Source: Acutalibacteraceae bacterium (GTDB lineage Bacteria; Bacillota; Clostridia; Oscillospirales; Acutalibacteraceae). From it: a stretch of 64,000 bases of DNA. The stretch's first letter is position 1; every line of letters begins with the position of its first letter. The translations under genes were made by a program, and so were the position numbers. The notes beneath the pieces are model-generated. The model was not told the DNA's origin. It saw nothing but the letters and a program-made list of their open reading frames with translations, and made no database searches. The DNA lies in NCBI GenBank assembly GCA_045533655.1, contig JAZSIE010000002.1, positions 35,069 to 99,068 on the forward strand. Reading direction: 5' to 3'. Of this stretch, positions 1 through 64,000 are shown one piece after another.

Positions 1-10
1 CGATTACTGC

Positions 11-37
11 AAAAAGTGAATTATTATTCACTTTTTT
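11..37 (+). terminator. Rho-independent terminator of a gene upstream of the window
   Basis: Hairpin aaaagtgaat/attcactttt followed by a T-run. Confidence 0.55.
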
Positions 38-144
38 ACGTCGAAAAATGTAAGATTTTGCTTGTATTTTGCAAAAAAAGTGCGTTTTATTCTCGCTTAT
101 TTTTATTCAATGTTACAATATTACAAATTATGGTAAGAAATTTG

Positions 145-173
145 TTGCATTTTGACTAAAAGGGGTATAAAAT
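145..173 (+). promoter_or_regulatory. Candidate sigma-A promoter of gdhA
   Basis: TTGCAT (145-150), 17-nt spacer, TAAAAT (168-173), about 45 nt upstream of the ATG. Confidence 0.4.
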
Positions 174-216
174 AGTCGAGTATTAAAATTTATTCTACTT
201 TAAGGGGTAATATTAA

Positions 217-1560
217 ATGAGTTATGTTCAAAGAGTAATTGATGATGTAGCAAAAAAACACGCTAACGAGCCTGAGTTCGTTCAGACTGTTACAGAAGTT
301 TTAACTTCATTAGAGCCAGTTATCGAACAAAATCCTGAATATGAAAAGTATTCATTACTTGAAAGAATTGTTGAACCAGAAAGACAAATTACTTTCAGAG
401 TTACTTGGACAGATGACAAGGGTAAGGTTCACGTAAATACAGGCTACCGTGTTCAGTTCAACGGTGCTATCGGTCCTTACAAAGGTGGTCTTCGTTTCCA
501 CCCATCAGTTTATTCTGGTATTATGAAATTCCTTGCTTTCGAGCAGACATTCAAAAATAGCTTAACAGGTCTTCCAATCGGTGGTGGTAAAGGTGGTTCT
601 GACTTCGACCCACGTGGCAAGAGTGATATGCATATTCGTCGTTTCTGCCAGAGTTTTATGACAGAACTTTACAGACACATCGGTCCCGACGTTGACGTTC
701 CTGCTGGTGACATTGGTGTTGGTGCTCGTGAAATCGGTTACCTTTACGGTCAATACAGAAGAATTAAGGGTGCTTTCAAAAACGGCGTTCTTACAGGTAA
801 AGGTCTTTCATACGGTGGTTCTTTAGTTAGACCAGAAGCAACAGGCTTTGGTGCTACTTATTATGCAGTTGAAGTTTTCAAACACTTCGGCGAAGATATT
901 AAAGGTAAAACTTTCGCTCTTTCAGGCTTTGGTAACGTTGCTTGGGGTGCAGCAAAGAAAATTGCTGAACTCGGTGGTAAAGTTCTTACAATTTCTGGTC
1001 CTGACGGCTACGTTTACGACCCAGATGGTATTTCAACAGATGAAAAAATCGAGTATATGCTTGAAATGCGTGCTTCAGGTCGTGACAAGGTTCAGGATTA
1101 TGCAGACAAATTCGGTTGTCAGTTCTTCCCAGGTGAAAAACCTTGGGGCGTAAAGGTTGACGTTGCAATGCCTTGCGCTACACAGAACGAAATCAATATG
1201 GATGAAGCAAAGAAATTAGTTGCAAATGGCGTTCAATATTACATTGAAGTTGCTAATATGCCAACTACAAACGATGCTTTAGAATATCTTAAAGAAAACG
1301 TTAAAGTTGTTGCTCCATCAAAAGCAGTTAATGCTGGTGGCGTTGCAGTTTCTGCTCTCGAAATGGGTCAGAACTCAATGAGATACAACTGGACTGCTGA
1401 AGAAGTTGACGCAAGACTTCAACAGATTATGAAAGATATTCACGACCATTCTGCAGCAGCTGCTGAAAAATATGGTCTTGGTTACGACCTTGTTGCAGGT
1501 GCTAACATTGCAGGTTTTGTAAAAGTTGCAGATGCTATGATGGCACAGGGTATTATCTAA
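217..1560 (+). CDS. gdhA: NADP-specific glutamate dehydrogenase
   Basis: 447 aa. GGGKGGSDFDP catalytic Lys motif and GFGNVAWG dinucleotide fold; full-length Glu/Leu/Phe/Val dehydrogenase architecture. AAGGGG RBS. Confidence 0.95.
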   Translation: MSYVQRVIDDVAKKHANEPEFVQTVTEVLTSLEPVIEQNPEYEKYSLLERIVEPERQITFRVTWTDDKGKVHVNTGYRVQFNGAIGPYKGGLRFHPSVYSGIMKFLAFEQTFKNSLTGLPIGGGKGGSDFDPRGKSDMHIRRFCQSFMTELYRHIGPDVDVPAGDIGVGAREIGYLYGQYRRIKGAFKNGVLTGKGLSYGGSLVRPEATGFGATYYAVEVFKHFGEDIKGKTFALSGFGNVAWGAAKKIAELGGKVLTISGPDGYVYDPDGISTDEKIEYMLEMRASGRDKVQDYADKFGCQFFPGEKPWGVKVDVAMPCATQNEINMDEAKKLVANGVQYYIEVANMPTTNDALEYLKENVKVVAPSKAVNAGGVAVSALEMGQNSMRYNWTAEEVDARLQQIMKDIHDHSAAAAEKYGLGYDLVAGANIAGFVKVADAMMAQGII

Positions 1561-1590
1561 GTGCAGAACCGATAAAATAGCAAGAGATAA

Positions 1591-1642
1591 GTTCTATCAT
1601 TTAAAGTTTCCGTAAACTTAAAATGATGGAACTTTTTATTTT
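1591..1642 (+). terminator. Rho-independent terminator after gdhA (hairpin family copy 1)
   Basis: gttctatcatttaaagttt / aaacttaaaatgatggaac stem followed by tttttatttt. Confidence 0.8.
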
Positions 1643-1723
1643 GTTCTGCGTTTTGTGTTTTCTCTTGCAAATATACTCTTAAAATGGTAATATAAAACCA
1701 ATACAAATATTGGAGTGATATGA

Positions 1724-3223
<1,500 letters not shown>

Positions 3224-3225
3224 TA

Positions 3226-4062
3226 ATGAATTTCGATTACAGAGAAGCGGCAAAAAAGAATATTTTAATTGTTGCGCACAGGGGCGTAAGTGCAGGTAAT
3301 ATACCTTGTAACACTTTACCCGCTTATGAAATAGCGTTGAAACAAGGTGCAGACGTTATTGAAATGGACGTTGATATGAGTGCAGACGGTGAATTAGTAG
3401 TATTTCACCCGGGCAGAGAATTTGAGCATCTTTCAATTGCAGAAAGTTTTGAAAATGCAACCTGGGACGATATAAGCCGTTATCGCTACGTTAATGCGGG
3501 TGAAAGGTGTCCGACACAATTCGGTGTATTGAAGTTTGATGATTTTCTTGAGAATTTCAAAGACCGTTGTTTTATAAACGTAGATAAATTCTGGGAGCAT
3601 CCTCAAGAGATTTATAATGCAATTCATAAGCATAATATGGATAGTCAGGTTATTGTGAAATCTGCACCATCAGACGAAGTTTTCAGAGTTTTAGAAGAAG
3701 TTGCACCACGTTTACAATTTATGCCTATTGTGAGTGAAGAACATAAATATCACGAGATTTTAAAATCAAAAAATCTTAATTACATTGGTGCAGAAGTGCT
3801 TTTTACGTCTGACGAAAGTGAAGTTGCAACCGATAAATTTATTGAAATGATGCACAAAGACGATAAATTAGTCTGGGTTAATGCAATAATTTACAATTAT
3901 CGTGAGCAATTAGCGGCTGGTCACTCTGATGATACCGCACTTACAGAGTCAATGGATAAAGGCTGGGGTTGGCTTTCTGATAAAGGTTTCGATTTTATTC
4001 AGACAGATTGGCCAATGATGCTTATTGATTACCTTAAAAAGAACGGTAAATATTACAGATAA
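3226..4062 (+). CDS. glycerophosphodiester phosphodiesterase (GDPD) family protein
   Basis: 278 aa. IVAHRG...N..PAYE...GAD.IEMDV motif typical of the GDPD N-terminus. Starts 3 nt after abfA. Confidence 0.75.
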   Translation: MNFDYREAAKKNILIVAHRGVSAGNIPCNTLPAYEIALKQGADVIEMDVDMSADGELVVFHPGREFEHLSIAESFENATWDDISRYRYVNAGERCPTQFGVLKFDDFLENFKDRCFINVDKFWEHPQEIYNAIHKHNMDSQVIVKSAPSDEVFRVLEEVAPRLQFMPIVSEEHKYHEILKSKNLNYIGAEVLFTSDESEVATDKFIEMMHKDDKLVWVNAIIYNYREQLAAGHSDDTALTESMDKGWGWLSDKGFDFIQTDWPMMLIDYLKKNGKYYR

Positions 4063-4066
4063 CAAC

Positions 4067-4127
4067 AAAAAGAGTGAATAATTATCCGTTTGTAGCAATT
4101 TTCGACACGGAATATTCGCTCTTTTTG
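4067..4127 (+). terminator. Terminator-like compound hairpin after the GDPD gene
   Basis: gagtgaata (4072-4080) pairs with tattcgctc (4113-4121), then TTTTT. An inner ccgt/acgg stem is also present. Confidence 0.55.
4101..4107 (-). promoter_or_regulatory. Spo0A-box (0A box) in reverse orientation
   Basis: TTCGACA is the reverse complement of the TGTCGAA consensus; 123 nt upstream of the spo0A start. Confidence 0.4.
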
Positions 4128-4154
4128 CATTTTTGTAGTAAATATAATCTATTG

Positions 4155-4161
4155 TGTCGAA
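4155..4161 (+). promoter_or_regulatory. Spo0A-box (0A box) abutting the -35 of the spo0A promoter
   Basis: Exact TGTCGAA, 4 nt upstream of TTGACA. Confidence 0.5.
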
Positions 4162-4165
4162 AATA

Positions 4166-4193
4166 TTGACATGTATTAAATTGATAGTATAAT
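4166..4193 (+). promoter_or_regulatory. Candidate sigma-A promoter of spo0A
   Basis: TTGACA (4166-4171), 16-nt spacer, TATAAT (4188-4193). Confidence 0.55.
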
Positions 4194-4229
4194 TATATGG
4201 TATTAAAATTGATGGTTGGGGGCTTATAA

Positions 4230-4994
4230 ATGAGTGAACTATCTGTATTGTTCGCAGATGATTATGAAATTGTCAGTCAAAATCTTGCAGGATTTTCAAA
4301 ACTTGGGTTTACTTACAGAACGTGTGAGAAAGATGGTAACGTAGTATTAGAAGAATTGATGAAAAATCCTGTAGATGTTATTGTGATTGACTTCTTTATG
4401 AAAGGTATGGATGCTTTAGGTGTTTTAGAAAGATTTCAGAATCTCAATCCACTTATAACTCCCGCAGTAATCGTTCTTTCTGGTATAGATAACTCTGCAA
4501 TAAAAAATGAAGTAATTAAAAAAGGTGCAACTTATTATCTTAATAAACCTGTAAAACAATCTGTAATAATTTCTAAAATTATGGAAATAAAGAAAGCACG
4601 TGAAACAAATAGACTTCCGTCAAATTCTTGTGCATACTATATTGATAGTGAAGCTATAATTACTAATGTCATTCAGGAACTTTGTATTCCAGCACATCTT
4701 AAAGGATATAAATATTTAAGAGTGGCAATAAAGTCAAGTGTTGAAAACACAAAACTTGTAAATTCTATGACAACAGTTCTTTATCCGTTAGTAGCAGAAA
4801 ATTATGAAGTTTCAAGCGAGAGTGTCGAAAGGTCAATAAGAACTGCAATTCAACTTGCTTGGGATAGGGGTAACCCTGAAGCATTTTCAAAATATTTCGG
4901 GTATAATTCTCAGGTCAGAAAGAAAAGACCTACTAATGCAGAATTTATTGCAAGAATTTCAGATGAAATCAGAATTAAATATAATGTTTCTTGA
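4230..4994 (+). CDS. spo0A: sporulation transcription factor Spo0A (REC plus Spo0A_C DNA-binding domain)
   Basis: 254 aa. Receiver with DD pocket, DVIVIDFFMKGMDALGVLERF (phospho-Asp context) and LNKP Lys. The C-terminus IPAHLKGYKYLRVAI...VERSIRTAIQLAWDRGN...KRPTNAEFIARISDEI aligns with my recollection of the B. subtilis Spo0A effector domain. Confidence 0.85.
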   Translation: MSELSVLFADDYEIVSQNLAGFSKLGFTYRTCEKDGNVVLEELMKNPVDVIVIDFFMKGMDALGVLERFQNLNPLITPAVIVLSGIDNSAIKNEVIKKGATYYLNKPVKQSVIISKIMEIKKARETNRLPSNSCAYYIDSEAIITNVIQELCIPAHLKGYKYLRVAIKSSVENTKLVNSMTTVLYPLVAENYEVSSESVERSIRTAIQLAWDRGNPEAFSKYFGYNSQVRKKRPTNAEFIARISDEIRIKYNVS

Positions 4995-4999
4995 TATAT

Positions 5000-5049
5000 G
5001 TGCACAACAAACAATTTTAAAAATTGTTTGTTGTGCACGATGTTTTTTT
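5000..5049 (+). terminator. Rho-independent terminator after spo0A
   Basis: 19-bp perfect stem gtgcacaacaaacaatttt / aaaattgtttgttgtgcac, then a T-run. Confidence 0.85.
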
Positions 5050-5066
5050 ATAATTCTTATTTTACA

Positions 5067-5095
5067 TTGAAAAGTTTTGAGAATTGTGATACTAT
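5067..5095 (+). promoter_or_regulatory. Candidate promoter of the hybrid kinase gene
   Basis: TTGAAA, 17-nt spacer, TACTAT. Confidence 0.35.
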
Positions 5096-5140
5096 CAAAT
5101 TAATAGTATGGAAAAATATGTCTGAACGGAGCTGATTTTA

Positions 5141-8100
5141 ATGTTAACAAGATTAGATATTTCAGCATACAAGAGAATATATGACAAAAATTCTATGGCG
5201 GTTGCAGTTGTTACCTTGCTTAAAAATAAAAATGGCGAGGTAAATGATTTTGTTTATGAATATACAAATCAGGCAATGGCTGATATTGATGGTATTAAAG
5301 CATCAGATATTATAGGTAAAAAGTATTCTGCGCTTTATAAAAAATATCCATCTAAAACAACTCTTAAAAATCTCAGTGAGGTTGGCTTTAATGGTGGTGC
5401 AGGTACTTCTCAGGAATATTGGAATGAAGTGAGCCTTAGTGTATCTATGCACTATTCTCAGGTGAGTAATGGCGTAGTTTTAATAAATTTAGTAGGTATT
5501 TCAAGTGTTGACCAGCTTCGTTCTCATAACGAGCAATTGGTTAATAAAATTCCTGGTGGCGTTGTAATTATAGAGGTTACAGATACTATTCATTTCTTCC
5601 ACTGTAATGAATGGTACTATAACAATTTAGGTTACACCAGAGAAGAATTTGAAAAGATTAATAAGGATGATGAAAATTCGGGCATTCATCCGGAAGATGT
5701 TAACGTTTTAAAAGACAGTGTAGAAGAATGTCTTCTTGGTAAAAATGGTGATACTTTAACTTTCAGAGCCAAAACAAAAAATGGTAATTATAAATACGTG
5801 AATCTTACTACTACAGTAATGGGCAGAAATGATGGTAAGCTTACGCTTTATGGTCTTTATAGTGACGTTGATAAGCATATAAGACTTTCAAATAAATTAG
5901 CTTACGTTAATGCTGAAATGGATAATATGATTGCATCTATTCCAGGTGGTATTTCAAAGTATGTTTTAACAGAACAGGGTACGTTAAAACGTCTTTACAG
6001 TTCGCCTGGTATGGCAGAGCTTGTTGGTAAAACTCAGGAAGAATACGAAAGAGATTTCGACAATAACTGGAAAGATAATATTTATTATGCCGACTTCCCT
6101 ATTGTTCAGAAAAGTATAGTGGAGTGTATAAAAACATTAAAATCAACTGAATTTACATACAGACTTATTCATAAAGATGGTAGTCTTGTGTGGGTTACCG
6201 CCCTTGTTCGTGTTATTGGTGAAAAAGATGGAAGACCTATGGCACACGCCGTTTTCCACGCTATGACAAAGAGTGAAATTCTTTACCAGACACTTCTTGA
6301 TAATATTGACACCGTAACAATGGTCAGAGATATAACCAGTAACGAAATTCTTTATGCAAATAAAGCGGCTGGGTTATTTTTAGGTATAAATGAAAAACAA
6401 TTAATAGGTAAAAATTACCATGAGGCAATGAAAGAAAAACTTATTAATTGTGAAGAAATAGAAAAAGAATTAAGTAATGGTAAGGTAGAAGAAATAGTTA
6501 TTGGTGACAGGTGTTATAATGTTACCGTTGAAAAGCTTGTGTGGAATGACAGAGATTCAGTTGCATATTTCTTTACAGATATTACTGATTCGTGGAGTGC
6601 ACGGGCAGAACTTCAGGATGATAAGGACAAATTAGAAGAAATTGTAAGTAATATTCCTCTGGGTATAGTTGTGTTCAGATTGAGCGCAGATGATGAGCTT
6701 ATGGTTGAGCATTGTAATGACAGTATTTGTAATATTATAAAGATTGAAAAAGAAAAAGTAACGTATGGGGCGTTCAGTGATTTACGCCTGCCGTTTGACT
6801 TCACTCGTGAAGATTTAATCAGAATATTCAATGCTTTTGAAAAATCAAAGGAAGAAAATCAAGAGGTTGCTCTTGATTTTAGAATAGTTGATAAAAATGA
6901 CGGTAAGAAAACATGGGTTACAGTTAATTTCAAGAGTATTAAGCAGGATGACGGCAGTATTCTTATGTATGCAGGTTTTGTTGATATTACAAAACAGAAG
7001 GAAATGGAAGAAAAACTGGTTCTTAATACAAAGGAATTAAAAGAATCACTTGTTAAATTGCAGGAAAATCAGGATAGACTTAACGCTGTTTCAAAACGAG
7101 CAGACCTTTTCTATTGGGAAATTGAACTTGAGACCGGTGAGGTAACCGCTTCATTTGCCGGTGAAAATTCACCAAGTCTCAATTTTAAAAACGAAGGCTT
7201 TGGTACAGACTTTATTATTCCTTATGACCTCGAGTATTTTAAGGTTATGACGAGTATTGCGGCTTCTGGTAAAGAGTCTCACGTTACATTTGATATCCGT
7301 GTAGGTCAAAGCGAGGAAAAGAGTGAGTGGTACAGAATCACTTACGATATCATTCGTGATGATGAAAATAAACCTGTAAGTCTTTTAGGTCTTGCACAGA
7401 ATATAAACGAACTTAAATTAGAACAAAGACGTCTTGATGAAGAAATAGAAAACGTTGAAACGGCAACACAAAGGCAAGATGTTCTTTCTACAATGAGAAT
7501 TAATCTTACAGATGACTGTGTTGAAAGCTATAGCAGTAAGCCTGAAACGAGGCTTTCTATAAAGGCAGGGGATAAATACAGTGATGCAATTTATATGATT
7601 GCAGAGCATGCGGTTTCAAAATCACAGAAAAATGAAATAATAAAGCAGCATAGCGTGGCAAAGCTTCTTCAGAGCTTTGAGGATGGCGAAAAATCACTTT
7701 CATTTGATTATCAGATTGAAACTTACGACAGTGCTAACTGCTGGATTAACAGTTCAATTCGTATTTACAGACATCCTGTAACACGAAAAGTAATGTGCTT
7801 TATGTACTGCTACGATATTAATGATATTCATATTACAAGGGATATTATTGACAAGGTTATTGAAGATGGCTATGAGCATATAAGCGTTATTAACGTTAAG
7901 AGCAGAAAGGTTGAGCTTGCGTTAGGTAATGCCAACGAAAACTATTATTTCAAAACAGGCGATGCTTTTGACCGCTCTTTAATGGAAAGTTTTGCTCGCT
8001 TAACGTCGCTTCAGGATGCGGAAACTAATTTTGATAACTGTTGTCTTTCAAATGTATTGTTTGAATTAAGTGACAGAGAAGAATTTGCCTATCCGTTCAA

Positions 8101-9403
8101 CGTTAATGAAACAACAAGAAAAGAACGTAAGCTTTTCACATATCTCTGGTTTGATAAAACAAAAACAAAGATTCTTTTGCTTGTAACTGATATTACAGAT
8201 GTTTACCAGCAAGAAATAAAGCGTTCAGAAGAACTTGCAAAAGCGCTTGATGCGGCTGTTCTTGCAAATAAATCAAAAACGGATTTCTTGTCACGAATGA
8301 GCCACGAAATCCGTACACCTATGAATGCTATTTTAGGTATGTCAAGACTTGGTGAAGAGGCAACACAGGATGATTCAGTTGTTGAATATTTTAAAGATAT
8401 TAATGCTTCTGGTAATTATCTTTTAGGTCTTATTAACGATATTTTAGATATGAGCCGTATAGAGCAGGGCAAGATGGATATAGTCAATAAGTACGAAGAA
8501 GCAGAAGAAATGATTCGTTCGGTTGAAGTTGTTATAAGGCCTTTGGCAGAAGCGAAAAATATAACATTTAACATTAACCGATTTGGGCAGATGCCACAAT
8601 GGCTTCATCTTGATAAACTTCGTGCACAGCAGGTTTATATCAATATTCTTAATAACGCTGTTAAATTCACAGAACCTGGTGGCAAAATTGACTGGGATAT
8701 AAATAGCGAAATGATAAGCGATAATAAAGTGAAGTTCACTATAAATATCAGCGATACTGGTTGCGGTATGAGTGAAAGCTTTTTAGAGCGAATTTTTGAG
8801 CCGTTTGCCCAGGAGCAAAATAGTCTTGTAAATGCACGTCAGGGAACAGGTCTGGGTCTTGCAATAGCAAAAAGTATAGTTGAAAAAATGGGCGGTACTA
8901 TTACTGTTGCAAGTAAAATTGGTATTGGTACAACATTTACTATTGAATTGGTCAGAGATTGTAAACAAGTTAACTCTCAGGCGAGTATTTCTCAGGAAAC
9001 TGATGATATGAAAACTATTCTTGATGGTAAGAAAGTATTACTTTGTGAAGACCATCCGCTTAATACCCTTGTTGCAACAAAACTTCTTGAAAAGGTTGGT
9101 ATTAAGGTTGTAACTGCTGAAAACGGTAGTATTGGTGTTGATGTGTTTGCTGCTTCGGAAGAAAATGAATTTAATGCCGTTCTTATGGATATAAGAATGC
9201 CTGTAATGGATGGTCTTGAAGCAACCACAAAAATCAGAGCGCTTAATAGACAAGATGCAAAATCAGTGCCTATTATTGCAATGACTGCCAATGCTTTTGC
9301 AGAAGACAAAAGTCTTTCTAAATCAGCGGGTATGAACGAGCACCTTTCAAAACCTATTGAACCACAGATTTTATATAAAACGTTGGCAGATTATATAAAA
9401 TGA
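5141..9403 (+). CDS. cytoplasmic multi-PAS hybrid sensor histidine kinase (PAS repeats-HisKA-HATPase-REC)
   Basis: 1420 aa with no N-terminal TM segment. H-box SHEIRTPMNAILG, N-box NILNNAVKFT, G1 DTGCGM, G2 GTGLGLAIAK. C-terminal receiver VLLCEDHP...VLMDIRMPVMDG...SKP. Confidence 0.9.
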   Translation: MLTRLDISAYKRIYDKNSMAVAVVTLLKNKNGEVNDFVYEYTNQAMADIDGIKASDIIGKKYSALYKKYPSKTTLKNLSEVGFNGGAGTSQEYWNEVSLSVSMHYSQVSNGVVLINLVGISSVDQLRSHNEQLVNKIPGGVVIIEVTDTIHFFHCNEWYYNNLGYTREEFEKINKDDENSGIHPEDVNVLKDSVEECLLGKNGDTLTFRAKTKNGNYKYVNLTTTVMGRNDGKLTLYGLYSDVDKHIRLSNKLAYVNAEMDNMIASIPGGISKYVLTEQGTLKRLYSSPGMAELVGKTQEEYERDFDNNWKDNIYYADFPIVQKSIVECIKTLKSTEFTYRLIHKDGSLVWVTALVRVIGEKDGRPMAHAVFHAMTKSEILYQTLLDNIDTVTMVRDITSNEILYANKAAGLFLGINEKQLIGKNYHEAMKEKLINCEEIEKELSNGKVEEIVIGDRCYNVTVEKLVWNDRDSVAYFFTDITDSWSARAELQDDKDKLEEIVSNIPLGIVVFRLSADDELMVEHCNDSICNIIKIEKEKVTYGAFSDLRLPFDFTREDLIRIFNAFEKSKEENQEVALDFRIVDKNDGKKTWVTVNFKSIKQDDGSILMYAGFVDITKQKEMEEKLVLNTKELKESLVKLQENQDRLNAVSKRADLFYWEIELETGEVTASFAGENSPSLNFKNEGFGTDFIIPYDLEYFKVMTSIAASGKESHVTFDIRVGQSEEKSEWYRITYDIIRDDENKPVSLLGLAQNINELKLEQRRLDEEIENVETATQRQDVLSTMRINLTDDCVESYSSKPETRLSIKAGDKYSDAIYMIAEHAVSKSQKNEIIKQHSVAKLLQSFEDGEKSLSFDYQIETYDSANCWINSSIRIYRHPVTRKVMCFMYCYDINDIHITRDIIDKVIEDGYEHISVINVKSRKVELALGNANENYYFKTGDAFDRSLMESFARLTSLQDAETNFDNCCLSNVLFELSDREEFAYPFNVNETTRKERKLFTYLWFDKTKTKILLLVTDITDVYQQEIKRSEELAKALDAAVLANKSKTDFLSRMSHEIRTPMNAILGMSRLGEEATQDDSVVEYFKDINASGNYLLGLINDILDMSRIEQGKMDIVNKYEEAEEMIRSVEVVIRPLAEAKNITFNINRFGQMPQWLHLDKLRAQQVYINILNNAVKFTEPGGKIDWDINSEMISDNKVKFTINISDTGCGMSESFLERIFEPFAQEQNSLVNARQGTGLGLAIAKSIVEKMGGTITVASKIGIGTTFTIELVRDCKQVNSQASISQETDDMKTILDGKKVLLCEDHPLNTLVATKLLEKVGIKVVTAENGSIGVDVFAASEENEFNAVLMDIRMPVMDGLEATTKIRALNRQDAKSVPIIAMTANAFAEDKSLSKSAGMNEHLSKPIEPQILYKTLADYIK

Positions 9404-9407
9404 TAAA

Positions 9408-9450
9408 AAAGAGAGTTTTACTAAATGGTAAAGCTCTCTTTATTCTTTAT
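9408..9450 (+). terminator. Rho-independent terminator after the hybrid kinase
   Basis: agagagttttac / gtaaagctctct stem followed by a T-rich tail. Confidence 0.7.
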
Positions 9451-9559
9451 TGAAATTACAAAAAAGAATAATAATTATTAAAAAAATGTGAAAAACGAGG
9501 ACTTTTTTGTTAAAACACACTATTTTTACTGACATTGGTGAAAATTTTTGTGCTTTTTC

Positions 9560-9587
9560 TTGCATTTTTCTTTTAAAGTGTTATAAT
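9560..9587 (+). promoter_or_regulatory. Candidate extended -10 promoter of the REC-EAL gene
   Basis: TTGCAT, 16-nt spacer, TGtTATAAT. Confidence 0.5.
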
Positions 9588-9652
9588 GATATTTATAGGA
9601 GAATGTGTTATTGTATCTTAATGCATCTCAAAAAAAATTAGGGGGCTTTTTT

Positions 9653-12226
9653 GTGTCGAATAAAGATATCGTTCTTGTTATTGATGACGATAGAGTTGAC
9701 AGAGAAATATTGAAAAATATTCTTTCTAAAGACTTTTATGTTGTCGATTATCAAGATGCGCAAGAAGGTTTTGATTTTCTCGCAAGGCATGAACAAGAGG
9801 TTAAATGTGTTGTAGTTGACATCTATATGCCTGGTATGGACGGTTATGGTTTTTTAAAGAAAGTAAACGAAAGCGGCCTAAAAATACCAATTATCGTTAC
9901 TACAAGCGATTTAGGAGAAGATACTCAGGTTAAGGTTTTAGCAGATGGTGCTTGGGATTTTATTACTAAGCCATATAATGCTGAAATAGTTAAGTTAAGA
10001 GTTCAAAACGCTATTATGCGTACCGAATTCTTTGCATTTAAAAAATTAAAATACATAGCTGAGTATGACGTTCTTACAGGTATTTTTAATAAAGATAAAT
10101 TCTTGAAGAAAACAAGAATAATGCTTGATAATAATCCTGATAAGAAATTCGCATTTATCCGTTTTGATATTGACCGTTTCCAATTGGTGAATTCATTCTA
10201 TGGTTCGAGCGAAGGCGACAGAATCATAAAGTATCTCGCAATGGGACTTGAAAATTTAGCAAATCAAAGGTCAAATCTTACTTATGGTAGAATTGAAGCT
10301 GAAGTTTTCGCACTTTGCGGTGAATACGAAACAGAAGAAGAAGTTTACGAACTTATAGAAAAACATATAGAGATAATCAAAAGCTACAACAGAAACTTTG
10401 ACCTTGTTCCCAATTTCGGTGTTTACTTCCTTGACGACTTAACTCTTTCCCCTGGAGTTATGTTAGACAGAGCAACACTTGCCGCTAAAGAATGTAAAGG
10501 CAATTATATTGATACTGTTGGTGTGTTTAAGCCTGAAATGAGTATGAGGCTTGAAAAAGAACAGGAAATCGTTAACGAAATGGTGCAAGCATTACAGGAG
10601 GAACAATTTATTGTTTATCTCCAACCAAAATATTCACTTGAAACAAATGCACCAGCAGGTGCCGAAGCACTTGTAAGATGGATGCACCCTAAAAAGGGTA
10701 TGATTTCACCAGGTCTTTTCATTCCTGTATTTGAAAAGAATGGCTTTATTGAAAGACTTGACCATTACGTATGGGAAGTTATTTGTAAATATTTAAGAAA
10801 ATGGCTCGATGAAGGTATTAAACCACATCCTATTTCTGTTAATATTTCGCGTGTTGATTTATATAACCCACAAATCGTTGAGTTTATTATAGGTCTTGTA
10901 GATAAATATAATCTTCCGCACGAATTGTTCCAACTTGAACTTACAGAAACTGCATATATGGATAACCCACATATTATGAAGCAGGTTGTTTCAGGGCTTA
11001 AAGAAAATGGTTTTACTGTTATGATGGATGACTTTGGAAGCGGGTATTCATCACTCAGTGTTCTTAAAGAAATTGAAGTTGACGTTCTTAAAATTGATAT
11101 GCGTTTCTTCGATAGTACCGGTGCTAATGATGGCAGAAGTGAAAATATTATTGCTTCTGTTGTGCGTATGGCAAAATGGCTCGGTATGCCTGCTGTTGCA
11201 GAAGGTGTTGAAAAAGCAGAACAAGTTAACTTCCTCGGTAGTGTTGGTTGTGAATACGTGCAAGGGTTCTACTTTGCAAGACCAATGCCTATTGATGAAT
11301 ATGAAAAACTTGTGAGAGAAAATAAAGAAAAGACTGTCACCAAAAACGTTGATTTAACAGGTGCTCTTACAATGGATAAGTTGTGGTCATCTGCTCCTGA
11401 AATGGAGATTCTTTTCTCAAATTCTGCTCAACCAAGTGCAATTTGTGAATTTGATGGCAACAAGTTTACATATTTAAGAACCAATAATGCATACAAAGAG
11501 TTGTTTGGTGCCGATGGTGTTTCTGAAGGTAATCCTATGGATTACATCTTCTATGAGTACAAAAATGACGTTCTTGAGGCATTCGCTAATGCAATTAAAA
11601 ACGATGAAATTACAGAGTGTCAATATAAACGTCGTGTACAACAAGGTAATGCTCTCTGGGTTTCAAAGAAACTTCAGTATATTGGTAAAGTTGGCGAAGA
11701 AAAATCTATTTTTGTTGCAAATCTTACTGATATTACTGTTCAGAAAGAAGTTGAAACAGAACTCAGAAAGCTCAAAAAGGTTATGAATAGCGGCAATAAA
11801 GATAAGCCTAAAAAACTTCTTGTTGTTGATGATTCAGAGCTTAGTAGCAGAATTATCAAAGATATTTTTGCTAATAGCTATGAAGTTATGCTTGCAAAGA
11901 ATGGTTTAGAAGGACTTAATCTTTTAAGAGAATATAAAAATGAAGTTGCAGTTGTTCTACTTGATATGGTTATGCCTATTATGGATGGTAAAGAATTCTT
12001 AACACACAAGAATTCTGATGAGGATACCGTAGATATTCCGGTAATTGTTATATCAAGTGAAAATGATGAAGGACTTCAGGTCGATATGCTCCAGATGGGC
12101 GTTAATGACTATATTACAAAGCCATTTGTTGCTGAAGTTATTGCTCGTCGTGTTAAAAATGTTATTGATTACAACGAGCGCTTCAGAAAAATGGTTAAAG
12201 AATATCAAAATATGTCAAAAGATTAA
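9653..12226 (+). CDS. response regulator / c-di-GMP phosphodiesterase: REC-degenerate GGDEF-EAL-PAS-REC
   Basis: GTG start 7 nt after a GGGGG RBS (the ORF track starts at 9605). N-terminal REC (VLVIDDD...VVVDIYMPGMDG...TKP). GGDEF position reads GRIEAEVFAL (degenerate). EAL motifs are intact (GAEALVRW, ELTE, DDFGSGYSSL, KIDMRF, EGVE, QGFYFARP). C-terminal PAS-like segment plus a second REC (LLVVDDS...VLLDMVMPIMDG...TKP). Confidence 0.85.
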   Translation: MSNKDIVLVIDDDRVDREILKNILSKDFYVVDYQDAQEGFDFLARHEQEVKCVVVDIYMPGMDGYGFLKKVNESGLKIPIIVTTSDLGEDTQVKVLADGAWDFITKPYNAEIVKLRVQNAIMRTEFFAFKKLKYIAEYDVLTGIFNKDKFLKKTRIMLDNNPDKKFAFIRFDIDRFQLVNSFYGSSEGDRIIKYLAMGLENLANQRSNLTYGRIEAEVFALCGEYETEEEVYELIEKHIEIIKSYNRNFDLVPNFGVYFLDDLTLSPGVMLDRATLAAKECKGNYIDTVGVFKPEMSMRLEKEQEIVNEMVQALQEEQFIVYLQPKYSLETNAPAGAEALVRWMHPKKGMISPGLFIPVFEKNGFIERLDHYVWEVICKYLRKWLDEGIKPHPISVNISRVDLYNPQIVEFIIGLVDKYNLPHELFQLELTETAYMDNPHIMKQVVSGLKENGFTVMMDDFGSGYSSLSVLKEIEVDVLKIDMRFFDSTGANDGRSENIIASVVRMAKWLGMPAVAEGVEKAEQVNFLGSVGCEYVQGFYFARPMPIDEYEKLVRENKEKTVTKNVDLTGALTMDKLWSSAPEMEILFSNSAQPSAICEFDGNKFTYLRTNNAYKELFGADGVSEGNPMDYIFYEYKNDVLEAFANAIKNDEITECQYKRRVQQGNALWVSKKLQYIGKVGEEKSIFVANLTDITVQKEVETELRKLKKVMNSGNKDKPKKLLVVDDSELSSRIIKDIFANSYEVMLAKNGLEGLNLLREYKNEVAVVLLDMVMPIMDGKEFLTHKNSDEDTVDIPVIVISSENDEGLQVDMLQMGVNDYITKPFVAEVIARRVKNVIDYNERFRKMVKEYQNMSKD

Positions 12227-12240
12227 TTTGACTGCAAAAT

Positions 12241-12274
12241 GATTGTATTAAGCCGTATTTGGTTTAATACAATC
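12241..12274 (+). other. Hairpin between the REC-EAL and Hpt genes (weak terminator or processing site)
   Basis: gattgtattaa / ttaatacaatc 11-bp stem; only a short T tract follows. Confidence 0.35.
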
Positions 12275-12293
12275 ACTTTTGACTTGAGTAGGG

Positions 12294-12659
12294 ATGAGAA
12301 AAAGTATTATGGATAGAGAAATTTTAGAGTCGGTGGAAATTGACTACGCTGAAGCAGAAGAACGTTTTTCTGGTTCAACTGAATTGTTTGAAAAATTCCT
12401 TGAAGAAATTGCGACAATGAATGTTATTGCACCATTACAAAAGGCATTGACCGATGGTGACATAATAAACGCTTTCAAAGTAGCACACACTTTAAAGGGC
12501 AACTTTGGTAATTTGAGTATGAAACCACTTTATAAAATTATTACACCGCTTGTAGAAGCGTTGAGAAGTGAGAATATGCTCGAAGCACAGAAGCTTTATA
12601 TAGAGCTTGAAAAAGAATATGGAATTGTTACCGAAGGAATAAGAAAAGCAATGAAATAA
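12294..12659 (+). CDS. stand-alone Hpt (histidine phosphotransfer) domain protein
   Basis: 121 aa, predicted all-helical. Hpt signature AHTLKGNFGNL with the candidate phospho-His at codon 65 (12486-12488). Start could instead be the ATG at 12309. Confidence 0.75.
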   Translation: MRKSIMDREILESVEIDYAEAEERFSGSTELFEKFLEEIATMNVIAPLQKALTDGDIINAFKVAHTLKGNFGNLSMKPLYKIITPLVEALRSENMLEAQKLYIELEKEYGIVTEGIRKAMK

Positions 12660-12668
12660 ATAATAAAT

Positions 12669-12712
12669 GTGACAAAAAAGGTGTTAGTTTTTGCTAATAT
12701 CTTTTTTGTCAC
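12669..12712. terminator. Hairpin or terminator between convergent genes
   Basis: gtgacaaaaaag / cttttttgtcac stem. Confidence 0.5.
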
Positions 12713-12718
12713 AAAATT

Positions 12719-12758
12719 AAAAGCACCACTCAGATTTGACTAAGTGGTGCTTTTTTTT
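12719..12758. terminator. Bidirectional rho-independent terminator
   Basis: aaagcaccact / agtggtgcttt stem flanked by A- and T-runs. Confidence 0.75.
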
Positions 12759-12762
12759 AATT

Positions 12763-13443
12763 TTATCTTCTTATAGAACCGTAAATAAGGTCTAAGAGAA
12801 TTTCGATAATAGACATTAAATCACGAAGGAATTGATATTCTTCAAATTCAATATCGTAACCTGCAGAACCGTCGATATCTCTTTTGATTTCATAATTACA
12901 TTTAGTACAGAAATTAGATTCTGTTTCATCTCTTGTGAATGTAGAATCATTATTTCTTTCCCATTCTTCATCATCTGAATATTTCCAGATGTGATCTTCC
13001 ATTGAGTCAGGAACAACATAACCACAACCAAAGCATTTTGTGCCATGCTTTGTACTACCAAGACTTGAGTTTTCTTCAAGTCTGTGGTTAACAGTAACTG
13101 GAATGTTAGCAACAAACTGACCATCAAGCGTAACACTTACTTCTTTAACGTCAACAGAAAGGATGTTAGAAGCTTTTGGTGAGAATGTGAAACGATATGA
13201 AATACTGCTTGAATAATAAACAACTTCTAAAACAGAACCTGTTGAATCTTTTATTGTAATAGAAATTCCTTCAGGATCAAATTTTTCGTAATCGTAATAC
13301 TCAGTTTTATATGGTCCAGATGATAATTCAAAAGTATATTTATCATCTGGTGTTGTTTCGTCTGCAGCAAAAGCGATTACTGAAAATACTGAAAGAAGCA
13401 TAAGCACAGAAAGAACTGTAGCTAAAAATCTTTTAGTTTTCAT
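12763..13443 (-). CDS. secreted protein: signal peptide, Ig-like domain, Cys/His module, C-terminal amphipathic helix (paralog 1)
   Basis: 226 aa. Signal peptide ending IAFAADE. P.KTEYY..EKFDPEGI Ig-like start, PVTVNH, then KCFGCG...HIW...TFT...FCTKCN. Confidence 0.7.
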   Translation of the reverse strand: MKTKRFLATVLSVLMLLSVFSVIAFAADETTPDDKYTFELSSGPYKTEYYDYEKFDPEGISITIKDSTGSVLEVVYYSSSISYRFTFSPKASNILSVDVKEVSVTLDGQFVANIPVTVNHRLEENSSLGSTKHGTKCFGCGYVVPDSMEDHIWKYSDDEEWERNNDSTFTRDETESNFCTKCNYEIKRDIDGSAGYDIEFEEYQFLRDLMSIIEILLDLIYGSIRR

Positions 13444-13460
13444 TCAATTACCCTCCGCAA

Positions 13461-14084
13461 TTAGATTAAAGCGAAGCCTTCAACAATAGTTGTAACGAGA
13501 GCTAAAATAGTTACAAGAATGTCGATATTAGCAAAAATTGTTGCATAAGTAGCTGTGCCAGGAATGTATTGGCTGACTGTGTCGCCACAAACTAAGCAAG
13601 TACCTGTTTCTGTTTCGCTTCTTACAAGAGTTGCATCGCCATTAGGAACCCAGTAAGGAACGTCATGGCTTTCATTTTTACAAATAACTCCACAAGCTGA
13701 GCAAATCTGACCGTGGTGGTGGTTGTTTACAGGAACAATTTCGCCACCAGCGTGAGAAACAGTAACTGGAACAAAACCACAAGATTCACCTTTGTAGAAT
13801 ATTTCGATTTCTGTCATGTAAACAGTAAGGTTTTCATCCTTTTCTGTTGTGAATGTGAAGTACTGATAATCTGTGTCATAAGAAACATTTGTTGAACCAT
13901 CACTTATAATAAGTCCGGTTGCATCAAAGCATTCAGCATCAGTGTATTCCGATTTTGTTGGTTGAGTATAAACTGTGTAAACAGAAGTTGGTCTCTCAGT
14001 TTCTTCTGCAGATGCTACCACTGTCATAGAAAGGGCAAGACATACTATTGCCATGACGATAGCAAGAATTTTACGGGTTTTCAT
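13461..14084 (-). CDS. secreted or tail-anchored protein: signal peptide, Ig-like domain, Cys/His module, C-terminal hydrophobic helix (paralog 2)
   Basis: Start moved to the ATG at 14084, 8 nt after GGAGG. Signal peptide ending VVASAEE. P.KSEYTDAECFDATGL, PVTVSH, ICSACG...H..PYW...TGTCLVCG. C-terminal ILVTILALVTTIVEGFALI. Confidence 0.7.
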   Translation of the reverse strand: MKTRKILAIVMAIVCLALSMTVVASAEETERPTSVYTVYTQPTKSEYTDAECFDATGLIISDGSTNVSYDTDYQYFTFTTEKDENLTVYMTEIEIFYKGESCGFVPVTVSHAGGEIVPVNNHHHGQICSACGVICKNESHDVPYWVPNGDATLVRSETETGTCLVCGDTVSQYIPGTATYATIFANIDILVTILALVTTIVEGFALI

Positions 14085-14295
14085 AACAAATTCCTCCAAA
14101 ATGTTATTTTTTTACTACTGCATTATAACACACTTTTTTCTAAATGTAAAGATACAAAATAAAGTATATTGCATAAATTTTTCACTAAATATGGCATTTT
14201 TGTTGTAAAAGGGTGTGTTTTGGTTGACTAAACCCTTAAAAAAATATATAATTAACATAAAATTTTAAAAAAATAAACGAAAAGGTGGAGTTGAT

Positions 14296-14985
14296 TTGCT
14301 AATTAAAGGTTTTCAGAAGTTGACTCTTCTTGACTATCCTGGTAAAACTGCCTGTACAGTATTTACGGGTGGGTGTAATTATCGTTGTCCGTTTTGTCAC
14401 AATGCTGGATTAGTTACTAAATTGGATACAGAAATTATTTCTGAAAGTGAAGTTTTTAACCATTTAGAAAAACGTCAAGGGATATTAGATGGTATTGCAA
14501 TCAGTGGTGGTGAACCATTATTGCAGGGCGATATTGAAGAATTTATGCAAAAAATAAAAGATTTGGGTTATTCAATAAAACTCGACACAAACGGAAGTTT
14601 TCCAGATAAATTAAAGAGTATTATTGATAAAGGTCTTTGTGATTATGTAGCTATGGATATTAAAAATTCAAAAGAACGCTACAATGAAACAATAGGAATT
14701 AATAAATTCGATATATCTTTAATGGAACAAAGCGTAGAAATTCTTATGAATTCAAACGTAGATTTCGAATTCCGTACAACAATAACAAAGAATTTTCATA
14801 CAATAGAAGATATAAAGAAAATAGGCGAGTGGATAAAAGGCACAAAAAAGTATTATCTTCAGAATTTTGTTGATTCGGGTAATCTTATTGATTGTAACGT
14901 AGAAGGTGTTTCTAAGGAAGAAATGCAGAAAATGTTAGAAGCAATTAAAGAATATATACCAACGGCAGAAATTCGCGGTTTATAA
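14296..14985 (+). CDS. nrdG: anaerobic ribonucleoside-triphosphate reductase activating protein (radical SAM)
   Basis: 229 aa. CNYRCPFCHN radical-SAM cluster motif and GGEPLLQ. TTG start after a GGTGGAG RBS. Confidence 0.9.
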   Translation: MLIKGFQKLTLLDYPGKTACTVFTGGCNYRCPFCHNAGLVTKLDTEIISESEVFNHLEKRQGILDGIAISGGEPLLQGDIEEFMQKIKDLGYSIKLDTNGSFPDKLKSIIDKGLCDYVAMDIKNSKERYNETIGINKFDISLMEQSVEILMNSNVDFEFRTTITKNFHTIEDIKKIGEWIKGTKKYYLQNFVDSGNLIDCNVEGVSKEEMQKMLEAIKEYIPTAEIRGL

Positions 14986-15006
14986 TATTGTATAGGGGAA
15001 ATTAAG

Positions 15007-15735
15007 TTGGAGAGAATTTTAGAATTAAAAAGAGAAATTGAAAAGGCTAATAAAATTTGTGTGTTTACTGGTGCGGGTATAAGTTGCCCGTCGGGGATAC
15101 CTGATTTCAGAAGTGCAGACGGCTTATATAATGAAAAGGGTGATTATGAATATTCACCTGAAGAGATGATTTCTCACACATTCTTTGTTAACAATACAAA
15201 ATTATTTTATGATTTTTATAAATCAAAAATGATTTATGAAAATGCAAAGCCCAATAAAGCTCATATTTATTTTGCAAATCTTGAAAAGCAATATAAAAGA
15301 GTGAGTGTAGTTACACAAAATATTGATTCCTTACATACGTTAGCTGGAAGTACCAATGTTTTTGAGATACATGGCAGTGTAAAAAGAAACTATTGTATTT
15401 GTTGTAAAGAGTTTTATGATGAGAAGTATATTTTAGAGTGTGATGGTGTTCCTCATTGTAAAAAATGTGGTGGTATTGTAAAACCTGACGTTGTTCTTTA
15501 TGAAGAAGGTTTGAACCAGAAAACAGTTGAGGGAGCAATCGATGCAATAAGAGAAGCAGAGCTTCTTATTATAATAGGGACGTCGCTTGCGGTTTACCCT
15601 GCGGCTTCGTTTGTTTCTTATTTTAAGGGTGGAAAAATAGCACTTATTAATAAGAATAAGACCGATTTTGATAAAAAAGCCGATATCGTTATATATGACG
15701 ATATTGTGAATGTAATAGAGAAATTAGAAGGTTGA
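15007..15735 (+). CDS. cobB: NAD-dependent protein deacylase, Sir2 family
   Basis: 242 aa. GAGISCPSGIPDFRS, QNIDSLH, HGS, and a Zn ribbon CICC...CKKCGG. Confidence 0.9.
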   Translation: MERILELKREIEKANKICVFTGAGISCPSGIPDFRSADGLYNEKGDYEYSPEEMISHTFFVNNTKLFYDFYKSKMIYENAKPNKAHIYFANLEKQYKRVSVVTQNIDSLHTLAGSTNVFEIHGSVKRNYCICCKEFYDEKYILECDGVPHCKKCGGIVKPDVVLYEEGLNQKTVEGAIDAIREAELLIIIGTSLAVYPAASFVSYFKGGKIALINKNKTDFDKKADIVIYDDIVNVIEKLEG

Positions 15736-15763
15736 ACACAAGATATTGTGTTCAACTTTTTTC
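15731..15763 (+). terminator. Rho-independent terminator after cobB
   Basis: gttgaacacaa / ttgtgttcaac stem followed by TTTTTT. Confidence 0.85.
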
Positions 15764-15842
15764 TATAAAAATCAGATTTTGCGAAATTTGTCGTAAAATG
15801 ACCAAAAGAAAACTGTAATATATGTGCATATTGCATATAAAA

Positions 15843-15858
15843 ATCAATATCTTGTGAT
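15843..15858. promoter_or_regulatory. Possible third (degenerate) NrdR box
   Basis: atcaatatcttgtgat matches the palindrome of box 1 at 11 of 14 positions; its centre is about 41 bp upstream of box 1. Confidence 0.25.
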
Positions 15859-15884
15859 TTTGACCTAAAAAAAGTTGATTTTAA

Positions 15885-15900
15885 CCACAATATATTGTGA
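15885..15900. promoter_or_regulatory. NrdR box 1
   Basis: ccACAATATATTGTga contains the perfect palindrome cacaata/tattgtg, matching the NrdR-box consensus acaCwAtATaTwgtgt. Confidence 0.6.
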
Positions 15901-15908
15901 TTTTTCTA

Positions 15909-15937
15909 TTGACAACACGAAATATATCTGTTATTAT
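15909..15937 (+). promoter_or_regulatory. Candidate sigma-A promoter of nrdD
   Basis: TTGACA (15909-15914), 17-nt spacer, TATTAT (15932-15937). Confidence 0.55.
15914..15931. promoter_or_regulatory. NrdR box 2, overlapping the promoter spacer
   Basis: aACACGAAATATATCTGT; its centre is about 30-31 bp from box 1, as in the usual tandem arrangement. Confidence 0.5.
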
Positions 15938-15990
15938 CCTATATGCTAACGAAAAACGAAAAGAAATATAATTTTAAGGAGAAAGAAATA

Positions 15991-18372
15991 ATGTATCAGG
16001 TTATCAAAAGAGATGGCAAAGTTTCAGGTTTTGATATAATCAAAATCGCAGACGCAATTAAAAAAGCATTTGAAGCATGTGAAAAACAATACAATGATAA
16101 TATCATTGATTTTCTTGCTTTAAAAGTTACAGCAAACTTTGAACCAAAAATCAGTAACAATCTTGTTGCTGTTGAAGACGTTCAGGATAGCGTTGAATCA
16201 GTTCTTGTTCAGGCTGGTTACGCAGACGTTGCAAAGGCTTATATCCTTTACAGAAAACAACGTGAAAAAATCCGTAATATGAAATCAACAATCCTTGACT
16301 ATAAAGATTTGGTTGACAGCTACGTTAAAGTTACAGACTGGCGTGTTAAAGAAAACTCAACAGTTACTTACTCTGTTGGTGGTCTTATTCTTTCAAACTC
16401 AGGTGCTATTACTGCTAACTACTGGCTTTCAGAAATTTATGATGAAGAAATCGCTAACGCTCATCGTTCAGGCGACGTTCACATTCACGACCTTTCAATG
16501 CTTACAGGTTACTGTGCTGTTTGGTCACTTAAACAACTTATTAAAGAAGGCTTAGGCGCTGTTCCTGGCAAAATTACATCAGCACCGGCAAGTCACCTTG
16601 CAACTCTCTGCAACCAGATGGTTAATTTCTTAGGCATTATGCAGAACGAGTGGGCAGGTGCTGAGGCTTTCTCATCATTTGATACTTACTTAGCTCCATT
16701 TGTAAAAGTAGATAACCTTGATTACAAAGGCGTTAAAAAATGTATTGAATCATTCATTTTCGGTGTAAATACACCATCTCGTTGGGGTACACAGGCTCCA
16801 TTCTCAAACATCACTTTAGACTGGACTGTTCCTGCTGACCTTAAAGATATGCCTGCTATTGTAGGTGGTAAAGAGATGGATTTCACCTATGGTGATTGTA
16901 AAAAAGAAATGGATATGGTTAACAAAGCATTCATTGAAATAATGATTGAAGGCGATGCTCACGGTCGTGGCTTCCAATATCCAATTCCAACATACTCAAT
17001 TACTCGTGACTTTGACTGGTCAGAAACAGAGAATAACAAACTTCTCTTTGAAATGACTGCAAAATATGGTACACCATATTTCTCAAACTACGTTAACTCA
17101 GATATGGAACCAAGCGACGTTCGTTCAATGTGCTGCAGACTTCGACTTGACCTTCGTGAACTTCGTAAAAAGAGCGGTGGTTTCTTCGGTAGTGGTGAAA
17201 GCACAGGTTCTATTGGTGTTGTTACAATTAACTTACCAAGAAGTGCATATCTTGCTGAAAACGTTGAAGATTTCTATAAGAGATTAGATAAACTTATGGA
17301 TATTTCTGCTCGTTCACTTAAAGTTAAGAGAGGCATTATTACAAAACTTCTTGATGAAGGTCTTTACCCATATACAAAGCGTTACCTTGGTACATTTACA
17401 AACCACTTCTCAACAATTGGTCTTATTGGTATGAATGAAGTTGGTCTTAACGCTAAATGGCTCCGTAAAGATATGACTCATAAAGAAACACAAGAGTTTG
17501 CTAAAGACGTTCTCAATCACATGAGAGAAAGACTTTCTGACTATCAAGAAGAATATGGTGACCTTTACAACTTAGAAGCTACACCGGCAGAAAGTACAAC
17601 ATATCGTTTTGCAAAGCACGATAAAGAAAAATATCCTGCAATTATTACTGCAAACGAAAATGGTACACCTTACTACACAAACTCTTCACACTTACCTGTT
17701 GGTTACACAGCAGATATTTTCGAAGCACTTGATGCACAAGATGAACTTCATACACTTTACACATCAGGTACAGTATTCCATGCATTCTTAGGTGAAAAAC
17801 TTCCTGACTGGAAAGCTGCTGCAAATCTTGTTAAGAAAATTGCAGATAACTACAGACTTCCTTACTACTCAATTTCACCAACATATACAGTATGCTGTAA
17901 CCACGGTTACATTCAAGGTGAGGTTTACACTTGCCCAGATTGTGGTGAAGCAACAGAAGTTTATAGCCGTATTACTGGTTACTATCGTCCTGTTCAGAAC
18001 TTTAATGATGGTAAAGCACAAGAGTTCAAAGACAGAAGAGTTTACGATATTATTCACTCAAGCTACGAAAAAGCAGAAAGAACAGTTGACCACGCTCACT
18101 GTTGCCCGGAAGCAGAAACAAAAACTCAGGTAGCAGTAGCAGATGCAACGTTTACACTTTTCGCAACAAAAACTTGCCCTAAATGTAAAATTGCTGCTCA
18201 ACTTCTTGACCAAAAGGGTATTTCTTATGAAAAACTCTTTGTAGAAGATAACGTTGAAGTTGCTAAAAAACTCGGCTTAAAACAAGCCCCATCACTCGTA
18301 ATTTACAATGGTGATGAAGCAACTGTTATTTCTGATTTACCAGCAGTTAAAGAGTTTATTGAAAATATGTAA
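15991..18372 (+). CDS. nrdD: anaerobic (class III) ribonucleoside-triphosphate reductase fused to a C-terminal glutaredoxin/NrdH-like domain
   Basis: Start at MYQVIKRDGKV (ATP-cone) after an AAGGAG RBS. Finger-loop SMCCRLRL, Zn site CC...CPDCG, and glycyl-radical motif RITGYYRP (Gly codon 17977-17979). An extra ~80-aa tail carries TKTCPKC (18175-18186) and a ...APSLVIYNG thioredoxin-fold pattern. Confidence 0.92.
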   Translation: MYQVIKRDGKVSGFDIIKIADAIKKAFEACEKQYNDNIIDFLALKVTANFEPKISNNLVAVEDVQDSVESVLVQAGYADVAKAYILYRKQREKIRNMKSTILDYKDLVDSYVKVTDWRVKENSTVTYSVGGLILSNSGAITANYWLSEIYDEEIANAHRSGDVHIHDLSMLTGYCAVWSLKQLIKEGLGAVPGKITSAPASHLATLCNQMVNFLGIMQNEWAGAEAFSSFDTYLAPFVKVDNLDYKGVKKCIESFIFGVNTPSRWGTQAPFSNITLDWTVPADLKDMPAIVGGKEMDFTYGDCKKEMDMVNKAFIEIMIEGDAHGRGFQYPIPTYSITRDFDWSETENNKLLFEMTAKYGTPYFSNYVNSDMEPSDVRSMCCRLRLDLRELRKKSGGFFGSGESTGSIGVVTINLPRSAYLAENVEDFYKRLDKLMDISARSLKVKRGIITKLLDEGLYPYTKRYLGTFTNHFSTIGLIGMNEVGLNAKWLRKDMTHKETQEFAKDVLNHMRERLSDYQEEYGDLYNLEATPAESTTYRFAKHDKEKYPAIITANENGTPYYTNSSHLPVGYTADIFEALDAQDELHTLYTSGTVFHAFLGEKLPDWKAAANLVKKIADNYRLPYYSISPTYTVCCNHGYIQGEVYTCPDCGEATEVYSRITGYYRPVQNFNDGKAQEFKDRRVYDIIHSSYEKAERTVDHAHCCPEAETKTQVAVADATFTLFATKTCPKCKIAAQLLDQKGISYEKLFVEDNVEVAKKLGLKQAPSLVIYNGDEATVISDLPAVKEFIENM

Positions 18373-18398
18373 TTAATAAAAAACCCATAAATTTTTAA

Positions 18399-18440
18399 CG
18401 GGTGTCTGGAATTTTTTAAGTTCCAGACACCGATATTTTA
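18399..18440 (+). other. Hairpin between nrdD and the TrxR-like gene (weak terminator or attenuator)
   Basis: cgggtgtctggaa / ttccagacaccg stem; poor T tract. Confidence 0.4.
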
Positions 18441-18454
18441 AAGGTGATTTTATA

Positions 18455-19360
18455 ATGAAAGATATTATCATAATCGGTGCAGGTCCTGCGGGACTTACTG
18501 CGGCACTTTATGCATTAAGAGCGGGTAAAAGCGTTCTTGTTATTGAAAAAAGCACGTTCGGTGGTCAGGTAACGTTTTCACCTAAAATTGAAAATTACCC
18601 TGGTATTCCGGAAATGACTGGTAACGAATTTGCAGATAAACTTCTTGACCAGGTTTTAGCTATGGGTGCTGAAGTTGAAATGGAAAAAGTTACCGGTATT
18701 ATAAATGAAGGAAACAGAAAATTAGTTTTTGCGGGCGATAAAAAATATGAAGCGAAAGCAGTTATAATTGCTGTTGGTGTTAAACACAGACAATTAGGCT
18801 TAGAAAGAGAAAACGAACTTACTGGTAAGGGTATTTCTTACTGTGCAGTTTGTGACGGTGCATTTTACAACGGTCAGACAGTCGGCGTTGTAGGTGGCGG
18901 TAACTCTGCTTTACAAGAAGCAGTTCTTCTTTCAGATATTTGTGAAAAGGTTTACGTTTTCCAGAACCTTTCATATATGACAGGTGAAAAGAAACTTGTT
19001 GAAATTCTTGAAGCAAAGTCTAACGTTGAATTTATGACAGACGTTGTTGTAAGTAACTTAAAAGGTGACGACGAATTAACAGGCGTTACGTTAAAGCACA
19101 CAACAAATGGCGAAAAAGAAGTAGCGTTAAATGGTCTTTTTGTTGCTATTGGTCTTGAGCCATCAAATAGCGATTTCAGCGATATGGCTACACTTGATAG
19201 TAACGGCTACTTTGATTCTGACGAAGCGTGCATTACAAAAACAGAAGGTATTTACGTTGCAGGTGACTGCCGTAAAAAGAATATCCGTCAGATTACAACT
19301 GCAACTGCAGACGGTGCTTCAGCAGCACTTGCCGCTTGCAGATATATAGATGCGATATAA
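18455..19360 (+). CDS. low-Mr thioredoxin reductase-like flavoprotein lacking the NADPH HRRxxxR motif
   Basis: 301 aa. GAGPAGLTAALY (FAD), redox CAVCDG, GGGNSALQEA. QNLSYMT sits where canonical TrxR has HRRDxFR. Confidence 0.88.
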   Translation: MKDIIIIGAGPAGLTAALYALRAGKSVLVIEKSTFGGQVTFSPKIENYPGIPEMTGNEFADKLLDQVLAMGAEVEMEKVTGIINEGNRKLVFAGDKKYEAKAVIIAVGVKHRQLGLERENELTGKGISYCAVCDGAFYNGQTVGVVGGGNSALQEAVLLSDICEKVYVFQNLSYMTGEKKLVEILEAKSNVEFMTDVVVSNLKGDDELTGVTLKHTTNGEKEVALNGLFVAIGLEPSNSDFSDMATLDSNGYFDSDEACITKTEGIYVAGDCRKKNIRQITTATADGASAALAACRYIDAI

Positions 19361-19435
19361 AAATAATGGTGTTATATGCTGAAATTTATGGTTGTTCAGT
19401 ATGTAACGTCTTGAAATAAAAATGCCAATACAAAC

Positions 19436-19474
19436 AAAAACAGCGGTAAGAATAGTCTTACCGTTGTTTTTGTT
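19436..19474 (+). terminator. Rho-independent terminator after the TrxR-like gene
   Basis: aacagcggtaaga / tcttaccgttgtt stem followed by a T-run. Confidence 0.8.
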
Positions 19475-19555
19475 GCAAATAAGAAAGATCTGTGGTATTA
19501 TTAAGTTGCAGACAAAAGTCTGATTGGGAGAAAATACTAAAAAGGGTGAATTATT

Positions 19556-20230
19556 ATGAAAAAAGATAAGTCGAAAAAGTTTGCGATTCTTGCGGGATTA
19601 TTTTTCTTTATTCCTGCTTTAACTGCCCTGCCAAGCATAATCTCAATGAATATAATTACAGGTTCAGATTTAACGAGTCAGGTTATGCTACGAGGATTGA
19701 TAGTTTTAGCTGTTGACAGTCTCATTTCTTTAGCACTTTCTATAGCACTATTTGTTCGTAAAAAGAATGCATCGTTTGTTGTGATTACATCGCTGTGGTT
19801 AGTGTTTTACATAGCAAGATGTATAGTTTTGGTGTCAGGATTCAGCGTAAATATATTTTTAAACGTAATTTCTTTAGTGGTTATTGTTTGGTTGTTTATG
19901 ACTAATTGCTTACCGAAATTTAAAGGTTATATAAGTACAACTAAGGGCTTGTGGTTCGTTCCGTACGTACTAAATGTATTAATGTCTTTTTTTGATTTAA
20001 TAGAAAATGTTACGGATTATCTTAAATTCGGCTTAACAAACGAAATAGTTATGACAGTTATAACTATAGGCTTTGGTGGTGCTATTAGTAGTTTGTCATA
20101 TTTATTTATGGGCTTATGGCTTTACAAAAGTTATGAAAACGAAATCAACAATAATGATTTGGTTTTAGAGCAACCTACATATATAACTGCCCCAGAGATT
20201 GTAGAAGTAAAGGAAGAAACAACAGAATAA
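19556..20230 (+). CDS. multi-pass membrane protein, unknown function
   Basis: 224 aa with about 6 hydrophobic helices. AAGGGTGA RBS. Confidence 0.6.
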   Translation: MKKDKSKKFAILAGLFFFIPALTALPSIISMNIITGSDLTSQVMLRGLIVLAVDSLISLALSIALFVRKKNASFVVITSLWLVFYIARCIVLVSGFSVNIFLNVISLVVIVWLFMTNCLPKFKGYISTTKGLWFVPYVLNVLMSFFDLIENVTDYLKFGLTNEIVMTVITIGFGGAISSLSYLFMGLWLYKSYENEINNNDLVLEQPTYITAPEIVEVKEETTE

Positions 20231-20234
20231 AACA

Positions 20235-20279
20235 AAGGGACTGATTAGAATGTTTTAACATTTTAATCAGTCCCAAAAA
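20235..20279. terminator. Bidirectional terminator between convergent genes
   Basis: gggactgattagaatgtt / aacattttaatcagtccc stem. Confidence 0.8.
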
Positions 20280-21632
20280 TTATTTATTCATTCTTTTCTT
20301 TGCATTCTCAAGTGCTTTCTGGTACGGCATTAACATACCTTCATTCATTTTGTCACCCATTTTAGATTTCATTTTTTCTGAAGAAAGCATACCACCAACT
20401 AAATACATTAAAAGCATACGCTTCCATTGTTTTTGCGGGAAGTCATACTGGTTATGAGATTTATAGAATTTGTGGTCTGCTTTCATCATACCCTGCATAA
20501 TCCAGATTAAATCTCTGAATACCTTCATACCACCAATGCCATAGAAATTCTGTGGTAAAAGAATTTTCTTTTCTAAAGCGTAGTCTAATTTCTTTGCTAA
20601 TTTATCAATGCTTTCGTTTGCATCTTCTTCGTTTGAAGCAACGCCACAAAGGAAGTTGTGACCGACCTCTGCTCTTGCTTCAATAATTGTTCTTAAGTTT
20701 TCTTCAACACTTAAATGACCGTTTACAATGTAGCCTATTGGCATACCTATAGTAACAGTTCTGTGACCATTACAGAATTGTCTGTCATCATACATTTTAA
20801 AACGTGCACCCATTGAGTGGTCTTTGATTGTAAAAGCATAAACAATTGCTTCTGCTTTCTGAATATCATTTCTTAAAAATTCATCGAAATTATCTTTGTA
20901 AATACATTTGCCTGAAACTGCACAGTTAAAGCAACCAAGGCAACCACTCTTGAATGGATAATCTTTAATATTTACAATTCTTGTCTTTTTAGTGCATTTT
21001 GCTCTGAAACGTGCAATCATATTTTTTAGCGCTTCGTCATTTTCGTCACAGTCTGTAACAATAACAACATCGCCTTGCTTTTCGTCTGCACATTCAATTA
21101 CTTCTGTATTTGTGAGTGTAGCACGAGAAGTTATTTTAATTTCTTTTTCATAAATGTTATTCTGGATATTGAACATAACGTAGTCGAAGAATTCTTCTGC
21201 CTGCTTCTGACCTTTTTCAGTAGATAAGTCATCCATATCTGCAGAAAGTCCGTTAATATATTTAAGTCCTAAATCAAAGCAGTTGTCTTTTATGTAACGA
21301 TGTGCAGTTGTGTCATAAAAATGCTTTGAGGTAGTAAATTGTGTAGCAAATTTTTCGCTTAAATCTAATTTTGCATCCTTTAAAAGCTCAATAAATCTGT
21401 GAAGCTGACAAGGTGCAATAAATGTATAAACAGGGTAAGAAAAAACAAGTAAATCCGCCTTTTTTACTTCTTCAATTGCTTTACTGAAATCTTTTTCTAA
21501 AACCTTTATTTTTTGCCCTGCATCAAGCACAGAAAACTCGTGCTCGGGGTGTAAAATTTTTAAGTAATTTGTTGTTTGCAAAGTAATGCTGTTCTGCCCC
21601 TTAGGACTGCCGTTAATAATTAAGATGTTCAT
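20280..21632 (-). CDS. two-domain flavodoxin-like / NAD(P)H-dependent FMN reductase family protein with a Cys cluster
   Basis: 450 aa. MNILIINGSPKG... flavodoxin-fold N-terminus, a second similar half, and CLGCFNCAVSGKC (C-x2-C-x2-C-x5-C). Confidence 0.7.
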   Translation of the reverse strand: MNILIINGSPKGQNSITLQTTNYLKILHPEHEFSVLDAGQKIKVLEKDFSKAIEEVKKADLLVFSYPVYTFIAPCQLHRFIELLKDAKLDLSEKFATQFTTSKHFYDTTAHRYIKDNCFDLGLKYINGLSADMDDLSTEKGQKQAEEFFDYVMFNIQNNIYEKEIKITSRATLTNTEVIECADEKQGDVVIVTDCDENDEALKNMIARFRAKCTKKTRIVNIKDYPFKSGCLGCFNCAVSGKCIYKDNFDEFLRNDIQKAEAIVYAFTIKDHSMGARFKMYDDRQFCNGHRTVTIGMPIGYIVNGHLSVEENLRTIIEARAEVGHNFLCGVASNEEDANESIDKLAKKLDYALEKKILLPQNFYGIGGMKVFRDLIWIMQGMMKADHKFYKSHNQYDFPQKQWKRMLLMYLVGGMLSSEKMKSKMGDKMNEGMLMPYQKALENAKKRMNK

Positions 21633-22207
21633 TTGTTGTTCATCTCCAAATCAGAATTGTCATCGTCTTTAATTATTTTAATATCTTTTGAAAATTTGTT
21701 GATATATGGTTCAATATCGTTGTATTCGATATAAGGTTTAACAAATCCCTTACAAAAAGAATAACCTAAAATAAATAATATAATTTTTCCTAAAAAAGAA
21801 GTCTTGCAATGTTTGAGTTTAAGTCTTATTAAGATGCAATCATCTGTTTTGATAAGAGTTTTAATAGAATTCCAGGGAATGCATTTTATAGGGATTGCTA
21901 AAAGAATTGCAAAAAGATTGATAATAACAAAACTATTTTCAATGCCTTTTTCAGTAAGCGAAAAAGCGGAACCTTTATTTTTTACAAATATTCTAAGCAG
22001 ATTTATAACTGTTAGAAGATAAGTAAAAAGAACCAAGCTAATAGCGATGCATAAAAAAAGTGAAAATCCTTTGCTAAGTGGTTGGTTGTTTTCGTCAAAA
22101 ATTTGGTTGGTATATAGCATATATACAGCTTTATACCCTAAAGGTTGAATTCCACCAAACAAAATGACAATAAACCAAAATCTCCAGTTTAATTTGTGTT
22201 CTTTCAT
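21629..22207 (-). CDS. membrane protein, unknown function (4-nt overlap with the downstream flavoprotein gene)
   Basis: Start moved to MKEHKLNW after a GGAGATGA RBS. Several TM helices plus a small soluble segment. Confidence 0.5.
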   Translation of the reverse strand: MKEHKLNWRFWFIVILFGGIQPLGYKAVYMLYTNQIFDENNQPLSKGFSLFLCIAISLVLFTYLLTVINLLRIFVKNKGSAFSLTEKGIENSFVIINLFAILLAIPIKCIPWNSIKTLIKTDDCILIRLKLKHCKTSFLGKIILFILGYSFCKGFVKPYIEYNDIEPYINKFSKDIKIIKDDDNSDLEMNNK

Positions 22208-22321
22208 AATATCATCTCCTGAAATTGAGTATATCATAAACACAACATTTTTTCAAATAAACTTGACAAATGCCCGTGTTTTTGTAAATATAGATATAGT
22301 AAAAACAAAGGAGAAATTTTT

Positions 22322-23350
22322 ATGTCTGCATTTTTTATGAGCGTTGTTGCTTTTTTTACTTCACTTGCAACTATAGTAACATCATTTTTAGGTTTTGATA
22401 TAGGTAGTAAAGAAAAACAAGTAGAAAACTTTAAAGTTACAACTTACATAAGGGGTGACTATATTCAGGAAGAAAACAGTCTTTATAGTGAAGATTTTGA
22501 TATCGTTACAGATGTTATTCTTTTTGAATGTGCTTCTTTTGATAATAATGGTAATGTTGTTTATGAAAAAGATAAATTAGAAACAGCGCTGAAAAACATC
22601 AGAAATGCAATAGGTGAAAGAGATGTCAACATAACACTGAACCTTTTAGGGCCTGAATGGCATTCAGAGTCAGATGTGTGGGAAGAACAGATGGAAGCAC
22701 AAAGTAACGAATACAACAAGGCGTTTACAAGTGGTGTTCTGGAAGATAATATTATTAAAGTTTTAGATGAATATAACTTTGATGGTGTTCATTTTGATTA
22801 TGAATACCCACTTTCAAAAAATGCGTGGAAAGAATATAACAAATTTTTAGTTTCTCTTAATGAAAAGTTAGGGGAATATACGTTGGGTGTTGCTTGTAGT
22901 GACTGGAATATAAAATTCAGTTTATCTGCTATAGAAGCGGTTGATACTTTTGAACTTATGGTTTATGACTTTAACGATGAAGAAGGTAAGCACGCAACTT
23001 ACGAAGAAACTGTTAAGCTTGTTAATACAGTCGGGCTTCACGGAATACCACAAGAAAAAGTAAATGTAGGTCTTCCTTTTTACTCAAGACCTACCGATAT
23101 GTCAGGCTACTGGTATGGTTATAATGGTTACTATGAAAAAATAGATGAAAACGGTTGGTATCACTGCAATGATACTGATAAGGATTTTTGGTTCAATACA
23201 CCGGAAGTTATAGAACAGAAAACAGAGTATGCCATAAATAATGGCTTCGGCGGTGTGATGATATGGCATTATAACTGCGATTTACCTTCAACTCACGAAG
23301 ATTCACTATTAAAAGCAATTGATAATGCATTAAACAGTAATCAGGCATAA
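22322..23350 (+). CDS. GH18 family (chitinase-like) glycosyl hydrolase, membrane or signal anchored
   Basis: 342 aa. N-terminal hydrophobic anchor; FDGVHFDYEYP matches the GH18 DxxDxDxE catalytic motif. Confidence 0.75.
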   Translation: MSAFFMSVVAFFTSLATIVTSFLGFDIGSKEKQVENFKVTTYIRGDYIQEENSLYSEDFDIVTDVILFECASFDNNGNVVYEKDKLETALKNIRNAIGERDVNITLNLLGPEWHSESDVWEEQMEAQSNEYNKAFTSGVLEDNIIKVLDEYNFDGVHFDYEYPLSKNAWKEYNKFLVSLNEKLGEYTLGVACSDWNIKFSLSAIEAVDTFELMVYDFNDEEGKHATYEETVKLVNTVGLHGIPQEKVNVGLPFYSRPTDMSGYWYGYNGYYEKIDENGWYHCNDTDKDFWFNTPEVIEQKTEYAINNGFGGVMIWHYNCDLPSTHEDSLLKAIDNALNSNQA

Positions 23351-23364
23351 GAAAGTTAAAAAAT

Positions 23365-23416
23365 AACTCTATCATTTAAGTTTACAAAAAACTTTAAATG
23401 ATAGAGTTTGTTTTTT
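23365..23416. terminator. Bidirectional terminator (hairpin family copy 2)
   Basis: aactctatcatttaagttt / aaactttaaatgatagagtt stem, A-run upstream and T-run downstream. Confidence 0.8.
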
Positions 23417-23449
23417 ATAATGCTAACAACTGCAAGCGAAAGTTAAAAC

Positions 23450-25222
23450 TTAAAGTTTTAACTTCTCGTTTGCCGCTTTCATCATTTCAGGTGAAACTTT
23501 TATAACCTCACGGTCGTAAGTGAGAAGTCCGTTTAATTCATCTTCTACGTCACTTACTTCAGTATAAATTGTTGCAGAAAGACCTTTTTCTTTCATACAT
23601 TTATAAATTCTGTCTTCGTAAAGGTGTTTTATTGCAGCGTCAAATTTTTCTTGAGTGTAATATTTTCTGTAACCAAAGAATTTTTCTTTGTTGTAGGTGT
23701 GACCTCTGAATCTCATTGAATAGCCACCAAATTCTGTAAGACCAATTGGTCGTCTGTCTTCTTTATTGAATTTAGGGAACATAAATGGTGTAAAGTAAAT
23801 GTGGAAGCTGTTTACGTCACCAGCGCCGTGGTCAACCCAACCACTTGCGTGGTCAATGAGCCTTGTCGGGTCTTTTTCTCTATAGAATTCACAAGCTTTA
23901 ACTGAGTCAAACTGTCCCCATGCTTCGTTGAATGGAGTCCAGAGAGCGAGAGAAGGAACGTTGTAAAGAAGATTAATCATATCTTCTGAATCTTTATAAT
24001 ATTCTTCTTTGCCTTTTTCATCTGTTCTTGCATAGAATAAATTATTCTTTTTACCATCAGGCACTCTACCAACTTTTTTATTGTTGAAGAGCATACCTAA
24101 GAATGGTAATGTACCAATAGCAAGGAAGTTATATTTTCCGCCGCCGTTAATCATATCCTGCCAAACAATCATACCGAGTCTGTCGCAGTGGTAATACCAA
24201 CGAAGTGGTTCGATTTTAATGTGCTTTCTTAACGTGTTGAAGCCTAAATCTTTCATTGTCTGAATGTCATAAATCAATGCTTCATCAGATGGTGCAGTGT
24301 AAAGACCATCTGACCAATAGCCCTGGTCAAGAAGACCATTGAAGAAATACGGCTTATTGTTAAGCATAAATCTTGGTGTGCCGTCAGCGTCAACGCCAGT
24401 GCTGAATTTTCTCATAGCAAAGTAACTGTCAATTCTGTCTTCACCAGCGGCAAATTTAATATCGTAAAGGTAAGGATTTTCAGGTGACCAGAGTTCATAG
24501 TCTGAAAGTTTAATTGTGCCCTTACCATCGGTAAGCTTTGCACCCGCTTTTATCTGGTCTTTATCCATAACCATAACGCCAACTTCTGGCATTACCTCGC
24601 CTGAGTAAGAAACCTCAATGTGTAATTCGTCGTTATCAATATCTGGAGTGAGTTTAATATTTGTAATGTAGTCGTAAGAAACTTCTTCAAGCCAAACAGT
24701 CTGCCATATACCAGATTGTGGAGTGTACCAGATTCCACCACGGTTAAAGGTCTGTTTACCGCGAGCCTGACTGCCTGTGTCAGTAGGGTCAGTTACTGTA
24801 ACCCTTAAATCATTTTCGCCATTTAAAATAGCTGCAGTAACGTCAAATGTAAATGGAAGATAACCACCAGTATGTTCACCAATAACAGTGCCGTTTAAGG
24901 TAACTGTGCATTTATAATCAACTGCGCCAAAGTGTAAAAGCACCTTTGATTTTGTTTTTGTGAAGTTGAAGAATTTCTGGTAATAGAGAGTGTCAGTAGG
25001 CATTACCCATTTTTCAACACCACTTAAAATTGCTTCTGGGCTGAAAGGAACAACAATTTCACCCTGGAAACCGCTGAATTTCTTGTTTTCGCCGTAAATA
25101 GCGTAATTCCACACACCATTTAAGCAAATGAAACTGTCACGTTTGAACTGTGGTCTTGGATAATCGTTAAGTGGGCAATTTTTATCTAAAGTTTTACCCC
25201 ATCTTGTCAATAATCTTTCCAT
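23450..25222 (-). CDS. GH2 family glycoside hydrolase (beta-galactosidase/beta-glucuronidase-like)
   Basis: Start moved to MERLLTRWGK after a GGAGGG RBS. Sugar-binding, Ig-like and TIM-barrel order with NTLRKHIK and NEAWGQ motifs. Confidence 0.85.
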   Translation of the reverse strand: MERLLTRWGKTLDKNCPLNDYPRPQFKRDSFICLNGVWNYAIYGENKKFSGFQGEIVVPFSPEAILSGVEKWVMPTDTLYYQKFFNFTKTKSKVLLHFGAVDYKCTVTLNGTVIGEHTGGYLPFTFDVTAAILNGENDLRVTVTDPTDTGSQARGKQTFNRGGIWYTPQSGIWQTVWLEEVSYDYITNIKLTPDIDNDELHIEVSYSGEVMPEVGVMVMDKDQIKAGAKLTDGKGTIKLSDYELWSPENPYLYDIKFAAGEDRIDSYFAMRKFSTGVDADGTPRFMLNNKPYFFNGLLDQGYWSDGLYTAPSDEALIYDIQTMKDLGFNTLRKHIKIEPLRWYYHCDRLGMIVWQDMINGGGKYNFLAIGTLPFLGMLFNNKKVGRVPDGKKNNLFYARTDEKGKEEYYKDSEDMINLLYNVPSLALWTPFNEAWGQFDSVKACEFYREKDPTRLIDHASGWVDHGAGDVNSFHIYFTPFMFPKFNKEDRRPIGLTEFGGYSMRFRGHTYNKEKFFGYRKYYTQEKFDAAIKHLYEDRIYKCMKEKGLSATIYTEVSDVEDELNGLLTYDREVIKVSPEMMKAANEKLKL

Positions 25223-25344
25223 AATACCCTCCGAAAGAAGTTTTAATAAATACACATTCATTTTATCATAAAAACACTTGTTTTTCAATATAAAATCACC
25301 AAATTATCTTGTTTGAATAATATGGAAATATAGGGGGTGCTTTT

Positions 25345-25680
25345 ATGGTGGCAGAAGTGGCAATGCTCATTTTTGCAATAGTAGGAATATTGAGTATTTT
25401 AAGATTTATAATTTTTAAATTTATAAGTTTTAAAGAAGAGAAGTTTAATTTAATTATACCCGTATTCAAAGAAGATGAAGAAGTTTTCAGAAGAATTGAA
25501 AATTTAAGAGAGTTTCTGGAGTTTTCGGGGATACATAAAAAATGCACCGTAGTAATTATAAACTACGGCGCAGAGAATTGGTTTTTAGAAAAAATTGACG
25601 AGACGTATGGTTACTACGGATTTTTAAAAATTGTAGATAAAGAAGACGTAAAAGAAGCCTTGAAAGAGATTATAAGTTAG
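25345..25680 (+). CDS. small membrane-anchored hypothetical protein
   Basis: 111 aa. GGGGGTG RBS, one N-terminal TM helix then an acidic soluble part. Its 3' end overlaps the convergent tatD stop by 11 nt. Confidence 0.5.
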   Translation: MVAEVAMLIFAIVGILSILRFIIFKFISFKEEKFNLIIPVFKEDEEVFRRIENLREFLEFSGIHKKCTVVIINYGAENWFLEKIDETYGYYGFLKIVDKEDVKEALKEIIS

Positions 25681-26443
25681 CGTCTATATTGAATAATTTA
25701 AAAGCATTGTTATTAGCAGTTGCGAGAACTTCTTCTTTTGTAAGATTTTTCACTTCTGCTATTTTTTCTGCTACGAAAGATATATAAGTGCTCTGGTTTC
25801 TTTTACCCCTCATAGGCACGGGGCTCATATATGGGCAGTCGGTTTCTAAAAGGAGTCTTTCAAGTGGCAATTCTTTTGCAACTTCTAAAGGTACACGGGC
25901 ATTTTTAAAAGTAACTGCACCACCAAGACCTATATACATTCCGAGTTTCAGAACTTCTTTCATAACTTCAACACTACCAGAGAAGCAGTGAAGAACGCCC
26001 TTTGGTTTGTATTTTTTCAGAATTTCTAAAGTGTCGTTATGAGCATCACGTGAATGAATGATTACAGGTAAATTCAACTCGTTTGCTAATATAACCTGTT
26101 CTGTAAAAATTCTTTTTTGTTCTTCTTTGTTGTCTTTTACCCAGTAATAATCAAGGCCAATTTCACCAATTGCAACACACTTTTTATGTTTTGAAAGTTC
26201 TTTTATTTCATTGAGATAATTTTCATTCGCTTTGTGTATTTCTTCGGGATGAAAACCTACTGCACAATACATAAAATCATATTCTTTAGAAAGTGCAATT
26301 GAGTTTTTAGATTCCTCAATATCTGTACCGCAATTTATTACACCCAAAATGCCCGACTCAGTGAATGAGTCGAGCAATTTAGTTCTGTCTTCATTAAATG
26401 CTTTATCGTTATAATGAGCGTGAGTATCAAAAATGAAGTCCAT
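25670..26443 (-). CDS. tatD: TatD family metal-dependent hydrolase
   Basis: 257 aa. DTHAH N-terminus, IGEIGLDY, HSR/HCFSG and ETDCPY motifs. Confidence 0.9.
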   Translation of the reverse strand: MDFIFDTHAHYNDKAFNEDRTKLLDSFTESGILGVINCGTDIEESKNSIALSKEYDFMYCAVGFHPEEIHKANENYLNEIKELSKHKKCVAIGEIGLDYYWVKDNKEEQKRIFTEQVILANELNLPVIIHSRDAHNDTLEILKKYKPKGVLHCFSGSVEVMKEVLKLGMYIGLGGAVTFKNARVPLEVAKELPLERLLLETDCPYMSPVPMRGKRNQSTYISFVAEKIAEVKNLTKEEVLATANNNAFKLFNIDANL

Positions 26444-26446
26444 AAA

Positions 26447-28390
26447 TTAACCTAACATAGTACCAGCAGGCATACCGTCAACAAAGAGAACTTTAATATC
26501 ATCTTCGGTAATTTCACCCGCTAAAACCATACCTTTACTTTCAACACCGCAAAGTGTTCTTGGTTTTAAGTTTGCAACAATAACAACACTCTTGCCAATA
26601 AGATCTTCTGGCTTATACCACTGTGCAATACCAGATGCTACTGTTCTTGGTTCTTTTGTGCCGTCATCGAGTGTGAGTTTTAAAAGTTTTTTAGCCTTTT
26701 TAATTGGTTCACAGTCAATAACTTTTGCAACACGAAGTTCAACTTTAGCGAAATCGTCAAATTCAATTTCTTTAAGACCGATAATTGTCTTTTCTTCAAC
26801 TTCTTCAACTTGTGGAAGAGATGCTTCAATTTCTGCTAACGTTTTTTCCATATCGAGACGGTTGAAGAGTGGTGTTGCTTCGCCAACTTTTTTGCCCGCT
26901 TCTAATTTACCAAAACTTTCGAGTGATTTAAGGCAATCAATATCACAATTGATTTGTGAGAGAATTGAGTCACTTGTAGTTGGCATAAATGGTTTTAAAA
27001 GAACTGCAATAAAGCGGATACTTTCAAGTAAATTATAAAGAACTGTGCCAAGACGAGTTTTTTTGTCTTCATCTTTAGCAAGTGCCCAAGGCATTGTTTC
27101 GTCGATATATTTGTTACAACGTTTTGCGAACTCGAATATTTTTGAAATAGCATCGCTTATTTTGTAAGTGTCAAGAAGTTTTGTAACTTCAGGGAGAGTA
27201 GCAAGAGCCATTTCTTTTAATTCTTTATCTAATTCATCTTCGCAAGAAGGTTCTTGAATTACACCGTCAAAATACTTGTTATTCATAGCAATTGTACGGT
27301 TAACAAGGTTACCTAAAGTATTTGCAAGGTCTGAATTAAAGCGTTCAATAATTGTGCTGTAAGTTATAGAGCCATCTTGTGCGTGTGGCATTTCTGAAAG
27401 AAGGTAATAACGAACTGCGTCAACGCCGAAACGCTCACAAAGGTCATCAGCATAAATTACGTTGCCACGGGATTTTGACATCTTATCTTCACCAGAGAGA
27501 AGCCAAGGGTGACCAAAAACTTGTTTTGGAAGTGGCTCGCCTAATGCCATAAGCATAATTGGCCAGTAAATTGTGTGGAAACGCAAGATATCTTTACCAA
27601 TAATGTGAACGTCTGCCGGCCAGTATTTTTTATACATTTCTGTATATTCTTCTGTATTATAACCGAGACCTGTAATATAGTTTGAAAGTGCATCTATCCA
27701 AACGTAAATAACGTGTTTATTATCAAAGCTTACAGGTACGCCCCATTTAAAAGAACTTCTTGATACACATAAATCTTGAAGACCAGGTTTTATGAAGTTG
27801 TTAATCATTTCTTTTTTACGACTTTCAGGGTAAATGAAGTCAGGGTTTTGTTCAATGTATTCTTCTAATTGCTTCTGATATTTACTTAATTTGAAGAAGT
27901 AAGTTTCTTCTTTTTCTTTTCTTACTTCTCTGCCACAGTCAGGACATTTGCCGTCAACCAACTGTGTTTCTGTAAAGAAACTTTCGCAAGGTACACAGTA
28001 CCAGCCTTCATATTCGCTTTTGTAAATATCGCCTTGATTATAAAGTTTTTCAAAGATTTTCTGTACTGATTTTTCGTGGTCCGAGTCAGTTGTACGAATG
28101 AATTTATCGTAAGTTGTGTTAAGACAGTCGCAAACGTCTTTAATTTCACCAGCAACTTTGTCAACGTATTCTTTTGGAGAAATGCCTGCTTCTGCAGCAT
28201 ATTCTTCAATTTTCTGACCATGTTCGTCAGTACCAGTCTGGAAAAATACATCATAACCCTGCATTCGCTTAAATCTCGCAAGAGCATCGGCTAATACGAT
28301 TTCGTAAGAGTTACCTATATGCGGTTTTCTTGATGTGTAAGCAATTGCAGTTGTAATATAATATGGCTTTTTTTCCATTATGTTTTTCAT
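26447..28390 (-). CDS. metG: methionine--tRNA ligase with a C-terminal tRNA-binding (EMAP/Trbp111-like) domain
   Basis: PHIGN (HxGN variant of HIGH), KMSKS, Zn knuckles CVPC...CPDCG, C-terminal VAKV...LKL..DDG. Start is ambiguous between the ATG at 28390 and the ATG at 28378. Confidence 0.95.
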   Translation of the reverse strand: MKNIMEKKPYYITTAIAYTSRKPHIGNSYEIVLADALARFKRMQGYDVFFQTGTDEHGQKIEEYAAEAGISPKEYVDKVAGEIKDVCDCLNTTYDKFIRTTDSDHEKSVQKIFEKLYNQGDIYKSEYEGWYCVPCESFFTETQLVDGKCPDCGREVRKEKEETYFFKLSKYQKQLEEYIEQNPDFIYPESRKKEMINNFIKPGLQDLCVSRSSFKWGVPVSFDNKHVIYVWIDALSNYITGLGYNTEEYTEMYKKYWPADVHIIGKDILRFHTIYWPIMLMALGEPLPKQVFGHPWLLSGEDKMSKSRGNVIYADDLCERFGVDAVRYYLLSEMPHAQDGSITYSTIIERFNSDLANTLGNLVNRTIAMNNKYFDGVIQEPSCEDELDKELKEMALATLPEVTKLLDTYKISDAISKIFEFAKRCNKYIDETMPWALAKDEDKKTRLGTVLYNLLESIRFIAVLLKPFMPTTSDSILSQINCDIDCLKSLESFGKLEAGKKVGEATPLFNRLDMEKTLAEIEASLPQVEEVEEKTIIGLKEIEFDDFAKVELRVAKVIDCEPIKKAKKLLKLTLDDGTKEPRTVASGIAQWYKPEDLIGKSVVIVANLKPRTLCGVESKGMVLAGEITEDDIKVLFVDGMPAGTMLG

Positions 28391-28415
28391 TCCTATTCTT
28401 GTTTTAATTTAATAA

Positions 28416-30773
28416 TTATTCAGAAACTAATTCGATTGTTTTTTCTTCAATTCCTGAAGCGTTTATTGTAATTTTAATTTTACCTTTTTTACCATTTGTT
28501 CTTACCCAAAATGCTCTGTCGCCACCAATAAGTGGGAATTCAGTAGGGCCAATAACGGAAGCAGGGCCGTCAACGGTAACTTTAACTGTACTGTCAGCGA
28601 AAGGTACTCTGTTACCATTCTGGTCTTTTGCGACAATTTCAATTCTTGTAGCATCGTAAGTGTCGCCTTGTTTTAATGTGTAAGAATCTGCGTTAACTTC
28701 TAAGTTGAGAGATTCAACCGCAGTTCTTATAACGGTAGCAACACATTCGCCGTCTTTGTAACCTTCAAAGCGGTAAGTGATTTGTTCTTCACCCCAACCG
28801 CCAATGTACTTTGTAACAAGGTCAAACATTCTGTTAAAAGAAAGTCTGCCTGTAACCATAGCCGCACCAGCGAGTAAGAAGTTGTGTGGTGGCATTTTGA
28901 ATTGCTCCATCTGAGCCGCAACAAGTGCAGGTTTTAAAATAGATGCAGTTGTTTCGTCTAAATTATCAACTTCTGTTAAGGCATCACCAATAAAGTCTGC
29001 CGCAATAACCGGTGGGTGTGGAAGGTTTTTAAATGGTGACTCACTTGGGTAAACTGTACTTGTATATTTACCATTTTTGTAAAGTTTAACATAGTCACAG
29101 TTAGAATAAATATAAACTTTACCAATAACACCGCCTGGATGCTCACCGATATCCATAGCAGAAGTTACTTCTAAATATGGTTCGTTTTCTTGTTGTGAAC
29201 GATAAACCGCTGCACCTAATTTTGGTACACGGAACATATCTGTAACACCGTGATAGCAGATTTTATCGCCACTACCAAAGTCTTTGTGGGTGTTGTAGTC
29301 TGCCATACACCAGCCAATAGCACCGCTGATTCTGTCGTTTCCGTACGCTGTGTTAAGAACTCTTGTGTGTCTTAAAGCGTGTTCGGTTCTTAAAGCCTCA
29401 CGGTCAAATGATTTTGTAGGGAACATGTGACCATTATGTTCTGTAACAAGGTAAGGTGCATTGAAACCTGTAACAATTTCAGGTGGTAAAAGGTGAATAG
29501 CACCACCAGAATGTGAGAAGTCGTTATATGTGTAAACGTCTTCAAGTAAATGGCTTCTTGGAATATTTCTTACGCCACCTGTCTGACGAGTGTTATCGAG
29601 TGAACGAGCCATTTTATTTGTTTCGGTGTAGAATTCGTCACAGTCAAGACCTTCGTTAACACGAACGCCCCAGAGAATTACTGACGGGTGATTTCTGTCA
29701 CGGATAACCATTCTCTTAACGTTATCAAGGCAAATATCACGCCATTCGCCTTCGCCTAAAAATTGCCAGCTTGGCATTTCTGTAAATACCAAAAGACCAA
29801 TTTCGTCACAGCGATTAAGGAAGTGAACGCTGTTAGGGTAGTGCGAAGTTCTTACAAGGTTTACGCCTAATTTATATTTAAGTAAGTCGGCATCTGCCTT
29901 CTGAACGTTTTCTGGCATAGCATAACCAACGTAAGGGTAGCTCTGGTGACGGTTAAGACCACGGATTTTAATCTTTTTACCGTTAAGGTAGAAGCCGTCT
30001 TTTCTGAATTTAACTTCTCTGAAACCAAAGCGGACTTTATATTCATCTTCGTTATTAAATGAAACGTAAACGTTATAAAGTTCAGGGTTATTAATATCCC
30101 AGAGTTTAACGTTCTCAACTGCCCATTTCGCGTTGATAACGGTTCCTTTTACTTTACATTCTTTTTCACCGATTGTTTCACCATCTTTTTCAAGACGGAA
30201 TTTAAGAGTGCCCTCTGTACTTTCGGAGAAAGTAACATCCATATCGAGAACTTTTTTAGGTTGGTGGATATTTAAAGTTCTCACGAATACGTCTTTAATG
30301 TAAATTTCTGAAACTTCTTCAATCCATACTTCACGATAAATACCGCCGTAAACCAAGTAGTCAACAACGTTGCCGAAAGGTGGAATTTCAGGTCTTTCAC
30401 TTGAGTCTAATTCAACTACTAAAACGTTGTTCTTTTTATTTACAACGTCTGTAATATCAAATGAAAAACGGTTGTAAGCACCTTTATATTCGCCAATAAA
30501 TTCATCATTTAAATAAACCTTTGAGTAAACAGCCGCACCTTCAAAATGAAGAATATATTTTTTGCCGTCTTTCTTTGGTAAATCGAATCTTTTACGGTAG
30601 CAACTTACAAATTGATAGCATTTTTCATCAAAATAGTTAAAAGGAATTTCTTTATTAGCGTGTGGAATATCTACTGTTTCAAAAGATTTATCGTTAAATT
30701 TTGCTTTTGTCATTTCTTCTGAAAAATTCGGGGAATATTTCCATTCAAAGTTAAGTGGATATGAATTACGCAT
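28416..30773 (-). CDS. GH2 family glycoside hydrolase (beta-galactosidase-like)
   Basis: Start moved to MRNSYPLNFEWKY after an AAGGTGA RBS. NLVRTSHYP and WGVRVNEG motifs; C-terminal Ig-like domain. Only 25 nt upstream of metG. Confidence 0.85.
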   Translation of the reverse strand: MRNSYPLNFEWKYSPNFSEEMTKAKFNDKSFETVDIPHANKEIPFNYFDEKCYQFVSCYRKRFDLPKKDGKKYILHFEGAAVYSKVYLNDEFIGEYKGAYNRFSFDITDVVNKKNNVLVVELDSSERPEIPPFGNVVDYLVYGGIYREVWIEEVSEIYIKDVFVRTLNIHQPKKVLDMDVTFSESTEGTLKFRLEKDGETIGEKECKVKGTVINAKWAVENVKLWDINNPELYNVYVSFNNEDEYKVRFGFREVKFRKDGFYLNGKKIKIRGLNRHQSYPYVGYAMPENVQKADADLLKYKLGVNLVRTSHYPNSVHFLNRCDEIGLLVFTEMPSWQFLGEGEWRDICLDNVKRMVIRDRNHPSVILWGVRVNEGLDCDEFYTETNKMARSLDNTRQTGGVRNIPRSHLLEDVYTYNDFSHSGGAIHLLPPEIVTGFNAPYLVTEHNGHMFPTKSFDREALRTEHALRHTRVLNTAYGNDRISGAIGWCMADYNTHKDFGSGDKICYHGVTDMFRVPKLGAAVYRSQQENEPYLEVTSAMDIGEHPGGVIGKVYIYSNCDYVKLYKNGKYTSTVYPSESPFKNLPHPPVIAADFIGDALTEVDNLDETTASILKPALVAAQMEQFKMPPHNFLLAGAAMVTGRLSFNRMFDLVTKYIGGWGEEQITYRFEGYKDGECVATVIRTAVESLNLEVNADSYTLKQGDTYDATRIEIVAKDQNGNRVPFADSTVKVTVDGPASVIGPTEFPLIGGDRAFWVRTNGKKGKIKITINASGIEEKTIELVSE

Positions 30774-30854
30774 TTTATCACCTTTTTTCATCTTTTTTTG
30801 GTCTATAATATACCATTATAATTACCATTATTTTATACTATTATAATAACAATG

Positions 30855-32171
30855 TCAACTTAAAAAATCTAAAAGCGATTGTCTTGTATTCTCAGCTTTT
30901 CCTTCGATAACAGAGTCTAAAAGAAAATCTAATTTTTTGCCGATTTCTTCATTTTTAAATCCGAGTTTAATTAAATCGTTTCCGTCGATTTTTAATTGAC
31001 TTATTGTAACGCATTCATTATTTTTTTCAATTTCTTCAAGCCATATCAAAACTTGCTTTGATTCTTTACTTATGTCTCTGTAACTTTCTGAAAGTGCCCC
31101 ACGGTCGCTCTTTTTAATAATGAGTAAAGTTCTTACGTCTTCGGCGGTTAATACTTTCATTTTCTTTTTTAATTCTAATTTAGTTTCAGGTGGCTCAAAA
31201 TCGTGGTGACTTACTAAAAATGAAACACGGTTAATAGTCTTTTTATCAAAGCGAAGTCTCGTTAAAATTTCTTTTGCCATTTCAGCACCAATGGTAGCGT
31301 GATTTTTAAAAGTGCTGTCGCCATTTTCGTTTAATTTATGGGTAGGCACTTTTCCTAAATCGTGTAAAAGCATAGTAAGTCTTAAAATTTTATCTTGCGG
31401 AATAGTCTTTACAGTATGGCAGATATGAGTCCATACGTCGTAGGCGTGTTTTTTGCCGTATTGTTTAAAGTTGATACAAGGCAGAATTTCTGGAATTATA
31501 ATTGCAAAAACGTCAGCGAATTCTGTTAATATATTAAAAACGTTATCACCGAGAAGTAATTTATTAAGTTCAACAGTAATTCTTTCAACCGAGATATTTT
31601 TTAAGAGTTCTTTTTGTTTGTGAATTGCTTTTTTAGTTTCTTCTTCAATAGTGAAACCAAGAGTAGAAGCAAAGCGTAACGCTCTCATAATACGAAGCCC
31701 GTCTTCATTAAAGCGTTTTTCGGGTTCACCAACAGTTCTTATTATTTTGTTTTCGATATCAGAAAGTCCGCCGCATAAATCAACAAGACCTGTTTTTTCT
31801 GAATAAGCTAACGTGTTTACTGTAAAATCACGTCTTTTTAAATCTTCTTTAAGATTTCTTGTAAAAGAAACGTTTTCGGGGTGGCGGTTGTCAGAGTATT
31901 CGCCGTCAATTCTGAAAGTTGTAACTTCAACTGCTTCGTGGTCTATTATAATTGAAACAGTGCCGTGCTTTATGCCAGTGTCTATTATTCTTTCGGCTTT
32001 AAAAAGTTCTTTTGTTTCTTCTGGCAGAGCAGAAGTGGTGATATCCCAATCATTAGTAGGAATACCCATAACGCTGTCACGGATGCTACCACCGACACAA
32101 TAAGCTTCAAAACCATTTTGCCAAAATGTTTCAAGAATGTAATTTATTTTTTCTGGAATTTTAATATTCAT
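30855..32171 (-). CDS. cca: CCA-adding tRNA nucleotidyltransferase with an HD domain
   Basis: 438 aa. GGSIRD, DWDITT, RDFTVN and HDLGK. Confidence 0.9.
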   Translation of the reverse strand: MNIKIPEKINYILETFWQNGFEAYCVGGSIRDSVMGIPTNDWDITTSALPEETKELFKAERIIDTGIKHGTVSIIIDHEAVEVTTFRIDGEYSDNRHPENVSFTRNLKEDLKRRDFTVNTLAYSEKTGLVDLCGGLSDIENKIIRTVGEPEKRFNEDGLRIMRALRFASTLGFTIEEETKKAIHKQKELLKNISVERITVELNKLLLGDNVFNILTEFADVFAIIIPEILPCINFKQYGKKHAYDVWTHICHTVKTIPQDKILRLTMLLHDLGKVPTHKLNENGDSTFKNHATIGAEMAKEILTRLRFDKKTINRVSFLVSHHDFEPPETKLELKKKMKVLTAEDVRTLLIIKKSDRGALSESYRDISKESKQVLIWLEEIEKNNECVTISQLKIDGNDLIKLGFKNEEIGKKLDFLLDSVIEGKAENTRQSLLDFLS

Positions 32172-32445
32172 ATTAAGTCCTTTATAGTATTCTTTGAATG
32201 TTGTAATACCTAATATTATCGCCCTAAATTGTGTTTATGTCAACTAAATTTTAAAAAAATACACAATATTTATGATTAGGTAGCAAAAAAACAAAAAGTT
32301 ACAAATTGTAATTTTTGCATTTTTTACAAAAATAATAACCAATATATACGACAGGTGTTGAATAAAATACAGAATATAGGGGTATTTGCTCGATTTTAGA
32401 CATTTGATTTGTGCAAAATATACAATGTTAGTGCCTTGAAATTAT

Positions 32446-32473
32446 TTGACAATACCAAAAAAATGGTTATAAT
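32446..32473 (+). promoter_or_regulatory. Candidate promoter with a leader of about 155 nt for the G5/3D gene
   Basis: TTGACA (32446-32451), 16-nt spacer, TATAAT (32468-32473). Confidence 0.5.
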
Positions 32474-32633
32474 ACATTTTGCCATAGGATAAAAAAGCAA
32501 AGAGATATTTTTGCTTATAGTTTTAAGTTGAGTCTGGCACCTCGATTTTTAATTGTAAACAAGATTATCTATTAACAACAATTCCTTTAAAAATATCATT
32601 CCGGGAATTGTTAGTTTAAGGAGTATTTATACC

Positions 32634-33890
32634 ATGACAAAATTTAAAAAAGGCGAAATGGCAGTGCATTTACCTAACAGAAAGCTTGCGCTTCTTATGG
32701 TAGTAGTGTTATTCTTTGTTTCAGTTACTGCGTTCGCTAAGCCAGTTAAATCTTATGACGTTAAGATTAAGGACGGCGAAAAAGTTATTGTTACTCGTAC
32801 CAGAGAAACAAAACCAGAAGCGATACTTGAAGAAAACGATATTTTATTCAATGAAGCTTATGGTGATAAATTAGACCTTACAGGGTTTAAAGCTGGAGAA
32901 GACGAAACAATAATAAAAATAAACAGAGGCGTAAGTGTATCAATTACAAATTACGAAGGTACAACTTATGCAGTATTTGCTTCAGGCACAGTCGGTGATG
33001 CTATTAAAATGGCAGAAATCAACTTACCTGAAGGTGCATCAGTAAACTATTCACTTGACGAGCCACTTACTGAAGGAATGGAAATTGAAGTTTACGGTGC
33101 TTACGATATTAAGGTTAAAATTGATGGCGTAGTTTACGAAAGAACTGTTTCTGGTAAAACAGTTGGCGACGCTATTTCTAAAGTTGACCTTAATATAAGT
33201 GATGATGACCAGACAAATCCTGGTGAGAACACACCACTTATGAATGGTATTGTAATTGAAGTTATAAAAGTTAAAACAAAGGTTTACACAGTTACTGAAA
33301 AACTTTCATACAATACTAAATATCTTTACACTGACGAGTTGGCATCGGGTAAAACAAGAGTTACTCAGGAAGGTCAGAACGGTGTAAGAGAAATCACTTA
33401 TAAAGAATCATATATCGGCGACGTTCTTATTGACCGTGTTGTAAAAGACTCTAATATTACAAAACGTCCTGTTGATAAGATTATAGAAGTTGGTACAAAG
33501 GCAAATATAAAACCTTCAACAACACCATCTTCAACACCAATAAGTGACCTTGCAGTTCCATCCTACGTTAATATAGGTGCAAACGGCATTCCTACAAATT
33601 ATAAAAAAGCGATTAATGCGAAAGCAACTGCTTACTGTATGCCTGGTGGTATAACTTCAACAGGTGAAAAAGTAAGAACAGGTTATATAGCGGTTGACCC
33701 TAATGAAATTCCTTATGGCACAGAAATGTATATTGTTTCTGCAGATGGCAAACGTGTTTATGGTTATTGTATAGCCGCTGACACAGGTGGTTTTGTTAAC
33801 AGTACAGACTGGACAGTTGACTTGTATATGGATACTGAACAGGAGTGCGTTAACTGGGGTAGACGTGATATAATAATTTATATTTTATAA
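32634..33890 (+). CDS. YabE/RpfB-like cell-wall protein (DUF348 repeats-G5-3D domains)
   Basis: 418 aa. N-terminal anchor; G5 pattern (TRVTQEGQNGVREITY...IEVGTK); 3D domain (ATAYC...TGYIAVDP..IPYGT..YI....Y..AADTGG). Confidence 0.85.
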   Translation: MTKFKKGEMAVHLPNRKLALLMVVVLFFVSVTAFAKPVKSYDVKIKDGEKVIVTRTRETKPEAILEENDILFNEAYGDKLDLTGFKAGEDETIIKINRGVSVSITNYEGTTYAVFASGTVGDAIKMAEINLPEGASVNYSLDEPLTEGMEIEVYGAYDIKVKIDGVVYERTVSGKTVGDAISKVDLNISDDDQTNPGENTPLMNGIVIEVIKVKTKVYTVTEKLSYNTKYLYTDELASGKTRVTQEGQNGVREITYKESYIGDVLIDRVVKDSNITKRPVDKIIEVGTKANIKPSTTPSSTPISDLAVPSYVNIGANGIPTNYKKAINAKATAYCMPGGITSTGEKVRTGYIAVDPNEIPYGTEMYIVSADGKRVYGYCIAADTGGFVNSTDWTVDLYMDTEQECVNWGRRDIIIYIL

Positions 33891-33916
33891 AAATTGTTAT
33901 TTTAGCGCAGAACAAA

Positions 33917-33965
33917 ATGAGCATATTCAAATTTATTTAAAAATTTGAATATGCTCATAAATTTT
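33917..33965 (+). terminator. Rho-independent terminator
   Basis: atgagcatattcaaattt / aaatttgaatatgctcat 18-bp stem. Confidence 0.75.
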
Positions 33966-33990
33966 ACATAAACTAAATTTGGTGAAAAAA

Positions 33991-34428
33991 ATGAGAAATT
34001 ATCAATATAGTAAATTAGTAGAAAAGTTAACCCCTAAATCGCCATTAAAAAAAGATTTAATTAATGCATTTTTATTTGGTGGGACAATAAGTTGCATTGG
34101 TCAGGTTTTAAGAACTTTGTATCTTATGACTTCTATGACGCTTACCCAGGCTAAAGCACTTGTTTCAATAACACTTATTGCAATTACTGCAATTCTTACA
34201 ATACTCGGTGTGTTTGATAAATTAGCAAAAATTGGCGGTGCCGGGTGTTTCGTTCCAATCTCGGGTTTTGCAAATTCTGTTGTGTCACCAGCACTCGAAT
34301 TTAAAGCAGAAGGTTTTGTTTTAGGTACTGGCGCTAAAATGTTTAATCTTGCAGGTCCCGTAATAGTTTACGGTTGCGGTGCTGCAAGTATTTACGGTCT
34401 TATTTATTGGATTATAGAAAAAATTTAG
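33991..34428 (+). CDS. spoVAC: stage V sporulation protein AC
   Basis: ATG at 33991 after GGTGA. FLFGGTISCIGQ...GGAGCFVPISGFANSVVSPALEFKAEGFVLG..AKMFNLAGPVIVYG aligns with my recollection of B. subtilis SpoVAC. Confidence 0.85.
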   Translation: MRNYQYSKLVEKLTPKSPLKKDLINAFLFGGTISCIGQVLRTLYLMTSMTLTQAKALVSITLIAITAILTILGVFDKLAKIGGAGCFVPISGFANSVVSPALEFKAEGFVLGTGAKMFNLAGPVIVYGCGAASIYGLIYWIIEKI

Positions 34429-34470
34429 GGAACAAATTGGCTTTCTTTAAGTCAATTTGTTCCCTAAAAT
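34426..34470. terminator. Bidirectional terminator
   Basis: tagggaacaaattg / caatttgttcccta stem. Confidence 0.8.
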
Positions 34471-34473
34471 ATT

Positions 34474-34839
34474 TTAATCTTCCAGTGCCATTTTAACTTT
34501 ACATAAAAAGTCAACTTCGTTAAATGGCTTTGTTATAAAGCCTTTTGCACCTGCTAAAAGTGCTTCACGAGTTATTTCTGGTTTGTTAATAGCAGAGTTT
34601 ATAACTATTTTTGCTTCTTTTTTTAAATTTAAAAGTTCATAAAGAAGTTTTAAGTCGAAACTGTCAGGAAGCATAATATCAAGCACAGTCAGGTCAGGTT
34701 GTGTTTTTTCAAAAATTTTGCGTGTTTCTTCTGCTGTTGTTGCTTCTAAAATATTATCAAATCCAGCGTTATATAACGCTTGCTTCATGACACTTCGAGA
34801 AAACTCTGCATCATCAACAATTAGTATTGTTTCTTTCAT
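34474..34839 (-). CDS. single-domain CheY-like response regulator
   Basis: 121 aa. ILIVDDA...LTVLDIMLPD...ITKPF. Confidence 0.85.
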   Translation of the reverse strand: MKETILIVDDAEFSRSVMKQALYNAGFDNILEATTAEETRKIFEKTQPDLTVLDIMLPDSFDLKLLYELLNLKKEAKIVINSAINKPEITREALLAGAKGFITKPFNEVDFLCKVKMALED

Positions 34840-34876
34840 TGTATATATCTCCTATCAGGTGGGGGAACCCTTCAGA

Positions 34877-36958
34877 TTATTTAGCTTCTTCTAATTGAGC
34901 TTTTAATGCTTTTTCATAGTCTTCAATAGGCATTGGTCTGAAGAAGAAGTATCCTTGTGCTTCGTAGGCACCAATGCTTATAAGGAAGTCGGCCTGTTCT
35001 CTTGTTTCAACACCTTCAACAACAACTTTAAGGTCGAGTGCCTGTGCCATTGAAACGACAGATGTAAGAATTTTGCCAGCTCTCTCATCATCTTTAGACG
35101 TAGGCAAGAAGTTGATGTCGATTTTCAAAACGTCAACTTTAATGTCTTTAAGAGAGTTGAGTGAAGAGTAACCACTGCCAAAATCGTCCATAAGAACGTG
35201 GAAACCACCTTTTTGAAGGTTGGCGGTGAGCTCGATTAATTTGTGGTTGTCTGAAATAAATGAACTTTCAGTAAGTTCAAATTCAATATCTTCGTGTGGT
35301 ATGTTGTACTTATCAACAATCTTAACAATGTTAGGGAATAAGTTAGGGTCGTAAAGGTCTGCACGAGAAACGTTAACAGAAATCGGAAGAACCGGAATAC
35401 CTTCGCTACGCCATTTGTCAAGTTGTTTTGAAACAGTTTCAAAAATGTAGTAATCAAGTTCTGTGATAAATCCGTTGTTTTCAAAAATCGGAATAAAGTT
35501 TCTTGGTGAAATAAGACCTTTTTCAGGGTGAACCCAACGAACGAGCGCTTCAGAACCGATAATTCTGCCGGTTCTCATATCAACTTTAGGTTGAAGATAA
35601 ATTTTAAACTCGCCATTATCAAGAGCACGTTTCATTTCAGAAACAATTGTAATTTCTATTTCTTCTTGCTCTTTAAGTGCCTCATCAAAATAAGAAACGT
35701 GAGATTTATAATTGTTTTTAGTAGCCTTCTGTGCAACACCTGCTCTGTCGAGCATATGCCTTACAGAATATTCTGAATTCTCTGCTATGTAAATACCAAA
35801 TGAAAGTGTGATATCAAAGTTTAATGGATACATTTTTATTGCGGCAACTAAAGTGTCGATAACTCTGTTGAGCAATTCATCATTATCATAAGGAATAGAA
35901 AATGCAAATAAGTCAGAAGTTATACGGCAATATGTACCATTTTTAATAGGTTCAATAATTTCCTGAAGTTTTACGGCAATAAATTTTAAAATTGAATCGC
36001 CTTCGGAAGTGCCGAAAAGCTGGTTAATAATTTTAAAACTCTCAATGTCAAAACGGACGATTGCAAATTTCTGCTCCGCGTTTTCTTCAATTATTGTCTG
36101 CGTTTTTTCAACAAACGTATTTCTGTTAGGAATTTTGGTGAGTCTGTCAATAGATGAGAAGATTTCTAATTTTTTAATTGCTTCCATCTCATTGTTGATA
36201 TTGTTAAAAGTGAGAATTACTTTTGTTTTTATACCATTCTCAATGTAAAGTGTAAGAGCGAGACGGAACCATTCGTAAATATTGTTATCTGTAAGCATTC
36301 TTATGTTTATGTAACGCTGTGTGGTTTCGTGAACGTCACCTAAATTAAGGAATGAAACAACTGCATCCAAGTCAGGTCTATAAATAAGACCAATCATTGT
36401 TGTAGGGTCGAAAATATCAATGTTCTGAAAATCACGATGAACAAACTGAATATATTCTGGGTCAATAAAGGTATTGCCGGTTTCAAAATCATACTCTGCA
36501 GAGAATGTATTTGTCTGACGCATAACCATAGTATGACGCTCTTCTAAAGAGTTTGCAGCAGATTTAATTCTCTGGTTTTCATTTTCTCTACGTGCAAGAA
36601 TAGCTTTAACTTTTTTTACAGCATTTTGTGGATTAAATGGTTTATAAATTAAGTCTGTTGCACCAAGATCCAAAAGTCTTTCTTCTGCTTCTGGTGAATT
36701 ATCTGTTGTAGAAATTATAACAGGAATATCCGAAAAATCAGTATCTTTTATTTTCTCAAGGAAATAGAAACCATCATATTTCGGCATAATAATATCAAGA
36801 ATAACTGCGTCGATATTACCATTGTTTTCGAAAATAACATCAAGAGCTTCTTTACCGTCTGTAGCTTCTAAAATATTGAAATCAGACGAAAAAAGTTTTG
36901 CAAGTATTTTTCTATTTATTTCGGCATCATCAACAGCCAAGAGAGTTTTCTTATCCAC
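34877..36958 (-). CDS. response regulator / c-di-GMP phosphodiesterase: REC-PAS-like-degenerate GGDEF-EAL
   Basis: GTG start at 36958, 8 nt after GGAGG (the ORF track extends to 37057). REC LLAVDDA...VILDIIMPKYDG...YKPF. GGDEF position reads CRITSDLFAF. EAL motifs are intact (GSEALVRW, ELTES, DDFGSGYSSL, EGVE, QGYFFFRP). Confidence 0.85.
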   Translation of the reverse strand: MDKKTLLAVDDAEINRKILAKLFSSDFNILEATDGKEALDVIFENNGNIDAVILDIIMPKYDGFYFLEKIKDTDFSDIPVIISTTDNSPEAEERLLDLGATDLIYKPFNPQNAVKKVKAILARRENENQRIKSAANSLEERHTMVMRQTNTFSAEYDFETGNTFIDPEYIQFVHRDFQNIDIFDPTTMIGLIYRPDLDAVVSFLNLGDVHETTQRYINIRMLTDNNIYEWFRLALTLYIENGIKTKVILTFNNINNEMEAIKKLEIFSSIDRLTKIPNRNTFVEKTQTIIEENAEQKFAIVRFDIESFKIINQLFGTSEGDSILKFIAVKLQEIIEPIKNGTYCRITSDLFAFSIPYDNDELLNRVIDTLVAAIKMYPLNFDITLSFGIYIAENSEYSVRHMLDRAGVAQKATKNNYKSHVSYFDEALKEQEEIEITIVSEMKRALDNGEFKIYLQPKVDMRTGRIIGSEALVRWVHPEKGLISPRNFIPIFENNGFITELDYYIFETVSKQLDKWRSEGIPVLPISVNVSRADLYDPNLFPNIVKIVDKYNIPHEDIEFELTESSFISDNHKLIELTANLQKGGFHVLMDDFGSGYSSLNSLKDIKVDVLKIDINFLPTSKDDERAGKILTSVVSMAQALDLKVVVEGVETREQADFLISIGAYEAQGYFFFRPMPIEDYEKALKAQLEEAK

Positions 36959-36990
36959 AGAAAAAGCCTCCAGAAAATCAAAATTAATGG

Positions 36991-37008
36991 TGTTGCGTGT
37001 GTTGCGTG
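36991..37008. repeat. Tandem 9-bp direct repeat about 35 nt upstream of the REC-GGDEF*-EAL start
   Basis: tgttgcgtg tgttgcgtg, two perfect copies. Confidence 0.6.
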
Positions 37009-37352
37009 TTAAAGATAAACAACAAAAACAACGAAAATCGTTGAAAAAACATAACAATATATGGTGATTGTTGCATTACATAATGCTACATATGGAAAAA
37101 CACACAAAAACACCCTACAATACAAGACTAATCTAACATATTTTACTAAAAAAATCAATAGGAAATCCCAAAATTTTGATAGGAATTCACGAAAAAGTTT
37201 CGAAAGAATGATAAACAACAAGGTGTTGGTGTTTTATATCGATTAATAAAGACGTATATGCAACAAAAAATGAATAATATGTATAAAAAAATGTATAAAT
37301 ATGCGAAAATAAGGTGAAGTTTAACAAAAATATAAATATTTATGAAAAGGTG

Positions 37353-37381
37353 TTGACAAACGCAGTGTAAAGTTGTAATAT
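37353..37381 (+). promoter_or_regulatory. Candidate sigma-A promoter of the arg operon
   Basis: TTGACA (37353-37358), 17-nt spacer, TAATAT (37376-37381). Confidence 0.55.
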
Positions 37382-37394
37382 TATGCACACAGAA

Positions 37395-37408
37395 TGAATA
37401 TTTTTTCA
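37395..37408. promoter_or_regulatory. ARG-box-like operator (ArgR/AhrC)
   Basis: TGAATATTTTTTCA versus the consensus TGAATwwwwATTCA (1 mismatch); just downstream of the -10. Confidence 0.4.
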
Positions 37409-37434
37409 AAAACGATTTTTGGAGGCAATATAAA

Positions 37435-38667
37435 ATGGATAAGAAAAACATTAAAAAAGTAGTATTAGCTTACTCAGGTGGTCTTGATACATCAATTATT
37501 ATTCCTTGGCTTAAAGAAAACTATAATAACTGCGAAGTTATTGCAGTTTCAGGTAACGTTGGTCAGGCAAGTGAATTAGAGGGTCTTGAAGAAAAAGCTC
37601 TTAAAACAGGTGCTTCAAAGCTTTACGTTGAAGACCTTACAAAAGAATTTATAGAAGATTACGTTTTCCCTTGCGTTCAGGCTGGTGCAAAATATGAAGA
37701 ATACCTTTTGGGTACAGCATTTGCTCGTCCATCAATTGGTAAAAGAGTTGCAGAAATCGCTTTACAGGAAGGCGCAGATGCAATTTGTCACGGTTGCACA
37801 GGTAAAGGTAATGACCAGGTTCGTTTTGAACTTGCTATTAAAGCTTTTGCACCAGATATGCCGATTATTGCTCCTTGGAGAGAGTGGGATATTAAATCTC
37901 GTGAAGAAGAAATTGATTACGCAGAAGCACACAACGTTCCACTTAAAATAAGCAGAGAAACAAACTATTCTAAAGATAAAAACATCTGGCACCTTTCTCA
38001 CGAAGGTCTTGACCTTGAAGACCCAATGAATGAGCCACTTTATAATAAAGAAGGCTTCTTAGAAATGGGCGTTTCACCAGAAATGGCTCCAGATAAACCG
38101 ACTTACGTTACAATTCACTTTGAAAAAGGCGTTCCAACAGCTATTGATGGTAAAGATATGGGTTCAGTTGAAATAGTTGAAAAACTCAACGAACTCGGCG
38201 GTGCAAACGGTATCGGTCTTCTTGATATCGTTGAAAACAGACTTGTTGGTATGAAATGCCGTGGTGTTTATGAAACTCCAGGTGGTGCAATTCTTTACAA
38301 GGCTCACGAAGTTCTTGAAACAATCTGTCTCGATAAAGAAACTGCTCACTACAAAGCACTCGTTGCACAGAAGTTAGCAGAACTCGTTTACAATGCACAA
38401 TGGTTCACACCACTTACAGAAGCAATTTTAGCTTTCGTTAAGAGTACACAACAAACTGTAACAGGTGACGTTACTCTTAAACTCTATAAAGGTAATATGA
38501 TTAATGCAGGTGTTAAATCTCCATTCTCACTTTACGACCCTGAAATTGCTACATTTGATGAAGATGAAGTTTACGACCAGAAAGATTCAGCTGGTTTCAT
38601 TAACCTTTATGGTCTTCCAATCAAAGTTATGGCAAAAATGAAAGAGAAAAACGGTTTAGATAAATAA
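37435..38667 (+). CDS. argG: argininosuccinate synthase
   Basis: 410 aa. AYSGGLDTS and [13 protein letters not shown]. Confidence 0.95.
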
Positions 38668-38729
38668 TTAGTATTAGCCACTGATTAGCAATAATCAGTG
38701 GTTAACGATTTGAAAGGACTTTTATTATT

Positions 38730-40121
38730 ATGGATAAAATGTGGGCAGGAAGATTTAGTAAGGCTTTAAATAAAGAAGCAGATGACTTTAATTCTTCCAT
38801 TCACTTTGATAGTAAAATGTATGTGCAAGATATAAAAGGTTCAATAGCACACGCTTCAATGCTTGTAAAACAAGGTATTATTTCTAAAGAAGATTTTAAC
38901 GAAATTACAGATGGTCTTTCTTCAATTTGTGATGACATTACAAGCGGAAAACTTCCTATTGATATGGACGCAGAAGATATTCATATGTTTGTTGAAGCAG
39001 AACTTACAAAACGTAAAGGTGACGTTGGTAAAAGGCTTCATACAGCACGTAGCAGAAATGATCAGGTTGCTTTAGATATTCGTCTTTATTTAAGAGATGA
39101 AGCGGTAGAAGTAAATGAACTTTTATATAATTTAATAGAAGCAATTTTAGAACAGGCTAAGAAAAATCAAGATGCAATTATGCCTGGTTACACCCATCTT
39201 CAAAGAGCACAGCCTATTACCTTTAGTCACCATCTTTTAGCGTATGCTATGATGTTTATCCGTGATGCAGGTCGTCTTTCAGATGCAGTAAAAAGAATGA
39301 ATTATTCGCCACTTGGTTCTTGTGCACTTTCTGGTACTACGTATAATACCGACAGAGAATTTGTAGCAAAAGAATTAGGTTTTTACGGAATTACACAAAA
39401 CAGTATAGACGGCGTTTCTGACAGAGATTTTTGTGTTGAGCTTCTTTCTTGTTTCAGTTTAATTATGATGCATCTTTCAAGATTTTCAGAAGAAGTTATT
39501 TTGTGGAGTTCTTGGGAATTCAAATTCGTTGAATTAGATGACTCATACACAACTGTTTCAAGTATTAAGCCACAGAAAAAGAATCCTGATATGGCAGAAT
39601 TAGTAAGGGGTAAAACAGGTAGAGTTTACGGCGATTTAATGTCACTTTTAACTGCGTTAAAGGGTTTACCACTTGCTTACAACAAAGATATGCAAGAAGA
39701 TAAAGAAGCAATTTTTGATGGTATTGAAACTGTTAAAAAATGCCTTAGTATTTTTGCACCGATGATTTCTACAATGGTTGCTTTAAAAGATAATATGTAT
39801 AAAGCGGCACAAAAGGGATTTATAAATGCAACAGATTTGGCAGACTACCTTGTTAAAAAAGGTCTTCCTTTCCGTTCTGCCTACAAAATCGTAGGTCAGA
39901 TTGTTGCAAAATGTATTGATGAAAATATAGTTCTTGATAATATGGAACTTTCAGAATATCAGAAAATCAGCGAGTTATTCCAAGAAGATTTATATGAAGA
40001 AATTTCACTTGAAACTTGTATTAAAAAGAGAATTTCTGCTGGTTCAACTGGTTACGAGTCAGTAGAAAAACAAATAGAATACGTTACGGAGTTTATAAAT
40101 GGCAAAAAAGATATTTATTGA
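38730..40121 (+). CDS. argH: argininosuccinate lyase (with an atypical SS-loop signature)
   Basis: 463 aa, full-length fumarate-lyase fold (SRNDQV, HLQRAQP). The signature loop reads VSSIKPQKKNPD instead of GSSxMPQKKNPD. Confidence 0.9.
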   Translation: MDKMWAGRFSKALNKEADDFNSSIHFDSKMYVQDIKGSIAHASMLVKQGIISKEDFNEITDGLSSICDDITSGKLPIDMDAEDIHMFVEAELTKRKGDVGKRLHTARSRNDQVALDIRLYLRDEAVEVNELLYNLIEAILEQAKKNQDAIMPGYTHLQRAQPITFSHHLLAYAMMFIRDAGRLSDAVKRMNYSPLGSCALSGTTYNTDREFVAKELGFYGITQNSIDGVSDRDFCVELLSCFSLIMMHLSRFSEEVILWSSWEFKFVELDDSYTTVSSIKPQKKNPDMAELVRGKTGRVYGDLMSLLTALKGLPLAYNKDMQEDKEAIFDGIETVKKCLSIFAPMISTMVALKDNMYKAAQKGFINATDLADYLVKKGLPFRSAYKIVGQIVAKCIDENIVLDNMELSEYQKISELFQEDLYEEISLETCIKKRISAGSTGYESVEKQIEYVTEFINGKKDIY

Positions 40122-41037
40122 TGGTAAAGCGGGTACTACCGGTCTTAGAATTTTTGAAAGACTTGAAAATTTCAAAGGTATTGAAATAATCACTCTTTCT
40201 GATGAAAAAAGAAAAGATTTAAGTGCGAGAAAAGAAGCACTCAATAGTGCGGATATTGCATTCTTATGTCTTCCTGATGATGCGGCAAGAGAGTCTGTAA
40301 GTTTAATCGAAAATGACAACACGGTTGTAATTGATACTTCAACTGCTCACAGAACTGACGAAACTTTCGCTTATGGTTTCCCTGAACTTTCAGAAAATCA
40401 TAGAGAAAAATTAAAAAACAGTAAAAGAATTGCAGTTCCGGGTTGCCACGCAAGTGGTTTTATAGCACTTGTTTATCCGCTTGTTGAAGCCGGTGTTTTA
40501 AGTAAGTCAGAAAATCTTTCTTGTTTTTCACTTACTGGTTACTCCGGTGGCGGTAAAAAGATGATTGCAGAGTACGAAGATGCAGAAAGAGACGTGCTTT
40601 TAGATGCTCCGAGACAATATGGTCTTACTCAACAACACAAGCATTTAAAAGAGATGAAAGCAATCAGTGGTATTGAAAATGCTCCCGTGTTCTGTCCGGT
40701 TGTTGCACCATTTTATTCTGGTATGGAAGTGACTGTACCGATTTTTAAGAGTATGTTAAAAGATGGTACTACACTCGACGATATAAAAAATATTTATAAA
40801 AAGAAATATAATGGTCCTATTGTTAGTTTTGTTGATGAAAACGATGAAGCGGGATTTATTTCTGCTAATGCTTATTCAGATTTAGACTCAATGGAAATTG
40901 CAGTTTTCGGTAACGAAGAACGAATTATTTTAACTGCAAGATATGACAATTTAGGTAAAGGTGCTTCGGGTGCCGCAATAGAATGTCTTAATATCGTTTT
41001 AGGGCAAGATGAAACAACAGGTTTAGTTGTAAAATAA
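40099..41037 (+). CDS. argC: N-acetyl-gamma-glutamyl-phosphate reductase (short type)
   Basis: 312 aa. GKAGTTG N-terminus and PGCHASG active-site Cys region. Overlaps the argH 3' end. Confidence 0.9.
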   Translation: MAKKIFIDGKAGTTGLRIFERLENFKGIEIITLSDEKRKDLSARKEALNSADIAFLCLPDDAARESVSLIENDNTVVIDTSTAHRTDETFAYGFPELSENHREKLKNSKRIAVPGCHASGFIALVYPLVEAGVLSKSENLSCFSLTGYSGGGKKMIAEYEDAERDVLLDAPRQYGLTQQHKHLKEMKAISGIENAPVFCPVVAPFYSGMEVTVPIFKSMLKDGTTLDDIKNIYKKKYNGPIVSFVDENDEAGFISANAYSDLDSMEIAVFGNEERIILTARYDNLGKGASGAAIECLNIVLGQDETTGLVVK

Positions 41038-41059
41038 TCTCATTCAGGAGAAAGTAATT

Positions 41060-42271
41060 ATGGAAATTATAAATGGCGGTATTTGTGCCGCACAAGGTTT
41101 TACTGCTGGTGGTATTCACTGTGGTATAAGAAAGAATAAAACAAAAAAAGATTTAAGTTTGATTTTCAGTGAAAAGAGAGCGGCTGCAGCGGCAGTTTAT
41201 ACAACAAACTTAGTTAAAGGTGCTCCGCTTGTAGTAACTAAAAATCATATTGCTGACGGCTTTGCTCAGGCAGTTATCTGCAATAGTGGTAACGCTAATA
41301 CTTGTAATGCAAATGGTATTGAAATTGCAGAGGGTATGAGTAAATTAGTTGCAGATACAATGAACATCAAAGAAAATGACGTTGTTGTTGCTTCAACTGG
41401 TGTTATTGGTCAGCCACTTGATATTGAACCAATAAAAAATGGTATGGACGAACTTAAAAATTCTTTAGGTAATAACAGTCTTGATGCCGCAGAAGGTATT
41501 ATGACAACCGATACAGTCGTAAAAGAAATTGCAGTTTCTTTTGATATCGGCGGTGTAGAGTGTAAAATCGGCGGTATTGCAAAAGGTTCTGGTATGATTC
41601 ATCCTAATATGGCTACAATGCTTGTGTTTATCACAACCGACTGCGCTATCTCTCCAGAAATGTTACAAAAAGCACTTTCTACCGATATAAAAAATACTTT
41701 TAATATGGTCAGTGTTGATGGTGATACTTCAACAAACGATATGGTTACAGTTCTTGCTAATGGTATGGCAGGTAATAAAGAAATTACTTGTGACGGTGAA
41801 GATTTTGAGACGTTTATGAAAGCACTCAACACAATTACAGTTCACCTTTGCAGAATGATTGCTGGTGACGGCGAAGGTGCTACAAAACTTCTTGAATGTC
41901 AGGTTAATGGTGCAAAGAGTGAAGATATAGCAAAGACGGTTGCAAAGAGTGTTATTTGTTCATCACTCACAAAAGCGGCTATGTTCGGTGCAGATGCAAA
42001 CTGGGGCAGAGTGCTTTGTGCTATTGGTTATAGCGGTGCAGACGTTGACGTTACTAAAATTGACGTTTCATTTATTTCTGATAAAGGCGAAATTTTAGTT
42101 TGCAAAGATGGTGCAGGCGTAGATTTCTCTGAAGAAAAAGCAAAAGAAATTCTTTTGGAAAAAGAAATCATTACAAAAATTGAGTTGAATGATGGTGCTT
42201 CTTCTGCTACTGCATGGGGTTGCGATTTAACTTACGAATATGTAAAAATCAACGGAGATTACAGAACATGA
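41060..42271 (+). CDS. argJ: bifunctional ornithine acetyltransferase / N-acetylglutamate synthase
   Basis: 403 aa. ATMLVFITTD autoprocessing site and C-terminal GCDLTYEYVKINGDYRT. Confidence 0.93.
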   Translation: MEIINGGICAAQGFTAGGIHCGIRKNKTKKDLSLIFSEKRAAAAAVYTTNLVKGAPLVVTKNHIADGFAQAVICNSGNANTCNANGIEIAEGMSKLVADTMNIKENDVVVASTGVIGQPLDIEPIKNGMDELKNSLGNNSLDAAEGIMTTDTVVKEIAVSFDIGGVECKIGGIAKGSGMIHPNMATMLVFITTDCAISPEMLQKALSTDIKNTFNMVSVDGDTSTNDMVTVLANGMAGNKEITCDGEDFETFMKALNTITVHLCRMIAGDGEGATKLLECQVNGAKSEDIAKTVAKSVICSSLTKAAMFGADANWGRVLCAIGYSGADVDVTKIDVSFISDKGEILVCKDGAGVDFSEEKAKEILLEKEIITKIELNDGASSATAWGCDLTYEYVKINGDYRT

Positions 42272-43149
42272 TAGATAAAAGCGTTACAAATTTAGATAGA
42301 GCAGAAATTCTTACACAGGCTTTGCCATACATACAAAAATATCACGAAAAAATAATCGTTGTAAAATACGGCGGTAATGCTATGGTGAGCGAAGAATTAA
42401 AACAACAGGTTATGGAAGATATTGTTCTTCTTCACCTTATTGGTGTTAAGGTTGTTTTAGTTCACGGCGGTGGTCCTGAAATTACAGAGACTTTAAACAG
42501 AATAGGCAAAGAAAGTCAGTTCGTTGACGGGCTTCGTGTTACAGATAAAGAGACTGCTGACGTAGTGCAAATGGTTCTTGCTGGTAAAATCAATAAATCA
42601 CTCGTTAATCTTATTCAGATTAAGGGTGGCAAAGCTATTGGTATTTCTGGTCTCGATGGTCATATGATTGAAGCAGAAGTAAAAGACGAGAGACTCGGAT
42701 TTGTCGGCAGAATTACAAACGTTGACGTAACTCCTGTTTTAGACGTTCTTGAAAAAGGTTACATTCCGGTTGTTTCGACTATCGGTTGCGATAATGAAGG
42801 TAACGTTTATAACATAAATGCAGACACAGCGGCTTCATATATTGCGGGTGCTATGAATGCTACAAGACTTATTTCTATGACAGATATTGCAGGCGTTTTA
42901 AAAGATAAAGACGACCCGAATTCTATTATAAAATGCATCAATATTGAAGATGCACAAAAACTTTTTGAAACTGGTGTTATTTCGGGTGGTATGATTCCGA
43001 AAGTTGAATGTTGCATTGACGCCATAAGAAAAGGTGTAGAAAAAGTTATTATTATGGATGGCAGAATTCCACACTCAATTCTTATAGAGTTACTTACAGA
43101 CGAAGGTGCCGGTACAATGGTTACAGAAGAATATGACGACGAGAGATAA
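42268..43149 (+). CDS. argB: acetylglutamate kinase
   Basis: ATGA overlap with the argJ stop (the ORF track starts at 42214). VVKYGGNAM, VHGGGP and NINADTAA. Confidence 0.93.
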   Translation: MIDKSVTNLDRAEILTQALPYIQKYHEKIIVVKYGGNAMVSEELKQQVMEDIVLLHLIGVKVVLVHGGGPEITETLNRIGKESQFVDGLRVTDKETADVVQMVLAGKINKSLVNLIQIKGGKAIGISGLDGHMIEAEVKDERLGFVGRITNVDVTPVLDVLEKGYIPVVSTIGCDNEGNVYNINADTAASYIAGAMNATRLISMTDIAGVLKDKDDPNSIIKCINIEDAQKLFETGVISGGMIPKVECCIDAIRKGVEKVIIMDGRIPHSILIELLTDEGAGTMVTEEYDDER

Positions 43150-43160
43150 GGGGTATTATT

Positions 43161-44327
43161 ATGAGCATCAAGGAGAAAGACCAGTATTATATTGCCAATA
43201 CTTATGCGAGATTTCCTATTGAAATTGTTTCTGGTAAAGGTTCAACTGTTGTTGACAGTGATGGTAAAGAATATATTGATATGGGTAGCGGTATTGCGGT
43301 TAATATTTTTGGAATGTGTGACGAAGAATGGACTTCGGCGGTTGCAAAGCAGTTAAGCGTTTGTCAGCATACTTCAAACCTTTATTATTCAGAACCTTGT
43401 GTGAAACTTGCGGAACTTCTTTGCGAAAAAACAGGTATGAAAAAGGTGTTTTTCGGTAATTCTGGGGCAGAAGCAAACGAAGGTGCAATTAAAACTGCAA
43501 GAAAATATGCTTATGAGAAAAAAGGTAAGGAATATTATAAAATCTTAACTCTTAATAACAGTTTCCACGGCAGAACAATTACAACTCTTGCGGCAACTGG
43601 TCAAGATGTATTCCACAATGACTTTTTACCACTTACAGACGGTTTTGTTTACACAGATGCTAACGACGTAGAAATGCTTAAAAAAGTAGTTTCAGAAAAT
43701 AAGTTAGCGGCTATTATGTTTGAAACTGTTCAGGGTGAAGGCGGGGTTGTGCCACTCACCCAGGAGTTCGTGAATGCAATAAAAGATATTTGTGAAAAAG
43801 AAGATATTTTGATGATTGTTGACGAAGTTCAGACCGGTAACGGTAGAACAGGTAAACTTTTTGGTTATATGCATTATGGAATTACTCCGGATATTGTTAC
43901 AACTGCAAAAGGTTTAGGCGGTGGTCTTCCCATAGGTGCTGTTATGATGGGTGAAAAAACGAAAGACGTTTTAACAAGTGGTACTCACGGCTCAACTTTT
44001 GGTGGTAACCCGGTTTCATGTGCTGGTGCGGTTAACGTAATTTCACGCCTCACTTACGGATTTTTAGAAGACGTAAACAGAAAGTCGAAATATATAATTG
44101 ATGAACTTAAAAATACAGATGGTGTTAAAAGTGTTACAGGTCTTGGCCTTATGCTTGGTATTGAGACTGAAAAAGATGCTTCTGAAGTAATTAAAATTTG
44201 TCAGGAGAACGGCGTTCTTCCTATAAAAGCAAAAAATAAAGTGAGACTTTTACCACCACTTAATATTACAGATGATGAATTAATTAAGGCAATAAGCGTT
44301 ATAAAGAAAGCAGTAAAGGTAGGGTAA
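43161..44327 (+). CDS. argD: acetylornithine aminotransferase
   Basis: 388 aa, class III aminotransferase. GAEANEGAIK, DEVQTG and TTAKGLGGG (PLP Lys). Confidence 0.92.
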   Translation: MSIKEKDQYYIANTYARFPIEIVSGKGSTVVDSDGKEYIDMGSGIAVNIFGMCDEEWTSAVAKQLSVCQHTSNLYYSEPCVKLAELLCEKTGMKKVFFGNSGAEANEGAIKTARKYAYEKKGKEYYKILTLNNSFHGRTITTLAATGQDVFHNDFLPLTDGFVYTDANDVEMLKKVVSENKLAAIMFETVQGEGGVVPLTQEFVNAIKDICEKEDILMIVDEVQTGNGRTGKLFGYMHYGITPDIVTTAKGLGGGLPIGAVMMGEKTKDVLTSGTHGSTFGGNPVSCAGAVNVISRLTYGFLEDVNRKSKYIIDELKNTDGVKSVTGLGLMLGIETEKDASEVIKICQENGVLPIKAKNKVRLLPPLNITDDELIKAISVIKKAVKVG

Positions 44328-44331
44328 CTAA

Positions 44332-45318
44332 ATGGATTTAAAAGGAAGAGATTTTTTAAAGCTTCTTGATTATAAAAGTGAAGAAATTGAATATCTTATA
44401 GACCTTGCGGCAGAACTTAAAGAAAAGAAGAAAAAGGGCATTCCTCACGAAGAATTAAAAGGTAAAAATATTGCTCTTATATTTGAAAAAACAAGCACAA
44501 GAACACGTTGTAGTTTTGAAGTTGCGGCAAGAGATTTAGGAATGGGCGTTACTTACCTTGACCCATCTGCTTCACAAATAGGCAGAAAAGAGAGTATTGC
44601 CGACACAGCAAGAGTTCTTTCTTCAATTTATGACGGTATAGAATATCGTGGTTATGGGCAAGAAGTAGTTGAAGAATTAGCAAGATTTTCAAGAGTTCCG
44701 GTCTGGAATGGTCTTACTAACGAATTTCACCCAACACAGATTTTAGCTGATTTTCTTACAATTAAAGAAAAATTTGGTAAGTTAAAGGGTATAAACTTCG
44801 TTTATTTAGGCGATGCAAGATACAATATGGGCAACTCTTTAATGGTAGGTTGTGCAAAAATGGGTATGAACTTCGTTGCTTGTGCACCTAAAAAATATTT
44901 CCCTGACACAGACCTTGTAGGCGAATGTAAAAAAATTGCAAAGCAGACTGGTGCTACTCTTACTTTCTCAGAAGACCCTGTTTCTGCAGTTAAAAATGCC
45001 GACGTTGTTTACACGGACGTGTGGGTTTCAATGGGTGAGCCAGAACTTGTGTGGGCAGAAAGAATTAACGATTTGTCAGATTATCAGGTGAATAAAGAGT
45101 TGATGTCACACACAGGTAAAGATACAATTTTTATGCATTGTCTCCCATCTTACCACGATAAAAAGACAGAAATTGGTAAAAAAATCTGCGACAAATTCAA
45201 CAGAACTGCAGTTGAAGTTACCGACGACGTTTTTGAAAGCGAACAGTCAGTTGTTTTTGAAGAAGCAGAAAACAGAATGCACACAATTAAGGCGGTTATG
45301 CTTGCGACGCTTAAATAG
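44332..45318 (+). CDS. argF: ornithine carbamoyltransferase
   Basis: 328 aa. [13 protein letters not shown] and HCLP motifs. Confidence 0.95.
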
Positions 45319-45373
45319 TGTGGCTAGTATGGCTAGTTGGCTAGTTGATAGTATAATTAGTGATTAGTAAGTC
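45318..45373. repeat. Left array: six approximately 8-bp-periodic (C/A/T)TAGT units (GGCTAGT core)
   Basis: gtgtGGCTAGTatGGCTAGTtGGCTAGTtGATAGTataatTAGTgatTAGTaagtc. TAG at 45325, 45334, 45342, 45349, 45358 and 45365. Begins within the argF stop codon. Confidence 0.85.
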
Positions 45374-45468
45374 CGTTGTAGTGGAACTTTGTTCTCTCAC
45401 AAATGAATTCCGAATTCAAAATTCAGAATTACGGCTAAATTATAATTATTTATCAATAAAACAACAAA

Positions 45469-45517
45469 ATTCTATCATTTTTAGTTTGTGATAACTTTAA
45501 ATGATAGAATTTTTTTA
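45469..45517 (+). terminator. Rho-independent terminator (hairpin family copy 3) between the two CTAGT arrays
   Basis: attctatcatttttagtt / aactttaaatgatagaat stem followed by TTTTTTT. Confidence 0.8.
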
Positions 45518-45525
45518 TTGTTATA

Positions 45526-45590
45526 ACACTAGCCAACTAGCCAACTATCCAACTAGCCACACTAGCCATACTGACTTACTGATTCACTAA
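45526..45590. repeat. Right array: eight approximately 8-bp-periodic ACT(A/G) units (ACTAGCC core), the complement of the left array
   Basis: acACTAGCCaACTAGCCaACTATCCaACTAGCCacACTAGCCatACTGacttACTGattcACTAa. Confidence 0.85.
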
Positions 45591-45620
45591 AAATTCACAA
45601 ATTATATTTCTGTAAAAACA

Positions 45621-45649
45621 TTGACTTTGCACACAAAAATTAGTACAAT
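45621..45649 (+). promoter_or_regulatory. Candidate sigma-A promoter of the giant surface-protein gene
   Basis: TTGACT (45621-45626), 17-nt spacer, TACAAT (45644-45649). Confidence 0.5.
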
Positions 45650-45730
45650 TATAATGTATGAAAATTTGCATTTTTAAGGCGAATTTATGAATATAAAATA
45701 TAATTGAAATTTTAAAAAGGAAGTGTTTTG

Positions 45731-48700
45731 ATGAAAAGAGTTTTAAGTTTATTTTTATCATGCATATTTGTTTTAGGTGTGTGTTTCTCAACACCTGTTA
45801 TTGCGAGCGCAGAAGAGCCCGCAACGTTCGTAGTTGACGATAACGTATTTCAATACGTTGAAGGTAGTCAGGAGTGCTCTGTTAAAAAGTGGAATGGTTC
45901 TGACGTTGCTCTTACATTAACTACTGTGCAGGATGAAAATGAGATAACTTATACAATAACAGGTATATTATCAGGTGCATTTAGTGGATGTACAGATCTC
46001 GAAACTTTAACAATAAAATCAAATATTGAGACAATTGAGGCAGGAGCTTTCGCAGGTTGTACAGCTCTTACAGAGTTTATAGAGGATGCAAATTCACTTA
46101 ATAGCGATTTTGAAGTTGATGCGGGTGTTTTGTTTAATGAGAACCAAACCACTCTGATAGCATACCCAGCGGCTAAAGAGGGTACAGAATATACTATTCC
46201 TTTAGGTGTAACAGAAATTGCCAAGGGTGCTTTTGCGGGTTGTGCAAATTTAAAATATATATTTACAGAAAAAACATCTTTTGAAGAAAACGAAAAAATA
46301 ACTATTGGTGAAAATAATGATATTTTTTCACAACCTGGTGTGTATCACGAAGGTTTGGCAGCACATAATTTTTCTGGTGAAGTGGGTCCTAAAAAATGCA
46401 CAGCATGTTGTTTGCTTGAAAATGAAACCGATAAACAACAACACACATGGGAAAACGGTGTATGCACAGAATGTGGATTAGTTTGTGAACATGCATGGGA
46501 AAATGGTGAATGTACAAAATGTGGATTAGTTTGTGAACATGCATGGGAAAACGGTGAATGTACAAAATGTGAATTAGTTTGTGAACATGCATGGGAAAAC
46601 GGAACATGCACAACTTGTAATACAGTATGTGAACATGCGTGGGAAAATGGAACATGTACAAAGTGTGAATTAGTTTGTGAACATACATGGGAAAACGGAA
46701 CATGCACAACTTGTAATACAGTATGTGAACATGCGTGGGAAAATGGAACATGTACAAAGTGTGAATTAGTTTGTGAACATATATGGGAAAACGGAGTATG
46801 TACAACTTGTAATACAGTATGTGAACATGCGTGGGAAAATGGAACATGTACAAAGTGTGAATTAGTTTGTGAACATATATGGGAAAACGGAACATGCACA
46901 ACTTGTAATACAGTATGTGAACATGCGTGGGAAAATGGAACATGTACAAAGTGTGAATTAGTTTGTGAACACACATGGGAAAACGGAACATGCACAACTT
47001 GTAATACAGTATGTGAACATGCGTGGGAAAATGGAACATGTACAAAGTGTGAATTAGTTTGTGAACATATATGGGAAAACGGAACATGTACAAAGTGTGA
47101 ATTAGTTTGTGAACATGCGTGGGAAAATGGAACATGTACAAAGTGTGAATTAGTTTGTGAACATATATGGGAAAACGGAACATGCACAACTTGTAATACA
47201 GTATGTGAACATGCGTGGGAAAATGGTGAGTGCACTGTTTGTTATACAACGTGTGCTCATAACGACAAATCAAATAAAATAGAAAAATTACCAACTTGTG
47301 TAGATACTGGTGTATTACTTACAAAATGTAATGAATGTGATTTTGAAGAAAGAAGCACTATTGATATAGATTCTGATGCTCACAAAATGTCAGATTGGAC
47401 TGAGACTGTAAAAGCAACTTGTTCTTCAACGGGTGTAGAAGAAAGAACTTGTGAAAACGGAGATTGTAAACATACAGAAACACGAGAAACAGGAAAAAAT
47501 CCTAATAACCACACTTATGGTGACTGGGTTGTAACTGCTGCTACTTGTGTTGCAGATGGCGAAAAAGTAAAAACTTGTACAAATACAGAATGTAAGCACG
47601 AGTTAAAAGAAACAATAGCTAAAGACCCAACGGCTCACAAAATGGCTACTGAGTGGGAAGTAACAAAAGCGCCAACTTGTGTAGAAACCGGTTTGCAAGT
47701 AAAAACCTGTTTAAATGTTGGTTGTGACCACGAAATAAAAGAAGTTATTGCTATTAAAGCAGATGCCCATAACTTAGGTGGTTGGGTAGTTACAAAAGCT
47801 GCAAAATGTACTGTTGCTGGTGAAATAACAAGATTCTGTAAAAACGGAAATTGTGAATATAAGGTAACAGATTCGCTTGACCCGGATGGCAAAACTCACG
47901 ATTTCGCAAAAGATTTCACAGTAATTGAAGCAACTTGTATTTCGACTGGTTCGAAATTTAGAGCTTGCGAAAACGAAGGTTGTAAAGAAGTTACAGAGAA
48001 AACAGAAATCGCAATCGACCCTGATGCTCACAAAAACGTTGAGACTATAAATGTAAAACAACCTACTTGTGAAGAAAAAGGTTACACTGGCGACGAATTC
48101 TGTAATGACTGTAAAAAGACGTTCGACCCTGGTATTGAAGTTGATGCATTAGGTCATACTGAAAGTGACTGGATTGTAGATAAAGAAGCTACATTTACAG
48201 AAGAAGGTGCAAGACACATTTCTTGTACTGTTTGTAAAAAAGAACTTAAAAAAGAAGTAATTGAAAAACTTACACTCGCAACACCTTCTCCAAAAGCATA
48301 CAACAAAACAAGCAGTATCAAAGTTAAGTGGACAGACGTAGATAACGCTTTGACTTATAACGTTTATCGTTCAGATTTTGTGAATAACGATTGGACTAAG
48401 TGGAAAAAAATTGGTTCTGTAAAAAAAGGTGTCGGCGAATTTACAGATAAAAATGTTGTAGCTGGTAAACAATATAAATATACAGTGAAGGCTTATAACG
48501 GTGAATTTGTAAGCGGCAAAAAGACTTCTAACAAAATCATATTTATTAAACCGGTAAAACCAGCACTTACAATTACTACAACAGGTCTAATTCTTAAGTG
48601 GGATACTGTATTAGGTGCAGATAAATACGTTGTTTACCGTTCACAACTTGTTGATGAAAAATGGTCTGACTGGAAGAAAGTTTCGACAGTTAAAGACGGT

Positions 48701-49909
48701 AAAACTTCTGCTGTTGATACCTCTGTGGAAAGTGGTGCAACTTATAAATACTCGGTACGTGCATATATTGGCAGTTCTTACACAGAGCGAAAAGCATCAG
48801 GTACTATTATATATCTTGCTCAACCAACTATAAAACTTTCTAATACTGCAACAGGTATTAAAGGTAGCTGGGAAACAGTGAATGGTGCAACTGGTTACGT
48901 AATTACACGTGCTGAATACAACGAGAATACCAAGAAATTTGGCACTGCTATAAAATTAGGTACAGCGGGCGCAACAGCAAAGTCATTTACAGATAAAACT
49001 GCAAAAGAGGGCGTTAAATATAAATATACTTTAACTGCTATAAATGGTACGTATTCAAGCGTTGTTTCATCTGGCAAGGTTATAAGACGACTTGGAGAGC
49101 CAGTTGTAACAATTGAAAATGCAAATGGTTCAATCAAGGGTAAATGGACTCAAGTAAAAGGTGCTACTAATTATACAGTTTATCGTTCTGAGTTAGTTGA
49201 TGGTAAGTGGACTTCTTGGAAGAATCTTGGTACAACTGGTGCAACAGCAAAATCTTTTACAGATAAAACTGTTAAATCGGGTGTTAACTATAAATACACG
49301 GTTAAAGCAATAAACGGTGGCTCAAAGAGTAGCGTTGGCGCTTCAAATAAAGTCGTTTACCTTTCTCGCCCAGAACCAACGGCTGTTAACTCAATTTATG
49401 GTGTAAAGGTTACCTGGGGTGCTATAACCGGTGCTGAAAGTTATATTGTTTATCGTAAGGCTTACGTTAATAAACAATGGACTGAATGGCAACAAATCGG
49501 AACATCAGAGAGCAATTCTTACATTGACTCAACAGCAGTAAGTGGTGTTAAATATAAATACACAATTCACGCTGTAAATGGTGGCAGTTTAAGTGCCCGT
49601 AAAGCAACGTCAACTTTACTTCACGTTGCAACACCAACCGCAACTGTAAAAGCAACCGAAAAAGCAATTAACGTAAGTTGGGGTCAGGTTGGCGGAGCTA
49701 CAAAATACGTAGTTTATCGTCAGGTGCTTGGCGCTGATGGTAAATGGTCAGCATCAACTAAAATAGCATCATTAAAAGGTGTGCTTGAGTTCACTGATAC
49801 CACAGCAGAAGCTGGTAACACTTACAGATATAAGGTTGTAGCTTATAATGGTAAGGTGAAAAGTTCATCTAATGCAACAGATGGCATTTTACTTCCAACC
49901 GCTCAATAA
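45731..49909 (+). CDS. giant secreted protein: signal peptide, BspA-type LRRs, 17 x 16-aa Cys/His mini-repeats, 8 Cys/His modules, 6 FN3-like repeats
   Basis: ATG at 45731 after a GGAAGTG RBS. Signal peptide ...VIASAEE. LRR_5-like GAFSGCTDLETLTI / GAFAGCTALTEFI / GAFAGCANLKYI. For the repeats see separate entries. No LPXTG, TM or dockerin at the C-terminus. Confidence 0.9.
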   Translation: MKRVLSLFLSCIFVLGVCFSTPVIASAEEPATFVVDDNVFQYVEGSQECSVKKWNGSDVALTLTTVQDENEITYTITGILSGAFSGCTDLETLTIKSNIETIEAGAFAGCTALTEFIEDANSLNSDFEVDAGVLFNENQTTLIAYPAAKEGTEYTIPLGVTEIAKGAFAGCANLKYIFTEKTSFEENEKITIGENNDIFSQPGVYHEGLAAHNFSGEVGPKKCTACCLLENETDKQQHTWENGVCTECGLVCEHAWENGECTKCGLVCEHAWENGECTKCELVCEHAWENGTCTTCNTVCEHAWENGTCTKCELVCEHTWENGTCTTCNTVCEHAWENGTCTKCELVCEHIWENGVCTTCNTVCEHAWENGTCTKCELVCEHIWENGTCTTCNTVCEHAWENGTCTKCELVCEHTWENGTCTTCNTVCEHAWENGTCTKCELVCEHIWENGTCTKCELVCEHAWENGTCTKCELVCEHIWENGTCTTCNTVCEHAWENGECTVCYTTCAHNDKSNKIEKLPTCVDTGVLLTKCNECDFEERSTIDIDSDAHKMSDWTETVKATCSSTGVEERTCENGDCKHTETRETGKNPNNHTYGDWVVTAATCVADGEKVKTCTNTECKHELKETIAKDPTAHKMATEWEVTKAPTCVETGLQVKTCLNVGCDHEIKEVIAIKADAHNLGGWVVTKAAKCTVAGEITRFCKNGNCEYKVTDSLDPDGKTHDFAKDFTVIEATCISTGSKFRACENEGCKEVTEKTEIAIDPDAHKNVETINVKQPTCEEKGYTGDEFCNDCKKTFDPGIEVDALGHTESDWIVDKEATFTEEGARHISCTVCKKELKKEVIEKLTLATPSPKAYNKTSSIKVKWTDVDNALTYNVYRSDFVNNDWTKWKKIGSVKKGVGEFTDKNVVAGKQYKYTVKAYNGEFVSGKKTSNKIIFIKPVKPALTITTTGLILKWDTVLGADKYVVYRSQLVDEKWSDWKKVSTVKDGKTSAVDTSVESGATYKYSVRAYIGSSYTERKASGTIIYLAQPTIKLSNTATGIKGSWETVNGATGYVITRAEYNENTKKFGTAIKLGTAGATAKSFTDKTAKEGVKYKYTLTAINGTYSSVVSSGKVIRRLGEPVVTIENANGSIKGKWTQVKGATNYTVYRSELVDGKWTSWKNLGTTGATAKSFTDKTVKSGVNYKYTVKAINGGSKSSVGASNKVVYLSRPEPTAVNSIYGVKVTWGAITGAESYIVYRKAYVNKQWTEWQQIGTSESNSYIDSTAVSGVKYKYTIHAVNGGSLSARKATSTLLHVATPTATVKATEKAINVSWGQVGGATKYVVYRQVLGADGKWSASTKIASLKGVLEFTDTTAEAGNTYRYKVVAYNGKVKSSSNATDGILLPTAQ
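46433..47248 (+). repeat. In-frame tandem array of 17 x 48 bp (96-bp higher-order period)
   Basis: Units VCEH[A/T/I]WENG[T/E/V]CT[K/T/V]C[E/N/G/Y][L/T], with near-identical DNA between units. Confidence 0.95.
47249..48270 (+). repeat. Eight divergent modules of about 40-47 aa: H-x4-5-W-x-V-x3-x-T-C-x3-G-x5-C-x2-4-C
   Basis: For example AHKMSDWTETVKATCSSTGVEERTCENGDCKH, NHTYGDWVVTAATCVADGEKVKTCTNTECKH and GHTESDWIVDKEATFTEEGARHISCTVCKK. Confidence 0.8.
48271..49906 (+). repeat. Six FN3-like repeats of about 85-90 aa
   Basis: Recurrent W..V.GA..Y.VYRS....W..W...G.....FTD..V..G..YKYTVKA.NG pattern. Confidence 0.8.
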
Positions 49910-49915
49910 AAAATG

Positions 49916-49957
49916 AAAAAATCCACAACGATGAAAATCGTTGTGGATTTTAATTTT
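49916..49957. terminator. Bidirectional terminator
   Basis: atccacaacgat / atcgttgtggat stem with flanking A and T runs. Confidence 0.8.
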
Positions 49958-49969
49958 AAAAATTTAAAT

Positions 49970-51478
49970 TTATTTGTGGTAAAGTTTCTTGCTCTGGTAC
50001 TGTGGTTCACAAGTCAAGTTAATACCTAATTTTCTGAAGATGTCGGCATCAACTTGTGAAAGAATAACAGTTGAATGAGCTTCACTACCTGCAAGGTTTT
50101 TGAGTTCTGAAATAGCCTTTTTAGCGACATTGCTTGTTGTAGCGCTCATTGAAAGTGCAATTAAAACTTCGTCTGTATGAAGTCTTGGGTTTCTGTTGCC
50201 TAAAAAGTCTGTTTTAAGGTCCTGAATAGGTTCAATAATTTCTCTCTTTATTAAAAGTGCACTGTCATCAATTCCTGCAAGAACTTTTAATGCATTAAGA
50301 AGTGCCGCAGAAGAAGCACCCAAAAGGTCTGAAGTTTTGCCAGTAACAATTTCGCCATTAGGTAATTCAATTGCTACGGCTGGTTGACCATTTGTTGTTT
50401 CGCTTTTTAAAAGAGCACTTTTGACTATTGGTCTTGTGTTTTCAACAGAAATACCTGCCTGATTCATAAGACTTTCAATCTTCTGAATTGCCTGGTCGTT
50501 TTTCTGCCCCATTTTTTTATCGCAAAGAGTTGAAAAATATCTTCTTATAATCTCTTCGTGAGATGCTTTTTTACAAACTTCATCATCAATAATTGAGAAA
50601 CCAGCCATATTAACACCCATATCAGTAGGTGATTTGTATGGGCTGACACCTTCTATTTTTTCGAACATAGCGTTAAGAACTGGGAAAACTTCAACGTCAC
50701 GGTTGTAGTTAACAGTTGTTTTACCGTATGCTTCAAGGTGGTAAGGGTCAATCATATTAACGTCGTTAAGGTCGGCAGTTGCTGCTTCATAAGCTAAATT
50801 AACAGGGTGCTTGAGTGGTAAATTCCAGATAGGGAAAGTTTCAAATTTTGCATAACCCGCTTTAACACCACGAGCATTTTCGTGGTAAAGTTGTGAAAGG
50901 CAAGTTGACATTTTACCGCTACCAGGACCAGGAGCAGTTATAACAACAAGTGGTCTTGTTGTTTCAATGTAATCATTTTTACCAAAACCTTGTTCGCTTA
51001 CAATATGTTGAACGTTGTAAGGGTAGCCTTCAATTACATATTGAACGAAAGATTTAACACCAAGAGTTTCAAGTTTTTCTTTGAATTTAATTGCCGCAGG
51101 CTGACCTGAAAATTGTGTAATAACAACACTACCAACGTAAAGACCAACACTTGAAAAAGCATCCATAAGACGAAGAACGTCTATATCATAAGTAATACCA
51201 AGGTCACGGCGGACTTTGTTGCTTTCAATATCGTTTGCAGAAATAACAATAACAATCTCTGCCTGGTCTTTAAGTTTCAAAAGCATCTGTAACTTACTGT
51301 CAGGTTTAAATCCCGGCAATACTCTTGCGGCGTGAAAATCGTCGAAAAGTTTACCACCGAATTCAAGGTAAAGCTTACCACCGAATTCATCAATTCTTTT
51401 TTTGATTTGTTCAGATTGTTTTTCGATATACATATCGTTACTGAACCCTATTTTTCTTTCAATTTCCAAAATATACAC
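49970..51478 (-). CDS. DUF1846 (UPF0371) family protein
   Basis: About 500 aa. GFSNDMYIEKQSEQIKKRI..FGGKLYLEFGGKLFDDFHAARVLPGF is typical of the UPF0371 N-terminus. Start is probably the TTG at 51469, or the GTG at 51478. Confidence 0.8.
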   Translation of the reverse strand: MYILEIERKIGFSNDMYIEKQSEQIKKRIDEFGGKLYLEFGGKLFDDFHAARVLPGFKPDSKLQMLLKLKDQAEIVIVISANDIESNKVRRDLGITYDIDVLRLMDAFSSVGLYVGSVVITQFSGQPAAIKFKEKLETLGVKSFVQYVIEGYPYNVQHIVSEQGFGKNDYIETTRPLVVITAPGPGSGKMSTCLSQLYHENARGVKAGYAKFETFPIWNLPLKHPVNLAYEAATADLNDVNMIDPYHLEAYGKTTVNYNRDVEVFPVLNAMFEKIEGVSPYKSPTDMGVNMAGFSIIDDEVCKKASHEEIIRRYFSTLCDKKMGQKNDQAIQKIESLMNQAGISVENTRPIVKSALLKSETTNGQPAVAIELPNGEIVTGKTSDLLGASSAALLNALKVLAGIDDSALLIKREIIEPIQDLKTDFLGNRNPRLHTDEVLIALSMSATTSNVAKKAISELKNLAGSEAHSTVILSQVDADIFRKLGINLTCEPQYQSKKLYHK

Positions 51479-51636
51479 CCCTTATAAGCGGAAAATAGAA
51501 AAAACCTAATACAAAAATAAATTTTATCAAACCCAATATAATTTGTCAAGGAGTGGGGAAGATATAATAAATAGAAATTACTGAAAATTATTGAAAAAAA
51601 TATAAAATTAGATTATGATATAGAATGGTGATTTAG

Positions 51637-52428
51637 TTGATTATAGATTTTCATACACATTGTTTTCCTGAAAAAATTGCAAAAAATACAATAGAAAAAT
51701 TAAGTTTTGTTTCAGGTGGTCTTATTCCGCAGACAGACGGTACAAAAGAATCGCTTTTATATTTGATGCATAAAGACGGTGTGGAAAAAAGTGTAGCACT
51801 TTCAATTGCTACAAATGCAAATCAGCAAACGAAGGTTAACGATTTTGCAATTTCTTTAAAAAGTGAAAAGTTAATACCATTTGGTTCAGTTTTTCCTTTT
51901 GCTGACGATTGGGAAAGTGAACTCGAAAGATTAAAAGAAAATGGCATAAAAGGAATAAAACTTCACCCTGATTATCAACAGTTTTTTGTTGACGATGAAA
52001 GAATTTTTCCATTATATAAAAAAATTGAAAAATTAGGTTTTATTCTCGTGTTTCACGCTGGCGAAGATTACGGCTTTTCACCGCCATATAAAGCTACGCC
52101 AGAAAGATTAAGAAAAGTATTAACGTTAATTGAAACACCCGTTGTCTGTGCTCATTGGGGTAGTCTTTTGATGGTAGATGACGTCTTAAAATATCTTTGC
52201 GATATAGATAATTGCTATTTTGATACTGCTTTTGGTTATGGTACTATGCCAAAAGCAAGGGCGCTCAGTATATTGGAGAAAAAAGATATAAATAAAATTG
52301 TTTTTGGGTCAGATAGCCCTTGGAATGCGCCTTCGTGGGATATTGGTATGATTAAAACAATGGGTCTGACACAAGATGAGGAAGATAAAATATTTTATAA
52401 AAATGCAGAAAAATTATTGGAGTTATAA
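51637..52428 (+). CDS. amidohydrolase-family TIM-barrel metal hydrolase
   Basis: 263 aa. IDFHTH N-terminal metal motif and FGSD near the C-terminus. TTG start. Confidence 0.7.
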   Translation: MIIDFHTHCFPEKIAKNTIEKLSFVSGGLIPQTDGTKESLLYLMHKDGVEKSVALSIATNANQQTKVNDFAISLKSEKLIPFGSVFPFADDWESELERLKENGIKGIKLHPDYQQFFVDDERIFPLYKKIEKLGFILVFHAGEDYGFSPPYKATPERLRKVLTLIETPVVCAHWGSLLMVDDVLKYLCDIDNCYFDTAFGYGTMPKARALSILEKKDINKIVFGSDSPWNAPSWDIGMIKTMGLTQDEEDKIFYKNAEKLLEL

Positions 52429-52430
52429 GT

Positions 52431-54341
52431 ATGAACGGCAAACAGTTTTTACCTACAACTAAAAAAGAAATGGAAGAACGCGGTTGGTTTCAGCCGGACT
52501 TTGTTTACGTTTCGGGTGACGCTTATGTTGACCACCCGTCTTTTGGTGCATCTATAATTACAAGAGTTCTTGAAGATATGGGCTTTAATATTGCGTTTCT
52601 TTCTCAACCTGATTTTCATTCAGTTAATGATTTTAAACGCTTCGGTGAACCAAGGCTCGGTTTTTTAGTTTCTGCCGGTAATATTGACTCTATGGTGGCA
52701 CACTATACGGTTGCTAAAAGAAAAAGAAACTACGACTATTATTCACCCGGTGGCAAAATGGGTTTAAGACCTGACAGAGCTACAATTGTCTATTCTAAAA
52801 AAATCCGTGAAGCATACCCTGATACACCAATTATTTTAGGTGGACTCGAAGCATCTTTAAGACGTTTTGGTCATTACGATTATTGGGATGACACAGTAAT
52901 GAAAAGCGTTCTTGTTGATTCTAAAGCAGATATTTTAACTTATGGTATGGGCGAAAATATCTTAAGAAGAATTGCAGAACTTTTAAATAAAGGTGTTCCT
53001 GTAAATAAAATTCGTGACGTTCGTGGTACTGTCTGGCTTGGTAACAGAGACGACAAAGTTCATTTTGAAATCGGCGGTAGTTGGGATTTTAATGATATAA
53101 AAAATGACAAACGTGAATACGCTAAAACGTTTGCTTTACAATACAAAAATCAGGATAGTATATCTGGCAAAGCGTTGGTTGAGTATTACGATGACAAAAT
53201 GCTTGTACAAAATCCACCAATGGCACCACTCACCCGTGAAGAATTAGATGAAGTGTATGCTTTACCTTATATGAGAGATTATCATTTTTCGTATAAAGAT
53301 AAGGGTGGCGTACCAGCTATTGAAGAAGTGAAATTCTCACTTACTCACAATCGTGGGTGCTTCGGTGGTTGCAACTTCTGTGCACTTGCTTTCCATCAGG
53401 GCAGAAGTGTACGTTCAAGAAGTATCGAAAGTGTAGTTGAAGAAGCAAAACTTTTAACTACAATGGAAGATTTCAAAGGCTACATAAATGACGTTGGCGG
53501 ACCTACTGCGAATTTCAGAGAGCCAGCGTGCGACAAACAGTTAAAAAGTGGCGTGTGTGCTGAAAGAAAATGTTTAGCACCTACACCTTGTAAAAATTTA
53601 AAAGCAGACCACAGTGAATATATTGAACTTCTTTCAGAAATAGAGCGTTTACCTAAAGTGAAGAAGGTATTTATCCGTTCTGGTATAAGATTTGACTATC
53701 TTTTAGCCGACAAATCGCCATCCGGGAATGCATTCTTTAAAAAACTTGTTAAAGACCACGTTAGCGGTCAGTTGAAAGTTGCACCAGAGCATTGTTCAGA
53801 AAGTGTGTTGAAACTTATGGGGAAACCAGAGTTTTCAGTTTATGAAAAATTCAGAAACCGCTATTTTGAACTTACAAAAAGTTTTAATAAAGAACAGTAT
53901 TTAGTTCCTTATTTAATGTCGAGTCATCCGGGTAGTAAATTACAGGATGCAATTAAACTTTCTGAATTCATAAGAAAGTGGAATTATAATCCCGAACAGG
54001 TGCAGGATTTTTACCCGACGCCTGGTACTGCTTCGACCGTTATGTTTTATACGGGACTTGACCCGTTTACTTTAAACGAAGTTTACGTGCCACGTTCACC
54101 TGAAGAAAAGAGAATGCAACGGGCACTTCTTCAGTGCAAAGACCCTAAAAATGCAGATTTAGTAAGAAAAGCACTAAAAATTGCACATCGTGAAGATTTA
54201 ATAGGTAACTCTAAAAACTGCCTTGTTGCACCATCTTATAAAGATAGGGTAGAGAAAGCAAAACAAAATAATAAAAGAAACAATATAAAACAAGGTAATA
54301 AAAACAGAAACACACGAAATACTAAAGGAAAGAGAAGATAA
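52431..54341 (+). CDS. ygiQ: YgiQ family radical SAM protein (UPF0313)
   Basis: 636 aa. N-terminus FLPTTKKEMEERGW...DFVYVSGDAYVDHPSFG; radical-SAM CFGGCNFC; basic C-terminal tail. Confidence 0.88.
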   Translation: MNGKQFLPTTKKEMEERGWFQPDFVYVSGDAYVDHPSFGASIITRVLEDMGFNIAFLSQPDFHSVNDFKRFGEPRLGFLVSAGNIDSMVAHYTVAKRKRNYDYYSPGGKMGLRPDRATIVYSKKIREAYPDTPIILGGLEASLRRFGHYDYWDDTVMKSVLVDSKADILTYGMGENILRRIAELLNKGVPVNKIRDVRGTVWLGNRDDKVHFEIGGSWDFNDIKNDKREYAKTFALQYKNQDSISGKALVEYYDDKMLVQNPPMAPLTREELDEVYALPYMRDYHFSYKDKGGVPAIEEVKFSLTHNRGCFGGCNFCALAFHQGRSVRSRSIESVVEEAKLLTTMEDFKGYINDVGGPTANFREPACDKQLKSGVCAERKCLAPTPCKNLKADHSEYIELLSEIERLPKVKKVFIRSGIRFDYLLADKSPSGNAFFKKLVKDHVSGQLKVAPEHCSESVLKLMGKPEFSVYEKFRNRYFELTKSFNKEQYLVPYLMSSHPGSKLQDAIKLSEFIRKWNYNPEQVQDFYPTPGTASTVMFYTGLDPFTLNEVYVPRSPEEKRMQRALLQCKDPKNADLVRKALKIAHREDLIGNSKNCLVAPSYKDRVEKAKQNNKRNNIKQGNKNRNTRNTKGKRR

Positions 54342-54345
54342 TTTT

Positions 54346-55452
54346 ATGATACTCGAAAAATTAGTTCAGTTTTCAAATTTTTATGGTAGTAACGAAGAAC
54401 TCGTTTTAGCTGGCGGTGGTAACACTTCTGCAAAAGATGGCGATATTATGTATATCAAAGGTTCAGGAACGAGTCTTTCTACAATTACTAAAGATGGTTT
54501 TGTTAAAATGAACAGAGCAAAACTCAAAGAGATTTTTTCTAAAACATACCCTGATAACGATAAAGAAAGGGAAGCGTTGTTTTTAGAAGATTTATCAGAT
54601 GCAAGAGAAAAGGGTGAAGAAAGTAAACGCCCAAGTGTTGAAACTACACTTCACAGTCTTTTTGAATATACTTTTGTTTTGCATTTACACCCGGCGTTAG
54701 TTAATGGTCTTACTTGCTCACAGAATGGTAAAAAGAAAGCAGAAGAATTATTCGGTGACAGAATTATCTGGGTTGACGTTTGTAAACCTGGTTATATTCT
54801 TTCTAAAATCTGTTTTGATTTAATGGAAGAATATAAAGAAAAACAAGGAAAACCAGCCGATATTATATTACTCGAAAATCACGGTGTTTTTGTTGCTGGT
54901 AACACAGTAGAAGAATTAGGCGAAAAATTAGGTTTTGTTACAAGTAAAATCAGAAGTGAAATTGTAAGAGAACCAGATTTATCATCTGGCGAATTTGATG
55001 GTGACAAGAGTATGAGCACGTTTAATATTTTAAACGAAACGTTTTCTGATGATTGTGTTATAAGTTATGACCCATCGGTTGAATCATTGAAGGTTGCCAA
55101 AAGTGAAGAAACGCTTAAAAAGATTTATAAACCGTTTAACCCTGACCAGATAGTTTACTGCAAACCTTATCCGCTTTATATAGAAGATGAAAATACAATT
55201 TCTGAAAAAGTAAAAGAGTATAAAGAAAAGAACGGATTTTTACCAAAAATCATTTTAGTTAAAGATTGTGGTGCTTACGCTGTTGACGTAAGTGAAAAAG
55301 GTTCAGATAATGCTTCAATGCTCTTTAACGATGCTCTTAAAATAGCGTGTTACAGTGAAAGTTTCGGTGGTGGAAAACCAATGACAGATGAACTTACTGA
55401 TTTTATTGTAAATTGGGAAGCCGAAAGCTATAGGAGTAAGCAAGTCAAATAA
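54346..55452 (+). CDS. class II aldolase/adducin domain protein
   Basis: 368 aa. AGGGNTSAK...YIKGSG...LHLHP...LLENHGVFVAG pattern. Confidence 0.7.
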   Translation: MILEKLVQFSNFYGSNEELVLAGGGNTSAKDGDIMYIKGSGTSLSTITKDGFVKMNRAKLKEIFSKTYPDNDKEREALFLEDLSDAREKGEESKRPSVETTLHSLFEYTFVLHLHPALVNGLTCSQNGKKKAEELFGDRIIWVDVCKPGYILSKICFDLMEEYKEKQGKPADIILLENHGVFVAGNTVEELGEKLGFVTSKIRSEIVREPDLSSGEFDGDKSMSTFNILNETFSDDCVISYDPSVESLKVAKSEETLKKIYKPFNPDQIVYCKPYPLYIEDENTISEKVKEYKEKNGFLPKIILVKDCGAYAVDVSEKGSDNASMLFNDALKIACYSESFGGGKPMTDELTDFIVNWEAESYRSKQVK

Positions 55453-55591
55453 AATAAGTTTATTTGCACAAATTAAAAACGCTTTATTTGGGTAAAGTTC
55501 CAAAAATGAAAATTCAGTGTATTTATAATTGGAAAATATATTAAGTTATGATATAATTACAATATCAATTTTATGAATGGAGGTAGTTGTG

Positions 55592-57478
55592 ATGGCTGAG
55601 AAAACAAAAGACGGTTTAAAACTCGACTATAAAAAGACGATTTTAACTGGTTTCGGCTTCCTTGCTACATCAATTGCGTGGGCTATTTACGACCCATATA
55701 TTACAAAAATTCTTAATAAAATTCTTTCAGAAAGTTCAATGATTTCTGATTGGAGTAATGCTATTGCAAAGGCTATTCCGTGGATTGGCGATTTTGCTGC
55801 CGCACAAGGTGAAAGCACAGTTGCTTTAGGTGGTGGCTTTACTTTAGTACCACTCTTTATTGGTATTATTATGACGTTTGATAACATCTTTGGTGTCATT
55901 TTTCAACCAACCTTTGGTAAACTTTCAGATAACTGTCACTCAAAATTAGGTAAACGTCGTCCGTTTATTGTGACTTGTGCACCGATTTCTGCGGTGTTGT
56001 TTGCACTTATTCCGTTTGTTGCGTTGAATACAACTGGCGATTTAGCACTTCCACTTACAATGATTACAGTTATTTTGTTTGTATTTTCTATGTCTTTGTG
56101 GCGTGCACCTGTTGTAGCACTTATGCCAGACTTAACACCACCTTCACTTCGTTCAGAGGGTAATGCGGTTATTAACCTTATGGGTGGTTTAGGTTCTGCG
56201 GTTGGTATGATTGCGGGTACAATTGCTATTGCACTTTGTGCGGCATTTACAGGTTTAACAACAGCAGAAGTGAAAGCTAATGAGACAATTTCTTTCCCGT
56301 ATGTTTTCATTATTGGTTCGGTAATAATGATTTTGGGTATGCTTGTTCTTCTCTTCTTTGTTAAGGAAGAAGATACGAGTATCAAACTTAAATTAGACGC
56401 TAACCAGTATGCAGATGAAAAAGCAAAGAAAAAAGCGGAAAAAGAAGCAGCAAAAGCACAAAAAGCAGCCCTTAAAGCAACAAAGCTTACAAAAGGTGAA
56501 AGAAAAAGTCTTATCTTTATGCTTGGTTGTCTTTTCTTCCTTTTCTGTGCGGCAAATGCTATTACAACATTCTTCTCGCTCTTTGCACAAGAAATTCTTC
56601 ATATGATTACTTCTGAAGCAACTGCTATAATGCTTCTTTTTGCAGTTGCAGCAGCTGTTGGTGCTCTTCCTGCTGGTAAAGCTGGTAAGAAATTCGGCAG
56701 AAAGAAAACAATTCTTGCAGGTCTTGCAGTTTTCCTTGTTGCATTTATACTTTTCTTTGGTGTATTTGTTGGAATGCTTGGTAGCAAAAATGTTTCAATT
56801 AATGACTATGTTCAGATTAATAACGCTTATATAGCAATAGATGACCATATTAATGCCTATAATGCTGAAAAGAAAACAGAAGCAAAAGAACAAGGCATAG
56901 AATATGACGAGAAATCAGAACTTTCTATGGCAGGTTATGCTGAATATGTTCAGTCAAAAGGCACAGGTAAAACAACTGAAACCGATAAATATTATACTGA
57001 TTTTGAAACTTACCTTGAAGCAAATGCCGGTGAAGATATTTACGATATTATTGTTGAGGTAGCAGGTAATATTTTTGCTAATGACAGTGAAACTACATTT
57101 GCAAGTGCTATTTCAAATATTCAAAACACTGTTGATGATGTTACAAAGATACTCCGTGTTCTTATTTTCCCTGTTCTTATTCTTGCAGGTGCAGCTAATA
57201 TGTTTGTTACTGTTAATACACTTCCGCTCGTTCTTGATATTGGTGGTGTTGAAAAGGTTGGTACATTCACTGGTTACTACTATACAGCAACATTCTCTGC
57301 TCAAATTGCATCGCCAATTCTTTATGGCTTCGTAAGAATGTTCTCGGGTAGTTATATTTCACTCTTCTATTACAGCCCTGTGGCTTTTGCAATTGCGATT
57401 TTAATGCTTCTCTTCGTAAAACACGGTGAAGCAGTTCCAGATGAACTTGTAAAAAAAGCACAGGAAGAAAATGATTAA
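55592..57478 (+). CDS. MFS transporter (glycoside/cation symporter or SLC45-like) with large hydrophilic insertions
   Basis: ATG at 55592 after GGAGG. About 12 TM helices; GKLSDN...GKRRPF motif; Lys/Ala-rich central loop; a soluble insert of about 125 aa late in the protein. Confidence 0.8.
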   Translation: MAEKTKDGLKLDYKKTILTGFGFLATSIAWAIYDPYITKILNKILSESSMISDWSNAIAKAIPWIGDFAAAQGESTVALGGGFTLVPLFIGIIMTFDNIFGVIFQPTFGKLSDNCHSKLGKRRPFIVTCAPISAVLFALIPFVALNTTGDLALPLTMITVILFVFSMSLWRAPVVALMPDLTPPSLRSEGNAVINLMGGLGSAVGMIAGTIAIALCAAFTGLTTAEVKANETISFPYVFIIGSVIMILGMLVLLFFVKEEDTSIKLKLDANQYADEKAKKKAEKEAAKAQKAALKATKLTKGERKSLIFMLGCLFFLFCAANAITTFFSLFAQEILHMITSEATAIMLLFAVAAAVGALPAGKAGKKFGRKKTILAGLAVFLVAFILFFGVFVGMLGSKNVSINDYVQINNAYIAIDDHINAYNAEKKTEAKEQGIEYDEKSELSMAGYAEYVQSKGTGKTTETDKYYTDFETYLEANAGEDIYDIIVEVAGNIFANDSETTFASAISNIQNTVDDVTKILRVLIFPVLILAGAANMFVTVNTLPLVLDIGGVEKVGTFTGYYYTATFSAQIASPILYGFVRMFSGSYISLFYYSPVAFAIAILMLLFVKHGEAVPDELVKKAQEEND

Positions 57479-57489
57479 TTGAAAAATCT

Positions 57490-57534
57490 GCACCCCTTGA
57501 CATTTTATTGGAATGTCAAGGGGTGCGTTGTTTT
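57490..57534. terminator. Bidirectional terminator
   Basis: gcaccccttgacatt / aatgtcaaggggtgc 15-bp stem. Confidence 0.85.
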
Positions 57535-58252
57535 AAAATATACTTCCGTTGTATTTAATAAGGGTTTTGAAAATGAAACCAAAACAGATTAGAAAACCGA
57601 TTGATAAAACTAATTTTGAGAGAATTGCAATAACTTCGATAGAACTCCATAATTCTAATATTGTTGAAATCAGTAACGGTAAACTTAAAAACATAAACTC
57701 TTTACCAGTTTCGTGACAAAATCCTTTGAAATCTGTTACATTACGATAATGATATTTATGCAAAAGTTTGTAATGTCCTTTGTAAACGGCTAATCCCGCA
57801 AAGAATATACATAAAGTTATAAATAAATTGAAGACTATTAACCAAGGGTCTTCTATAAGGGTGTATTTATTTAATAACTCCATAATACCTTGAGAACTAT
57901 CTTTTAAAAGTGGTATTATCAGTGCAATAGCGACTACTATTGAAAGTATTGCGGTTGATTTTTTTGTTTTTTTACTTTTTTCAGTTTCAGTTATTGCAGA
58001 TATTATATTTTTTTCTGCAATTTCTTCGACTGTTTTGGTTTCAGCTTTTTCGCCTGCTAATAACTCATTTATTGTAATATTAAAAAATTTACTTAAAGCT
58101 TGTAAAGAATCAACATCGGGGAAACCTTTACCTGTTTCCCAACGGGAAATAGCTTTGTCAGAAACGTTTATTTTATCTGCTAAATCTTTCTGTGTCAGGT
58201 TTTGCTCTTTTCTTAATTCAGCGATAAACTCACCACATTTTTGAGCATTCAT
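57533..58252 (-). CDS. membrane-tethered XRE-family HTH regulator
   Basis: Start at MNAQKCGEFI after an AGGGAGTG RBS. HTH LTQKDLADKINVSDKAISRWETGK, followed by about 4 TM helices. Confidence 0.8.
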   Translation of the reverse strand: MNAQKCGEFIAELRKEQNLTQKDLADKINVSDKAISRWETGKGFPDVDSLQALSKFFNITINELLAGEKAETKTVEEIAEKNIISAITETEKSKKTKKSTAILSIVVAIALIIPLLKDSSQGIMELLNKYTLIEDPWLIVFNLFITLCIFFAGLAVYKGHYKLLHKYHYRNVTDFKGFCHETGKEFMFLSLPLLISTILELWSSIEVIAILSKLVLSIGFLICFGFIFKTLIKYNGSIF

Positions 58253-58321
58253 AAAATCACTCCCTTTAAAAAACATTTTATAATATTATAAAAAAATAAT
58301 CAACCTATGATTCGTAGAGTT

Positions 58322-58363
58322 AAAAAATACACCCACATTCATTTGAATGTGAGTGTTTTTTTT
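58322..58363 (-). terminator. Terminator downstream of the FN3-repeat protein gene
   Basis: acacccacattca / tgaatgtgagtgt stem with A and T runs on both sides. Confidence 0.7.
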
Positions 58364-58364
58364 A

Positions 58365-61300
58365 TTATGCATCCGGAATATCTAAATTACTGTCGCCAGT
58401 TGTTTCTTCCGGTTCAGTTGTTTCAGGTTCGCTTGTGTCAGGAACAGTTGTTTCTGGTTCAGTTGACTCTGGTGTAGTAGTTTCTTCACCTTGAGTTGTA
58501 TCTTCAACAGATGGTTTATCACTTGGCCAGATGATTGTTTTACCAACCATATTGTCAACACTTGGTCTGTCAGGAGCGTAGGTGTGAATTGTGTAGGTGT
58601 ATTCTATTCCTTGTTCAATAGTGTTATCAGTAAACACTAACAACTCACAACTCAAGAAAACACCCATAAATTCCCATTCACCATCAGGACCAGCTTTTCT
58701 CATTACTTTGTAAAGAGCAGCATTTTCATTTGCTTCCCAAGCGAGTGTAACTATTTTTTCACCGTTACCAGTAGGGTCGTCAGAAAGTTGAGCGAATATA
58801 TCTTCTATTGGTTCAACAGGACCTTTAAGCATTGCTTCAGTGCCCTTGTCATCAAATAAACTGTCACGGTCAGCAGAGATACCTTTAACGCTGTAATAAT
58901 AAATAACGTCTGTTTCTATGGTGGTATCACTGTAACTTAAATTATCGTCTTTAGAAACCGTTGCTAAATAAACCCAATCAGTATCAGCAGTTTTACGATA
59001 TATATCGTATGTTTCAGCGGCGTTAACGCTATCCCATATAATTTCAATTCGGTCACCGAGTTCTGTATTAGCATAGTAAGGTGTGGCAAGAATTTCTACT
59101 GCAGGGATTGGTGGGAAATCCCACTTAACTTTTTCAGAAGAGCGACTTATAGAAAGTTTATTGTCTTTAATTGGTTTAACTGTATAAGTGTAGGTGTAAC
59201 CCTGAATAATAGTGTCGTCAATGTAACTTTGAGGTTGTGAAGCGGAAACAGTAGCTAAAAATGTGGCAGTTGCACCATTTTCAGAACGATAGATTTCGTA
59301 ACTTTCAGCATTAGAACCTTTCCAAGTAATTGTAACGTGTGCAGTACCCGCATCTTTATTTTCTTCAAATAAAACGTCGAGGCTATCGAGAGTTGTGTAG
59401 TTTGCAATACCATTAATCATATAGTTACTTTTAAGTTCGCCTAAATTTGCACGAACAGTGTAGAGATATGATGTTTTAGTAGCATTTTCTGATGAGTCAA
59501 TATACTCGGAATTTGCAGTTGTACCTATATTTTCCCACGAACCTGAAGGGGTACGTCTGAATACAGTGTAATTTTCAGCACCAGTAACTGCAGTCCAGAT
59601 GATTTTTACACCTGTTTCTGTGTTAATTGCATCAGTAAGAATTGGTGTAGCGAGAACTGTGAAAAGCTCAGTGGAAACGTAATTGCTTACGTAGTTTCCG
59701 TTTACTGCTTTAACAGCATAATAATATTTAGAACCACTCTGAGCAGTTTTGTCGTGATATGTTTTTTCAGTTACGCCTGTAGCTAAAACAGTCCAGTCGG
59801 AAGCATTCTCATCTTTTCTTAAAACTGAGTAAGTTGTCGCACCGTTAACACCATTCCACGTGAGTTTTACTGTGCTGCCAAGCTCTGTGGTGTATTCATT
59901 CTTTGCAGTTACAGTAGGTGCAGCAAGGAACATAGCTTTAAGACCCGGGGTTGAATAATAACTTTTGTATGAATCTATATAAGCACGGATTTTGTATTCG
60001 TAATTTTCACCGGATTTTTTAGTTTCGGTATCTTTATAAGCAAGAGTTTTTGGATTTGTGATTTTCTTAATACGCTTTAATTCGCCACCATCAACTCTTT
60101 TGTAAACGATATAACCATCAGCATTTGGTACTGCATTCCAGAAAACTTTGATATTACCACTCTTATAAACTTCAATTTTTTCTGGTTTTGGTGACTCAAT
60201 ATACATTGTAGTAAGCCCTTTTTTATCGTAAGTGCTTGAGTTTGTTTTTGAGACAGCCTTTATGCTATAAGAATATTTAACTCCATTTTTTACGGTTTTA
60301 TCAGTGTAAGAAGAACCCGTTGCATTAGCAATTTTCTTCCAGTTTTTATCGCCTTCTGGTTTGCGGTAAACTGAATATCTTTCGGTAAAGTTGTTAGAGT
60401 CTAACCAAGTTATTTTAATGCCATAGTTTACACTTTTGATATCCTTTAGAGTTGGAGCACTAAGACAGTTATAATCAACACCGGTTGAATTGTAACTACT
60501 GTAGAATTTACCGTGATATGCACGAACTGTGTAGGTGTAAGCCCAGTCAGGACTGGTAGCAGTTTTATCAGTGTAACTTAATGTGTCAGGGCTTTTGATT
60601 GTGGCAATTTTTTTGAAGGTAGAATCATTGAGTGAACCACCTTTTCTGTAAATATAATATCCTTGACAACCCTGTACTTTAGTCCATTTAATAACAGGGT
60701 AAACACTACTCTTGGTGCTTGGCTCTGCAAGTGTTGGTTGGGTAAGGCGTACTATTGTAAGACCTGGTTTTTCGCAAAGACTTGAATAAAGGTCATCAAA
60801 AGCTTTTACTGTATAGTAATACTGAACACCAACCTGAGCGGTTTTATCAGTGTAGGATGTGGTTCCTGCTTTAACATCAACAAGTTTTTTGAAACTTGTA
60901 CCTTCTGTTTTTCTGTAAATTCTGTATTTTACCGCTGTGCTAAGACCTGTCCATTTAATTTTTACACCGCTTTCGGTGTTTTTGATGCTTGTTAAAGATA
61001 CTGTTTCTTTACCAAGACGATTGATTTTTATGGTAAATTTACAAATAGTGGATTTGTCAATAATCTGGTCTTCACCATCAGTAATGGAAGTGTAACATCT
61101 TCCGTAATACGTGCCACTCGGGTTTGATTTGAATGACCAACCGAGTTCTAATGGAACAGAACCTTTATCAGCCGGATAGTCACGGGTGTAGCTTGATACG
61201 ATATTATCCGGATTGTAATCATTTGATGAGTAAATTTCAATATTGAAGTAAGAATTCTCTTTACCTGTACTGAAAATCATAAAGTAAAGTTTGGTAGAGT

Positions 61301-61484
61301 TACCATAGAAAGTGTAAGAATTTTTCTGTGCTGAAAGATTGCCGTCGGTAGGAATTATGTACCCATAAGAACCACCGCGTTCTTCTTCAGTAGTAGCGGC
61401 TGAAGCTGTTATTGCAAATGAAGCAATAGCAATTATCAGAACGAAAAGTAATGGAATTACTCTTTTTAATATAGAGCGTTTCAT
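58365..61484 (-). CDS. secreted protein: N-terminal domain, 9 FN3-like repeats and an acidic Thr/Glu/Pro tail
   Basis: Start at MKRSILKRVIPLL after GGAGG. Signal peptide ...AITASAAT. Nine Y.[IV]YR-type repeats related to those in 48271..49906. C-terminal EETTTPESTEPETTVPDTSEPETTEPEETTGD. Confidence 0.88.
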   Translation of the reverse strand: MKRSILKRVIPLLFVLIIAIASFAITASAATTEEERGGSYGYIIPTDGNLSAQKNSYTFYGNSTKLYFMIFSTGKENSYFNIEIYSSNDYNPDNIVSSYTRDYPADKGSVPLELGWSFKSNPSGTYYGRCYTSITDGEDQIIDKSTICKFTIKINRLGKETVSLTSIKNTESGVKIKWTGLSTAVKYRIYRKTEGTSFKKLVDVKAGTTSYTDKTAQVGVQYYYTVKAFDDLYSSLCEKPGLTIVRLTQPTLAEPSTKSSVYPVIKWTKVQGCQGYYIYRKGGSLNDSTFKKIATIKSPDTLSYTDKTATSPDWAYTYTVRAYHGKFYSSYNSTGVDYNCLSAPTLKDIKSVNYGIKITWLDSNNFTERYSVYRKPEGDKNWKKIANATGSSYTDKTVKNGVKYSYSIKAVSKTNSSTYDKKGLTTMYIESPKPEKIEVYKSGNIKVFWNAVPNADGYIVYKRVDGGELKRIKKITNPKTLAYKDTETKKSGENYEYKIRAYIDSYKSYYSTPGLKAMFLAAPTVTAKNEYTTELGSTVKLTWNGVNGATTYSVLRKDENASDWTVLATGVTEKTYHDKTAQSGSKYYYAVKAVNGNYVSNYVSTELFTVLATPILTDAINTETGVKIIWTAVTGAENYTVFRRTPSGSWENIGTTANSEYIDSSENATKTSYLYTVRANLGELKSNYMINGIANYTTLDSLDVLFEENKDAGTAHVTITWKGSNAESYEIYRSENGATATFLATVSASQPQSYIDDTIIQGYTYTYTVKPIKDNKLSISRSSEKVKWDFPPIPAVEILATPYYANTELGDRIEIIWDSVNAAETYDIYRKTADTDWVYLATVSKDDNLSYSDTTIETDVIYYYSVKGISADRDSLFDDKGTEAMLKGPVEPIEDIFAQLSDDPTGNGEKIVTLAWEANENAALYKVMRKAGPDGEWEFMGVFLSCELLVFTDNTIEQGIEYTYTIHTYAPDRPSVDNMVGKTIIWPSDKPSVEDTTQGEETTTPESTEPETTVPDTSEPETTEPEETTGDSNLDIPDA

Positions 61485-61540
61485 AAATAACCTCCTGAAA
61501 CTAAATACAATAATATACATAAACTTGACAATACACACGA

Positions 61541-61569
61541 ATTATATCATAAGAGTACATATATTTCAA
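61541..61569 (-). promoter_or_regulatory. Candidate promoter of the FN3-repeat protein gene
   Basis: On the minus strand: TTGAAA, 17-nt spacer, TATAAT. Confidence 0.45.
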
Positions 61570-61693
61570 GTTTTTTTGGTAATTTAAAAAGATTTAACAA
61601 ACTTGTAAAATTTTACTTTGATTTTATTCATTTTTTGGAGAAATTTACATTGTGCAGACAAGTAGTTTTATAGTCACCCTTACCAAAAAAAAG

Positions 61694-61712
61694 ACAATAT
61701 TTTCTATATTGT
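61694..61712. promoter_or_regulatory. Inverted repeat, candidate TetR operator
   Basis: ACAATAT-tttct-ATATTGT, about 25 bp upstream of the -35 of the tetR-family gene. Confidence 0.35.
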
Positions 61713-61736
61713 AAATTCGCTTATGTTGTTGCTTTT

Positions 61737-61765
61737 TTGCATAAAAAATGTTAAAATTCTATAAT
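61737..61765 (+). promoter_or_regulatory. Candidate promoter of the TetR-family gene
   Basis: TTGCAT, 17-nt spacer, TATAAT. Confidence 0.5.
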
Positions 61766-61807
61766 AGTGTTGCTATGCATATACCCAAGGTGACAAAGGA
61801 GTTAAAA

Positions 61808-62464
61808 ATGAATTCAGAAGAATTACAATTCCACAAAGAAGCCTTTGATAAAATTCCGGAAGAAAAAAGAAAACGCGTCTTAGATGCCGCAACAACGGAG
61901 TTTGCTCAATATGGTTTTGAAAATACGTCTATTCAGCAAATAGCAAAAAAAGCTGAAATAAGCGTCGGGTCGGTTTATAAATATTTTGAAAATAAAGAAG
62001 AACTTTTTGCAATGGTTGTTAAAGAAAACCTTGCTTTGTTGGAAGAATTGTTGCTTTTGCATTCTTCTTCTGATGAAGATATTATGGTAAAGGCAGAAGG
62101 TGTTTTAAAAGAGCTTCTGAAGTTTTCAAGAAAACATCCTGAACGTATAAAACTTTATAATGCAATTACAACTGGCAGTAACGTTGAATTTTCAAGAATG
62201 TTAGCAGAAAGAGTTGAGTCAATATCTGCTAAAATTTATACTGAAGTTATTAAAAAAGCGCAAAAGACAGGGGACGTCAGAAGTGATATTGACCCACGGG
62301 TTTTCGCATTTTTGCTTGATAATATTTTTACAATGCTTCAGTTTTCGATATCTTGTGATTATTATAAAGAGCGTCTCAAGGTTTATATTGGTGAAGATGA
62401 AGAAAATCAAGACGATTTATTGATAAAACAGTCTTTAAAATTTATAAAAGCGGCATTCAAATAG
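61808..62464 (+). CDS. TetR/AcrR family transcriptional regulator
   Basis: Start at MNSEELQF after AAGGAG. HTH FAQYGFENTSIQQIAKKAEISVGSVYKYF. Confidence 0.88.
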   Translation: MNSEELQFHKEAFDKIPEEKRKRVLDAATTEFAQYGFENTSIQQIAKKAEISVGSVYKYFENKEELFAMVVKENLALLEELLLLHSSSDEDIMVKAEGVLKELLKFSRKHPERIKLYNAITTGSNVEFSRMLAERVESISAKIYTEVIKKAQKTGDVRSDIDPRVFAFLLDNIFTMLQFSISCDYYKERLKVYIGEDEENQDDLLIKQSLKFIKAAFK

Positions 62465-62479
62465 AAAGAAGGATAAAAA

Positions 62480-63571
62480 ATGAAAAAAGTATTTGGTGTT
62501 ATTTTGAGCTTGTGTATTTTACTTTCTGCTTTTTCGGTTAATGTTTTTGCAGCCGACGAAGCAACAACAGAAGATCCCCACGAAGAAACAAGGGCTTATA
62601 CAGAAGCGTTTAACAAACAACTTTCAAAAGGTGACGTAACAGGTGACAAAAAGGTTACTACCGAAGATGCATCTGAATATCTTAAAGTAGCTGCGAAACT
62701 TGTAGCACCAAAAGAAAACGTTAATTATGATTACACAGGTGATGGTAAAGTTACAACTGCCGATGCAAGAAAAGCGTTGAGAGTTGCAAGTGGTCTTGAA
62801 GCAAGTATAAGTGATGAAGACGTTTTTGATTATTTCTTAAACGAAATTAATACAGTAAAGAGTACGATGCCAGGTTTTAAAAGAACCGCAACAGGTACTT
62901 GCAAATCAGCAAAAATTACCGTTACAGGTGCACCGCTCCTTGTTAACAGCCTTAACTGTAAAGATAAGGAATATGTTAAGTTTATCGAAGATAATGAATC
63001 TTTGTTAAGAGATGATAAAAATCCTGAAGAATACGATAAAATGCTTGCTGATGCAAAATCACTTTATGAGCCACAAAAGGAATCAAAGGTTGTTCCTACA
63101 GGAAATAGAGTTCAGCATATAAACAATTTCCCTGTTAGTGGTCTTGCTGTTAGTTGTAGGCTTACAATAGATGATATTGAAAGTGTTTCATTCAAAACAG
63201 AAGATAAATATTATATAATCACCATTACTCTTGGCGATTACAAATATGATAGTAAAAATCCATATCCTGCAGCACCTTCTCAACAATCAGAAAGAAAAGA
63301 TATTCCTTACGGTAAAGTATTTAATCTTCTTGAGTTAAGTGAAGCAGATGCTAAGAAACTTAAACAAGTAGACTTAAAGGATGGTAAGGTTACTTTGAAA
63401 GTTGATTCTACAACAGGTGAAATAATTAATTCTGATTATTTCTTCAAAATAACAACTGTTTTAGAAGATGTTTCTGTAGTTGACGCTGGTTTTAAGACTT
63501 ACAACATCGTTATGCAGACAAAAATGTCTTATGAATTCGACGAGAATTTTGATATGACAATAAAGAACTGA
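62480..63571 (+). CDS. secreted dockerin-containing protein, remainder of unknown function
   Basis: Signal peptide ...NVFAADE. Two Ca-loop/helix segments, GDVTGDKKVTTEDASEYLKVAA and DYTGDGKVTTADARKALRVASGLE. Confidence 0.8.
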   Translation: MKKVFGVILSLCILLSAFSVNVFAADEATTEDPHEETRAYTEAFNKQLSKGDVTGDKKVTTEDASEYLKVAAKLVAPKENVNYDYTGDGKVTTADARKALRVASGLEASISDEDVFDYFLNEINTVKSTMPGFKRTATGTCKSAKITVTGAPLLVNSLNCKDKEYVKFIEDNESLLRDDKNPEEYDKMLADAKSLYEPQKESKVVPTGNRVQHINNFPVSGLAVSCRLTIDDIESVSFKTEDKYYIITITLGDYKYDSKNPYPAAPSQQSERKDIPYGKVFNLLELSEADAKKLKQVDLKDGKVTLKVDSTTGEIINSDYFFKITTVLEDVSVVDAGFKTYNIVMQTKMSYEFDENFDMTIKN

Positions 63572-63581
63572 GGTAAAAATA

Positions 63582-64000
63582 ATGTCTAAAGTAAAAGTTA
63601 CAATGGAAAACGGTAAAGAGTTTATTATAGAGCTTTACCCAGAATACGCACCAATTACAGTTGAAAATTTTGAAACTCTTGTTAAAGACGGTTTTTATGA
63701 TGGTCTTACATTCCACAGAGTTATTGCTGATTTTATGGCTCAGGGTGGTGACCCTGAAGGCACAGGCTGTGGCGGTAGCGAAAAGAATATTAAAGGTGAA
63801 TTTAAAATGAATGGTGTTAACAACACACTTTCACATACCCGTGGAGTTATTTCAATGGCAAGAAGTATGAATCCGAACTCTGCAAGTAGTCAGTTCTTTA
63901 TCTGCTATGGTGACTGCACTTTCTTAGATGGTCAGTATGCGGCATTCGGTAAAGTTATTGAAGGTATGGAAACAGTTGATGATTTTCTTAACACAGAAAG
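63582..64000 (+). CDS. ppiB: peptidylprolyl isomerase, cyclophilin type (3'-truncated by the window end)
   Basis: Own translation: MSKVKVTMENGKEFIIELYPEYAPITVENFETLVKDGFYDGLTFHRVIADFMAQGGDPEGTG...SMARS..PNSASSQFFI. Not in the ORF track because no stop codon falls inside the window. Confidence 0.88.
   Translation, partial: MSKVKVTMENGKEFIIELYPEYAPITVENFETLVKDGFYDGLTFHRVIADFMAQGGDPEGTGCGGSEKNIKGEFKMNGVNNTLSHTRGVISMARSMNPNSASSQFFICYGDCTFLDGQYAAFGKVIEGMETVDDFLNTE

What the first reader, a model, noticed from the sequence alone, without database searches (positions are those of the whole stretch)
4230..12659. spo0A sits next to a soluble multi-PAS hybrid kinase, a dual-receiver EAL protein and a stand-alone Hpt: candidate Hpt-based phosphorelay
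Four consecutive same-strand genes encode Spo0A (REC plus the characteristic Spo0A_C domain), a 1420-aa TM-less kinase, a REC-GGDEF*-EAL-PAS-REC protein and a 121-aa Hpt protein (AHTLKG, His65). The kinase has several PAS domains, HisKA, HATPase and its own C-terminal receiver. Established knowledge: Bacilli feed Spo0A through Spo0F and Spo0B, while Clostridia are thought to phosphorylate Spo0A directly from orphan kinases. Hybrid-kinase, REC, Hpt, REC relays are typical of Proteobacteria. A hybrid kinase plus a free Hpt beside spo0A therefore suggests a multistep relay whose output could be Spo0A and/or the two receivers of the c-di-GMP phosphodiesterase, which would couple sporulation entry to c-di-GMP turnover. 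Caveat seen in the sequence: strong terminators follow spo0A (5000..5049) and the kinase (9408..9450), so these are neighbouring transcription units rather than one operon. Functional linkage is inference.
Basis: partly seen in the sequence, partly recalled or inferred. Interest (0 to 1): 0.62.

Follow-up and report, generated by a model that had tools for sequence, protein, structure and literature searches.

The report
Spo0A-like regulator beside Hpt phosphorelay
An uncultured ruminant-gut Clostridia bacterium has a fast-evolving copy-like relative of the sporulation master regulator Spo0A next to a complete four-step phosphorelay that most likely controls c-di-GMP breakdown, but only adjacency links the two.

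Summary
The four genes are real, intact and cytoplasmic. They are a REC+Spo0A_C regulator, a 1420-aa multi-PAS hybrid kinase, a REC-GGDEF*-EAL-PAS-REC phosphodiesterase and a small Hpt protein.

The "Spo0A" is not a standard one:
- It scores below NCBI's Spo0A equivalog cut-off and is only 36-41% identical to the spoIVB-linked Spo0A of the same family.
- It never lies near spoIVB.
- It is confined to one uncultured Acutalibacteraceae genus plus one 49% relative.
- It is the fastest-evolving of the four signalling proteins.
- Two 0A boxes at its own promoter are conserved, which suggests autoregulation.

The cluster is present in every species of the genus, but so are the unrelated flanking genes. 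The 49% relative has no kinase, EAL or Hpt gene beside it.

The EAL and Hpt genes look co-transcribed. The Hpt His helix and the alpha-1 helices of the kinase and phosphodiesterase receivers are invariant across 15 species, whereas the Spo0A-like receiver's alpha-1 is hypervariable.

Best reading: kinase to Hpt to phosphodiesterase, with a neighbouring Spo0A paralog.

Interest is moderate.

The parts
4101..4107 (-). upstream 0A-box-like heptamer (TGTCGAA on the minus strand)
   Evidence: Exact match. Kept at about -130 from the start codon in 14 of 16 aligned genus loci, and in the 49% relative L012.
4155..4161 (+). 0A-box-like heptamer TGTCGAA, 4 nt upstream of the -35 element
   Evidence: Exact match. 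Kept in 14 of 16 aligned genus loci, while the surrounding spacer varies.
4166..4193 (+). sigma-70-type promoter TTGACA-16-TATAAT of the Spo0A-like gene
   Evidence: 12 of 12 consensus matches. Both hexamers are conserved across the genus.
4230..4994 (+). Spo0A-family response regulator (REC + Spo0A_C, 254 aa), non-canonical clade
   Evidence: Pfam Spo0A_C 121.5 bits and REC 49.2 bits. TIGR02875 194.6 bits, below the cut-off of 200. The C-domain aligns over its full length to 1FC3 and 1LQ1.
4999..5049 (+). intrinsic terminator (19-bp stem plus T run)
5067..5095 (+). promoter-like site upstream of the kinase (TTGAAA-17-TACTAT with TG)
   Evidence: This is a consensus match only.
5141..9403 (+). 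cytoplasmic hybrid histidine kinase, 1420 aa: PAS x4-6, an unassigned 760-1030 region, HisKA, HATPase_c, REC
9408..9441 (+). terminator-like hairpin after the kinase
   Evidence: A hairpin followed by T-rich sequence is present at this position in all 15 aligned species.
9560..9587 (+). promoter of the EAL-Hpt unit (TTGCAT-16-TATAAT with an extended -10, TGTTATAAT)
   Evidence: Read. Strongly conserved in 15 species.
9653..12226 (+). REC-GGDEF(degenerate)-EAL-PAS-REC c-di-GMP phosphodiesterase, 857 aa
   Evidence: The EAL domain diverges by only 5% within the genus.
12240..12275 (+). AT-rich hairpin between EAL and Hpt; not a conserved terminator
12309..12659 (+). stand-alone Hpt protein (116 aa; alternative start at 12294 gives 121 aa), phospho-His in AHTLKG
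12719..12754 (.). bidirectional terminator closing the Hpt unit and the convergent minus-strand genes

Best explanation
The region holds three neighbouring transcription units in an uncultured, ruminant-hindgut genus of Acutalibacteraceae (Oscillospirales).

Units 2 and 3 form a classical multistep phosphorelay:
1. The soluble multi-PAS hybrid kinase senses an intracellular cue and autophosphorylates on His.
2. It passes the phosphate to its own C-terminal receiver.
3. The free Hpt protein picks the phosphate up on His60.
4. Hpt delivers it to one or both receivers of the REC-GGDEF*-EAL-PAS-REC protein encoded in the same operon. This tunes c-di-GMP hydrolysis.

Unit 1 is a rapidly evolving Spo0A-family regulator. 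It is most likely a paralog of the spoIVB-linked Spo0A. It probably binds 0A-type boxes and autoregulates from a strong sigma-A promoter. It is probably not a dedicated partner of this Hpt.

Shown: gene content, intact catalytic motifs, the Hpt fold, promoter and terminator layout, conservation patterns, evolutionary rates, and absence of spoIVB.

Inferred: every phosphotransfer step, DNA binding, and paralog status.
For: Components and motifs.

EAL and Hpt share one conserved promoter with an extended -10. They are separated by 25-82 nt with no conserved terminator; there is no hairpin at all in 6 of 15 species.

Interface conservation across 15 species:
- The Hpt His helix AHTLKGNFGN is invariant.
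- Alpha-1 of the PDE REC2 is invariant; alpha-1 of the kinase REC and of PDE REC1 varies only by conservative changes at one to three positions. Overall 93/126 (kinase REC), 90/130 (PDE REC1) and 100/143 (PDE REC2) columns are invariant.
- The Spo0A-like REC has 42/125 invariant columns and a hypervariable alpha-1.
- In the Spo0A-like REC the second acidic residue is T in L007 and K in L024.

Non-canonical status of the regulator:
- TIGR02875 gives 194.6 bits here and 171.4 for the 49% relative, against 270-271 for the spoIVB-linked L030 protein and for L031. The cut-off is 200.
- Identity to spoIVB-linked Acutalibacteraceae Spo0A is 36-41%.
- In a scan of 1.84 billion representatives, the clade forms only two 50% clusters, and everything else is at most 43% identical.
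- spoIVB is absent from all clade loci and from the window, but lies directly upstream of the Spo0A-family gene in 47 other fetched loci.
- The clade does not join the family's canonical Spo0A group in the tree.
- Within-genus divergence is 27-31% for the regulator, against 4% for AbfA, 5% for the EAL domain and 19% for the radical-SAM neighbour. dS is broadly comparable across these genes (lower for the highly conserved glutamate dehydrogenase) and dN/dS is 0.06-0.23.

Autoregulation: two 0A heptamers plus the -35 and -10 elements are footprinted across the genus.

Spo0A paralogs are documented in Clostridiales (bioRxiv 10.1101/2022.02.25.481979).

All four genes are represented in bovine-gut metatranscriptome contigs.
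Against: - No phosphotransfer was tested.
- A canonical spo0A in the same genome was not demonstrated. Several indirect attempts failed.
- Some spoIVB-linked Spo0A proteins of other uncultured Clostridia are just as divergent (L042 and L073). Divergence alone therefore does not prove paralogy.
- The AU test only marginally rejects grouping the clade with the family's canonical Spo0A (p = 0.043), and the group was chosen after seeing the tree.
- The Spo0A-like receiver keeps D10, D54 and S84 in all 15 species, and K106 in all but L019 (R). It is therefore probably still phosphorylated by something.
- Strict co-occurrence of all four genes in the genus is compatible with a functional link.
Confidence: 0.55

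Rival explanations
1. Branched relay. Hpt~P feeds both the phosphodiesterase receivers and the Spo0A-like receiver. One PAS-sensed signal would then set c-di-GMP level and a Spo0A-type transcriptional programme together. This is the logic of Pseudomonas RocS1 acting on RocA1 plus RocR.
For: - All four genes are adjacent on the same strand in every one of the 14 representative species and in further assemblies.
- The Spo0A-like REC keeps the phospho-acceptor Asp and the Ser in all 15 species, and the Lys in all but one.
- Hpt and the Spo0A-like protein evolve at similar, high rates.
- A second Spo0A_C/Hpt adjacency exists in a Ruminococcus MAG, L080.
Against: - The synteny also covers unrelated flanking genes.
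- The 49% homolog L012 has no relay genes beside it.
- A strong terminator and a separate promoter isolate the Spo0A-like gene.
- Alpha-1 of its REC is hypervariable opposite an invariant Hpt His helix, and its acidic pocket is altered in two species.
- Distance-matrix correlation gave no specific Hpt/Spo0A-REC signal (partial r = 0.14).
- Only 1 of about 60 non-genus Spo0A-family loci has an Hpt gene nearby.
Confidence: 0.2
2. The gene is the organism's only Spo0A: a translocated, fast-evolving ortholog rather than a paralog. It would then still be the sporulation master regulator, or its repurposed remnant in a lineage that is losing sporulation.
For: - Very divergent Spo0A proteins occur even in the spoIVB-linked position in other uncultured Clostridia. 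L040 against L042 shows SpoIVB 74% but Spo0A 46% identity.
- No second spo0A was found in any MAG of the genus, although the scan patterns could not detect canonical copies.
- PGAP named one clade member Spo0A.
- The 0A boxes at its promoter mirror canonical spo0A autoregulation.
Against: - The spoIVB-spo0A linkage holds in 47 fetched loci, including the most divergent ones, yet is absent here.
- The clade sits apart from the family's canonical Spo0A group.
- Canonical Acutalibacteraceae Spo0A is more conserved than SpoIVB (72-84% against 59-80%). This protein is the least conserved of the four signalling proteins.
- The window carries spoVAC (163 bits). That suggests a retained sporulation programme, which would normally constrain a sole Spo0A.
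Confidence: 0.25
3. The genes are merely neighbours. The kinase, the Hpt and the phosphodiesterase each work with partners encoded elsewhere, and the cluster reflects genus-wide synteny only.
For: - The whole 20-kb region is collinear in the genus.
- The kinase has its own terminator.
- The window holds another REC-GGDEF*-EAL gene plus a CheY-like gene, so other partners exist.
Against: - A hybrid kinase needs an Hpt, and a free Hpt needs both a donor and an acceptor receiver.
- The only Hpt found lies 2.9 kb from the kinase and in the PDE operon.
- The three candidate partner receivers and the Hpt His helix are jointly under strong constraint.
Confidence: 0.15

Closest known systems
Bacillus subtilis KinA-E / Spo0F / Spo0B / Spo0A sporulation phosphorelay
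   Same: It is a four-step His-Asp-His-Asp transfer that ends on a receiver. A Spo0A-family REC+Spo0A_C regulator with 0A boxes at its own promoter is present.
   Different: - The middle His carrier here is a monomeric four-helix-bundle Hpt (PF01627), not the dimeric Spo0B.
- The first receiver is fused to the kinase rather than being a free Spo0F.
- The likely terminal acceptor is an EAL phosphodiesterase.
- The Spo0A-like gene is not spoIVB-linked and falls below the Spo0A equivalog cut-off.
Pseudomonas aeruginosa RocS1/RocA1/RocR (SadARS) system (from my own knowledge)
   Same: A hybrid sensor kinase with an Hpt step is encoded beside both a DNA-binding response regulator and a REC-EAL c-di-GMP phosphodiesterase.
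   Different: - It is proteobacterial.
- The Hpt is fused to the kinase.
- The DNA-binding output is not a Spo0A_C domain.
- The phosphodiesterase has a single receiver.
Vibrio LuxQ-LuxU-LuxO and Pseudomonas HptB relays
   Same: A hybrid kinase works with a small free Hpt protein. The best NCBIfam hit of the kinase core is LuxQ, and HptB (7C1I) is among the best structural matches of the Hpt.
   Different: - Those kinases are membrane-bound with periplasmic sensors; this one is cytoplasmic with a PAS array.
- Their outputs are a sigma-54 activator or an anti-anti-sigma pathway.
Paralogous spo0A genes of Clostridiales (Galperin et al. 2022, bioRxiv 10.1101/2022.02.25.481979)
   Same: These are extra REC+Spo0A_C genes in Clostridia, away from the canonical locus and of unknown function.
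   Different: - Paralog status is not proven here.
- This clade is restricted to one uncultured genus plus one relative, evolves unusually fast and sits beside an Hpt relay.

Membership tests
Canonical Spo0A (NCBIfam TIGR02875 equivalog) | REC domain followed by a Spo0A_C DNA-binding domain | tested here: met
   Pfam PF00072 49.2 bits and PF08769 121.5 bits. The C-domain aligns over its full length to 1FC3 and 1LQ1, at 44-47% identity.
Canonical Spo0A (NCBIfam TIGR02875 equivalog) | Whole-protein score at or above the curated cut-off of 200 bits | tested here: not met
   194.6 bits, aligned only from residue 32. The 49% relative scores 171.4. The spoIVB-linked L030 protein scores 270, and L031 (no spoIVB within reach) 271.5.
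Canonical Spo0A (NCBIfam TIGR02875 equivalog) | Gene immediately downstream of spoIVB | tested here: not met
   tblastn with three SpoIVB proteins found no hit in the 64-kb window or in any clade locus (L001-L028, L012). Hits lie directly upstream of the Spo0A-family gene in 47 other loci.
Canonical Spo0A (NCBIfam TIGR02875 equivalog) | Sole or orthologous copy in the genome | not testable with these tools
Indirect look-ups found no shared MAG accession.
Canonical Spo0A (NCBIfam TIGR02875 equivalog) | Groups with the Spo0A of its own bacterial family in a tree | tested here: inconclusive
   The clade branches apart from the 100/100-supported canonical Acutalibacteraceae group. The AU test of the joint clade gives p = 0.043, and the group was defined post hoc.
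Canonical Spo0A (NCBIfam TIGR02875 equivalog) | Binds 0A boxes (TGTCGAA) and autoregulates | tested here: inconclusive
   Two exact boxes at its promoter are conserved across the genus. Binding was not tested, and the window-wide count of the heptamer is not above chance (6 found against 8.2 expected).
Hpt phosphotransfer protein (PF01627) | Pfam score above the gathering threshold, and the HxxKG motif | tested here: met
   27.5 bits against 24.6. AHTLKG is invariant in all orthologs.
Hpt phosphotransfer protein (PF01627) | Four-helix-bundle Hpt fold with the His on a central helix | tested here: met
   pLDDT 95.6, with His60 on helix 52-68. The top PDB matches are 3MYF, 7C1I, 9H6E and 3IQT, all Hpt, with TM 0.70-0.78.
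Hybrid histidine kinase | HisKA H-box, HATPase N/G1/G2 boxes and a C-terminal receiver with the acceptor Asp | tested here: met
   Pfam HisKA 64.7, HATPase_c 91.7 and REC 76.7 bits. SHEIRTP, NNAVKF, DTGCGM, GTGLGL and MDIRMP are read.
Active EAL c-di-GMP phosphodiesterase with an inactive GGDEF | EAL, N, E, DDFG, K, EGVE and QG motifs are present, and the GGDEF signature is degenerate | tested here: met
   EAL 215.7 bits. The motifs are read, and GGDEF is replaced by GRIEAE. Enzyme activity was not tested.
Multistep His-Asp-His-Asp phosphorelay | Phosphotransfer from kinase-REC to Hpt to terminal REC | not testable with these tools
   Only component presence, operon layout and interface conservation could be examined.

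The most novel reading that the evidence does not exclude
A diverged, autoregulated Spo0A-family regulator is a terminal acceptor of an Hpt-based relay (hybrid kinase, then Hpt, then Spo0A-like receiver). This would be a route to a Spo0A-type switch that is independent of Spo0F and Spo0B. In an uncultured gut Clostridia genus it would also be wired to c-di-GMP turnover through the co-encoded dual-receiver phosphodiesterase.
Probability: 0.15. Interest if true: 0.7.

Novelty: new variant of a known kind. Interest (0 to 1): 0.36.

Why it matters
How Spo0A is activated outside the model Bacilli and Clostridia is still being revised (PMC6136694, PMC11210211). The function of extra Spo0A-family genes is unknown. 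If this regulator were fed by an Hpt relay, it would be a third architecture for activating a Spo0A-type switch, and it would link that switch to c-di-GMP. As the evidence stands, the locus mainly documents two things. One is an ordinary-looking hybrid-kinase/Hpt/EAL relay in an uncultured Firmicute. The other is a genus-restricted, unusually fast-evolving Spo0A-like clade. That is useful for annotation, because such genes should not be auto-named Spo0A or used as sporulation markers in MAGs. It is not a breakthrough.

Tried and rejected

2. Indirect hunt for a canonical spo0A in the same MAGs.
   - I searched with the closest spoIVB-linked Spo0A.
   - I looked up five of the resulting clusters, P0250, P0258, P0241, P0264 and P0237.
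   - I compared NCBI protein accessions.
   - No MAG or accession range was shared. This is uninformative, because only 120 of 8000 hits were visible.

3. The genome-contig scan could not see canonical copies. Its patterns require PTN[AS]EFIAR, whereas canonical proteins have PTNSEFIAM.

4. Laying metagenome contigs on a canonical spoIVB-spo0A locus gave many unrelated spo0A fragments that could not be attributed.

5. Distant Hpt homologs could not be reached. The word-based search and the metagenome scan returned only the same genus.

6. Mirror-tree and partial correlation between Hpt and each receiver gave no specific signal.

7. Enrichment of 0A boxes: the heptamer count in the window is at chance. 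The box at the EAL start codon is not conserved. Only the two promoter boxes were kept as evidence.

8. Horizontal transfer as the cause of the divergence step at the GDPD/spo0A-like boundary was rejected, because dS is broadly similar across the genes.

9. Earlier scan notes on relatives or by keywords held nothing relevant.

Full report
**Observation**

The ORF list and Pfam confirm four consecutive plus-strand genes:
- 4230-4994: Response_reg + Spo0A_C, 254 aa.
- 5141-9403: PAS array, HisKA, HATPase_c, Response_reg, 1420 aa.
- 9605-12226: Response_reg, GGDEF, EAL, PAS_3, Response_reg.
- 12294-12659: Hpt.

Segment-wise Pfam places PAS modules above threshold at about residues 153-234, 285-367, 382-483 and 516-617 of the kinase. 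There are weak ones at about 30-110 and 688-751. Residues 760-1030 are unassigned.

From the translations:
- The kinase has the H-box SHEIRTP and the N, G1 and G2 boxes.
- All four receivers carry the acidic pair, the acceptor Asp, the Thr/Ser and the Lys.
- The EAL motifs are intact and GGDEF is degenerate (GRIEAE).
- The Hpt has AHTLKG.

None of the four proteins has a hydrophobic segment of transmembrane strength. The marginal Pfam score of the Hpt (27.5 against 24.6) is backed by a confident model (pLDDT 95.6). Its best PDB matches are all Hpt domains, including Shewanella 3MYF, P. aeruginosa HptB and BarA Hpt.

**Corrections**

- The EAL gene starts at GTG 9653. An invariant TAGGGGGCTTTTTTGTG precedes it in 15 species, and the orthologs are 854-857 aa.
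- The Hpt most likely starts at 12309 (116 aa). Orthologs are 115-116 aa.

**Transcription units**

- The Spo0A-like gene has a perfect TTGACA-16-TATAAT promoter and a 19-bp-stem terminator.
- The kinase is followed by a hairpin and T-rich tail, present in all aligned species.
- The EAL gene has its own strongly conserved promoter with an extended -10.
- Between EAL and Hpt there is either no hairpin (6 of 15 species) or a hairpin of unrelated sequence that runs straight into the RBS without a T tract. EAL and Hpt are therefore most likely one operon.
- Bovine-gut metatranscriptome contigs cover all four genes at low depth. This shows expression but does not resolve the units.

**Who carries it**

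The exact protein and its relatives come from sheep, goat, yak and cattle gut metagenomes. NCBI titles name the MAGs Acutalibacteraceae, Oscillospiraceae or Clostridia bacterium.

The word-based search finds a tight clade at 61-92% identity, one protein at 49%, and then only hits at 36% or less. A full HMMER scan of 1.84 billion representatives confirms this. The clade makes up two 50% clusters, and every other Spo0A-family representative is at most 43% identical.

**Neighbourhood**

The four-gene set is present in every clade locus long enough to show it:
- the own species (L001, L002);
- further assemblies at 82%, 63% and 61% identity (L007-L011);
- 12 of the 14 GTDB species representatives L015-L028; L021 breaks off inside the kinase gene, and L019 shows all four genes but breaks off just after Hpt.

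However, the flanking glutamate dehydrogenase, arabinofuranosidase, GDPD, two secreted proteins and radical-SAM gene are collinear too (GDPD is undetected in four of these loci). This is genus-wide synteny, not specific linkage.

The only relative outside the genus (P0028, 49%) lies between a rhamnosidase and a CBAH/MFS pair, with no kinase, EAL or Hpt gene.

Among about 60 other Spo0A-family loci, only one has an Hpt nearby. That is a Ruminococcus MAG with a Spo0A_C-only protein, a LytTR regulator and an Hpt.

**Is it Spo0A?**

It belongs to the family. The C-domain aligns end to end with the crystallised Spo0A C-domains at 44-47% identity. But it fails several tests of being the canonical gene:
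- TIGR02875 gives 194.6 bits against a cut-off of 200. The spoIVB-linked L030 protein scores 270 and L031 (not spoIVB-linked) 271.5.
- Identity to spoIVB-linked Acutalibacteraceae Spo0A is 36-41%.
- Its receiver is no closer to Spo0A receivers in the PDB than to generic ones.
- spoIVB is absent from the window and from all clade loci. It lies directly upstream of the Spo0A-family gene in 47 other fetched loci, including very divergent ones.
- In a 70-sequence tree the clade sits apart from the 100/100-supported canonical Acutalibacteraceae group. Forcing them together costs 22.5 log-likelihood units, but the AU p is only 0.043 and the test was post hoc.

Within the genus it is the fastest-evolving of the four signalling proteins:
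- The receiver diverges by 31% and the C-domain by 27%.
- Comparison values are 1.4% (GDH), 4.4% (AbfA), 5% (EAL domain), 10-12% (kinase DHp and the three other receivers) and 19% (radical SAM).
- dS is broadly comparable across the genes (lower for GDH) and dN/dS is 0.06-0.23. It is a functional gene under relaxed constraint, not a pseudogene and not a transferred segment.

Two caveats apply:
- spoIVB-linked Spo0A proteins of some other uncultured Clostridia are equally divergent.
- I could not look for a second copy in the same genome.

Galperin and colleagues report two or three spo0A paralogs in 11 Clostridiales genomes. The window also encodes SpoVAC (163 bits), which hints at a retained sporulation programme. 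I put paralog status at roughly 70%.

**Autoregulation**

TTCGACA at about -130 and TGTCGAA at about -76 (4 nt upstream of the -35) are each kept in 14 of 16 aligned genus loci, amid variable spacer sequence. The upstream box persists in the 49% relative. The heptamer is not enriched in the window as a whole, and the copy at the EAL start codon is not conserved. Only the promoter pair counts as evidence.

**Which receiver does the Hpt serve?**

Across 15 species the Hpt His helix (AHTLKGNFGN) is invariant. The alpha-1 helices and active sites are nearly invariant in the kinase receiver (93/126 invariant columns), PDE REC1 (90/130) and PDE REC2 (100/143).

The Spo0A-like receiver has 42/125 invariant columns and a hypervariable alpha-1. 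Its second acidic residue is Thr in one species, Lys in another and Glu in three. The conserved Lys is Arg in one species.

Together with EAL-Hpt co-transcription, this favours the route kinase, own REC, Hpt, PDE receivers. The Spo0A-like protein would be a neighbour served by other kinases, or drifting towards partial phosphorylation independence. A mirror-tree test was uninformative.

**Comparison with known systems**

The relay is a standard hybrid-kinase/Hpt design, like LuxQ-LuxU or the HptB pathways. The branched alternative would resemble Pseudomonas RocS1/RocA1/RocR.

It differs from the Bacillus phosphorelay in two ways. It uses an Hpt instead of Spo0B, and a fused receiver instead of Spo0F.

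The statement that Clostridia always phosphorylate Spo0A directly has been revised (PMC6136694; PMC11210211). A full-text search for papers naming Spo0A, Hpt, phosphorelay and Clostridia together found three, none of whose titles or abstracts concern an Hpt feeding Spo0A; I did not read them.

**Verdict**

The locus is a new variant of known kinds: a genus-restricted, fast-evolving, autoregulated Spo0A-like regulator next to an otherwise conventional Hpt relay that most likely governs c-di-GMP hydrolysis. Interest is moderate (0.36). The Hpt-to-Spo0A reading remains possible at about 15-20%.

Noticed in passing
L080:474-2145: A Ruminococcus sp. MAG from yak rumen has three adjacent genes: a stand-alone Spo0A_C protein (141 aa), a REC-LytTR regulator (264 aa) and an Hpt protein (118 aa, AHTLKG). 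It is the only other Spo0A_C/Hpt adjacency among about 60 non-genus loci.
   Followed up: partly
P0083, P0084, P0085: Proteins of 394-454 aa carry three or four tandem Spo0A_C domains. I did not know of this architecture.
   Followed up: no
L036-L072 (e.g. L051:9860-10351, L055, L064): Many 120-190 aa ORFs consist of a Spo0A_C domain only. They occur in Lachnospiraceae, Faecousia and Oscillospiraceae genomes, none next to spoIVB. One Faecousia MAG (JAZUAW01) has two.
   Followed up: partly
L040, L042, L048, L050; L073-L085: Some spoIVB-linked spo0A genes in uncultured Clostridia evolve faster than spoIVB itself. L040 against L042 shows SpoIVB 74% but Spo0A 46% identity. Their C-domains are only 41-46% identical to B. 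subtilis.
   Followed up: partly
window:33979-34428: A lone spoVAC gene (TIGR02838 163 bits, cut-off 164) has no adjacent spoVAD or spoVAE.
   Followed up: partly
window:34474-37057 (-): A second REC-GGDEF(degenerate)-EAL phosphodiesterase is followed by a 121-aa CheY-like single receiver. These are further possible partners for the kinase and Hpt.
   Followed up: partly
window:9502-9529: A sequence block TTTTTTGTnAA...yACTATTTTT lies about 30 nt upstream of the EAL promoter and is conserved in all 15 species. It is a candidate regulator-binding site and is not an 0A box.
   Followed up: no
L007:10001-10765 and L024:10001-10762: In two species the second acidic residue of the Spo0A-like receiver is Thr (ADT) or Lys (ADK). 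The Lys change recalls CheY D13K, which is active without phosphorylation.
   Followed up: no
window:12763-14099 (-): Two tandem secreted hypothetical proteins downstream of Hpt evolve as fast as the Spo0A-like gene (26-27% divergence, dN/dS 0.1-0.34).
   Followed up: no

What the first reader, a model, noticed from the sequence alone, without database searches (positions are those of the whole stretch)
15991..19360. Class III RNR fused to a CPKC glutaredoxin-like domain, followed by a TrxR homolog without the NADPH motif
Beyond the glycyl-radical motif (RITGYYRP) and Zn site, NrdD continues for about 130 aa. It ends in a thioredoxin-fold segment, FTLFATKTCPKCKIAAQLLDQKGISYEKLFVEDN...APSLVIYNG. 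The next gene is a low-Mr thioredoxin-reductase homolog with FAD and CAVCDG motifs. Where canonical NADPH-dependent TrxR has HRRDxFR, this protein reads QNLSYMT. Established knowledge: most class III RNRs use formate, but subtypes using thioredoxin (Neisseria bacilliformis) or an NrdH-like protein with a ferredoxin-dependent reductase (Methanosarcina barkeri) have been described. Clostridial TrxR-like enzymes that use NADH (Cp34/Cp9) or ferredoxin (FFTR) instead of NADPH are also known. A covalent NrdD-redoxin fusion with such a reductase next door suggests a dedicated disulfide-based electron path to NrdD. Caution: the finger loop reads S-M-C-C-R-L, so it contains both a Met two residues before the second Cys (as I recall for formate-type E. 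coli NrdD) and a Cys pair. I cannot assign the subtype by eye.
Basis: partly seen in the sequence, partly recalled or inferred. Interest (0 to 1): 0.62.

Follow-up and report, generated by a model that had tools for sequence, protein, structure and literature searches.

The report
Anaerobic RNR fused to its redoxin
This gut bacterium's oxygen-sensitive enzyme for making DNA building blocks carries a small built-in redox protein and is always followed by an unusual reductase gene, a widespread but undescribed pairing that probably feeds the enzyme its electrons.

Summary
Window 15991-18372 encodes a 793-aa class III ribonucleotide reductase (NrdD). It comprises an ATP-cone, the NrdD core, a roughly 35-aa Cys/His-bearing linker and a 74-aa thioredoxin-fold domain with CPKC. 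The next gene (18455-19360) is a low-Mr thioredoxin reductase homolog. It keeps the FAD, CAVC and pyrophosphate (GGGNSA) motifs, but QNLSYMT replaces HRRDxxR.

The finger loop SMCCRL is not odd. MCCR plus the active-site Glu is the majority, biochemically untested, double-Cys class III type.

This architecture is conserved in an uncultured Acutalibacteraceae clade (170 hits among species genomes). The reductase gene lies directly downstream in every locus examined.

A CPNC version of the fusion is abundant in gut metagenomes (at least 593 hits). There a reductase gene follows in 69 of 78 evaluable loci, often 1-6 nt away and sometimes between nrdD and nrdG. These reductases come in three motif states: canonical NADPH type, the window type, and a type that has lost both nucleotide motifs.

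Best reading: a dedicated relay from reductase to tethered redoxin to the NrdD active-site cysteines. The electron donor is unknown, with NADH the leading guess. Nothing has been tested biochemically. In the literature I found only one supplementary-table entry for a Grx:NrdD fusion.

The parts
14296..14985 (+). nrdG, the radical-SAM activase of class III RNR
   Evidence: NCBIfam TIGR02495 NrdG2, 223.7 bits against a cut-off of 131. It lies upstream of nrdD in every related locus with enough upstream DNA, except L002.
15736..15900 (.). Two NrdR-box-like palindromes: ACACAAGATATTGTGT at 15736 and CCACAATATATTGTGA at 15885
   Evidence: Pattern scan. At least one box lies within 300 nt upstream of nrdD in 63 of 63 loci and none in the nrdD-trxR spacer. 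The whole 64-kb window has only 3 hits.
15909..15937 (+). Promoter-like site TTGACA-17-TATTAT with TG extension
   Evidence: 11 of 12 matches. This is a consensus match only.
15991..18372 (+). NrdD::redoxin fusion gene, 793 aa
15997..16266 (+). ATP-cone domain, residues 3-92
   Evidence: Pfam PF03477, E 7e-21.
16351..18045 (+). NrdD catalytic core with glycyl-radical domain, residues 121-685
   Evidence: Pfam PF13597, E 1.9e-187.
16513..16515 (+). Cys175, the betaA active-site cysteine
   Evidence: Aligns with T. maritima Cys125. Invariant in alignment A3.
17125..17139 (+). Finger-loop motif S379-M-C-C-R383
   Evidence: Aligns with T. maritima S328-C-C-R331. SMCCRL is present in 116 of 116 homologs.
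17575..17577 (+). Glu529, the putative proton donor
   Evidence: Aligns with T. maritima Glu495, the column used by Burnim et al.. NLEATPAE is present in 116 of 116 homologs.
17890..17991 (+). Zn-ribbon cysteines (C635, C636, C648, C651) and glycyl-radical motif RITGYYRP (660-667, Gly663)
18079..18111 (+). Conserved linker motif R-T-V-D-H-A-H-C-C-P-E (residues 697-707) inside a segment predicted disordered
   Evidence: R, D, H, H and the first Cys are invariant across 50 sequences, with one or more further Cys within 4 residues. pLDDT is below 50. Its function is unknown.
18148..18369 (+). Glutaredoxin/NrdH-like thioredoxin-fold domain (residues 720-793), with the active site C729-P-K-C732 at 18175-18186
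   Evidence: Pfam PF00462. AlphaFold2 pLDDT 85-91. Foldseek matches thioredoxins. CPKC is present in 116 of 116 homologs.
18401..18431 (+). 14-bp hairpin followed by GATATTTTAA, a terminator-like element between nrdD and the reductase gene
   Evidence: A stable hairpin is present in 80 of 80 distinct spacers of the clade, with a median of -18.8 kcal/mol. The stem sequences differ between sub-clades.
18455..19360 (+). Atypical low-Mr thioredoxin reductase homolog, 301 aa
18842..18853 (+). Redox-active C130-A-V-C133 of the reductase
   Evidence: CAVCDG is present in 81 of 81 orthologs.
18893..18919 (+). Pyrophosphate-binding motif GGGNSALQE, retained
   Evidence: Present in 80 of 81 orthologs and conservative in the other.
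18962..18982 (+). Q170-N-L-S-Y-M-T176 in place of the 2'-phosphate motif HRRDxxR
   Evidence: Alignments to three canonical TrxRs. QNL and TGE are invariant in the motif variants listed for 81 orthologs.

Best explanation
The locus encodes a self-contained class III RNR system that draws its reducing equivalents for turnover through protein thiols.

Components:
- NrdG installs the glycyl radical on NrdD.
- NrdD belongs to the MCCR-plus-Glu double-cysteine type.
- The NrdD C-terminus continues through a flexible linker of about 35 residues into a minimal Grx/NrdH-like redoxin with CPKC.
- The downstream flavoprotein is a thioredoxin-reductase homolog with an intact FAD site and CAVC disulfide.

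Proposed electron path: donor, then FAD, then CAVC of the reductase, then the tethered CPKC redoxin, then the Cys175/Cys381 disulfide left in the active site after each turnover. The conserved Cys pair in the linker may be an intermediate step before the active site.

The donor is probably not NADPH, because the 2'-phosphate motif is replaced. NADH is the leading guess, because the pyrophosphate motif is strictly kept. My split for the donor is NADH 0.45, ferredoxin/flavodoxin or another non-pyridine donor 0.35, NADPH 0.1.

Shown here: the architecture, the motif states, and conservation of the gene pair across hundreds of genomes and metagenome contigs.

Inferred: every electron-transfer step, the donor, and the role of the linker.
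For: - The fusion and its motifs are invariant in 116 homologs. There are 170 hits among species-representative genomes, all uncultured Acutalibacteraceae/Oscillospirales MAGs.
- The reductase is directly downstream in all 83 loci (81 distinct) despite differing flanks.
- Fusions whose redoxin carries CPNC instead gave at least 593 metagenome hits. A reductase is adjacent in 69 of 78 evaluable loci. The gap is 1-6 nt in many, and in L101, L105 and L106 (and L104, L108 with a spacer before nrdG) the reductase lies between nrdD and nrdG.
- In 23 of 59 distinct partners the reductase is a fully canonical GGG+HRR TrxR. In those lineages TrxR reducing the redoxin is the plain reading.
- In a tree, the HRR-type partners are basal and group with four solved NTRs. 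The window type and the doubly degenerate type form one derived group (SH-aLRT 93). This suggests a donor switch inside a lineage of nrdD-linked reductases.
- The NrdD active site has the betaA Cys, the adjacent finger-loop Cys pair and the Glu required for dithiol-dependent turnover in N. bacilliformis NrdD.
- An unfused MCCR+Glu relative in an archaeal contig has nrdD-nrdG-thioredoxin (WCGPC).
- Precedent: a Grx fused to class I NrdB is a working RNR reductant (PMC6187632).
- Precedent: a TrxR lacking HRRxxxR uses NADH, as T. acidophilum TR does (PMC6262447).
Against: - Met380 is retained. It is the residue that supports formate-dependent chemistry in E. coli NrdD, so formate use is not excluded.
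- There is no biochemical or genetic test of any kind.
- AlphaFold2 gives no docking of the redoxin on the core. The linker and the glycyl-radical loop score pLDDT below 50.
- A terminator-like hairpin separates nrdD from the reductase gene in this clade.
- Metatranscriptome contigs suggest much lower reductase coverage than nrdD coverage. Co-expression would therefore rely on read-through.
- About 10% of CPNC-type fusions have no adjacent reductase.
- Whether the genome holds another TrxR, or a formate source, could not be checked.
Confidence: 0.6

Rival explanations
1. Formate remains the turnover reductant, through the Met380/Cys175 thiosulfuranyl route. The tethered redoxin and its reductase then serve an auxiliary role. 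They keep NrdD cysteines reduced (Zn-ribbon or active-site pair) so that NrdG can install the glycyl radical, or they repair the enzyme after oxidative damage.
For: - Met is conserved in SMCCRL in all homologs.
- Burnim et al. note that MCCR enzymes hold the parts for either reductant.
- Thioredoxin was reported to activate E. coli NrdD: Padovani et al., JBC 2001, a reference listed in PMC4390871. I take its content from my own knowledge.
Against: - The second finger-loop Cys and Glu529 are invariant. Formate-type enzymes have a single-Cys MGCR loop, and per Burnim the Glu is the residue proposed as essential for formate-independent reduction.
- A stoichiometric, covalently tethered redoxin with its own reductase is a heavy investment for an occasional repair role.
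- An unfused relative has thioredoxin in the nrd operon.
Confidence: 0.2
2. The redoxin domain is a redox switch or sensor. Oxidation of CPKC, or of the linker His/Cys motif, by oxygen or disulfide stress turns NrdD off or protects the radical site. The reductase resets it.
For: - The linker motif DHAHC(x)C is conserved and looks like a metal or redox site.
- NrdD is oxygen-sensitive (established knowledge).
- The reductase seems to be expressed at a lower level than nrdD (weak evidence).
Against: - No known precedent in RNRs.
- Many CPNC-type fusions lack linker cysteines altogether yet keep the reductase neighbour.
- The active-site residues point to dithiol chemistry.
Confidence: 0.1
3. The reductase is simply the organism's general thioredoxin reductase. 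Its position beside nrdD has no special meaning, and the fused redoxin is one client among many.
For: - Whether other TrxR genes exist in the genome could not be tested.
- The 64-kb window holds no other thioredoxin-like CxxC gene.
- Some fusions (P0121, P0173) have no adjacent reductase.
Against: - Adjacency holds in all 83 loci (81 distinct) and in 69 of 78 loci across lineages whose other flanking genes differ.
- The gap is 1-6 nt in many loci, and the reductase is placed between nrdD and nrdG in some.
- Motif switching occurs within this linked lineage.
Confidence: 0.08

Closest known systems
Neisseria bacilliformis / Thermotoga maritima NrdD ('NrdD2', thioredoxin-dependent class III RNR; Wei et al. 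2014, as described in PMC9669993 and PMC4493059)
   Same: Double-Cys finger loop, betaA Cys and active-site Glu (window C381/C382, C175, E529). A protein dithiol is the proposed reductant.
   Different: Those enzymes have SCCR without Met, no fused redoxin, and use the cell's free thioredoxin. The window enzyme has MCCR. It is only distantly related to T. maritima NrdD (PDB E 1.7e-36).
Methanosarcina barkeri NrdD3 with NrdH-like redoxin and ferredoxin:disulfide reductase (Wei et al. 2015, cited in PMC9176816)
   Same: A Grx/NrdH-like redoxin dedicated to a class III RNR, reduced by a reductase that does not use NADPH.
   Different: NrdD3 has QCCR/A with neither Met nor Glu. Its redoxin is a separate protein. 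From my own knowledge, its reductase is an Fe-S ferredoxin:thioredoxin-reductase-type enzyme, not a flavoprotein TrxR homolog.
Facklamia ignava Grx::ATP-cone::NrdB fusion (class I; Rozman Grinberg et al. 2018, PMC6187632)
   Same: A glutaredoxin domain covalently fused to an RNR subunit, shown there to work as the RNR reductant. The same paper's Table S1 lists one Grx:NrdD fusion (Lachnospiraceae bacterium TWA4) without further study.
   Different: In F. ignava the fusion is N-terminal, on the radical-generating subunit of an aerobic class I enzyme, with a glutathione-dependent Grx. Here the fusion is C-terminal on the catalytic glycyl-radical enzyme, with a TrxR-type partner gene.
Clostridium pasteurianum Cp34/Cp9 and T. 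maritima TR/Grx-like systems (TrxR-like flavoprotein that reduces a Grx-like protein with NADH)
   Same: A low-Mr TrxR homolog paired with a small Grx-like redoxin, with a pyridine-nucleotide preference shifted away from NADPH. The best NCBIfam hit of the window's redoxin domain is the YruB family of C. pasteurianum (27.8 bits). T. maritima TR prefers NADH (PMC5627308).
   Different: Those systems serve peroxide or general thiol reduction and their redoxins are free proteins. The YruB model cut-off (88.6 bits) is not reached. The Cp34/Cp9 details come from my own knowledge, as I found no paper on them in the library.
Atypical low-Mr thioredoxin reductases: FFTR (clostridial ferredoxin-dependent), DvTRi, T. 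acidophilum NADH-TR
   Same: All have lost the HRRxxxR 2'-phosphate motif.
   Different: - FFTR lacks both NAD(P)H-binding motifs (GxGxxA and HRRxxxR).
- In TRi the pyrophosphate motif is highly degenerate and TQ/NGK replaces HRRD.
- The window enzyme keeps GGGNSA and has QNL instead.
- Its PDB matches to FFTRs (6gna, 6gnc; E 1e-33 to 1e-36) are far weaker than its matches to canonical NTRs (1e-66).
- The sister 'type B' partners (GDANTALQY / TLFDRFF) look more like nucleotide-independent enzymes.
C-terminal cysteine-pair shuttles of class I and class II RNRs (e.g. the Cys-rich Zn-finger tail of NrdJ, PMC5704485)
   Same: A flexible C-terminal extension with a Cys pair, lying between the external redoxin and the active site. 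This resembles the window's DHAHCC linker and the CxxC or CC linkers of relatives.
   Different: No such shuttle has been described for class III enzymes. About half of the related fusions have no linker Cys at all, so a shuttle role is speculative.

Membership tests
Class III ribonucleotide reductase (NrdD) | NrdD catalytic core recognised by curated models | tested here: met
   PF13597, E 1.9e-187. NCBIfam PRK08270 scores 1122 bits against a cut-off of 548, and TIGR02487 scores 517 against 326.
Class III ribonucleotide reductase (NrdD) | C-terminal glycyl-radical motif RxxGY preceded by a Cys-rich Zn site | tested here: met
   RITGYYRP at 660-667 and C635/C636/C648/C651. These align with the T. 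maritima and P. copri enzymes.
Class III ribonucleotide reductase (NrdD) | Cognate radical-SAM activase NrdG encoded nearby | tested here: met
   TIGR02495 scores 223.7 bits for the ORF at 14296-14985. Its position is conserved.
Dithiol-dependent class III RNR ('NrdD2' in the sense of Wei 2014 and Burnim 2022) | Two adjacent Cys in the finger loop plus the betaA Cys | tested here: met
   C381-C382 and C175 align with T. maritima C329-C330 and C125.
Dithiol-dependent class III RNR ('NrdD2' in the sense of Wei 2014 and Burnim 2022) | Active-site Glu at the T. maritima E495 column | tested here: met
   E529 in NLEATPAE.
Dithiol-dependent class III RNR ('NrdD2' in the sense of Wei 2014 and Burnim 2022) | No Met at the start of the finger-loop motif (SCCR), the mark of thioredoxin-only enzymes | tested here: not met
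   The motif is MCCR. This places the enzyme in the 83% majority group, whose reductant is unassigned.
Dithiol-dependent class III RNR ('NrdD2' in the sense of Wei 2014 and Burnim 2022) | Turnover supported by redoxin plus reductase and not by formate | not testable with these tools
   Needs an anaerobic enzyme assay.
Formate-dependent class III RNR (NrdD1) | Single-Cys finger loop MGCR | tested here: not met
   The window has MCCR. P. copri 'MGCR' aligns with 'MCCR'.
NrdD3 (M. barkeri type) | QCCR/A loop with neither Met nor Glu | tested here: not met
   Both Met380 and Glu529 are present.
Thioredoxin-fold redoxin (Grx/NrdH-like) | CxxC at the N-terminus of helix 1 in a beta-alpha-beta-alpha-beta-beta-alpha fold, with a cis-Pro loop | tested here: met
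   AlphaFold2 secondary structure with pLDDT 85-91. Foldseek probability is 1.0 to thioredoxins. PF00462 scores 28.2 against a gathering cut-off of 22.9. CPKC and QAP are conserved.
NrdH redoxin | Curated NrdH model; from my own knowledge, also the CVQC and WSGFRP motifs | tested here: not met
   TIGR02194 scores 22.9 bits against a cut-off of 85.75. The motif is CPKC and there is no WSGFRP.
Classical glutathione-dependent glutaredoxin | Curated Grx models; from my own knowledge, CPYC and glutathione-binding residues | tested here: not met
   GRX_bact scores 21.9 against 90, and Grx3 scores 22 against 129.
NADPH-dependent low-Mr thioredoxin reductase (NTR, TIGR01292) | FAD GxGxxG motif, redox CxxC, and Trx-binding G[RK]G | tested here: met
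   GAGPAG, CAVC and GKG.
NADPH-dependent low-Mr thioredoxin reductase (NTR, TIGR01292) | 2'-phosphate motif VxxxHRRDxxR | tested here: not met
   VYVFQNLSYMT replaces it. The substitution is fixed in 81 of 81 orthologs.
NADPH-dependent low-Mr thioredoxin reductase (NTR, TIGR01292) | Score above the curated equivalog cut-off | tested here: not met
   317.3 bits against 343.45.
Ferredoxin-dependent flavin thioredoxin reductase (FFTR) | Loss of both the GxGxxA and HRRxxxR motifs, and clustering with clostridial FFTRs | tested here: not met
   GGGNSA is retained. PDB FFTR chains score E 1e-33 to 1e-36, against 1e-66 for NTRs.
YumC-type ferredoxin/flavodoxin reductase | TrxR-like fold without the redox-active CxxC | tested here: not met
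   CAVC is present in all 81 orthologs, and a CxxC in all 59 wider partners.

The most novel reading that the evidence does not exclude
This reading makes three linked claims.

1. The MCCR+Glu enzymes, the largest and biochemically untested group of class III RNRs, are thiol-driven.
2. Gut Firmicutes have wired them into a covalent, self-contained electron chain. It runs from a dedicated TrxR-derived flavoprotein to the tethered redoxin, then to a linker Cys/His site that acts like the class I/II C-terminal shuttle, then to the active site.
3. Within this chain the reductase lineage has switched donors from NADPH to NADH and/or ferredoxin. The window 'QNL' type and the sister 'TLFD/GDANTA' type would then be new TrxR families dedicated to dNTP synthesis. 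They would tie DNA-precursor supply to the fermentative redox pool.
Probability: 0.3. Interest if true: 0.75.

Novelty: new variant of a known kind. Interest (0 to 1): 0.58.

Why it matters
Only three class III RNR reductant systems have been shown experimentally: formate, free thioredoxin, and NrdH with a ferredoxin:disulfide reductase. The commonest double-Cys type (MCCR+Glu) has no assigned reductant.

A natural fusion of that type to a redoxin, with a reductase gene locked beside it, is strong genomic evidence for thiol-based turnover. It occurs in hundreds of gut and rumen genomes.

It also offers a convenient system of three genes encoding four functional parts in which to test the question in vitro.

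The linked reductases form a natural series. Some are canonical NADPH types, some have lost the 2'-phosphate motif, and some have lost both nucleotide motifs. This series could show how TrxR-family enzymes change electron donor.

The organisms are abundant uncultured rumen and gut anaerobes, so the system bears on how they make DNA precursors.

Tried and rejected
- **Whole-genome questions.** A regex scan of the 64-kb window found no other thioredoxin-like CxxC gene.
- **Rfam.** A scan of 13400-19700 at E up to 1 found nothing, so there is no riboswitch such as B12.
- **Full-length AlphaFold2.** Mean pLDDT was 75.5, but the finger loop, the glycyl-radical loop and the linker scored below 50. 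There was no information on where the redoxin docks, so it is not used as evidence.
- **Foldseek of the tail.** It confirms a thioredoxin fold but cannot separate Grx, NrdH and Trx.
- **Assembly or gene-call artefact.** Rejected, because the architecture recurs in 116 homologs and more than 160 loci.
- **YumC-type ferredoxin reductase feeding NrdG.** Considered because of PMC4626851. Rejected because the CxxC is invariant.
- **Reductase linkage limited to the CPKC clade.** I held this view. It was overturned by the phage-database hit L092 and the metagenome scan.
- **Correlation between linker cysteines and non-NADPH reductase types.** It may be real, but it is confounded by shared ancestry, so I do not rely on it.
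- **Metatranscriptome contigs.** They show that nrdD is expressed in bovine gut samples and that the reductase region has lower coverage. Strain mixtures and the contig-only data make this weak.
- **Literature.** Wei 2014, Wei 2015, Susanti 2017 and Hernandez 2008 are not held. Their content is cited through papers that describe them, or marked as my own knowledge.

Full report
**1. What is in the window**

Four same-strand genes lie between 14296 and 19360:
- nrdG (14296-14985): NCBIfam NrdG2, 224 bits.
- A Sir2/CobB deacylase (15007-15735).
- nrdD (15991-18372).
- A thioredoxin-reductase homolog (18455-19360).

The nrdD ORF opens at 15943. However, a promoter-like TTGACA-17-TATTAT site ends at 15937 and all homologs are 793 aa.

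NrdD has an ATP-cone (residues 3-92), the NrdD core (121-685, PF13597 E 1.9e-187, PRK08270 1122 bits) and a Pfam Glutaredoxin match at 722-771 (28.2 bits, above the 22.9 gathering score).

Motif positions:
- Cys175
- S379-M-C-C-R383
- Glu529
- Zn-site Cys 635, 636, 648 and 651
- RITGYYRP 660-667
- RTVDHAHCCPE 697-707
- CPKC 729-732

**2. The redoxin domain**

AlphaFold2 on an alignment of 50 tails gives a disordered linker (pLDDT below 50). It is followed by a beta-alpha-beta-alpha-beta-beta-alpha domain at pLDDT 85-91. Foldseek matches it to thioredoxins with probability 1.0.

The four-strand topology and the Pfam hit make it Grx/NrdH-like. It reaches none of the curated cut-offs for NrdH, YruB-type or classical glutaredoxins. 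I therefore file it only as a thioredoxin-fold redoxin with CPKC.

**3. The NrdD subtype**

HMMER alignment to T. maritima NrdD (4COI) places:
- window Y174-C175 on Tm Y124-C125,
- S-M-C-C-R on Tm S328-C-C-R331,
- E529 on Tm E495.

E495 is the column Burnim et al. used for the putative proton-donor Glu. That paper reports two dominant class III finger-loop motifs, MGCR and MCCR. Met is present in 83% of double-Cys enzymes. [quoted passage not shown]

It is neither strict 'NrdD2' (SCCR+Glu), nor NrdD1 (MGCR), nor NrdD3 (QCCR, no Glu). No enzyme of this state has an experimentally assigned reductant, as far as the papers I could read show.

**4. The reductase**

Its best PDB matches are canonical NADPH-dependent TrxRs (E 1e-66 to 1e-62). 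Clostridial FFTR chains match far more weakly, at 1e-33 to 1e-36.

In residue-by-residue alignments the window's V-Y-V-F-Q-N-L-S-Y-M-T lies opposite V-x-x-x-H-R-R-D-x-x-R of three NTRs. GAGPAG (FAD), GKG, CAVC and GGGNSALQE are kept. It scores 317 bits on TIGR01292, under the 343 cut-off.

Valette et al. describe the pyrophosphate motif GGGxxAxE as highly conserved in NADPH- and NADH-type TRs but degenerate in nucleotide-independent TRi. They describe the 2'-phosphate motif as the discriminator between groups. T. acidophilum TR lacks HRRxxxR and is NADH-dependent.

This makes NADH the leading guess for the window enzyme, but sequence alone cannot settle it.

**5. Conservation in the window's clade**

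- A search with the tail alone found 268 protein clusters, essentially all about 793 aa, with Pfam ATP-cone and NRDD throughout and the Glutaredoxin call in most rows. They are named only 'ribonucleoside triphosphate reductase' from Clostridia, Ruminococcaceae or Acutalibacteraceae MAGs.
- SMCCRL, NLEATPAE and CPKC are invariant in 116 full-length members.
- A scan of species-representative genomes found 170 hits. All listed records are uncultured MAGs, and many come from ruminant guts.
- In all 83 loci fetched (81 distinct) the reductase ORF follows nrdD directly, at 68-96% identity.
- nrdG precedes nrdD wherever upstream DNA exists, except in L002. Sir2 is inserted between them in only about 17 loci. 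Outer flanking genes differ.
- In 81 reductase orthologs GAGPAG and CAVCDG are invariant and GGGNSALQEA is kept in 80 (QES in the other). The 2'-phosphate site reads V-Y-[VIL]-[FL]-Q-N-L-x-[YF]-x-T-G-E. So the departure from HRRD is fixed and under selection.
- The linker is otherwise variable. It keeps an invariant R-x-x-D-H-x-H-C followed by one to three more Cys.

**6. The module is much wider than this clade**

Among the 150 best 50%-identity representatives of NrdD, at least 17 carry a C-terminal thioredoxin-fold tail. Their active sites are mostly CPNC, with some CPKC, CPRC and CQNC. Several carry inteins and lie in phage-like contexts.

A hit in the phage collection (MT835493, an unverified human-faecal scaffold) turned out to encode three genes in a row:
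- nrdG,
- nrdD::redoxin (CPNC, linker SDTCCGE),
- a TrxR homolog starting 4 nt after the nrdD stop.

In that homolog both nucleotide motifs are altered, to GDANTALQY and TLFDRFF.

Of 81 loci, 78 could be evaluated, and 69 have the reductase directly downstream. The gap is often 1-6 nt. In L101, L105 and L106 (and L104, L108 with a spacer before nrdG) the reductase lies between nrdD and nrdG. NrdD carries SMCCRL and NLEATPAE in every locus where the ORF reaches those positions (62 and 68 of 81; the rest are cut by contig ends).

The 59 distinct partner reductases fall into three states:
- Type A: canonical GGGxxA + HRRxxFR (23).
- Type B: GDANTALQY + TLFD[RKH]FF and close variants (32-34).
- Type C: the window's state, with GGG kept and Q-N/D-L/M/F (3, plus the 81 of the CPKC clade).

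In a quick IQ-TREE tree with four solved NTRs:
- type A is basal and partly groups with the NTRs;
- B+C form one group (SH-aLRT 93);
- B is monophyletic (99);
- 14 of 15 type C sequences form a clade (97).

The root is a midpoint root only. The simplest reading is that an nrdD-linked NADPH-type TrxR lost its 2'-phosphate site once, and that the B branch later lost the pyrophosphate site as well.

**7. Regulation and expression**

NrdR-box-like palindromes lie upstream of nrdD in 63 of 63 loci and never in the nrdD-reductase spacer. The whole window has only three such hits, two of them at 15736 and 15885.

In the CPKC clade a stable hairpin with a T-run follows the nrdD stop in 80 of 80 distinct spacers. 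The median is -18.8 kcal/mol and the stems differ between sub-clades. Spacers of 53-84 nt leave no room for a separate promoter. I therefore infer that the reductase is expressed by partial read-through, which would set a high NrdD to low reductase ratio.

Bovine gut metatranscriptome contigs cover nrdD well and the reductase region less. In one run two overlapping contigs bridge the hairpin. This is weak evidence, because strains are mixed and only contigs were available.

Rfam finds no riboswitch.

**8. Mechanism proposed**

- Shown: the parts and their conservation.
- Inferred: after each reduction NrdD is left with a Cys175-Cys381 disulfide, by analogy with N. bacilliformis NrdD. The tethered CPKC redoxin reduces it, possibly through the linker Cys pair. 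The reductase's CAVC/FAD re-reduces the redoxin. The donor is NADH, or a low-potential carrier.
- Supporting context: an unfused MCCR+Glu relative has a WCGPC thioredoxin gene after nrdG. A Grx fused to class I NrdB is a proven reductant.

The main rival keeps formate as the turnover reductant, because Met380 is conserved. It gives the redoxin an activation or repair role (the Padovani 2001 precedent).

**9. Novelty**

Rozman Grinberg et al. (2018) list one Glutaredoxin:NrdD protein in a supplementary table, with no analysis. Burnim et al. (2022) analysed class III finger loops, but their text makes no mention of glutaredoxin, NrdH or fusion in any class (zero occurrences). Searches for NrdD with glutaredoxin, fusion, trxB or gene cluster found nothing further.

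So the kind is known: thiol-dependent class III RNR, redoxin fusions to RNR subunits, and atypical TrxRs. The covalent NrdD::redoxin plus locked reductase module, its abundance in gut anaerobes, and the three-state series of reductases appear undescribed.

**10. Limits**

- There is no biochemistry.
So 'dedicated' rests on synteny alone.
- The full-length model gives no docking information.
- The tree is a quick search with arbitrary rooting.
- Many loci are near-duplicates, so the counts are not independent events.

Noticed in passing
window 18401-18431; L001-L083 nrdD-trxR spacers: A strong hairpin with a T-run sits between nrdD and the reductase gene in every member of the CPKC clade. The stems differ in sequence (for example ATTACCGTCC...GGGCGGTAAT, GGGGCTG...CAGCCCC). 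The CPNC lineages instead have 1-6 nt gaps. This looks like a conserved attenuating terminator that sets the NrdD-to-reductase ratio.
   Followed up: partly
L003, L022, L025-L031, L034, L040, L047, L048, L051-L053, L063, L064, L073-L076, L082 (nrdD-trxR spacers of 160-350 nt): The longer spacers carry a shared insert after the terminator. It has tandem GAGGAATG/AGGAGTG-like repeats followed by a CGGGACCTGCGGTC...GCATTGTA-like segment. It may be a small mobile element or a small-RNA gene.
   Followed up: no
window 18079-18111; alignment A2: The linker motif R-T-V-D-H-A-H-C-(C/xC/xCxC) is invariant in an otherwise variable segment that is predicted disordered. Related fusions carry other His/Cys linker motifs (SDTCCGE, NCAC, GCACEE, HDKCVCDDKKC). 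They are mostly found where the partner reductase lacks HRR. It could be a metal site or a dithiol shuttle, and this is unresolved.
   Followed up: partly
window 15007-15735: A Sir2/CobB NAD-dependent deacylase gene lies between nrdG and nrdD here and in about 17 related loci, but is absent from the others. It is probably incidental.
   Followed up: partly
P0128 (829 aa) and P0169 (782 aa): These are NrdD-like proteins, 57% and 44% identical to the window NrdD. They have lost the betaA Cys, the finger-loop Cys pair and the glycyl-radical motif, and carry long low-complexity tails. P0169 keeps a thioredoxin-fold tail without a CxxC. They may be pseudo-enzymes.
   Followed up: no
L086, L087, L092: NrdD::redoxin fusions also occur in phage-like or mobile contexts. 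These show inteins, a nrdD split by a homing-endonuclease gene, ArdA, and an integrase next to the module in MT835493.
   Followed up: partly
L090 610-3798: An archaeal-looking contig (Rpb5/Rpb2 genes) carries nrdD (AMCCRL, NLEATPAE), nrdG and a thioredoxin (WCGPC). It is an unfused version of a redoxin-linked MCCR+Glu class III RNR.
   Followed up: partly
window 12763-14099 (- strand): Two adjacent paralogous ORFs (226 and 212 aa) have N-terminal signal-like segments, His/Cys-rich middles and hydrophobic C-termini. They were not included in any family scan, so their function is unknown.
   Followed up: no
window 20280-22243 (- strand): A 450-aa protein with two flavodoxin-like/FMN-reductase halves and a Cys cluster overlaps by 4 nt a 204-aa membrane protein gene. 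It is not conserved next to the nrd module in other loci.
   Followed up: no

What the first reader, a model, noticed from the sequence alone, without database searches (positions are those of the whole stretch)
45318..45590. Opposed arrays of 8-bp-periodic CTAGT / ACTAG repeats bracket a terminator between argF and the giant surface-protein gene
The plus strand carries six units with a TAGT core at about 8-bp spacing, starting within the argF stop codon (GGCTAGT x3, then GATAGT, TTAGT, TTAGT; 45318..45373). About 150 bp downstream the complementary motif appears eight times at 8-9 bp spacing (ACTAGCC x4-5, then ACTG/ACTA; 45526..45590). The two arrays enclose a terminator hairpin (45469..45517) and an EcoRI-rich segment (gaattccgaattcaaaattcagaatt). 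Three things are odd. (i) I saw no other CTAG clustering while reading the rest of the window, yet it is concentrated here. (ii) The period is 8, not a multiple of 3, and CTAG is palindromic, so the arrays place TAG, TGA and TAA stops in many frames on both strands. The segment tTAGtTGAtagtaTAAtTAGTGAtTAGTAAg covers all three plus-strand frames. (iii) The sub-modules are individually inverted but not in mirror order: the GGCTAGT block and the TAGTGAwTnAGTAAGTC block appear as A-B ... rcA-rcB. This is therefore not a simple hairpin or classical terminal inverted repeat. Possible readings are a tandem-operator array (8-bp-spaced CTAG half-sites resemble E. coli TrpR-type operators), a MITE-like element remnant, or a transcription/translation insulator between a biosynthetic operon and a highly expressed surface gene.
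Basis: partly seen in the sequence, partly recalled or inferred. Interest (0 to 1): 0.62.

Follow-up and report, generated by a model that had tools for sequence, protein, structure and literature searches.

The report
Inverted repeat arrays flanking argF terminator
The gap between the arginine operon and the next gene is filled by a fast-changing palindromic repeat, made of two mirror-image runs of an 8-9-base word around a terminator hairpin; it belongs to a widespread, functionally unexplained class of bacterial repeats and is not a regulator docking site.

Summary
Window 45316-45373 carries GGCTAGT-type units every 7-9 bases. Window 45526-45589 carries the complementary ACTAGCC units. A 31-nt inverted repeat (90%) links the two arrays. 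All seven CTAG sites of the 64-kb window lie in these arrays (61-144 expected).

Comparison with 17 orthologous argF-to-surface-gene spacers from related gut and rumen Clostridia settles the interpretation.
- Every allele has the same layout: stop codon, array, AT-rich hairpin with a T-run, complementary array, conserved promoter.
- The repeated word differs between alleles: GGCTAGT, TCAGT, TGCAAGT, AGGAAnT, TTAGGAA.
- Strains whose flanks are 98-100% identical carry unrelated modules.

A word-specific operator (TrpR-like) is therefore excluded, and stop-codon richness is not conserved. The element belongs to the "inverted heptamer/octamer array" repeat class known from Xanthomonas, Geobacter and cyanobacterial STRRs, and resembles REP/BIME elements. 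It is built around a dispersed terminator hairpin. It evolves by unit slippage and by cassette-like replacement.

The A-B...rcA-rcB order reflects two word layers with separate histories. The function of the arms is unproven. G:U pairs show no strand bias, which argues against RNA-level selection.

The parts
45316..45318 (+). argF stop codon TAG, which is also the first letters of the first repeat unit
   Evidence: ORF 44332-45318 carries the OTCace domains. In all 13 alleles the array starts 0-3 nt after the stop codon.
45319..45352 (+). Left array A: GTGGCTAGT, ATGGCTAGT, TGGCTAGT, then the degenerate unit TGATAGT
   Evidence: Copy number differs in other assemblies: L144 has fewer units, and a 15-nt deletion at 45334 is seen in run X3.
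45353..45373 (+). Left module B (ATAATTAGTGATTAGTAAGTC): an older TCAGT/TAAGT-type word layer
   Evidence: It is homologous to the left arm of alleles L147/L149 (TAATCAGTGTTCAGTAAGTC) and of the conspecific L145. The cross-score of window against L147 is 26-28, against about 15 for other word types.
45374..45404 (+). Spacer with no repeat structure and no counterpart on the right side
   Evidence: It is unpaired, or only locally paired, in the fold.
45405..45432 (+). Heptad array GAATTCC GAATTCA AAATTCA GAATTAC (the 'EcoRI-rich segment')
   Evidence: TRF gives period 7 and 3.7 copies. The same word family (AATTCCG/ATTACGC) forms arrays in the related MAGs L131 and L140.
45429..45459 (+). Decayed copy of a dispersed sub-module (..TTACGGCT.ATTATAATTA..) that leads into the hairpin
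   Evidence: Contigs from other loci join here with other upstream sequence, such as ...GGAAGCC (loose ends). L053, L071 and L095 carry GGAAGCCTTACGGCTTGATTATAATT.
45460..45522 (.). AT-rich hairpin of a dispersed family (CTATCATTT...AAATGATAG) with a U7 tail: the intrinsic terminator of the arg operon. It is also hairpin plus UUUUGUUGUU on the minus strand.
   Evidence: The fold is -19 kcal/mol, z = -6 on the + strand and z = -7.7 on the - strand. Two further copies lie in the window at 1591 and 23365. Contig depth over the hairpin bins is about 4-17x that of neighbouring bins in metagenomes. The consensus terminator scan misses it because it has fewer than 3 G-C pairs.
45523..45569 (+). Right array rcA: the junction TATAACA, then ACTAGCC x4 plus ACTATCC, at 8-9 nt spacing
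   Evidence: An 8-nt deletion at 45528 is seen in runs X2 and X3. The same junction and array occur at 9 or more other metagenome loci and in L056, L057 and L066.
45570..45589 (+). Right module rcB (ACTGACTTACTGATTCACTA): the complement of B, lying outside rcA
   Evidence: It is homologous to the right arm of L147/L149. The composite ACTAGCC...ATATGACTTACCGACCCACTGA also occurs in L205.
45621..45655 (+). Conserved promoter of the surface-protein gene (TTGACT, 17 nt, TACAAT, with an overlapping TATAAT). It marks the right limit of the variable module.
   Evidence: It is conserved in all relatives while the module is not.
45731..49909 (+). Large secreted LRR/Fn3 surface protein gene (ATG at 45731; the ORF is listed from TTG at 45728)
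   Evidence: Orthologues of 1276-1984 aa follow argF in the relatives.

Best explanation
**What it is.** The segment 45316-45589 is one allele of a hypervariable, palindromic, non-coding module. It belongs to the 'inverted short-tandem-array' repeat class: heptamer/octamer-array hairpins that are REP/BIME-like in position and behaviour.

**Layout.**
- The core is an AT-rich hairpin of a dispersed family with a T-run. It serves as the intrinsic, roughly bidirectional terminator of the argGHCJBDF operon.
- The two arms are arrays of 7-9-nt words.
- The G/T-rich version of the word lies 5' of the hairpin and the C/A-rich version lies 3'. The arms can therefore zip into a stem of about 40 bp that encloses the terminator.
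- The module fills the whole unconstrained gap from the stop codon to about 10-35 nt before the -35 box of the next gene.

**How it changes.** The words are not read by a sequence-specific regulator. The arrays grow and shrink by slippage. Arms and cores are also exchanged as cassettes between family members or strains.

**This window's allele.** It carries two word layers: GGCTAGT and an older TCAGT/TAAGT layer. The two layers were laid down separately on the two sides, which gives the A-B...rcA-rcB order.

**Shown versus inferred.**
- Shown: the anatomy, the class membership, the allelic turnover and the word-level complementarity of the arms.
- Inferred: that the hairpin terminates transcription; that slippage and ectopic or templated conversion are the mechanisms; and that any role of the arms is structural (clamping or insulating) rather than informational.
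For: 1. **The anatomy and its non-random nature** rest.
2. **Thirteen distinct alleles of the same spacer**, from 17 related contigs (ArgF 95-98% identical), all have array-hairpin-complementary array. There are at least 5 word types. In every allele the MFE fold pairs the left array with the right array.
3. **Arms match their own word type.** The left arm against the reverse complement of the right arm scores 30-55 within a word type. Across word types it scores 11-20, and shuffles give 13-17 +/- 2.5.
4. **Copy number varies within a word type**: L155/L159/L160, L144, and deletions of 15 nt and 8 nt in metagenome contigs.
5. **Modules are replaced like cassettes.**
   - L155 and L156 are 98-100% identical for 1.5 kb on each side, right up to stop+5 and the -35 box, yet carry unrelated modules.
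   - L158 has the same arms with a swapped core.
   - The window and L145 are 99.2% identical in argF and diverge from stop+2.
6. **The hairpin family and the hairpin-TATAACA-(CTAGCC)n junction recur** at other loci and in other genomes.
7. **Polarity is consistent.** The G-rich arm is 5' and the C-rich arm 3' in most of about 21 CTATCATT-family hairpins judged by eye from the 29 rows of the table, with one clear reversal (L095); the window's own copy is negative on both sides. This matches the convergent G-rich arrays of Xanthomonas (PMC4692102).
8. **The related MAGs use a shared vocabulary of 7-9-nt words**.
9. **The class is described in the literature:**
   - 70-75 convergent GGGAATC pairs per Xanthomonas genome, mostly just after the upstream ORF and variable between species;
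   - paired tandem-repeat sites in Geobacter (PMC2700814);
   - TAACTGA repeats (PMC4679880).
Against: - Arm complementarity is not universal in the family. L188 has a CTAGCC array on one side only, and L178 and L205 have different words on the two sides.
- Two alleles (L160, L162) have arms too short to score above shuffles.
- No 3'-end data exist. RNA runs gave only fragmentary contigs, so termination at the hairpin is not demonstrated.
- The simple consensus scan does not call the hairpin a terminator.
- All relatives are metagenome contigs or MAGs, so some mosaic alleles could be assembly chimeras across the repeated hairpin.
- Contigs often break at 45484-45490.
Confidence: 0.6

Rival explanations
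1. The module is a mobile, REPIN- or MITE-like cassette. Array-hairpin-array units would be moved or exchanged by a dedicated trans-acting enzyme that recognises the hairpin or arms as single-stranded DNA, such as a RAYT-like transposase or a system linked to PF05635 four-helix-bundle genes. They would home to the gap just after stop codons and replace one another there.
For: - Replacement has sharp limits at stop+2..5 and at the promoter, in backgrounds that are 98-100% identical.
- L158 shows nested or swapped cores.
- The same junction and the same composite arms occur at unrelated loci.
- The aminotransferase locus carries the module in L056/L057 but plain, unrelated terminators in 80-86% relatives.
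- Homologous ORFs (49% identical to each other) flanked by CTAG-word arrays occur in a Victivallales and a Prevotella MAG; the Victivallales one hits PF05635 below the gathering score.
Against: - There is no target-site duplication at 45317/45572.
- No two copies are near-identical; copies are mosaics.
- No transposase, RAYT or PF05635 gene is present among the small ORFs of the window.
- No relative of the PF05635-like ORF was found in 1.6 Mb of fetched loci, apart from the two non-Clostridia loci.
- No empty site was seen at the argF locus in any of the 13 alleles.
Confidence: 0.2
2. The module is an RNA-level fail-safe insulator. In transcripts that read through the hairpin, the right array pairs with the left array into a duplex of about 40 bp. 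RNase III cleaves this duplex, or it blocks downstream events, and so uncouples the arg operon from the surface-protein gene.
For: - The full-length fold is very stable (-91 kcal/mol, z = -10.5), and every allele folds the same way.
- Complementarity is kept while the word changes.
Against: - G:U pairs in the long-range stems are equally rare on both strands, 27 of 407 against 34 of 408. The symmetry therefore looks DNA-level.
- One-sided arrays exist in the family.
- The right arm lies beyond the U-tract, so it is absent from terminated transcripts.
- No RNA ends could be mapped.
Confidence: 0.15
3. The arrays are a tandem operator or centromere-like site. A TrpR-, MetJ- or omega/RHH-type protein would bind the 8-bp-spaced CTAG units cooperatively, regulating argF or the surface gene.
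For: An 8-bp spacing of ACTAG half-sites resembles tandem TrpR binding, and 7-8-bp unit arrays are bound by MetJ and omega (own knowledge). CTAG is otherwise absent from the window.
Against: - The word is replaced by unrelated words in conspecific and sister strains at the same position.
- The arrays do not overlap the promoter.
- No such regulator is present among the small ORFs of the window.
Confidence: 0.03
4. The module is a phase-variation device. Changes in array length would switch expression of the giant surface protein.
For: A hypervariable repeat lies directly upstream of a variable surface-protein gene. Simple-sequence-repeat switching is common for surface genes (PMC12721329, abstract).
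Against: - The arrays lie upstream of the -35 box, not between the promoter elements or in the coding or 5'-UTR region.
- The same kind of module follows an aminotransferase gene facing a convergent gene.
- No strand-switch joints were reported in contigs.
Confidence: 0.05

Closest known systems
Convergent GGGAATC heptamer arrays of Xanthomonas (Rehm et al. 2015, PMC4692102) and paired tandem-repeat sites of Geobacter metallireducens (Aklujkar et al. 2009, PMC2700814)
   Same: - Both are tandem 7-9-nt units arranged as two arrays on opposite strands, with the G-rich arm first.
- Both are intergenic and lie close behind the upstream ORF.
- Length and sequence vary between close relatives.
- Function is unknown.
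   Different: - This case is in a low-GC Clostridia lineage and has no G-quadruplex potential.
- The units are 8-9 nt and carry the otherwise avoided CTAG.
- The arms enclose a conserved, dispersed AT-rich terminator hairpin.
- Many different words are used within one species at one locus.
Cyanobacterial STRR heptanucleotide repeats (Mazel et al. 1990, own knowledge; mentioned in PMC4692102) and TAACTGA repeats (MacGregor 2015, PMC4679880)
   Same: Both are short tandem words of the NNNCAGT / TCAGTTA type in intergenic DNA, found in several phyla and unexplained. The TCAGT/TAAGT layer here is nearly the same word.
   Different: Those repeats are mostly direct arrays, often just upstream of start codons. 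Here the arrays are paired, inverted and sit just after a stop codon.
REP / BIME / REPIN elements of Proteobacteria
   Same: Both are dispersed extragenic palindromes at gene 3' ends with a mosaic modular build. They act as, or lie beside, terminators and mRNA 3' stabilisers (own knowledge).
   Different: No conserved GTAG-type tag and no RAYT gene was seen. The arms are tandem arrays rather than a single palindrome. Membership is not shown.
MITEs (e.g. Correia, RUP, BOX)
   Same: The element has 31-nt terminal inverted repeats, measures about 257 bp, is non-coding and has relatives at other loci.
   Different: There is no target-site duplication, there are no near-identical copies, and the boundaries coincide with functional limits (stop codon and promoter).
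Tandem operators of TrpR, MetJ (metbox) and omega (heptads)
   Same: They share the 7-8-bp unit period, and ACTAG resembles the TrpR half-site.
   Different: The word is not conserved among strains, the arrays do not overlap a promoter, and no regulator was found. This works neither as nor like an operator.
ORF-bearing 23S rRNA intervening sequences / PF05635 cassettes
   Same: Both have inverted array arms around a core. CTAG-word arrays flank homologous ORFs (one hitting PF05635 below the gathering score) in L116 and L067.
   Different: There is no ORF inside this element, it is not in rRNA, and no PF05635 gene was seen in the Clostridia loci searched.

Membership tests
Inverted short-tandem-array (heptamer/octamer) intergenic repeats | Tandem units of 7-9 nt, at least 3 copies per array | tested here: met
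   3.4 copies on the left (period 9) and 5 copies on the right (period 8).
Inverted short-tandem-array (heptamer/octamer) intergenic repeats | Two arrays on opposite strands in convergent orientation (G-rich arm first), able to pair | tested here: met
Inverted short-tandem-array (heptamer/octamer) intergenic repeats | Intergenic, starting close behind the upstream ORF | tested here: met
   The first unit overlaps the stop codon. The same holds in all 13 alleles.
Inverted short-tandem-array (heptamer/octamer) intergenic repeats | Length and sequence variation between close relatives | tested here: met
Inverted short-tandem-array (heptamer/octamer) intergenic repeats | Many copies dispersed in the same genome | tested here: inconclusive
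A close relative, RGIG6294, has a GGCTAGT pair at another locus (L056). Metagenome contigs show further loci.
Intrinsic terminator | Stable stem-loop directly followed by a U-tract at the end of an operon | tested here: met
   The fold is -19 kcal/mol, z = -6, followed by U7. The simple consensus scan fails only on G-C content.
Intrinsic terminator | Transcript 3' ends at the U-tract | not testable with these tools
   Only Logan contigs of metatranscriptomes were available, and they are fragmentary.
MITE | Terminal inverted repeats | tested here: met
   31 nt, 90% complementary.
MITE | Target-site duplication flanking the inverted repeats | tested here: not met
   The flanks are CTTAAAT and GACTTAC, with no direct repeat.
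MITE | Several near-identical full-length copies, and empty sites in relatives | tested here: not met
   Copies are mosaics that share the junction and the words only. No empty argF site was found in 13 alleles.
REP/REPIN | Cognate RAYT (Y1 transposase) gene in the genome | not testable with these tools
None is present among the small ORFs of the window.
TrpR/MetJ/omega-type tandem operator | Recognition word conserved wherever the regulator is conserved | tested here: not met
   Conspecific strains (argF 99.2% nt) and sister strains carry other words.
TrpR/MetJ/omega-type tandem operator | Sites overlap or abut the regulated promoter | tested here: not met
   The arrays end at 45589 and the -35 box is at 45621. 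The left array lies behind the terminator on the argF side.
PF05635 / IVS-type cassette | Four-helix-bundle ORF between the inverted arms | tested here: not met
   No ORF with a family hit lies inside 45316-45589.
Invertible promoter (inverton) | A promoter between the inverted repeats, with both orientations present in reads | tested here: not met
   The promoter lies outside the inverted repeats. No strand-change joints were reported (contigs only).

The most novel reading that the evidence does not exclude
The array-hairpin-array modules may be exchangeable cassettes handled by a dedicated, still unidentified machinery. That machinery would recognise the hairpin or arms as single-stranded DNA and would rewrite the gap between a stop codon and the next promoter.

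Three observations would fit this reading:
- clean module swaps in flanks that are 98-100% identical;
- the fixed polarity of the G/T-rich arm;
- the recurrence of the same few words (NAGT, GGAAnT, TCAG) from Clostridia to Xanthomonas, Geobacter and cyanobacteria.

The PF05635-like genes found between CTAG-word arrays in two other rumen phyla would then be candidates for the trans-acting part.
Probability: 0.15. Interest if true: 0.8.

Novelty: new member of a known kind. Interest (0 to 1): 0.42.

Why it matters
Short 7-9-nt tandem arrays are among the commonest unexplained features of bacterial intergenic DNA.

This locus offers a natural allelic series. One gene junction, with near-identical flanks, carries at least five different words and swapped cores, while the two arms always match each other. 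That separates what is constant from what is free.
- Constant: position, hairpin, arm complementarity and arm polarity.
- Free: the word itself and the copy number.

The series rules out word-specific regulators for this class. It points experiments at structure or at the generating mechanism.

There is also a practical consequence. These modules break short-read assemblies. In this lineage they also hold nearly all occurrences of an otherwise avoided restriction-type tetranucleotide.

Tried and rejected
- **Viral contigs:** 24 hits to GGCTAGTTGGCTAGT were single chance matches with no arrays, so there is no phage link.
- **Genome-contig scan:** No unbiased count, and no control for whether CTAG words are over-used in arrays, was therefore possible.
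- **Exact-protein look-up of ArgF:** it gave only 1.3-kb contigs that end in the repeat.
- **Metatranscriptome contigs:** too fragmentary to map 3' ends.
- **Rfam:** nothing relevant.
- **Pfam scan of 56 small ORFs through an alignment id:** it showed only the top 25 of 87 families and so could not exclude rare families. It was replaced by direct scans of the window ORFs and by a jackhmmer search with the L116 ORF over all loci.
- **Stop-codon 'translation insulator':** rejected. Eight stops against 3.5 expected in the window allele, but at or below expectation in most other alleles.
- **Inverton:** rejected, because the promoter lies outside the repeats.
- **ARG-box reading of TGAATTCCGAATTCA:** the half-sites are spaced one base too far apart and the segment is a heptad array, so this was not pursued.
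Full report
**1. Checking the observation**

- GGCTAGT occurs seven times in the 64-kb window: three on the + strand (45322, 45331, 45339) and four on the - strand (45528, 45536, 45552, 45561). It occurs nowhere else.
- TRF reports three arrays: period 9 at 45316-45345, period 7 at 45405-45430 (GAATTCA) and period 8 at 45528-45568 (ACTAGCCA x5).
- The longest inverted repeat is 45317-45347 / 45542-45572, 31 nt and 90% complementary.
- CTAG occurs seven times in the window, and all seven are inside the arrays. Dinucleotide shuffles expect 143.5 +/- 11 and a Markov model expects about 61.
- The genome also strongly avoids GATC, CGCG and GGCC. CTAG avoidance is therefore one of several palindrome avoidances. 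The point of interest is the concentration of CTAG here.
- As RNA, 45305-45610 folds at -91 kcal/mol (z = -10.5), with the two arrays paired around the inner hairpin.

**2. Context**

Upstream lie argJ, argB, argD and argF. Downstream is a 1393-aa secreted LRR/Fn3 protein on the same strand, followed by a DUF1846 gene.

The inner hairpin (45460-45522) folds at -19 kcal/mol (z = -6) and is followed by seven U. On the minus strand it folds equally well and is followed by UUUUGUUGUU. The consensus terminator scan misses it only because the stem has fewer than three G-C pairs.

Two other hairpins in the window, at 1591 and 23365, share the stem sequence CTATCATTT...AAATGATAG.

In gut metagenome contigs the hairpin stretch has about 4-17 times the depth of neighbouring bins, and contigs break there. 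The hairpin is therefore a dispersed repeat.

The promoter of the surface gene (TTGACT, 17 nt, TACAAT/TATAAT; 45621-45655) lies outside the arrays.

**3. The decisive comparison: the same spacer in relatives**

ArgF homologues of 95-98% identity are common in gut and rumen metagenomes and in MAGs named Clostridia, Ruminococcaceae or Acutalibacteraceae. I fetched 17 contigs with the same gene order, giving 13 distinct spacer sequences. I also fetched two short contigs that encode an ArgF identical to the window's.

Every allele has the same layout. The stop codon comes first, and within 0-3 nt an array of a short word begins. An AT-rich hairpin of the same family with a T-run follows. Then comes an array of the complementary word, and then the conserved promoter.

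The word differs between alleles:

| Allele(s) | Left word / right word |
|---|---|
| window, L144 | GGCTAGT / ACTAGCC |
| L147, L149 | TCAGT / ACTGA |
| L148, L150, L156 | TGCAAGT / ACTTGCA |
| L155, L157, L159-L164 | AGGAAnT / AnTTCCT |
| L146 | TTAGGAA / TTCCTAA |
| L154 | mixed words |
| L158 | nested composite |

L145, whose argF is 99.2% identical to the window at the nucleotide level, continues after TAGTG with GGTCAGT GAGTCAGT instead of GGCTAGT units.

Further results from the alleles:
- In all 13 alleles the MFE fold pairs the left array with the right array.
- A matrix of left arm against the reverse complement of the right arm has a block structure. Within a word type the scores are 30-55. 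Between word types they are 11-20. Shuffles give 13-17 +/- 2.5. Two alleles with very short arms (L160, L162) and L146 are not significant on their own.

The two arms therefore co-vary at the level of the word.

**4.

*Operator.* A regulator that reads CTAG half-sites cannot be the explanation. Strains with practically the same proteome have unrelated words at the same place. The window also encodes no TrpR-, MetJ- or RHH-type protein among its small ORFs.

*Stops in all frames.* The window's left arm has 8 stops in its first 45 nt, against 3.5 expected. Most other alleles are at or below expectation, at 1-3 against about 4. This is a side effect of the TAG-containing word and not a conserved property.

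*Non-mirror order.* B (45353-45373) and rcB (45570-89) are homologous to the TCAGT-type arms of L147/L149 and of L145. They form an older word layer.
- On the left, the GGCTAGT units lie between the stop codon and B.
- On the right, they lie between the hairpin and rcB.
- The right-hand composite, hairpin-TATAACA-(ACTAGCC)n-ACTGACTTAC.., recurs in a metagenome locus (L205).
- Its exact mirror, TAAGTCAGT..-(GGCTAGT)n-hairpin, occurs in MAG SIG595 (L062/L140).

The right half is thus a common composite. The left half has the two layers in the other order, so the arms have separate histories.

**5. Dynamics**

*Copy number.* It varies within a word type: L155, L159 and L160 differ by units; L144 has fewer GGCTAGT units; and metagenome contigs show deletions of 15 nt at 45334 and 8 nt at 45528.

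*Whole-module replacement.*
- L155 and L156 encode the same ArgF. They are 98-100% identical in every 150-nt window for 1.5 kb on both sides, up to five bases after the stop codon and up to the -35 box.
- Their modules are nevertheless unrelated: AGGAAnT with one hairpin, against TGCAAGT with another.
- The other carrier of the TGCAAGT module (L148) is only about 90% identical in the flanks. The module did not arrive with flanking DNA from such a donor.
- L158, in the same background, keeps the AGGAAnT arms but has a different core that contains a TGCAAGT array.

These patterns fit cassette-like exchange or ectopic conversion among dispersed family members better than gradual divergence.

*Caveat.* All of these are metagenome contigs, and the hairpin is a repeat. 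Chimeric assembly cannot be fully excluded, although several independent assemblies give the same alleles (L155 = L157; L147 = L149; L160 = L163 = L164).

**6. Is the pairing selected in RNA?**

In the long-range stems of the 13 alleles, G:U pairs number 27 of 407 on the + strand and 34 of 408 on the - strand. No strand is favoured, so the complementarity looks like DNA-level symmetry.

In the wider family, pairing is frequent but not obligatory. Among nine metagenome loci with hairpin-TATAACA-(CTAGCNA)n, one has no left array (L188) and two have other words on the left (L178, L205).

Polarity is consistent. In most of about 21 CTATCATT-family hairpins, judged by eye from the 29 rows of the table, the 65 nt upstream are G-rich relative to C and the 65 nt downstream are C-rich. 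There is one clear reversal (L095), and the window's own copy is negative on both sides. Read from either strand, then, a G/T-rich array precedes the hairpin. The same convergent orientation of G-rich arrays is reported for Xanthomonas.

**7. The family beyond this lineage**

These loci come from many phyla and span 28-76% GC. In most of them the CTAG sites of the 8-kb locus are concentrated in one array.

In the rumen and gut Clostridia MAGs, the arrays sit in intergenic patchworks with other 7-nt words and the same hairpin family. L056/L057 show the simple form after an aminotransferase gene: array x4, hairpin, inverted array x4 or x1. In relatives at 80-86% protein identity, that gene is followed by plain, unrelated terminators.

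I cannot say whether CTAG words are over-represented among arrays, because no control pattern could be scanned.

Following earlier notes of this scan, I checked one lead. In L116 (a Victivallales MAG), a 214-aa ORF lies between CTAGCCGAC and GGCTAGTGC arrays. It hits PF05635 at E = 9e-6 and 26 bits, below the gathering score. A 49%-identical ORF in a Prevotella MAG (L067) is also flanked by CTAG-word arrays. No relative of this ORF occurs in the window or in any other fetched locus.

**8. What is known**

- Heptameric repeats are over-represented among bacterial simple sequence repeats. Xanthomonas has about 190 GGGAATC arrays, including 70-75 convergent pairs. They are mostly intergenic, on average 28 nt behind the upstream ORF, and vary between species. 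Their function is unknown (PMC4692102).
- Geobacter metallireducens has classes of paired tandem-repeat sites on opposite strands, interpreted without tests as regulator sites (PMC2700814).
- TAACTGA repeats occur in Beggiatoaceae, cyanobacteria and Bacteroidetes (PMC4679880).
- Cyanobacterial STRRs and REP/BIME elements are further relatives in kind (own knowledge).
- This scan has noted the same design in some 300 genomes, including CTAG-octamer arrays in CTAG-poor gut Bacteroidales. These are unverified AI notes.

**9. Verdict**

The finding is real. It is a new member of a known but unexplained repeat class.

Most likely it is a REP/BIME-like palindromic module built on the operon's terminator hairpin. 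It would evolve by slippage and cassette-like exchange, with no word-specific reader (confidence 0.6).

A dedicated mobilising system (0.2) and an RNA-level insulator role for the arms (0.15) remain open. The operator reading is rejected.

The copy number in the window's own genome, and the presence of candidate mobilising genes, therefore remain untested.

Noticed in passing
window 1-64000: Four palindromic tetranucleotides are strongly avoided: GATC (8 sites against about 113 expected), CTAG (7 against about 61), CGCG (8 against about 42) and GGCC (12 against about 54). CATG is at about one third of expectation. This suggests several 4-base restriction-modification systems in the lineage.
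   Followed up: partly
window 1591-1642, 23365-23416, 45460-45522: Three terminator hairpins share the stem CTATCATTT..AAATGATAG. Only the third is flanked by arrays. The family is highly repeated in gut metagenome and metatranscriptome contigs.
   Followed up: partly
L116 4012-4656 (Victivallales MAG, goat) and L067 5364-6032 (Prevotella MAG, buffalo): Homologous 214-223-aa ORFs (49% identical) are each flanked by inverted CTAG-word arrays, in two different phyla. The L116 ORF hits PF05635 below the gathering score.
   Followed up: partly
L012, L019, L023 (IMG/VR phage contigs, 29-33% GC): TGGCTAGT x2 is followed within 40 nt by ACTATCCA x2 or ACTAGCCA. This is a compact set of direct and inverted copies of the same word and could be a phage operator or origin. 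The neighbouring genes were not examined.
   Followed up: no
L155-L161, about 60-70 nt after the -35 box of the surface gene: Several relatives carry a lone CTAG (ATTATTCTAGGATAAAAAGG) in the 5' leader just before the ribosome-binding site of the surface-protein gene. The window and other alleles have TTTAAAT or CAAAAAT there.
   Followed up: no
window 45731-49909 and orthologues in L146-L164: The surface protein downstream of the module varies greatly in length (1276-1984 aa) and domain content among strains with 95-98% identical ArgF.
   Followed up: no
L068 4238-4403 (Haloimpatiens lingqiaonensis chromosome) and L071 3424-3615 (Clostridia MAG): These are very long pure arrays: (GGGCTAGT) about 22 times and (GGCTAGTN) about 23 times. 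CTAG-word arrays can therefore expand far beyond the 3-5 units seen in the window.
   Followed up: no
window 45677-45648 (minus strand): A promoter-like site, TTAAAA, 18 nt, TATAAT (10 of 12), points back toward the module from within the leader of the surface gene. If it is active, the module would also terminate this antisense transcript.
   Followed up: no
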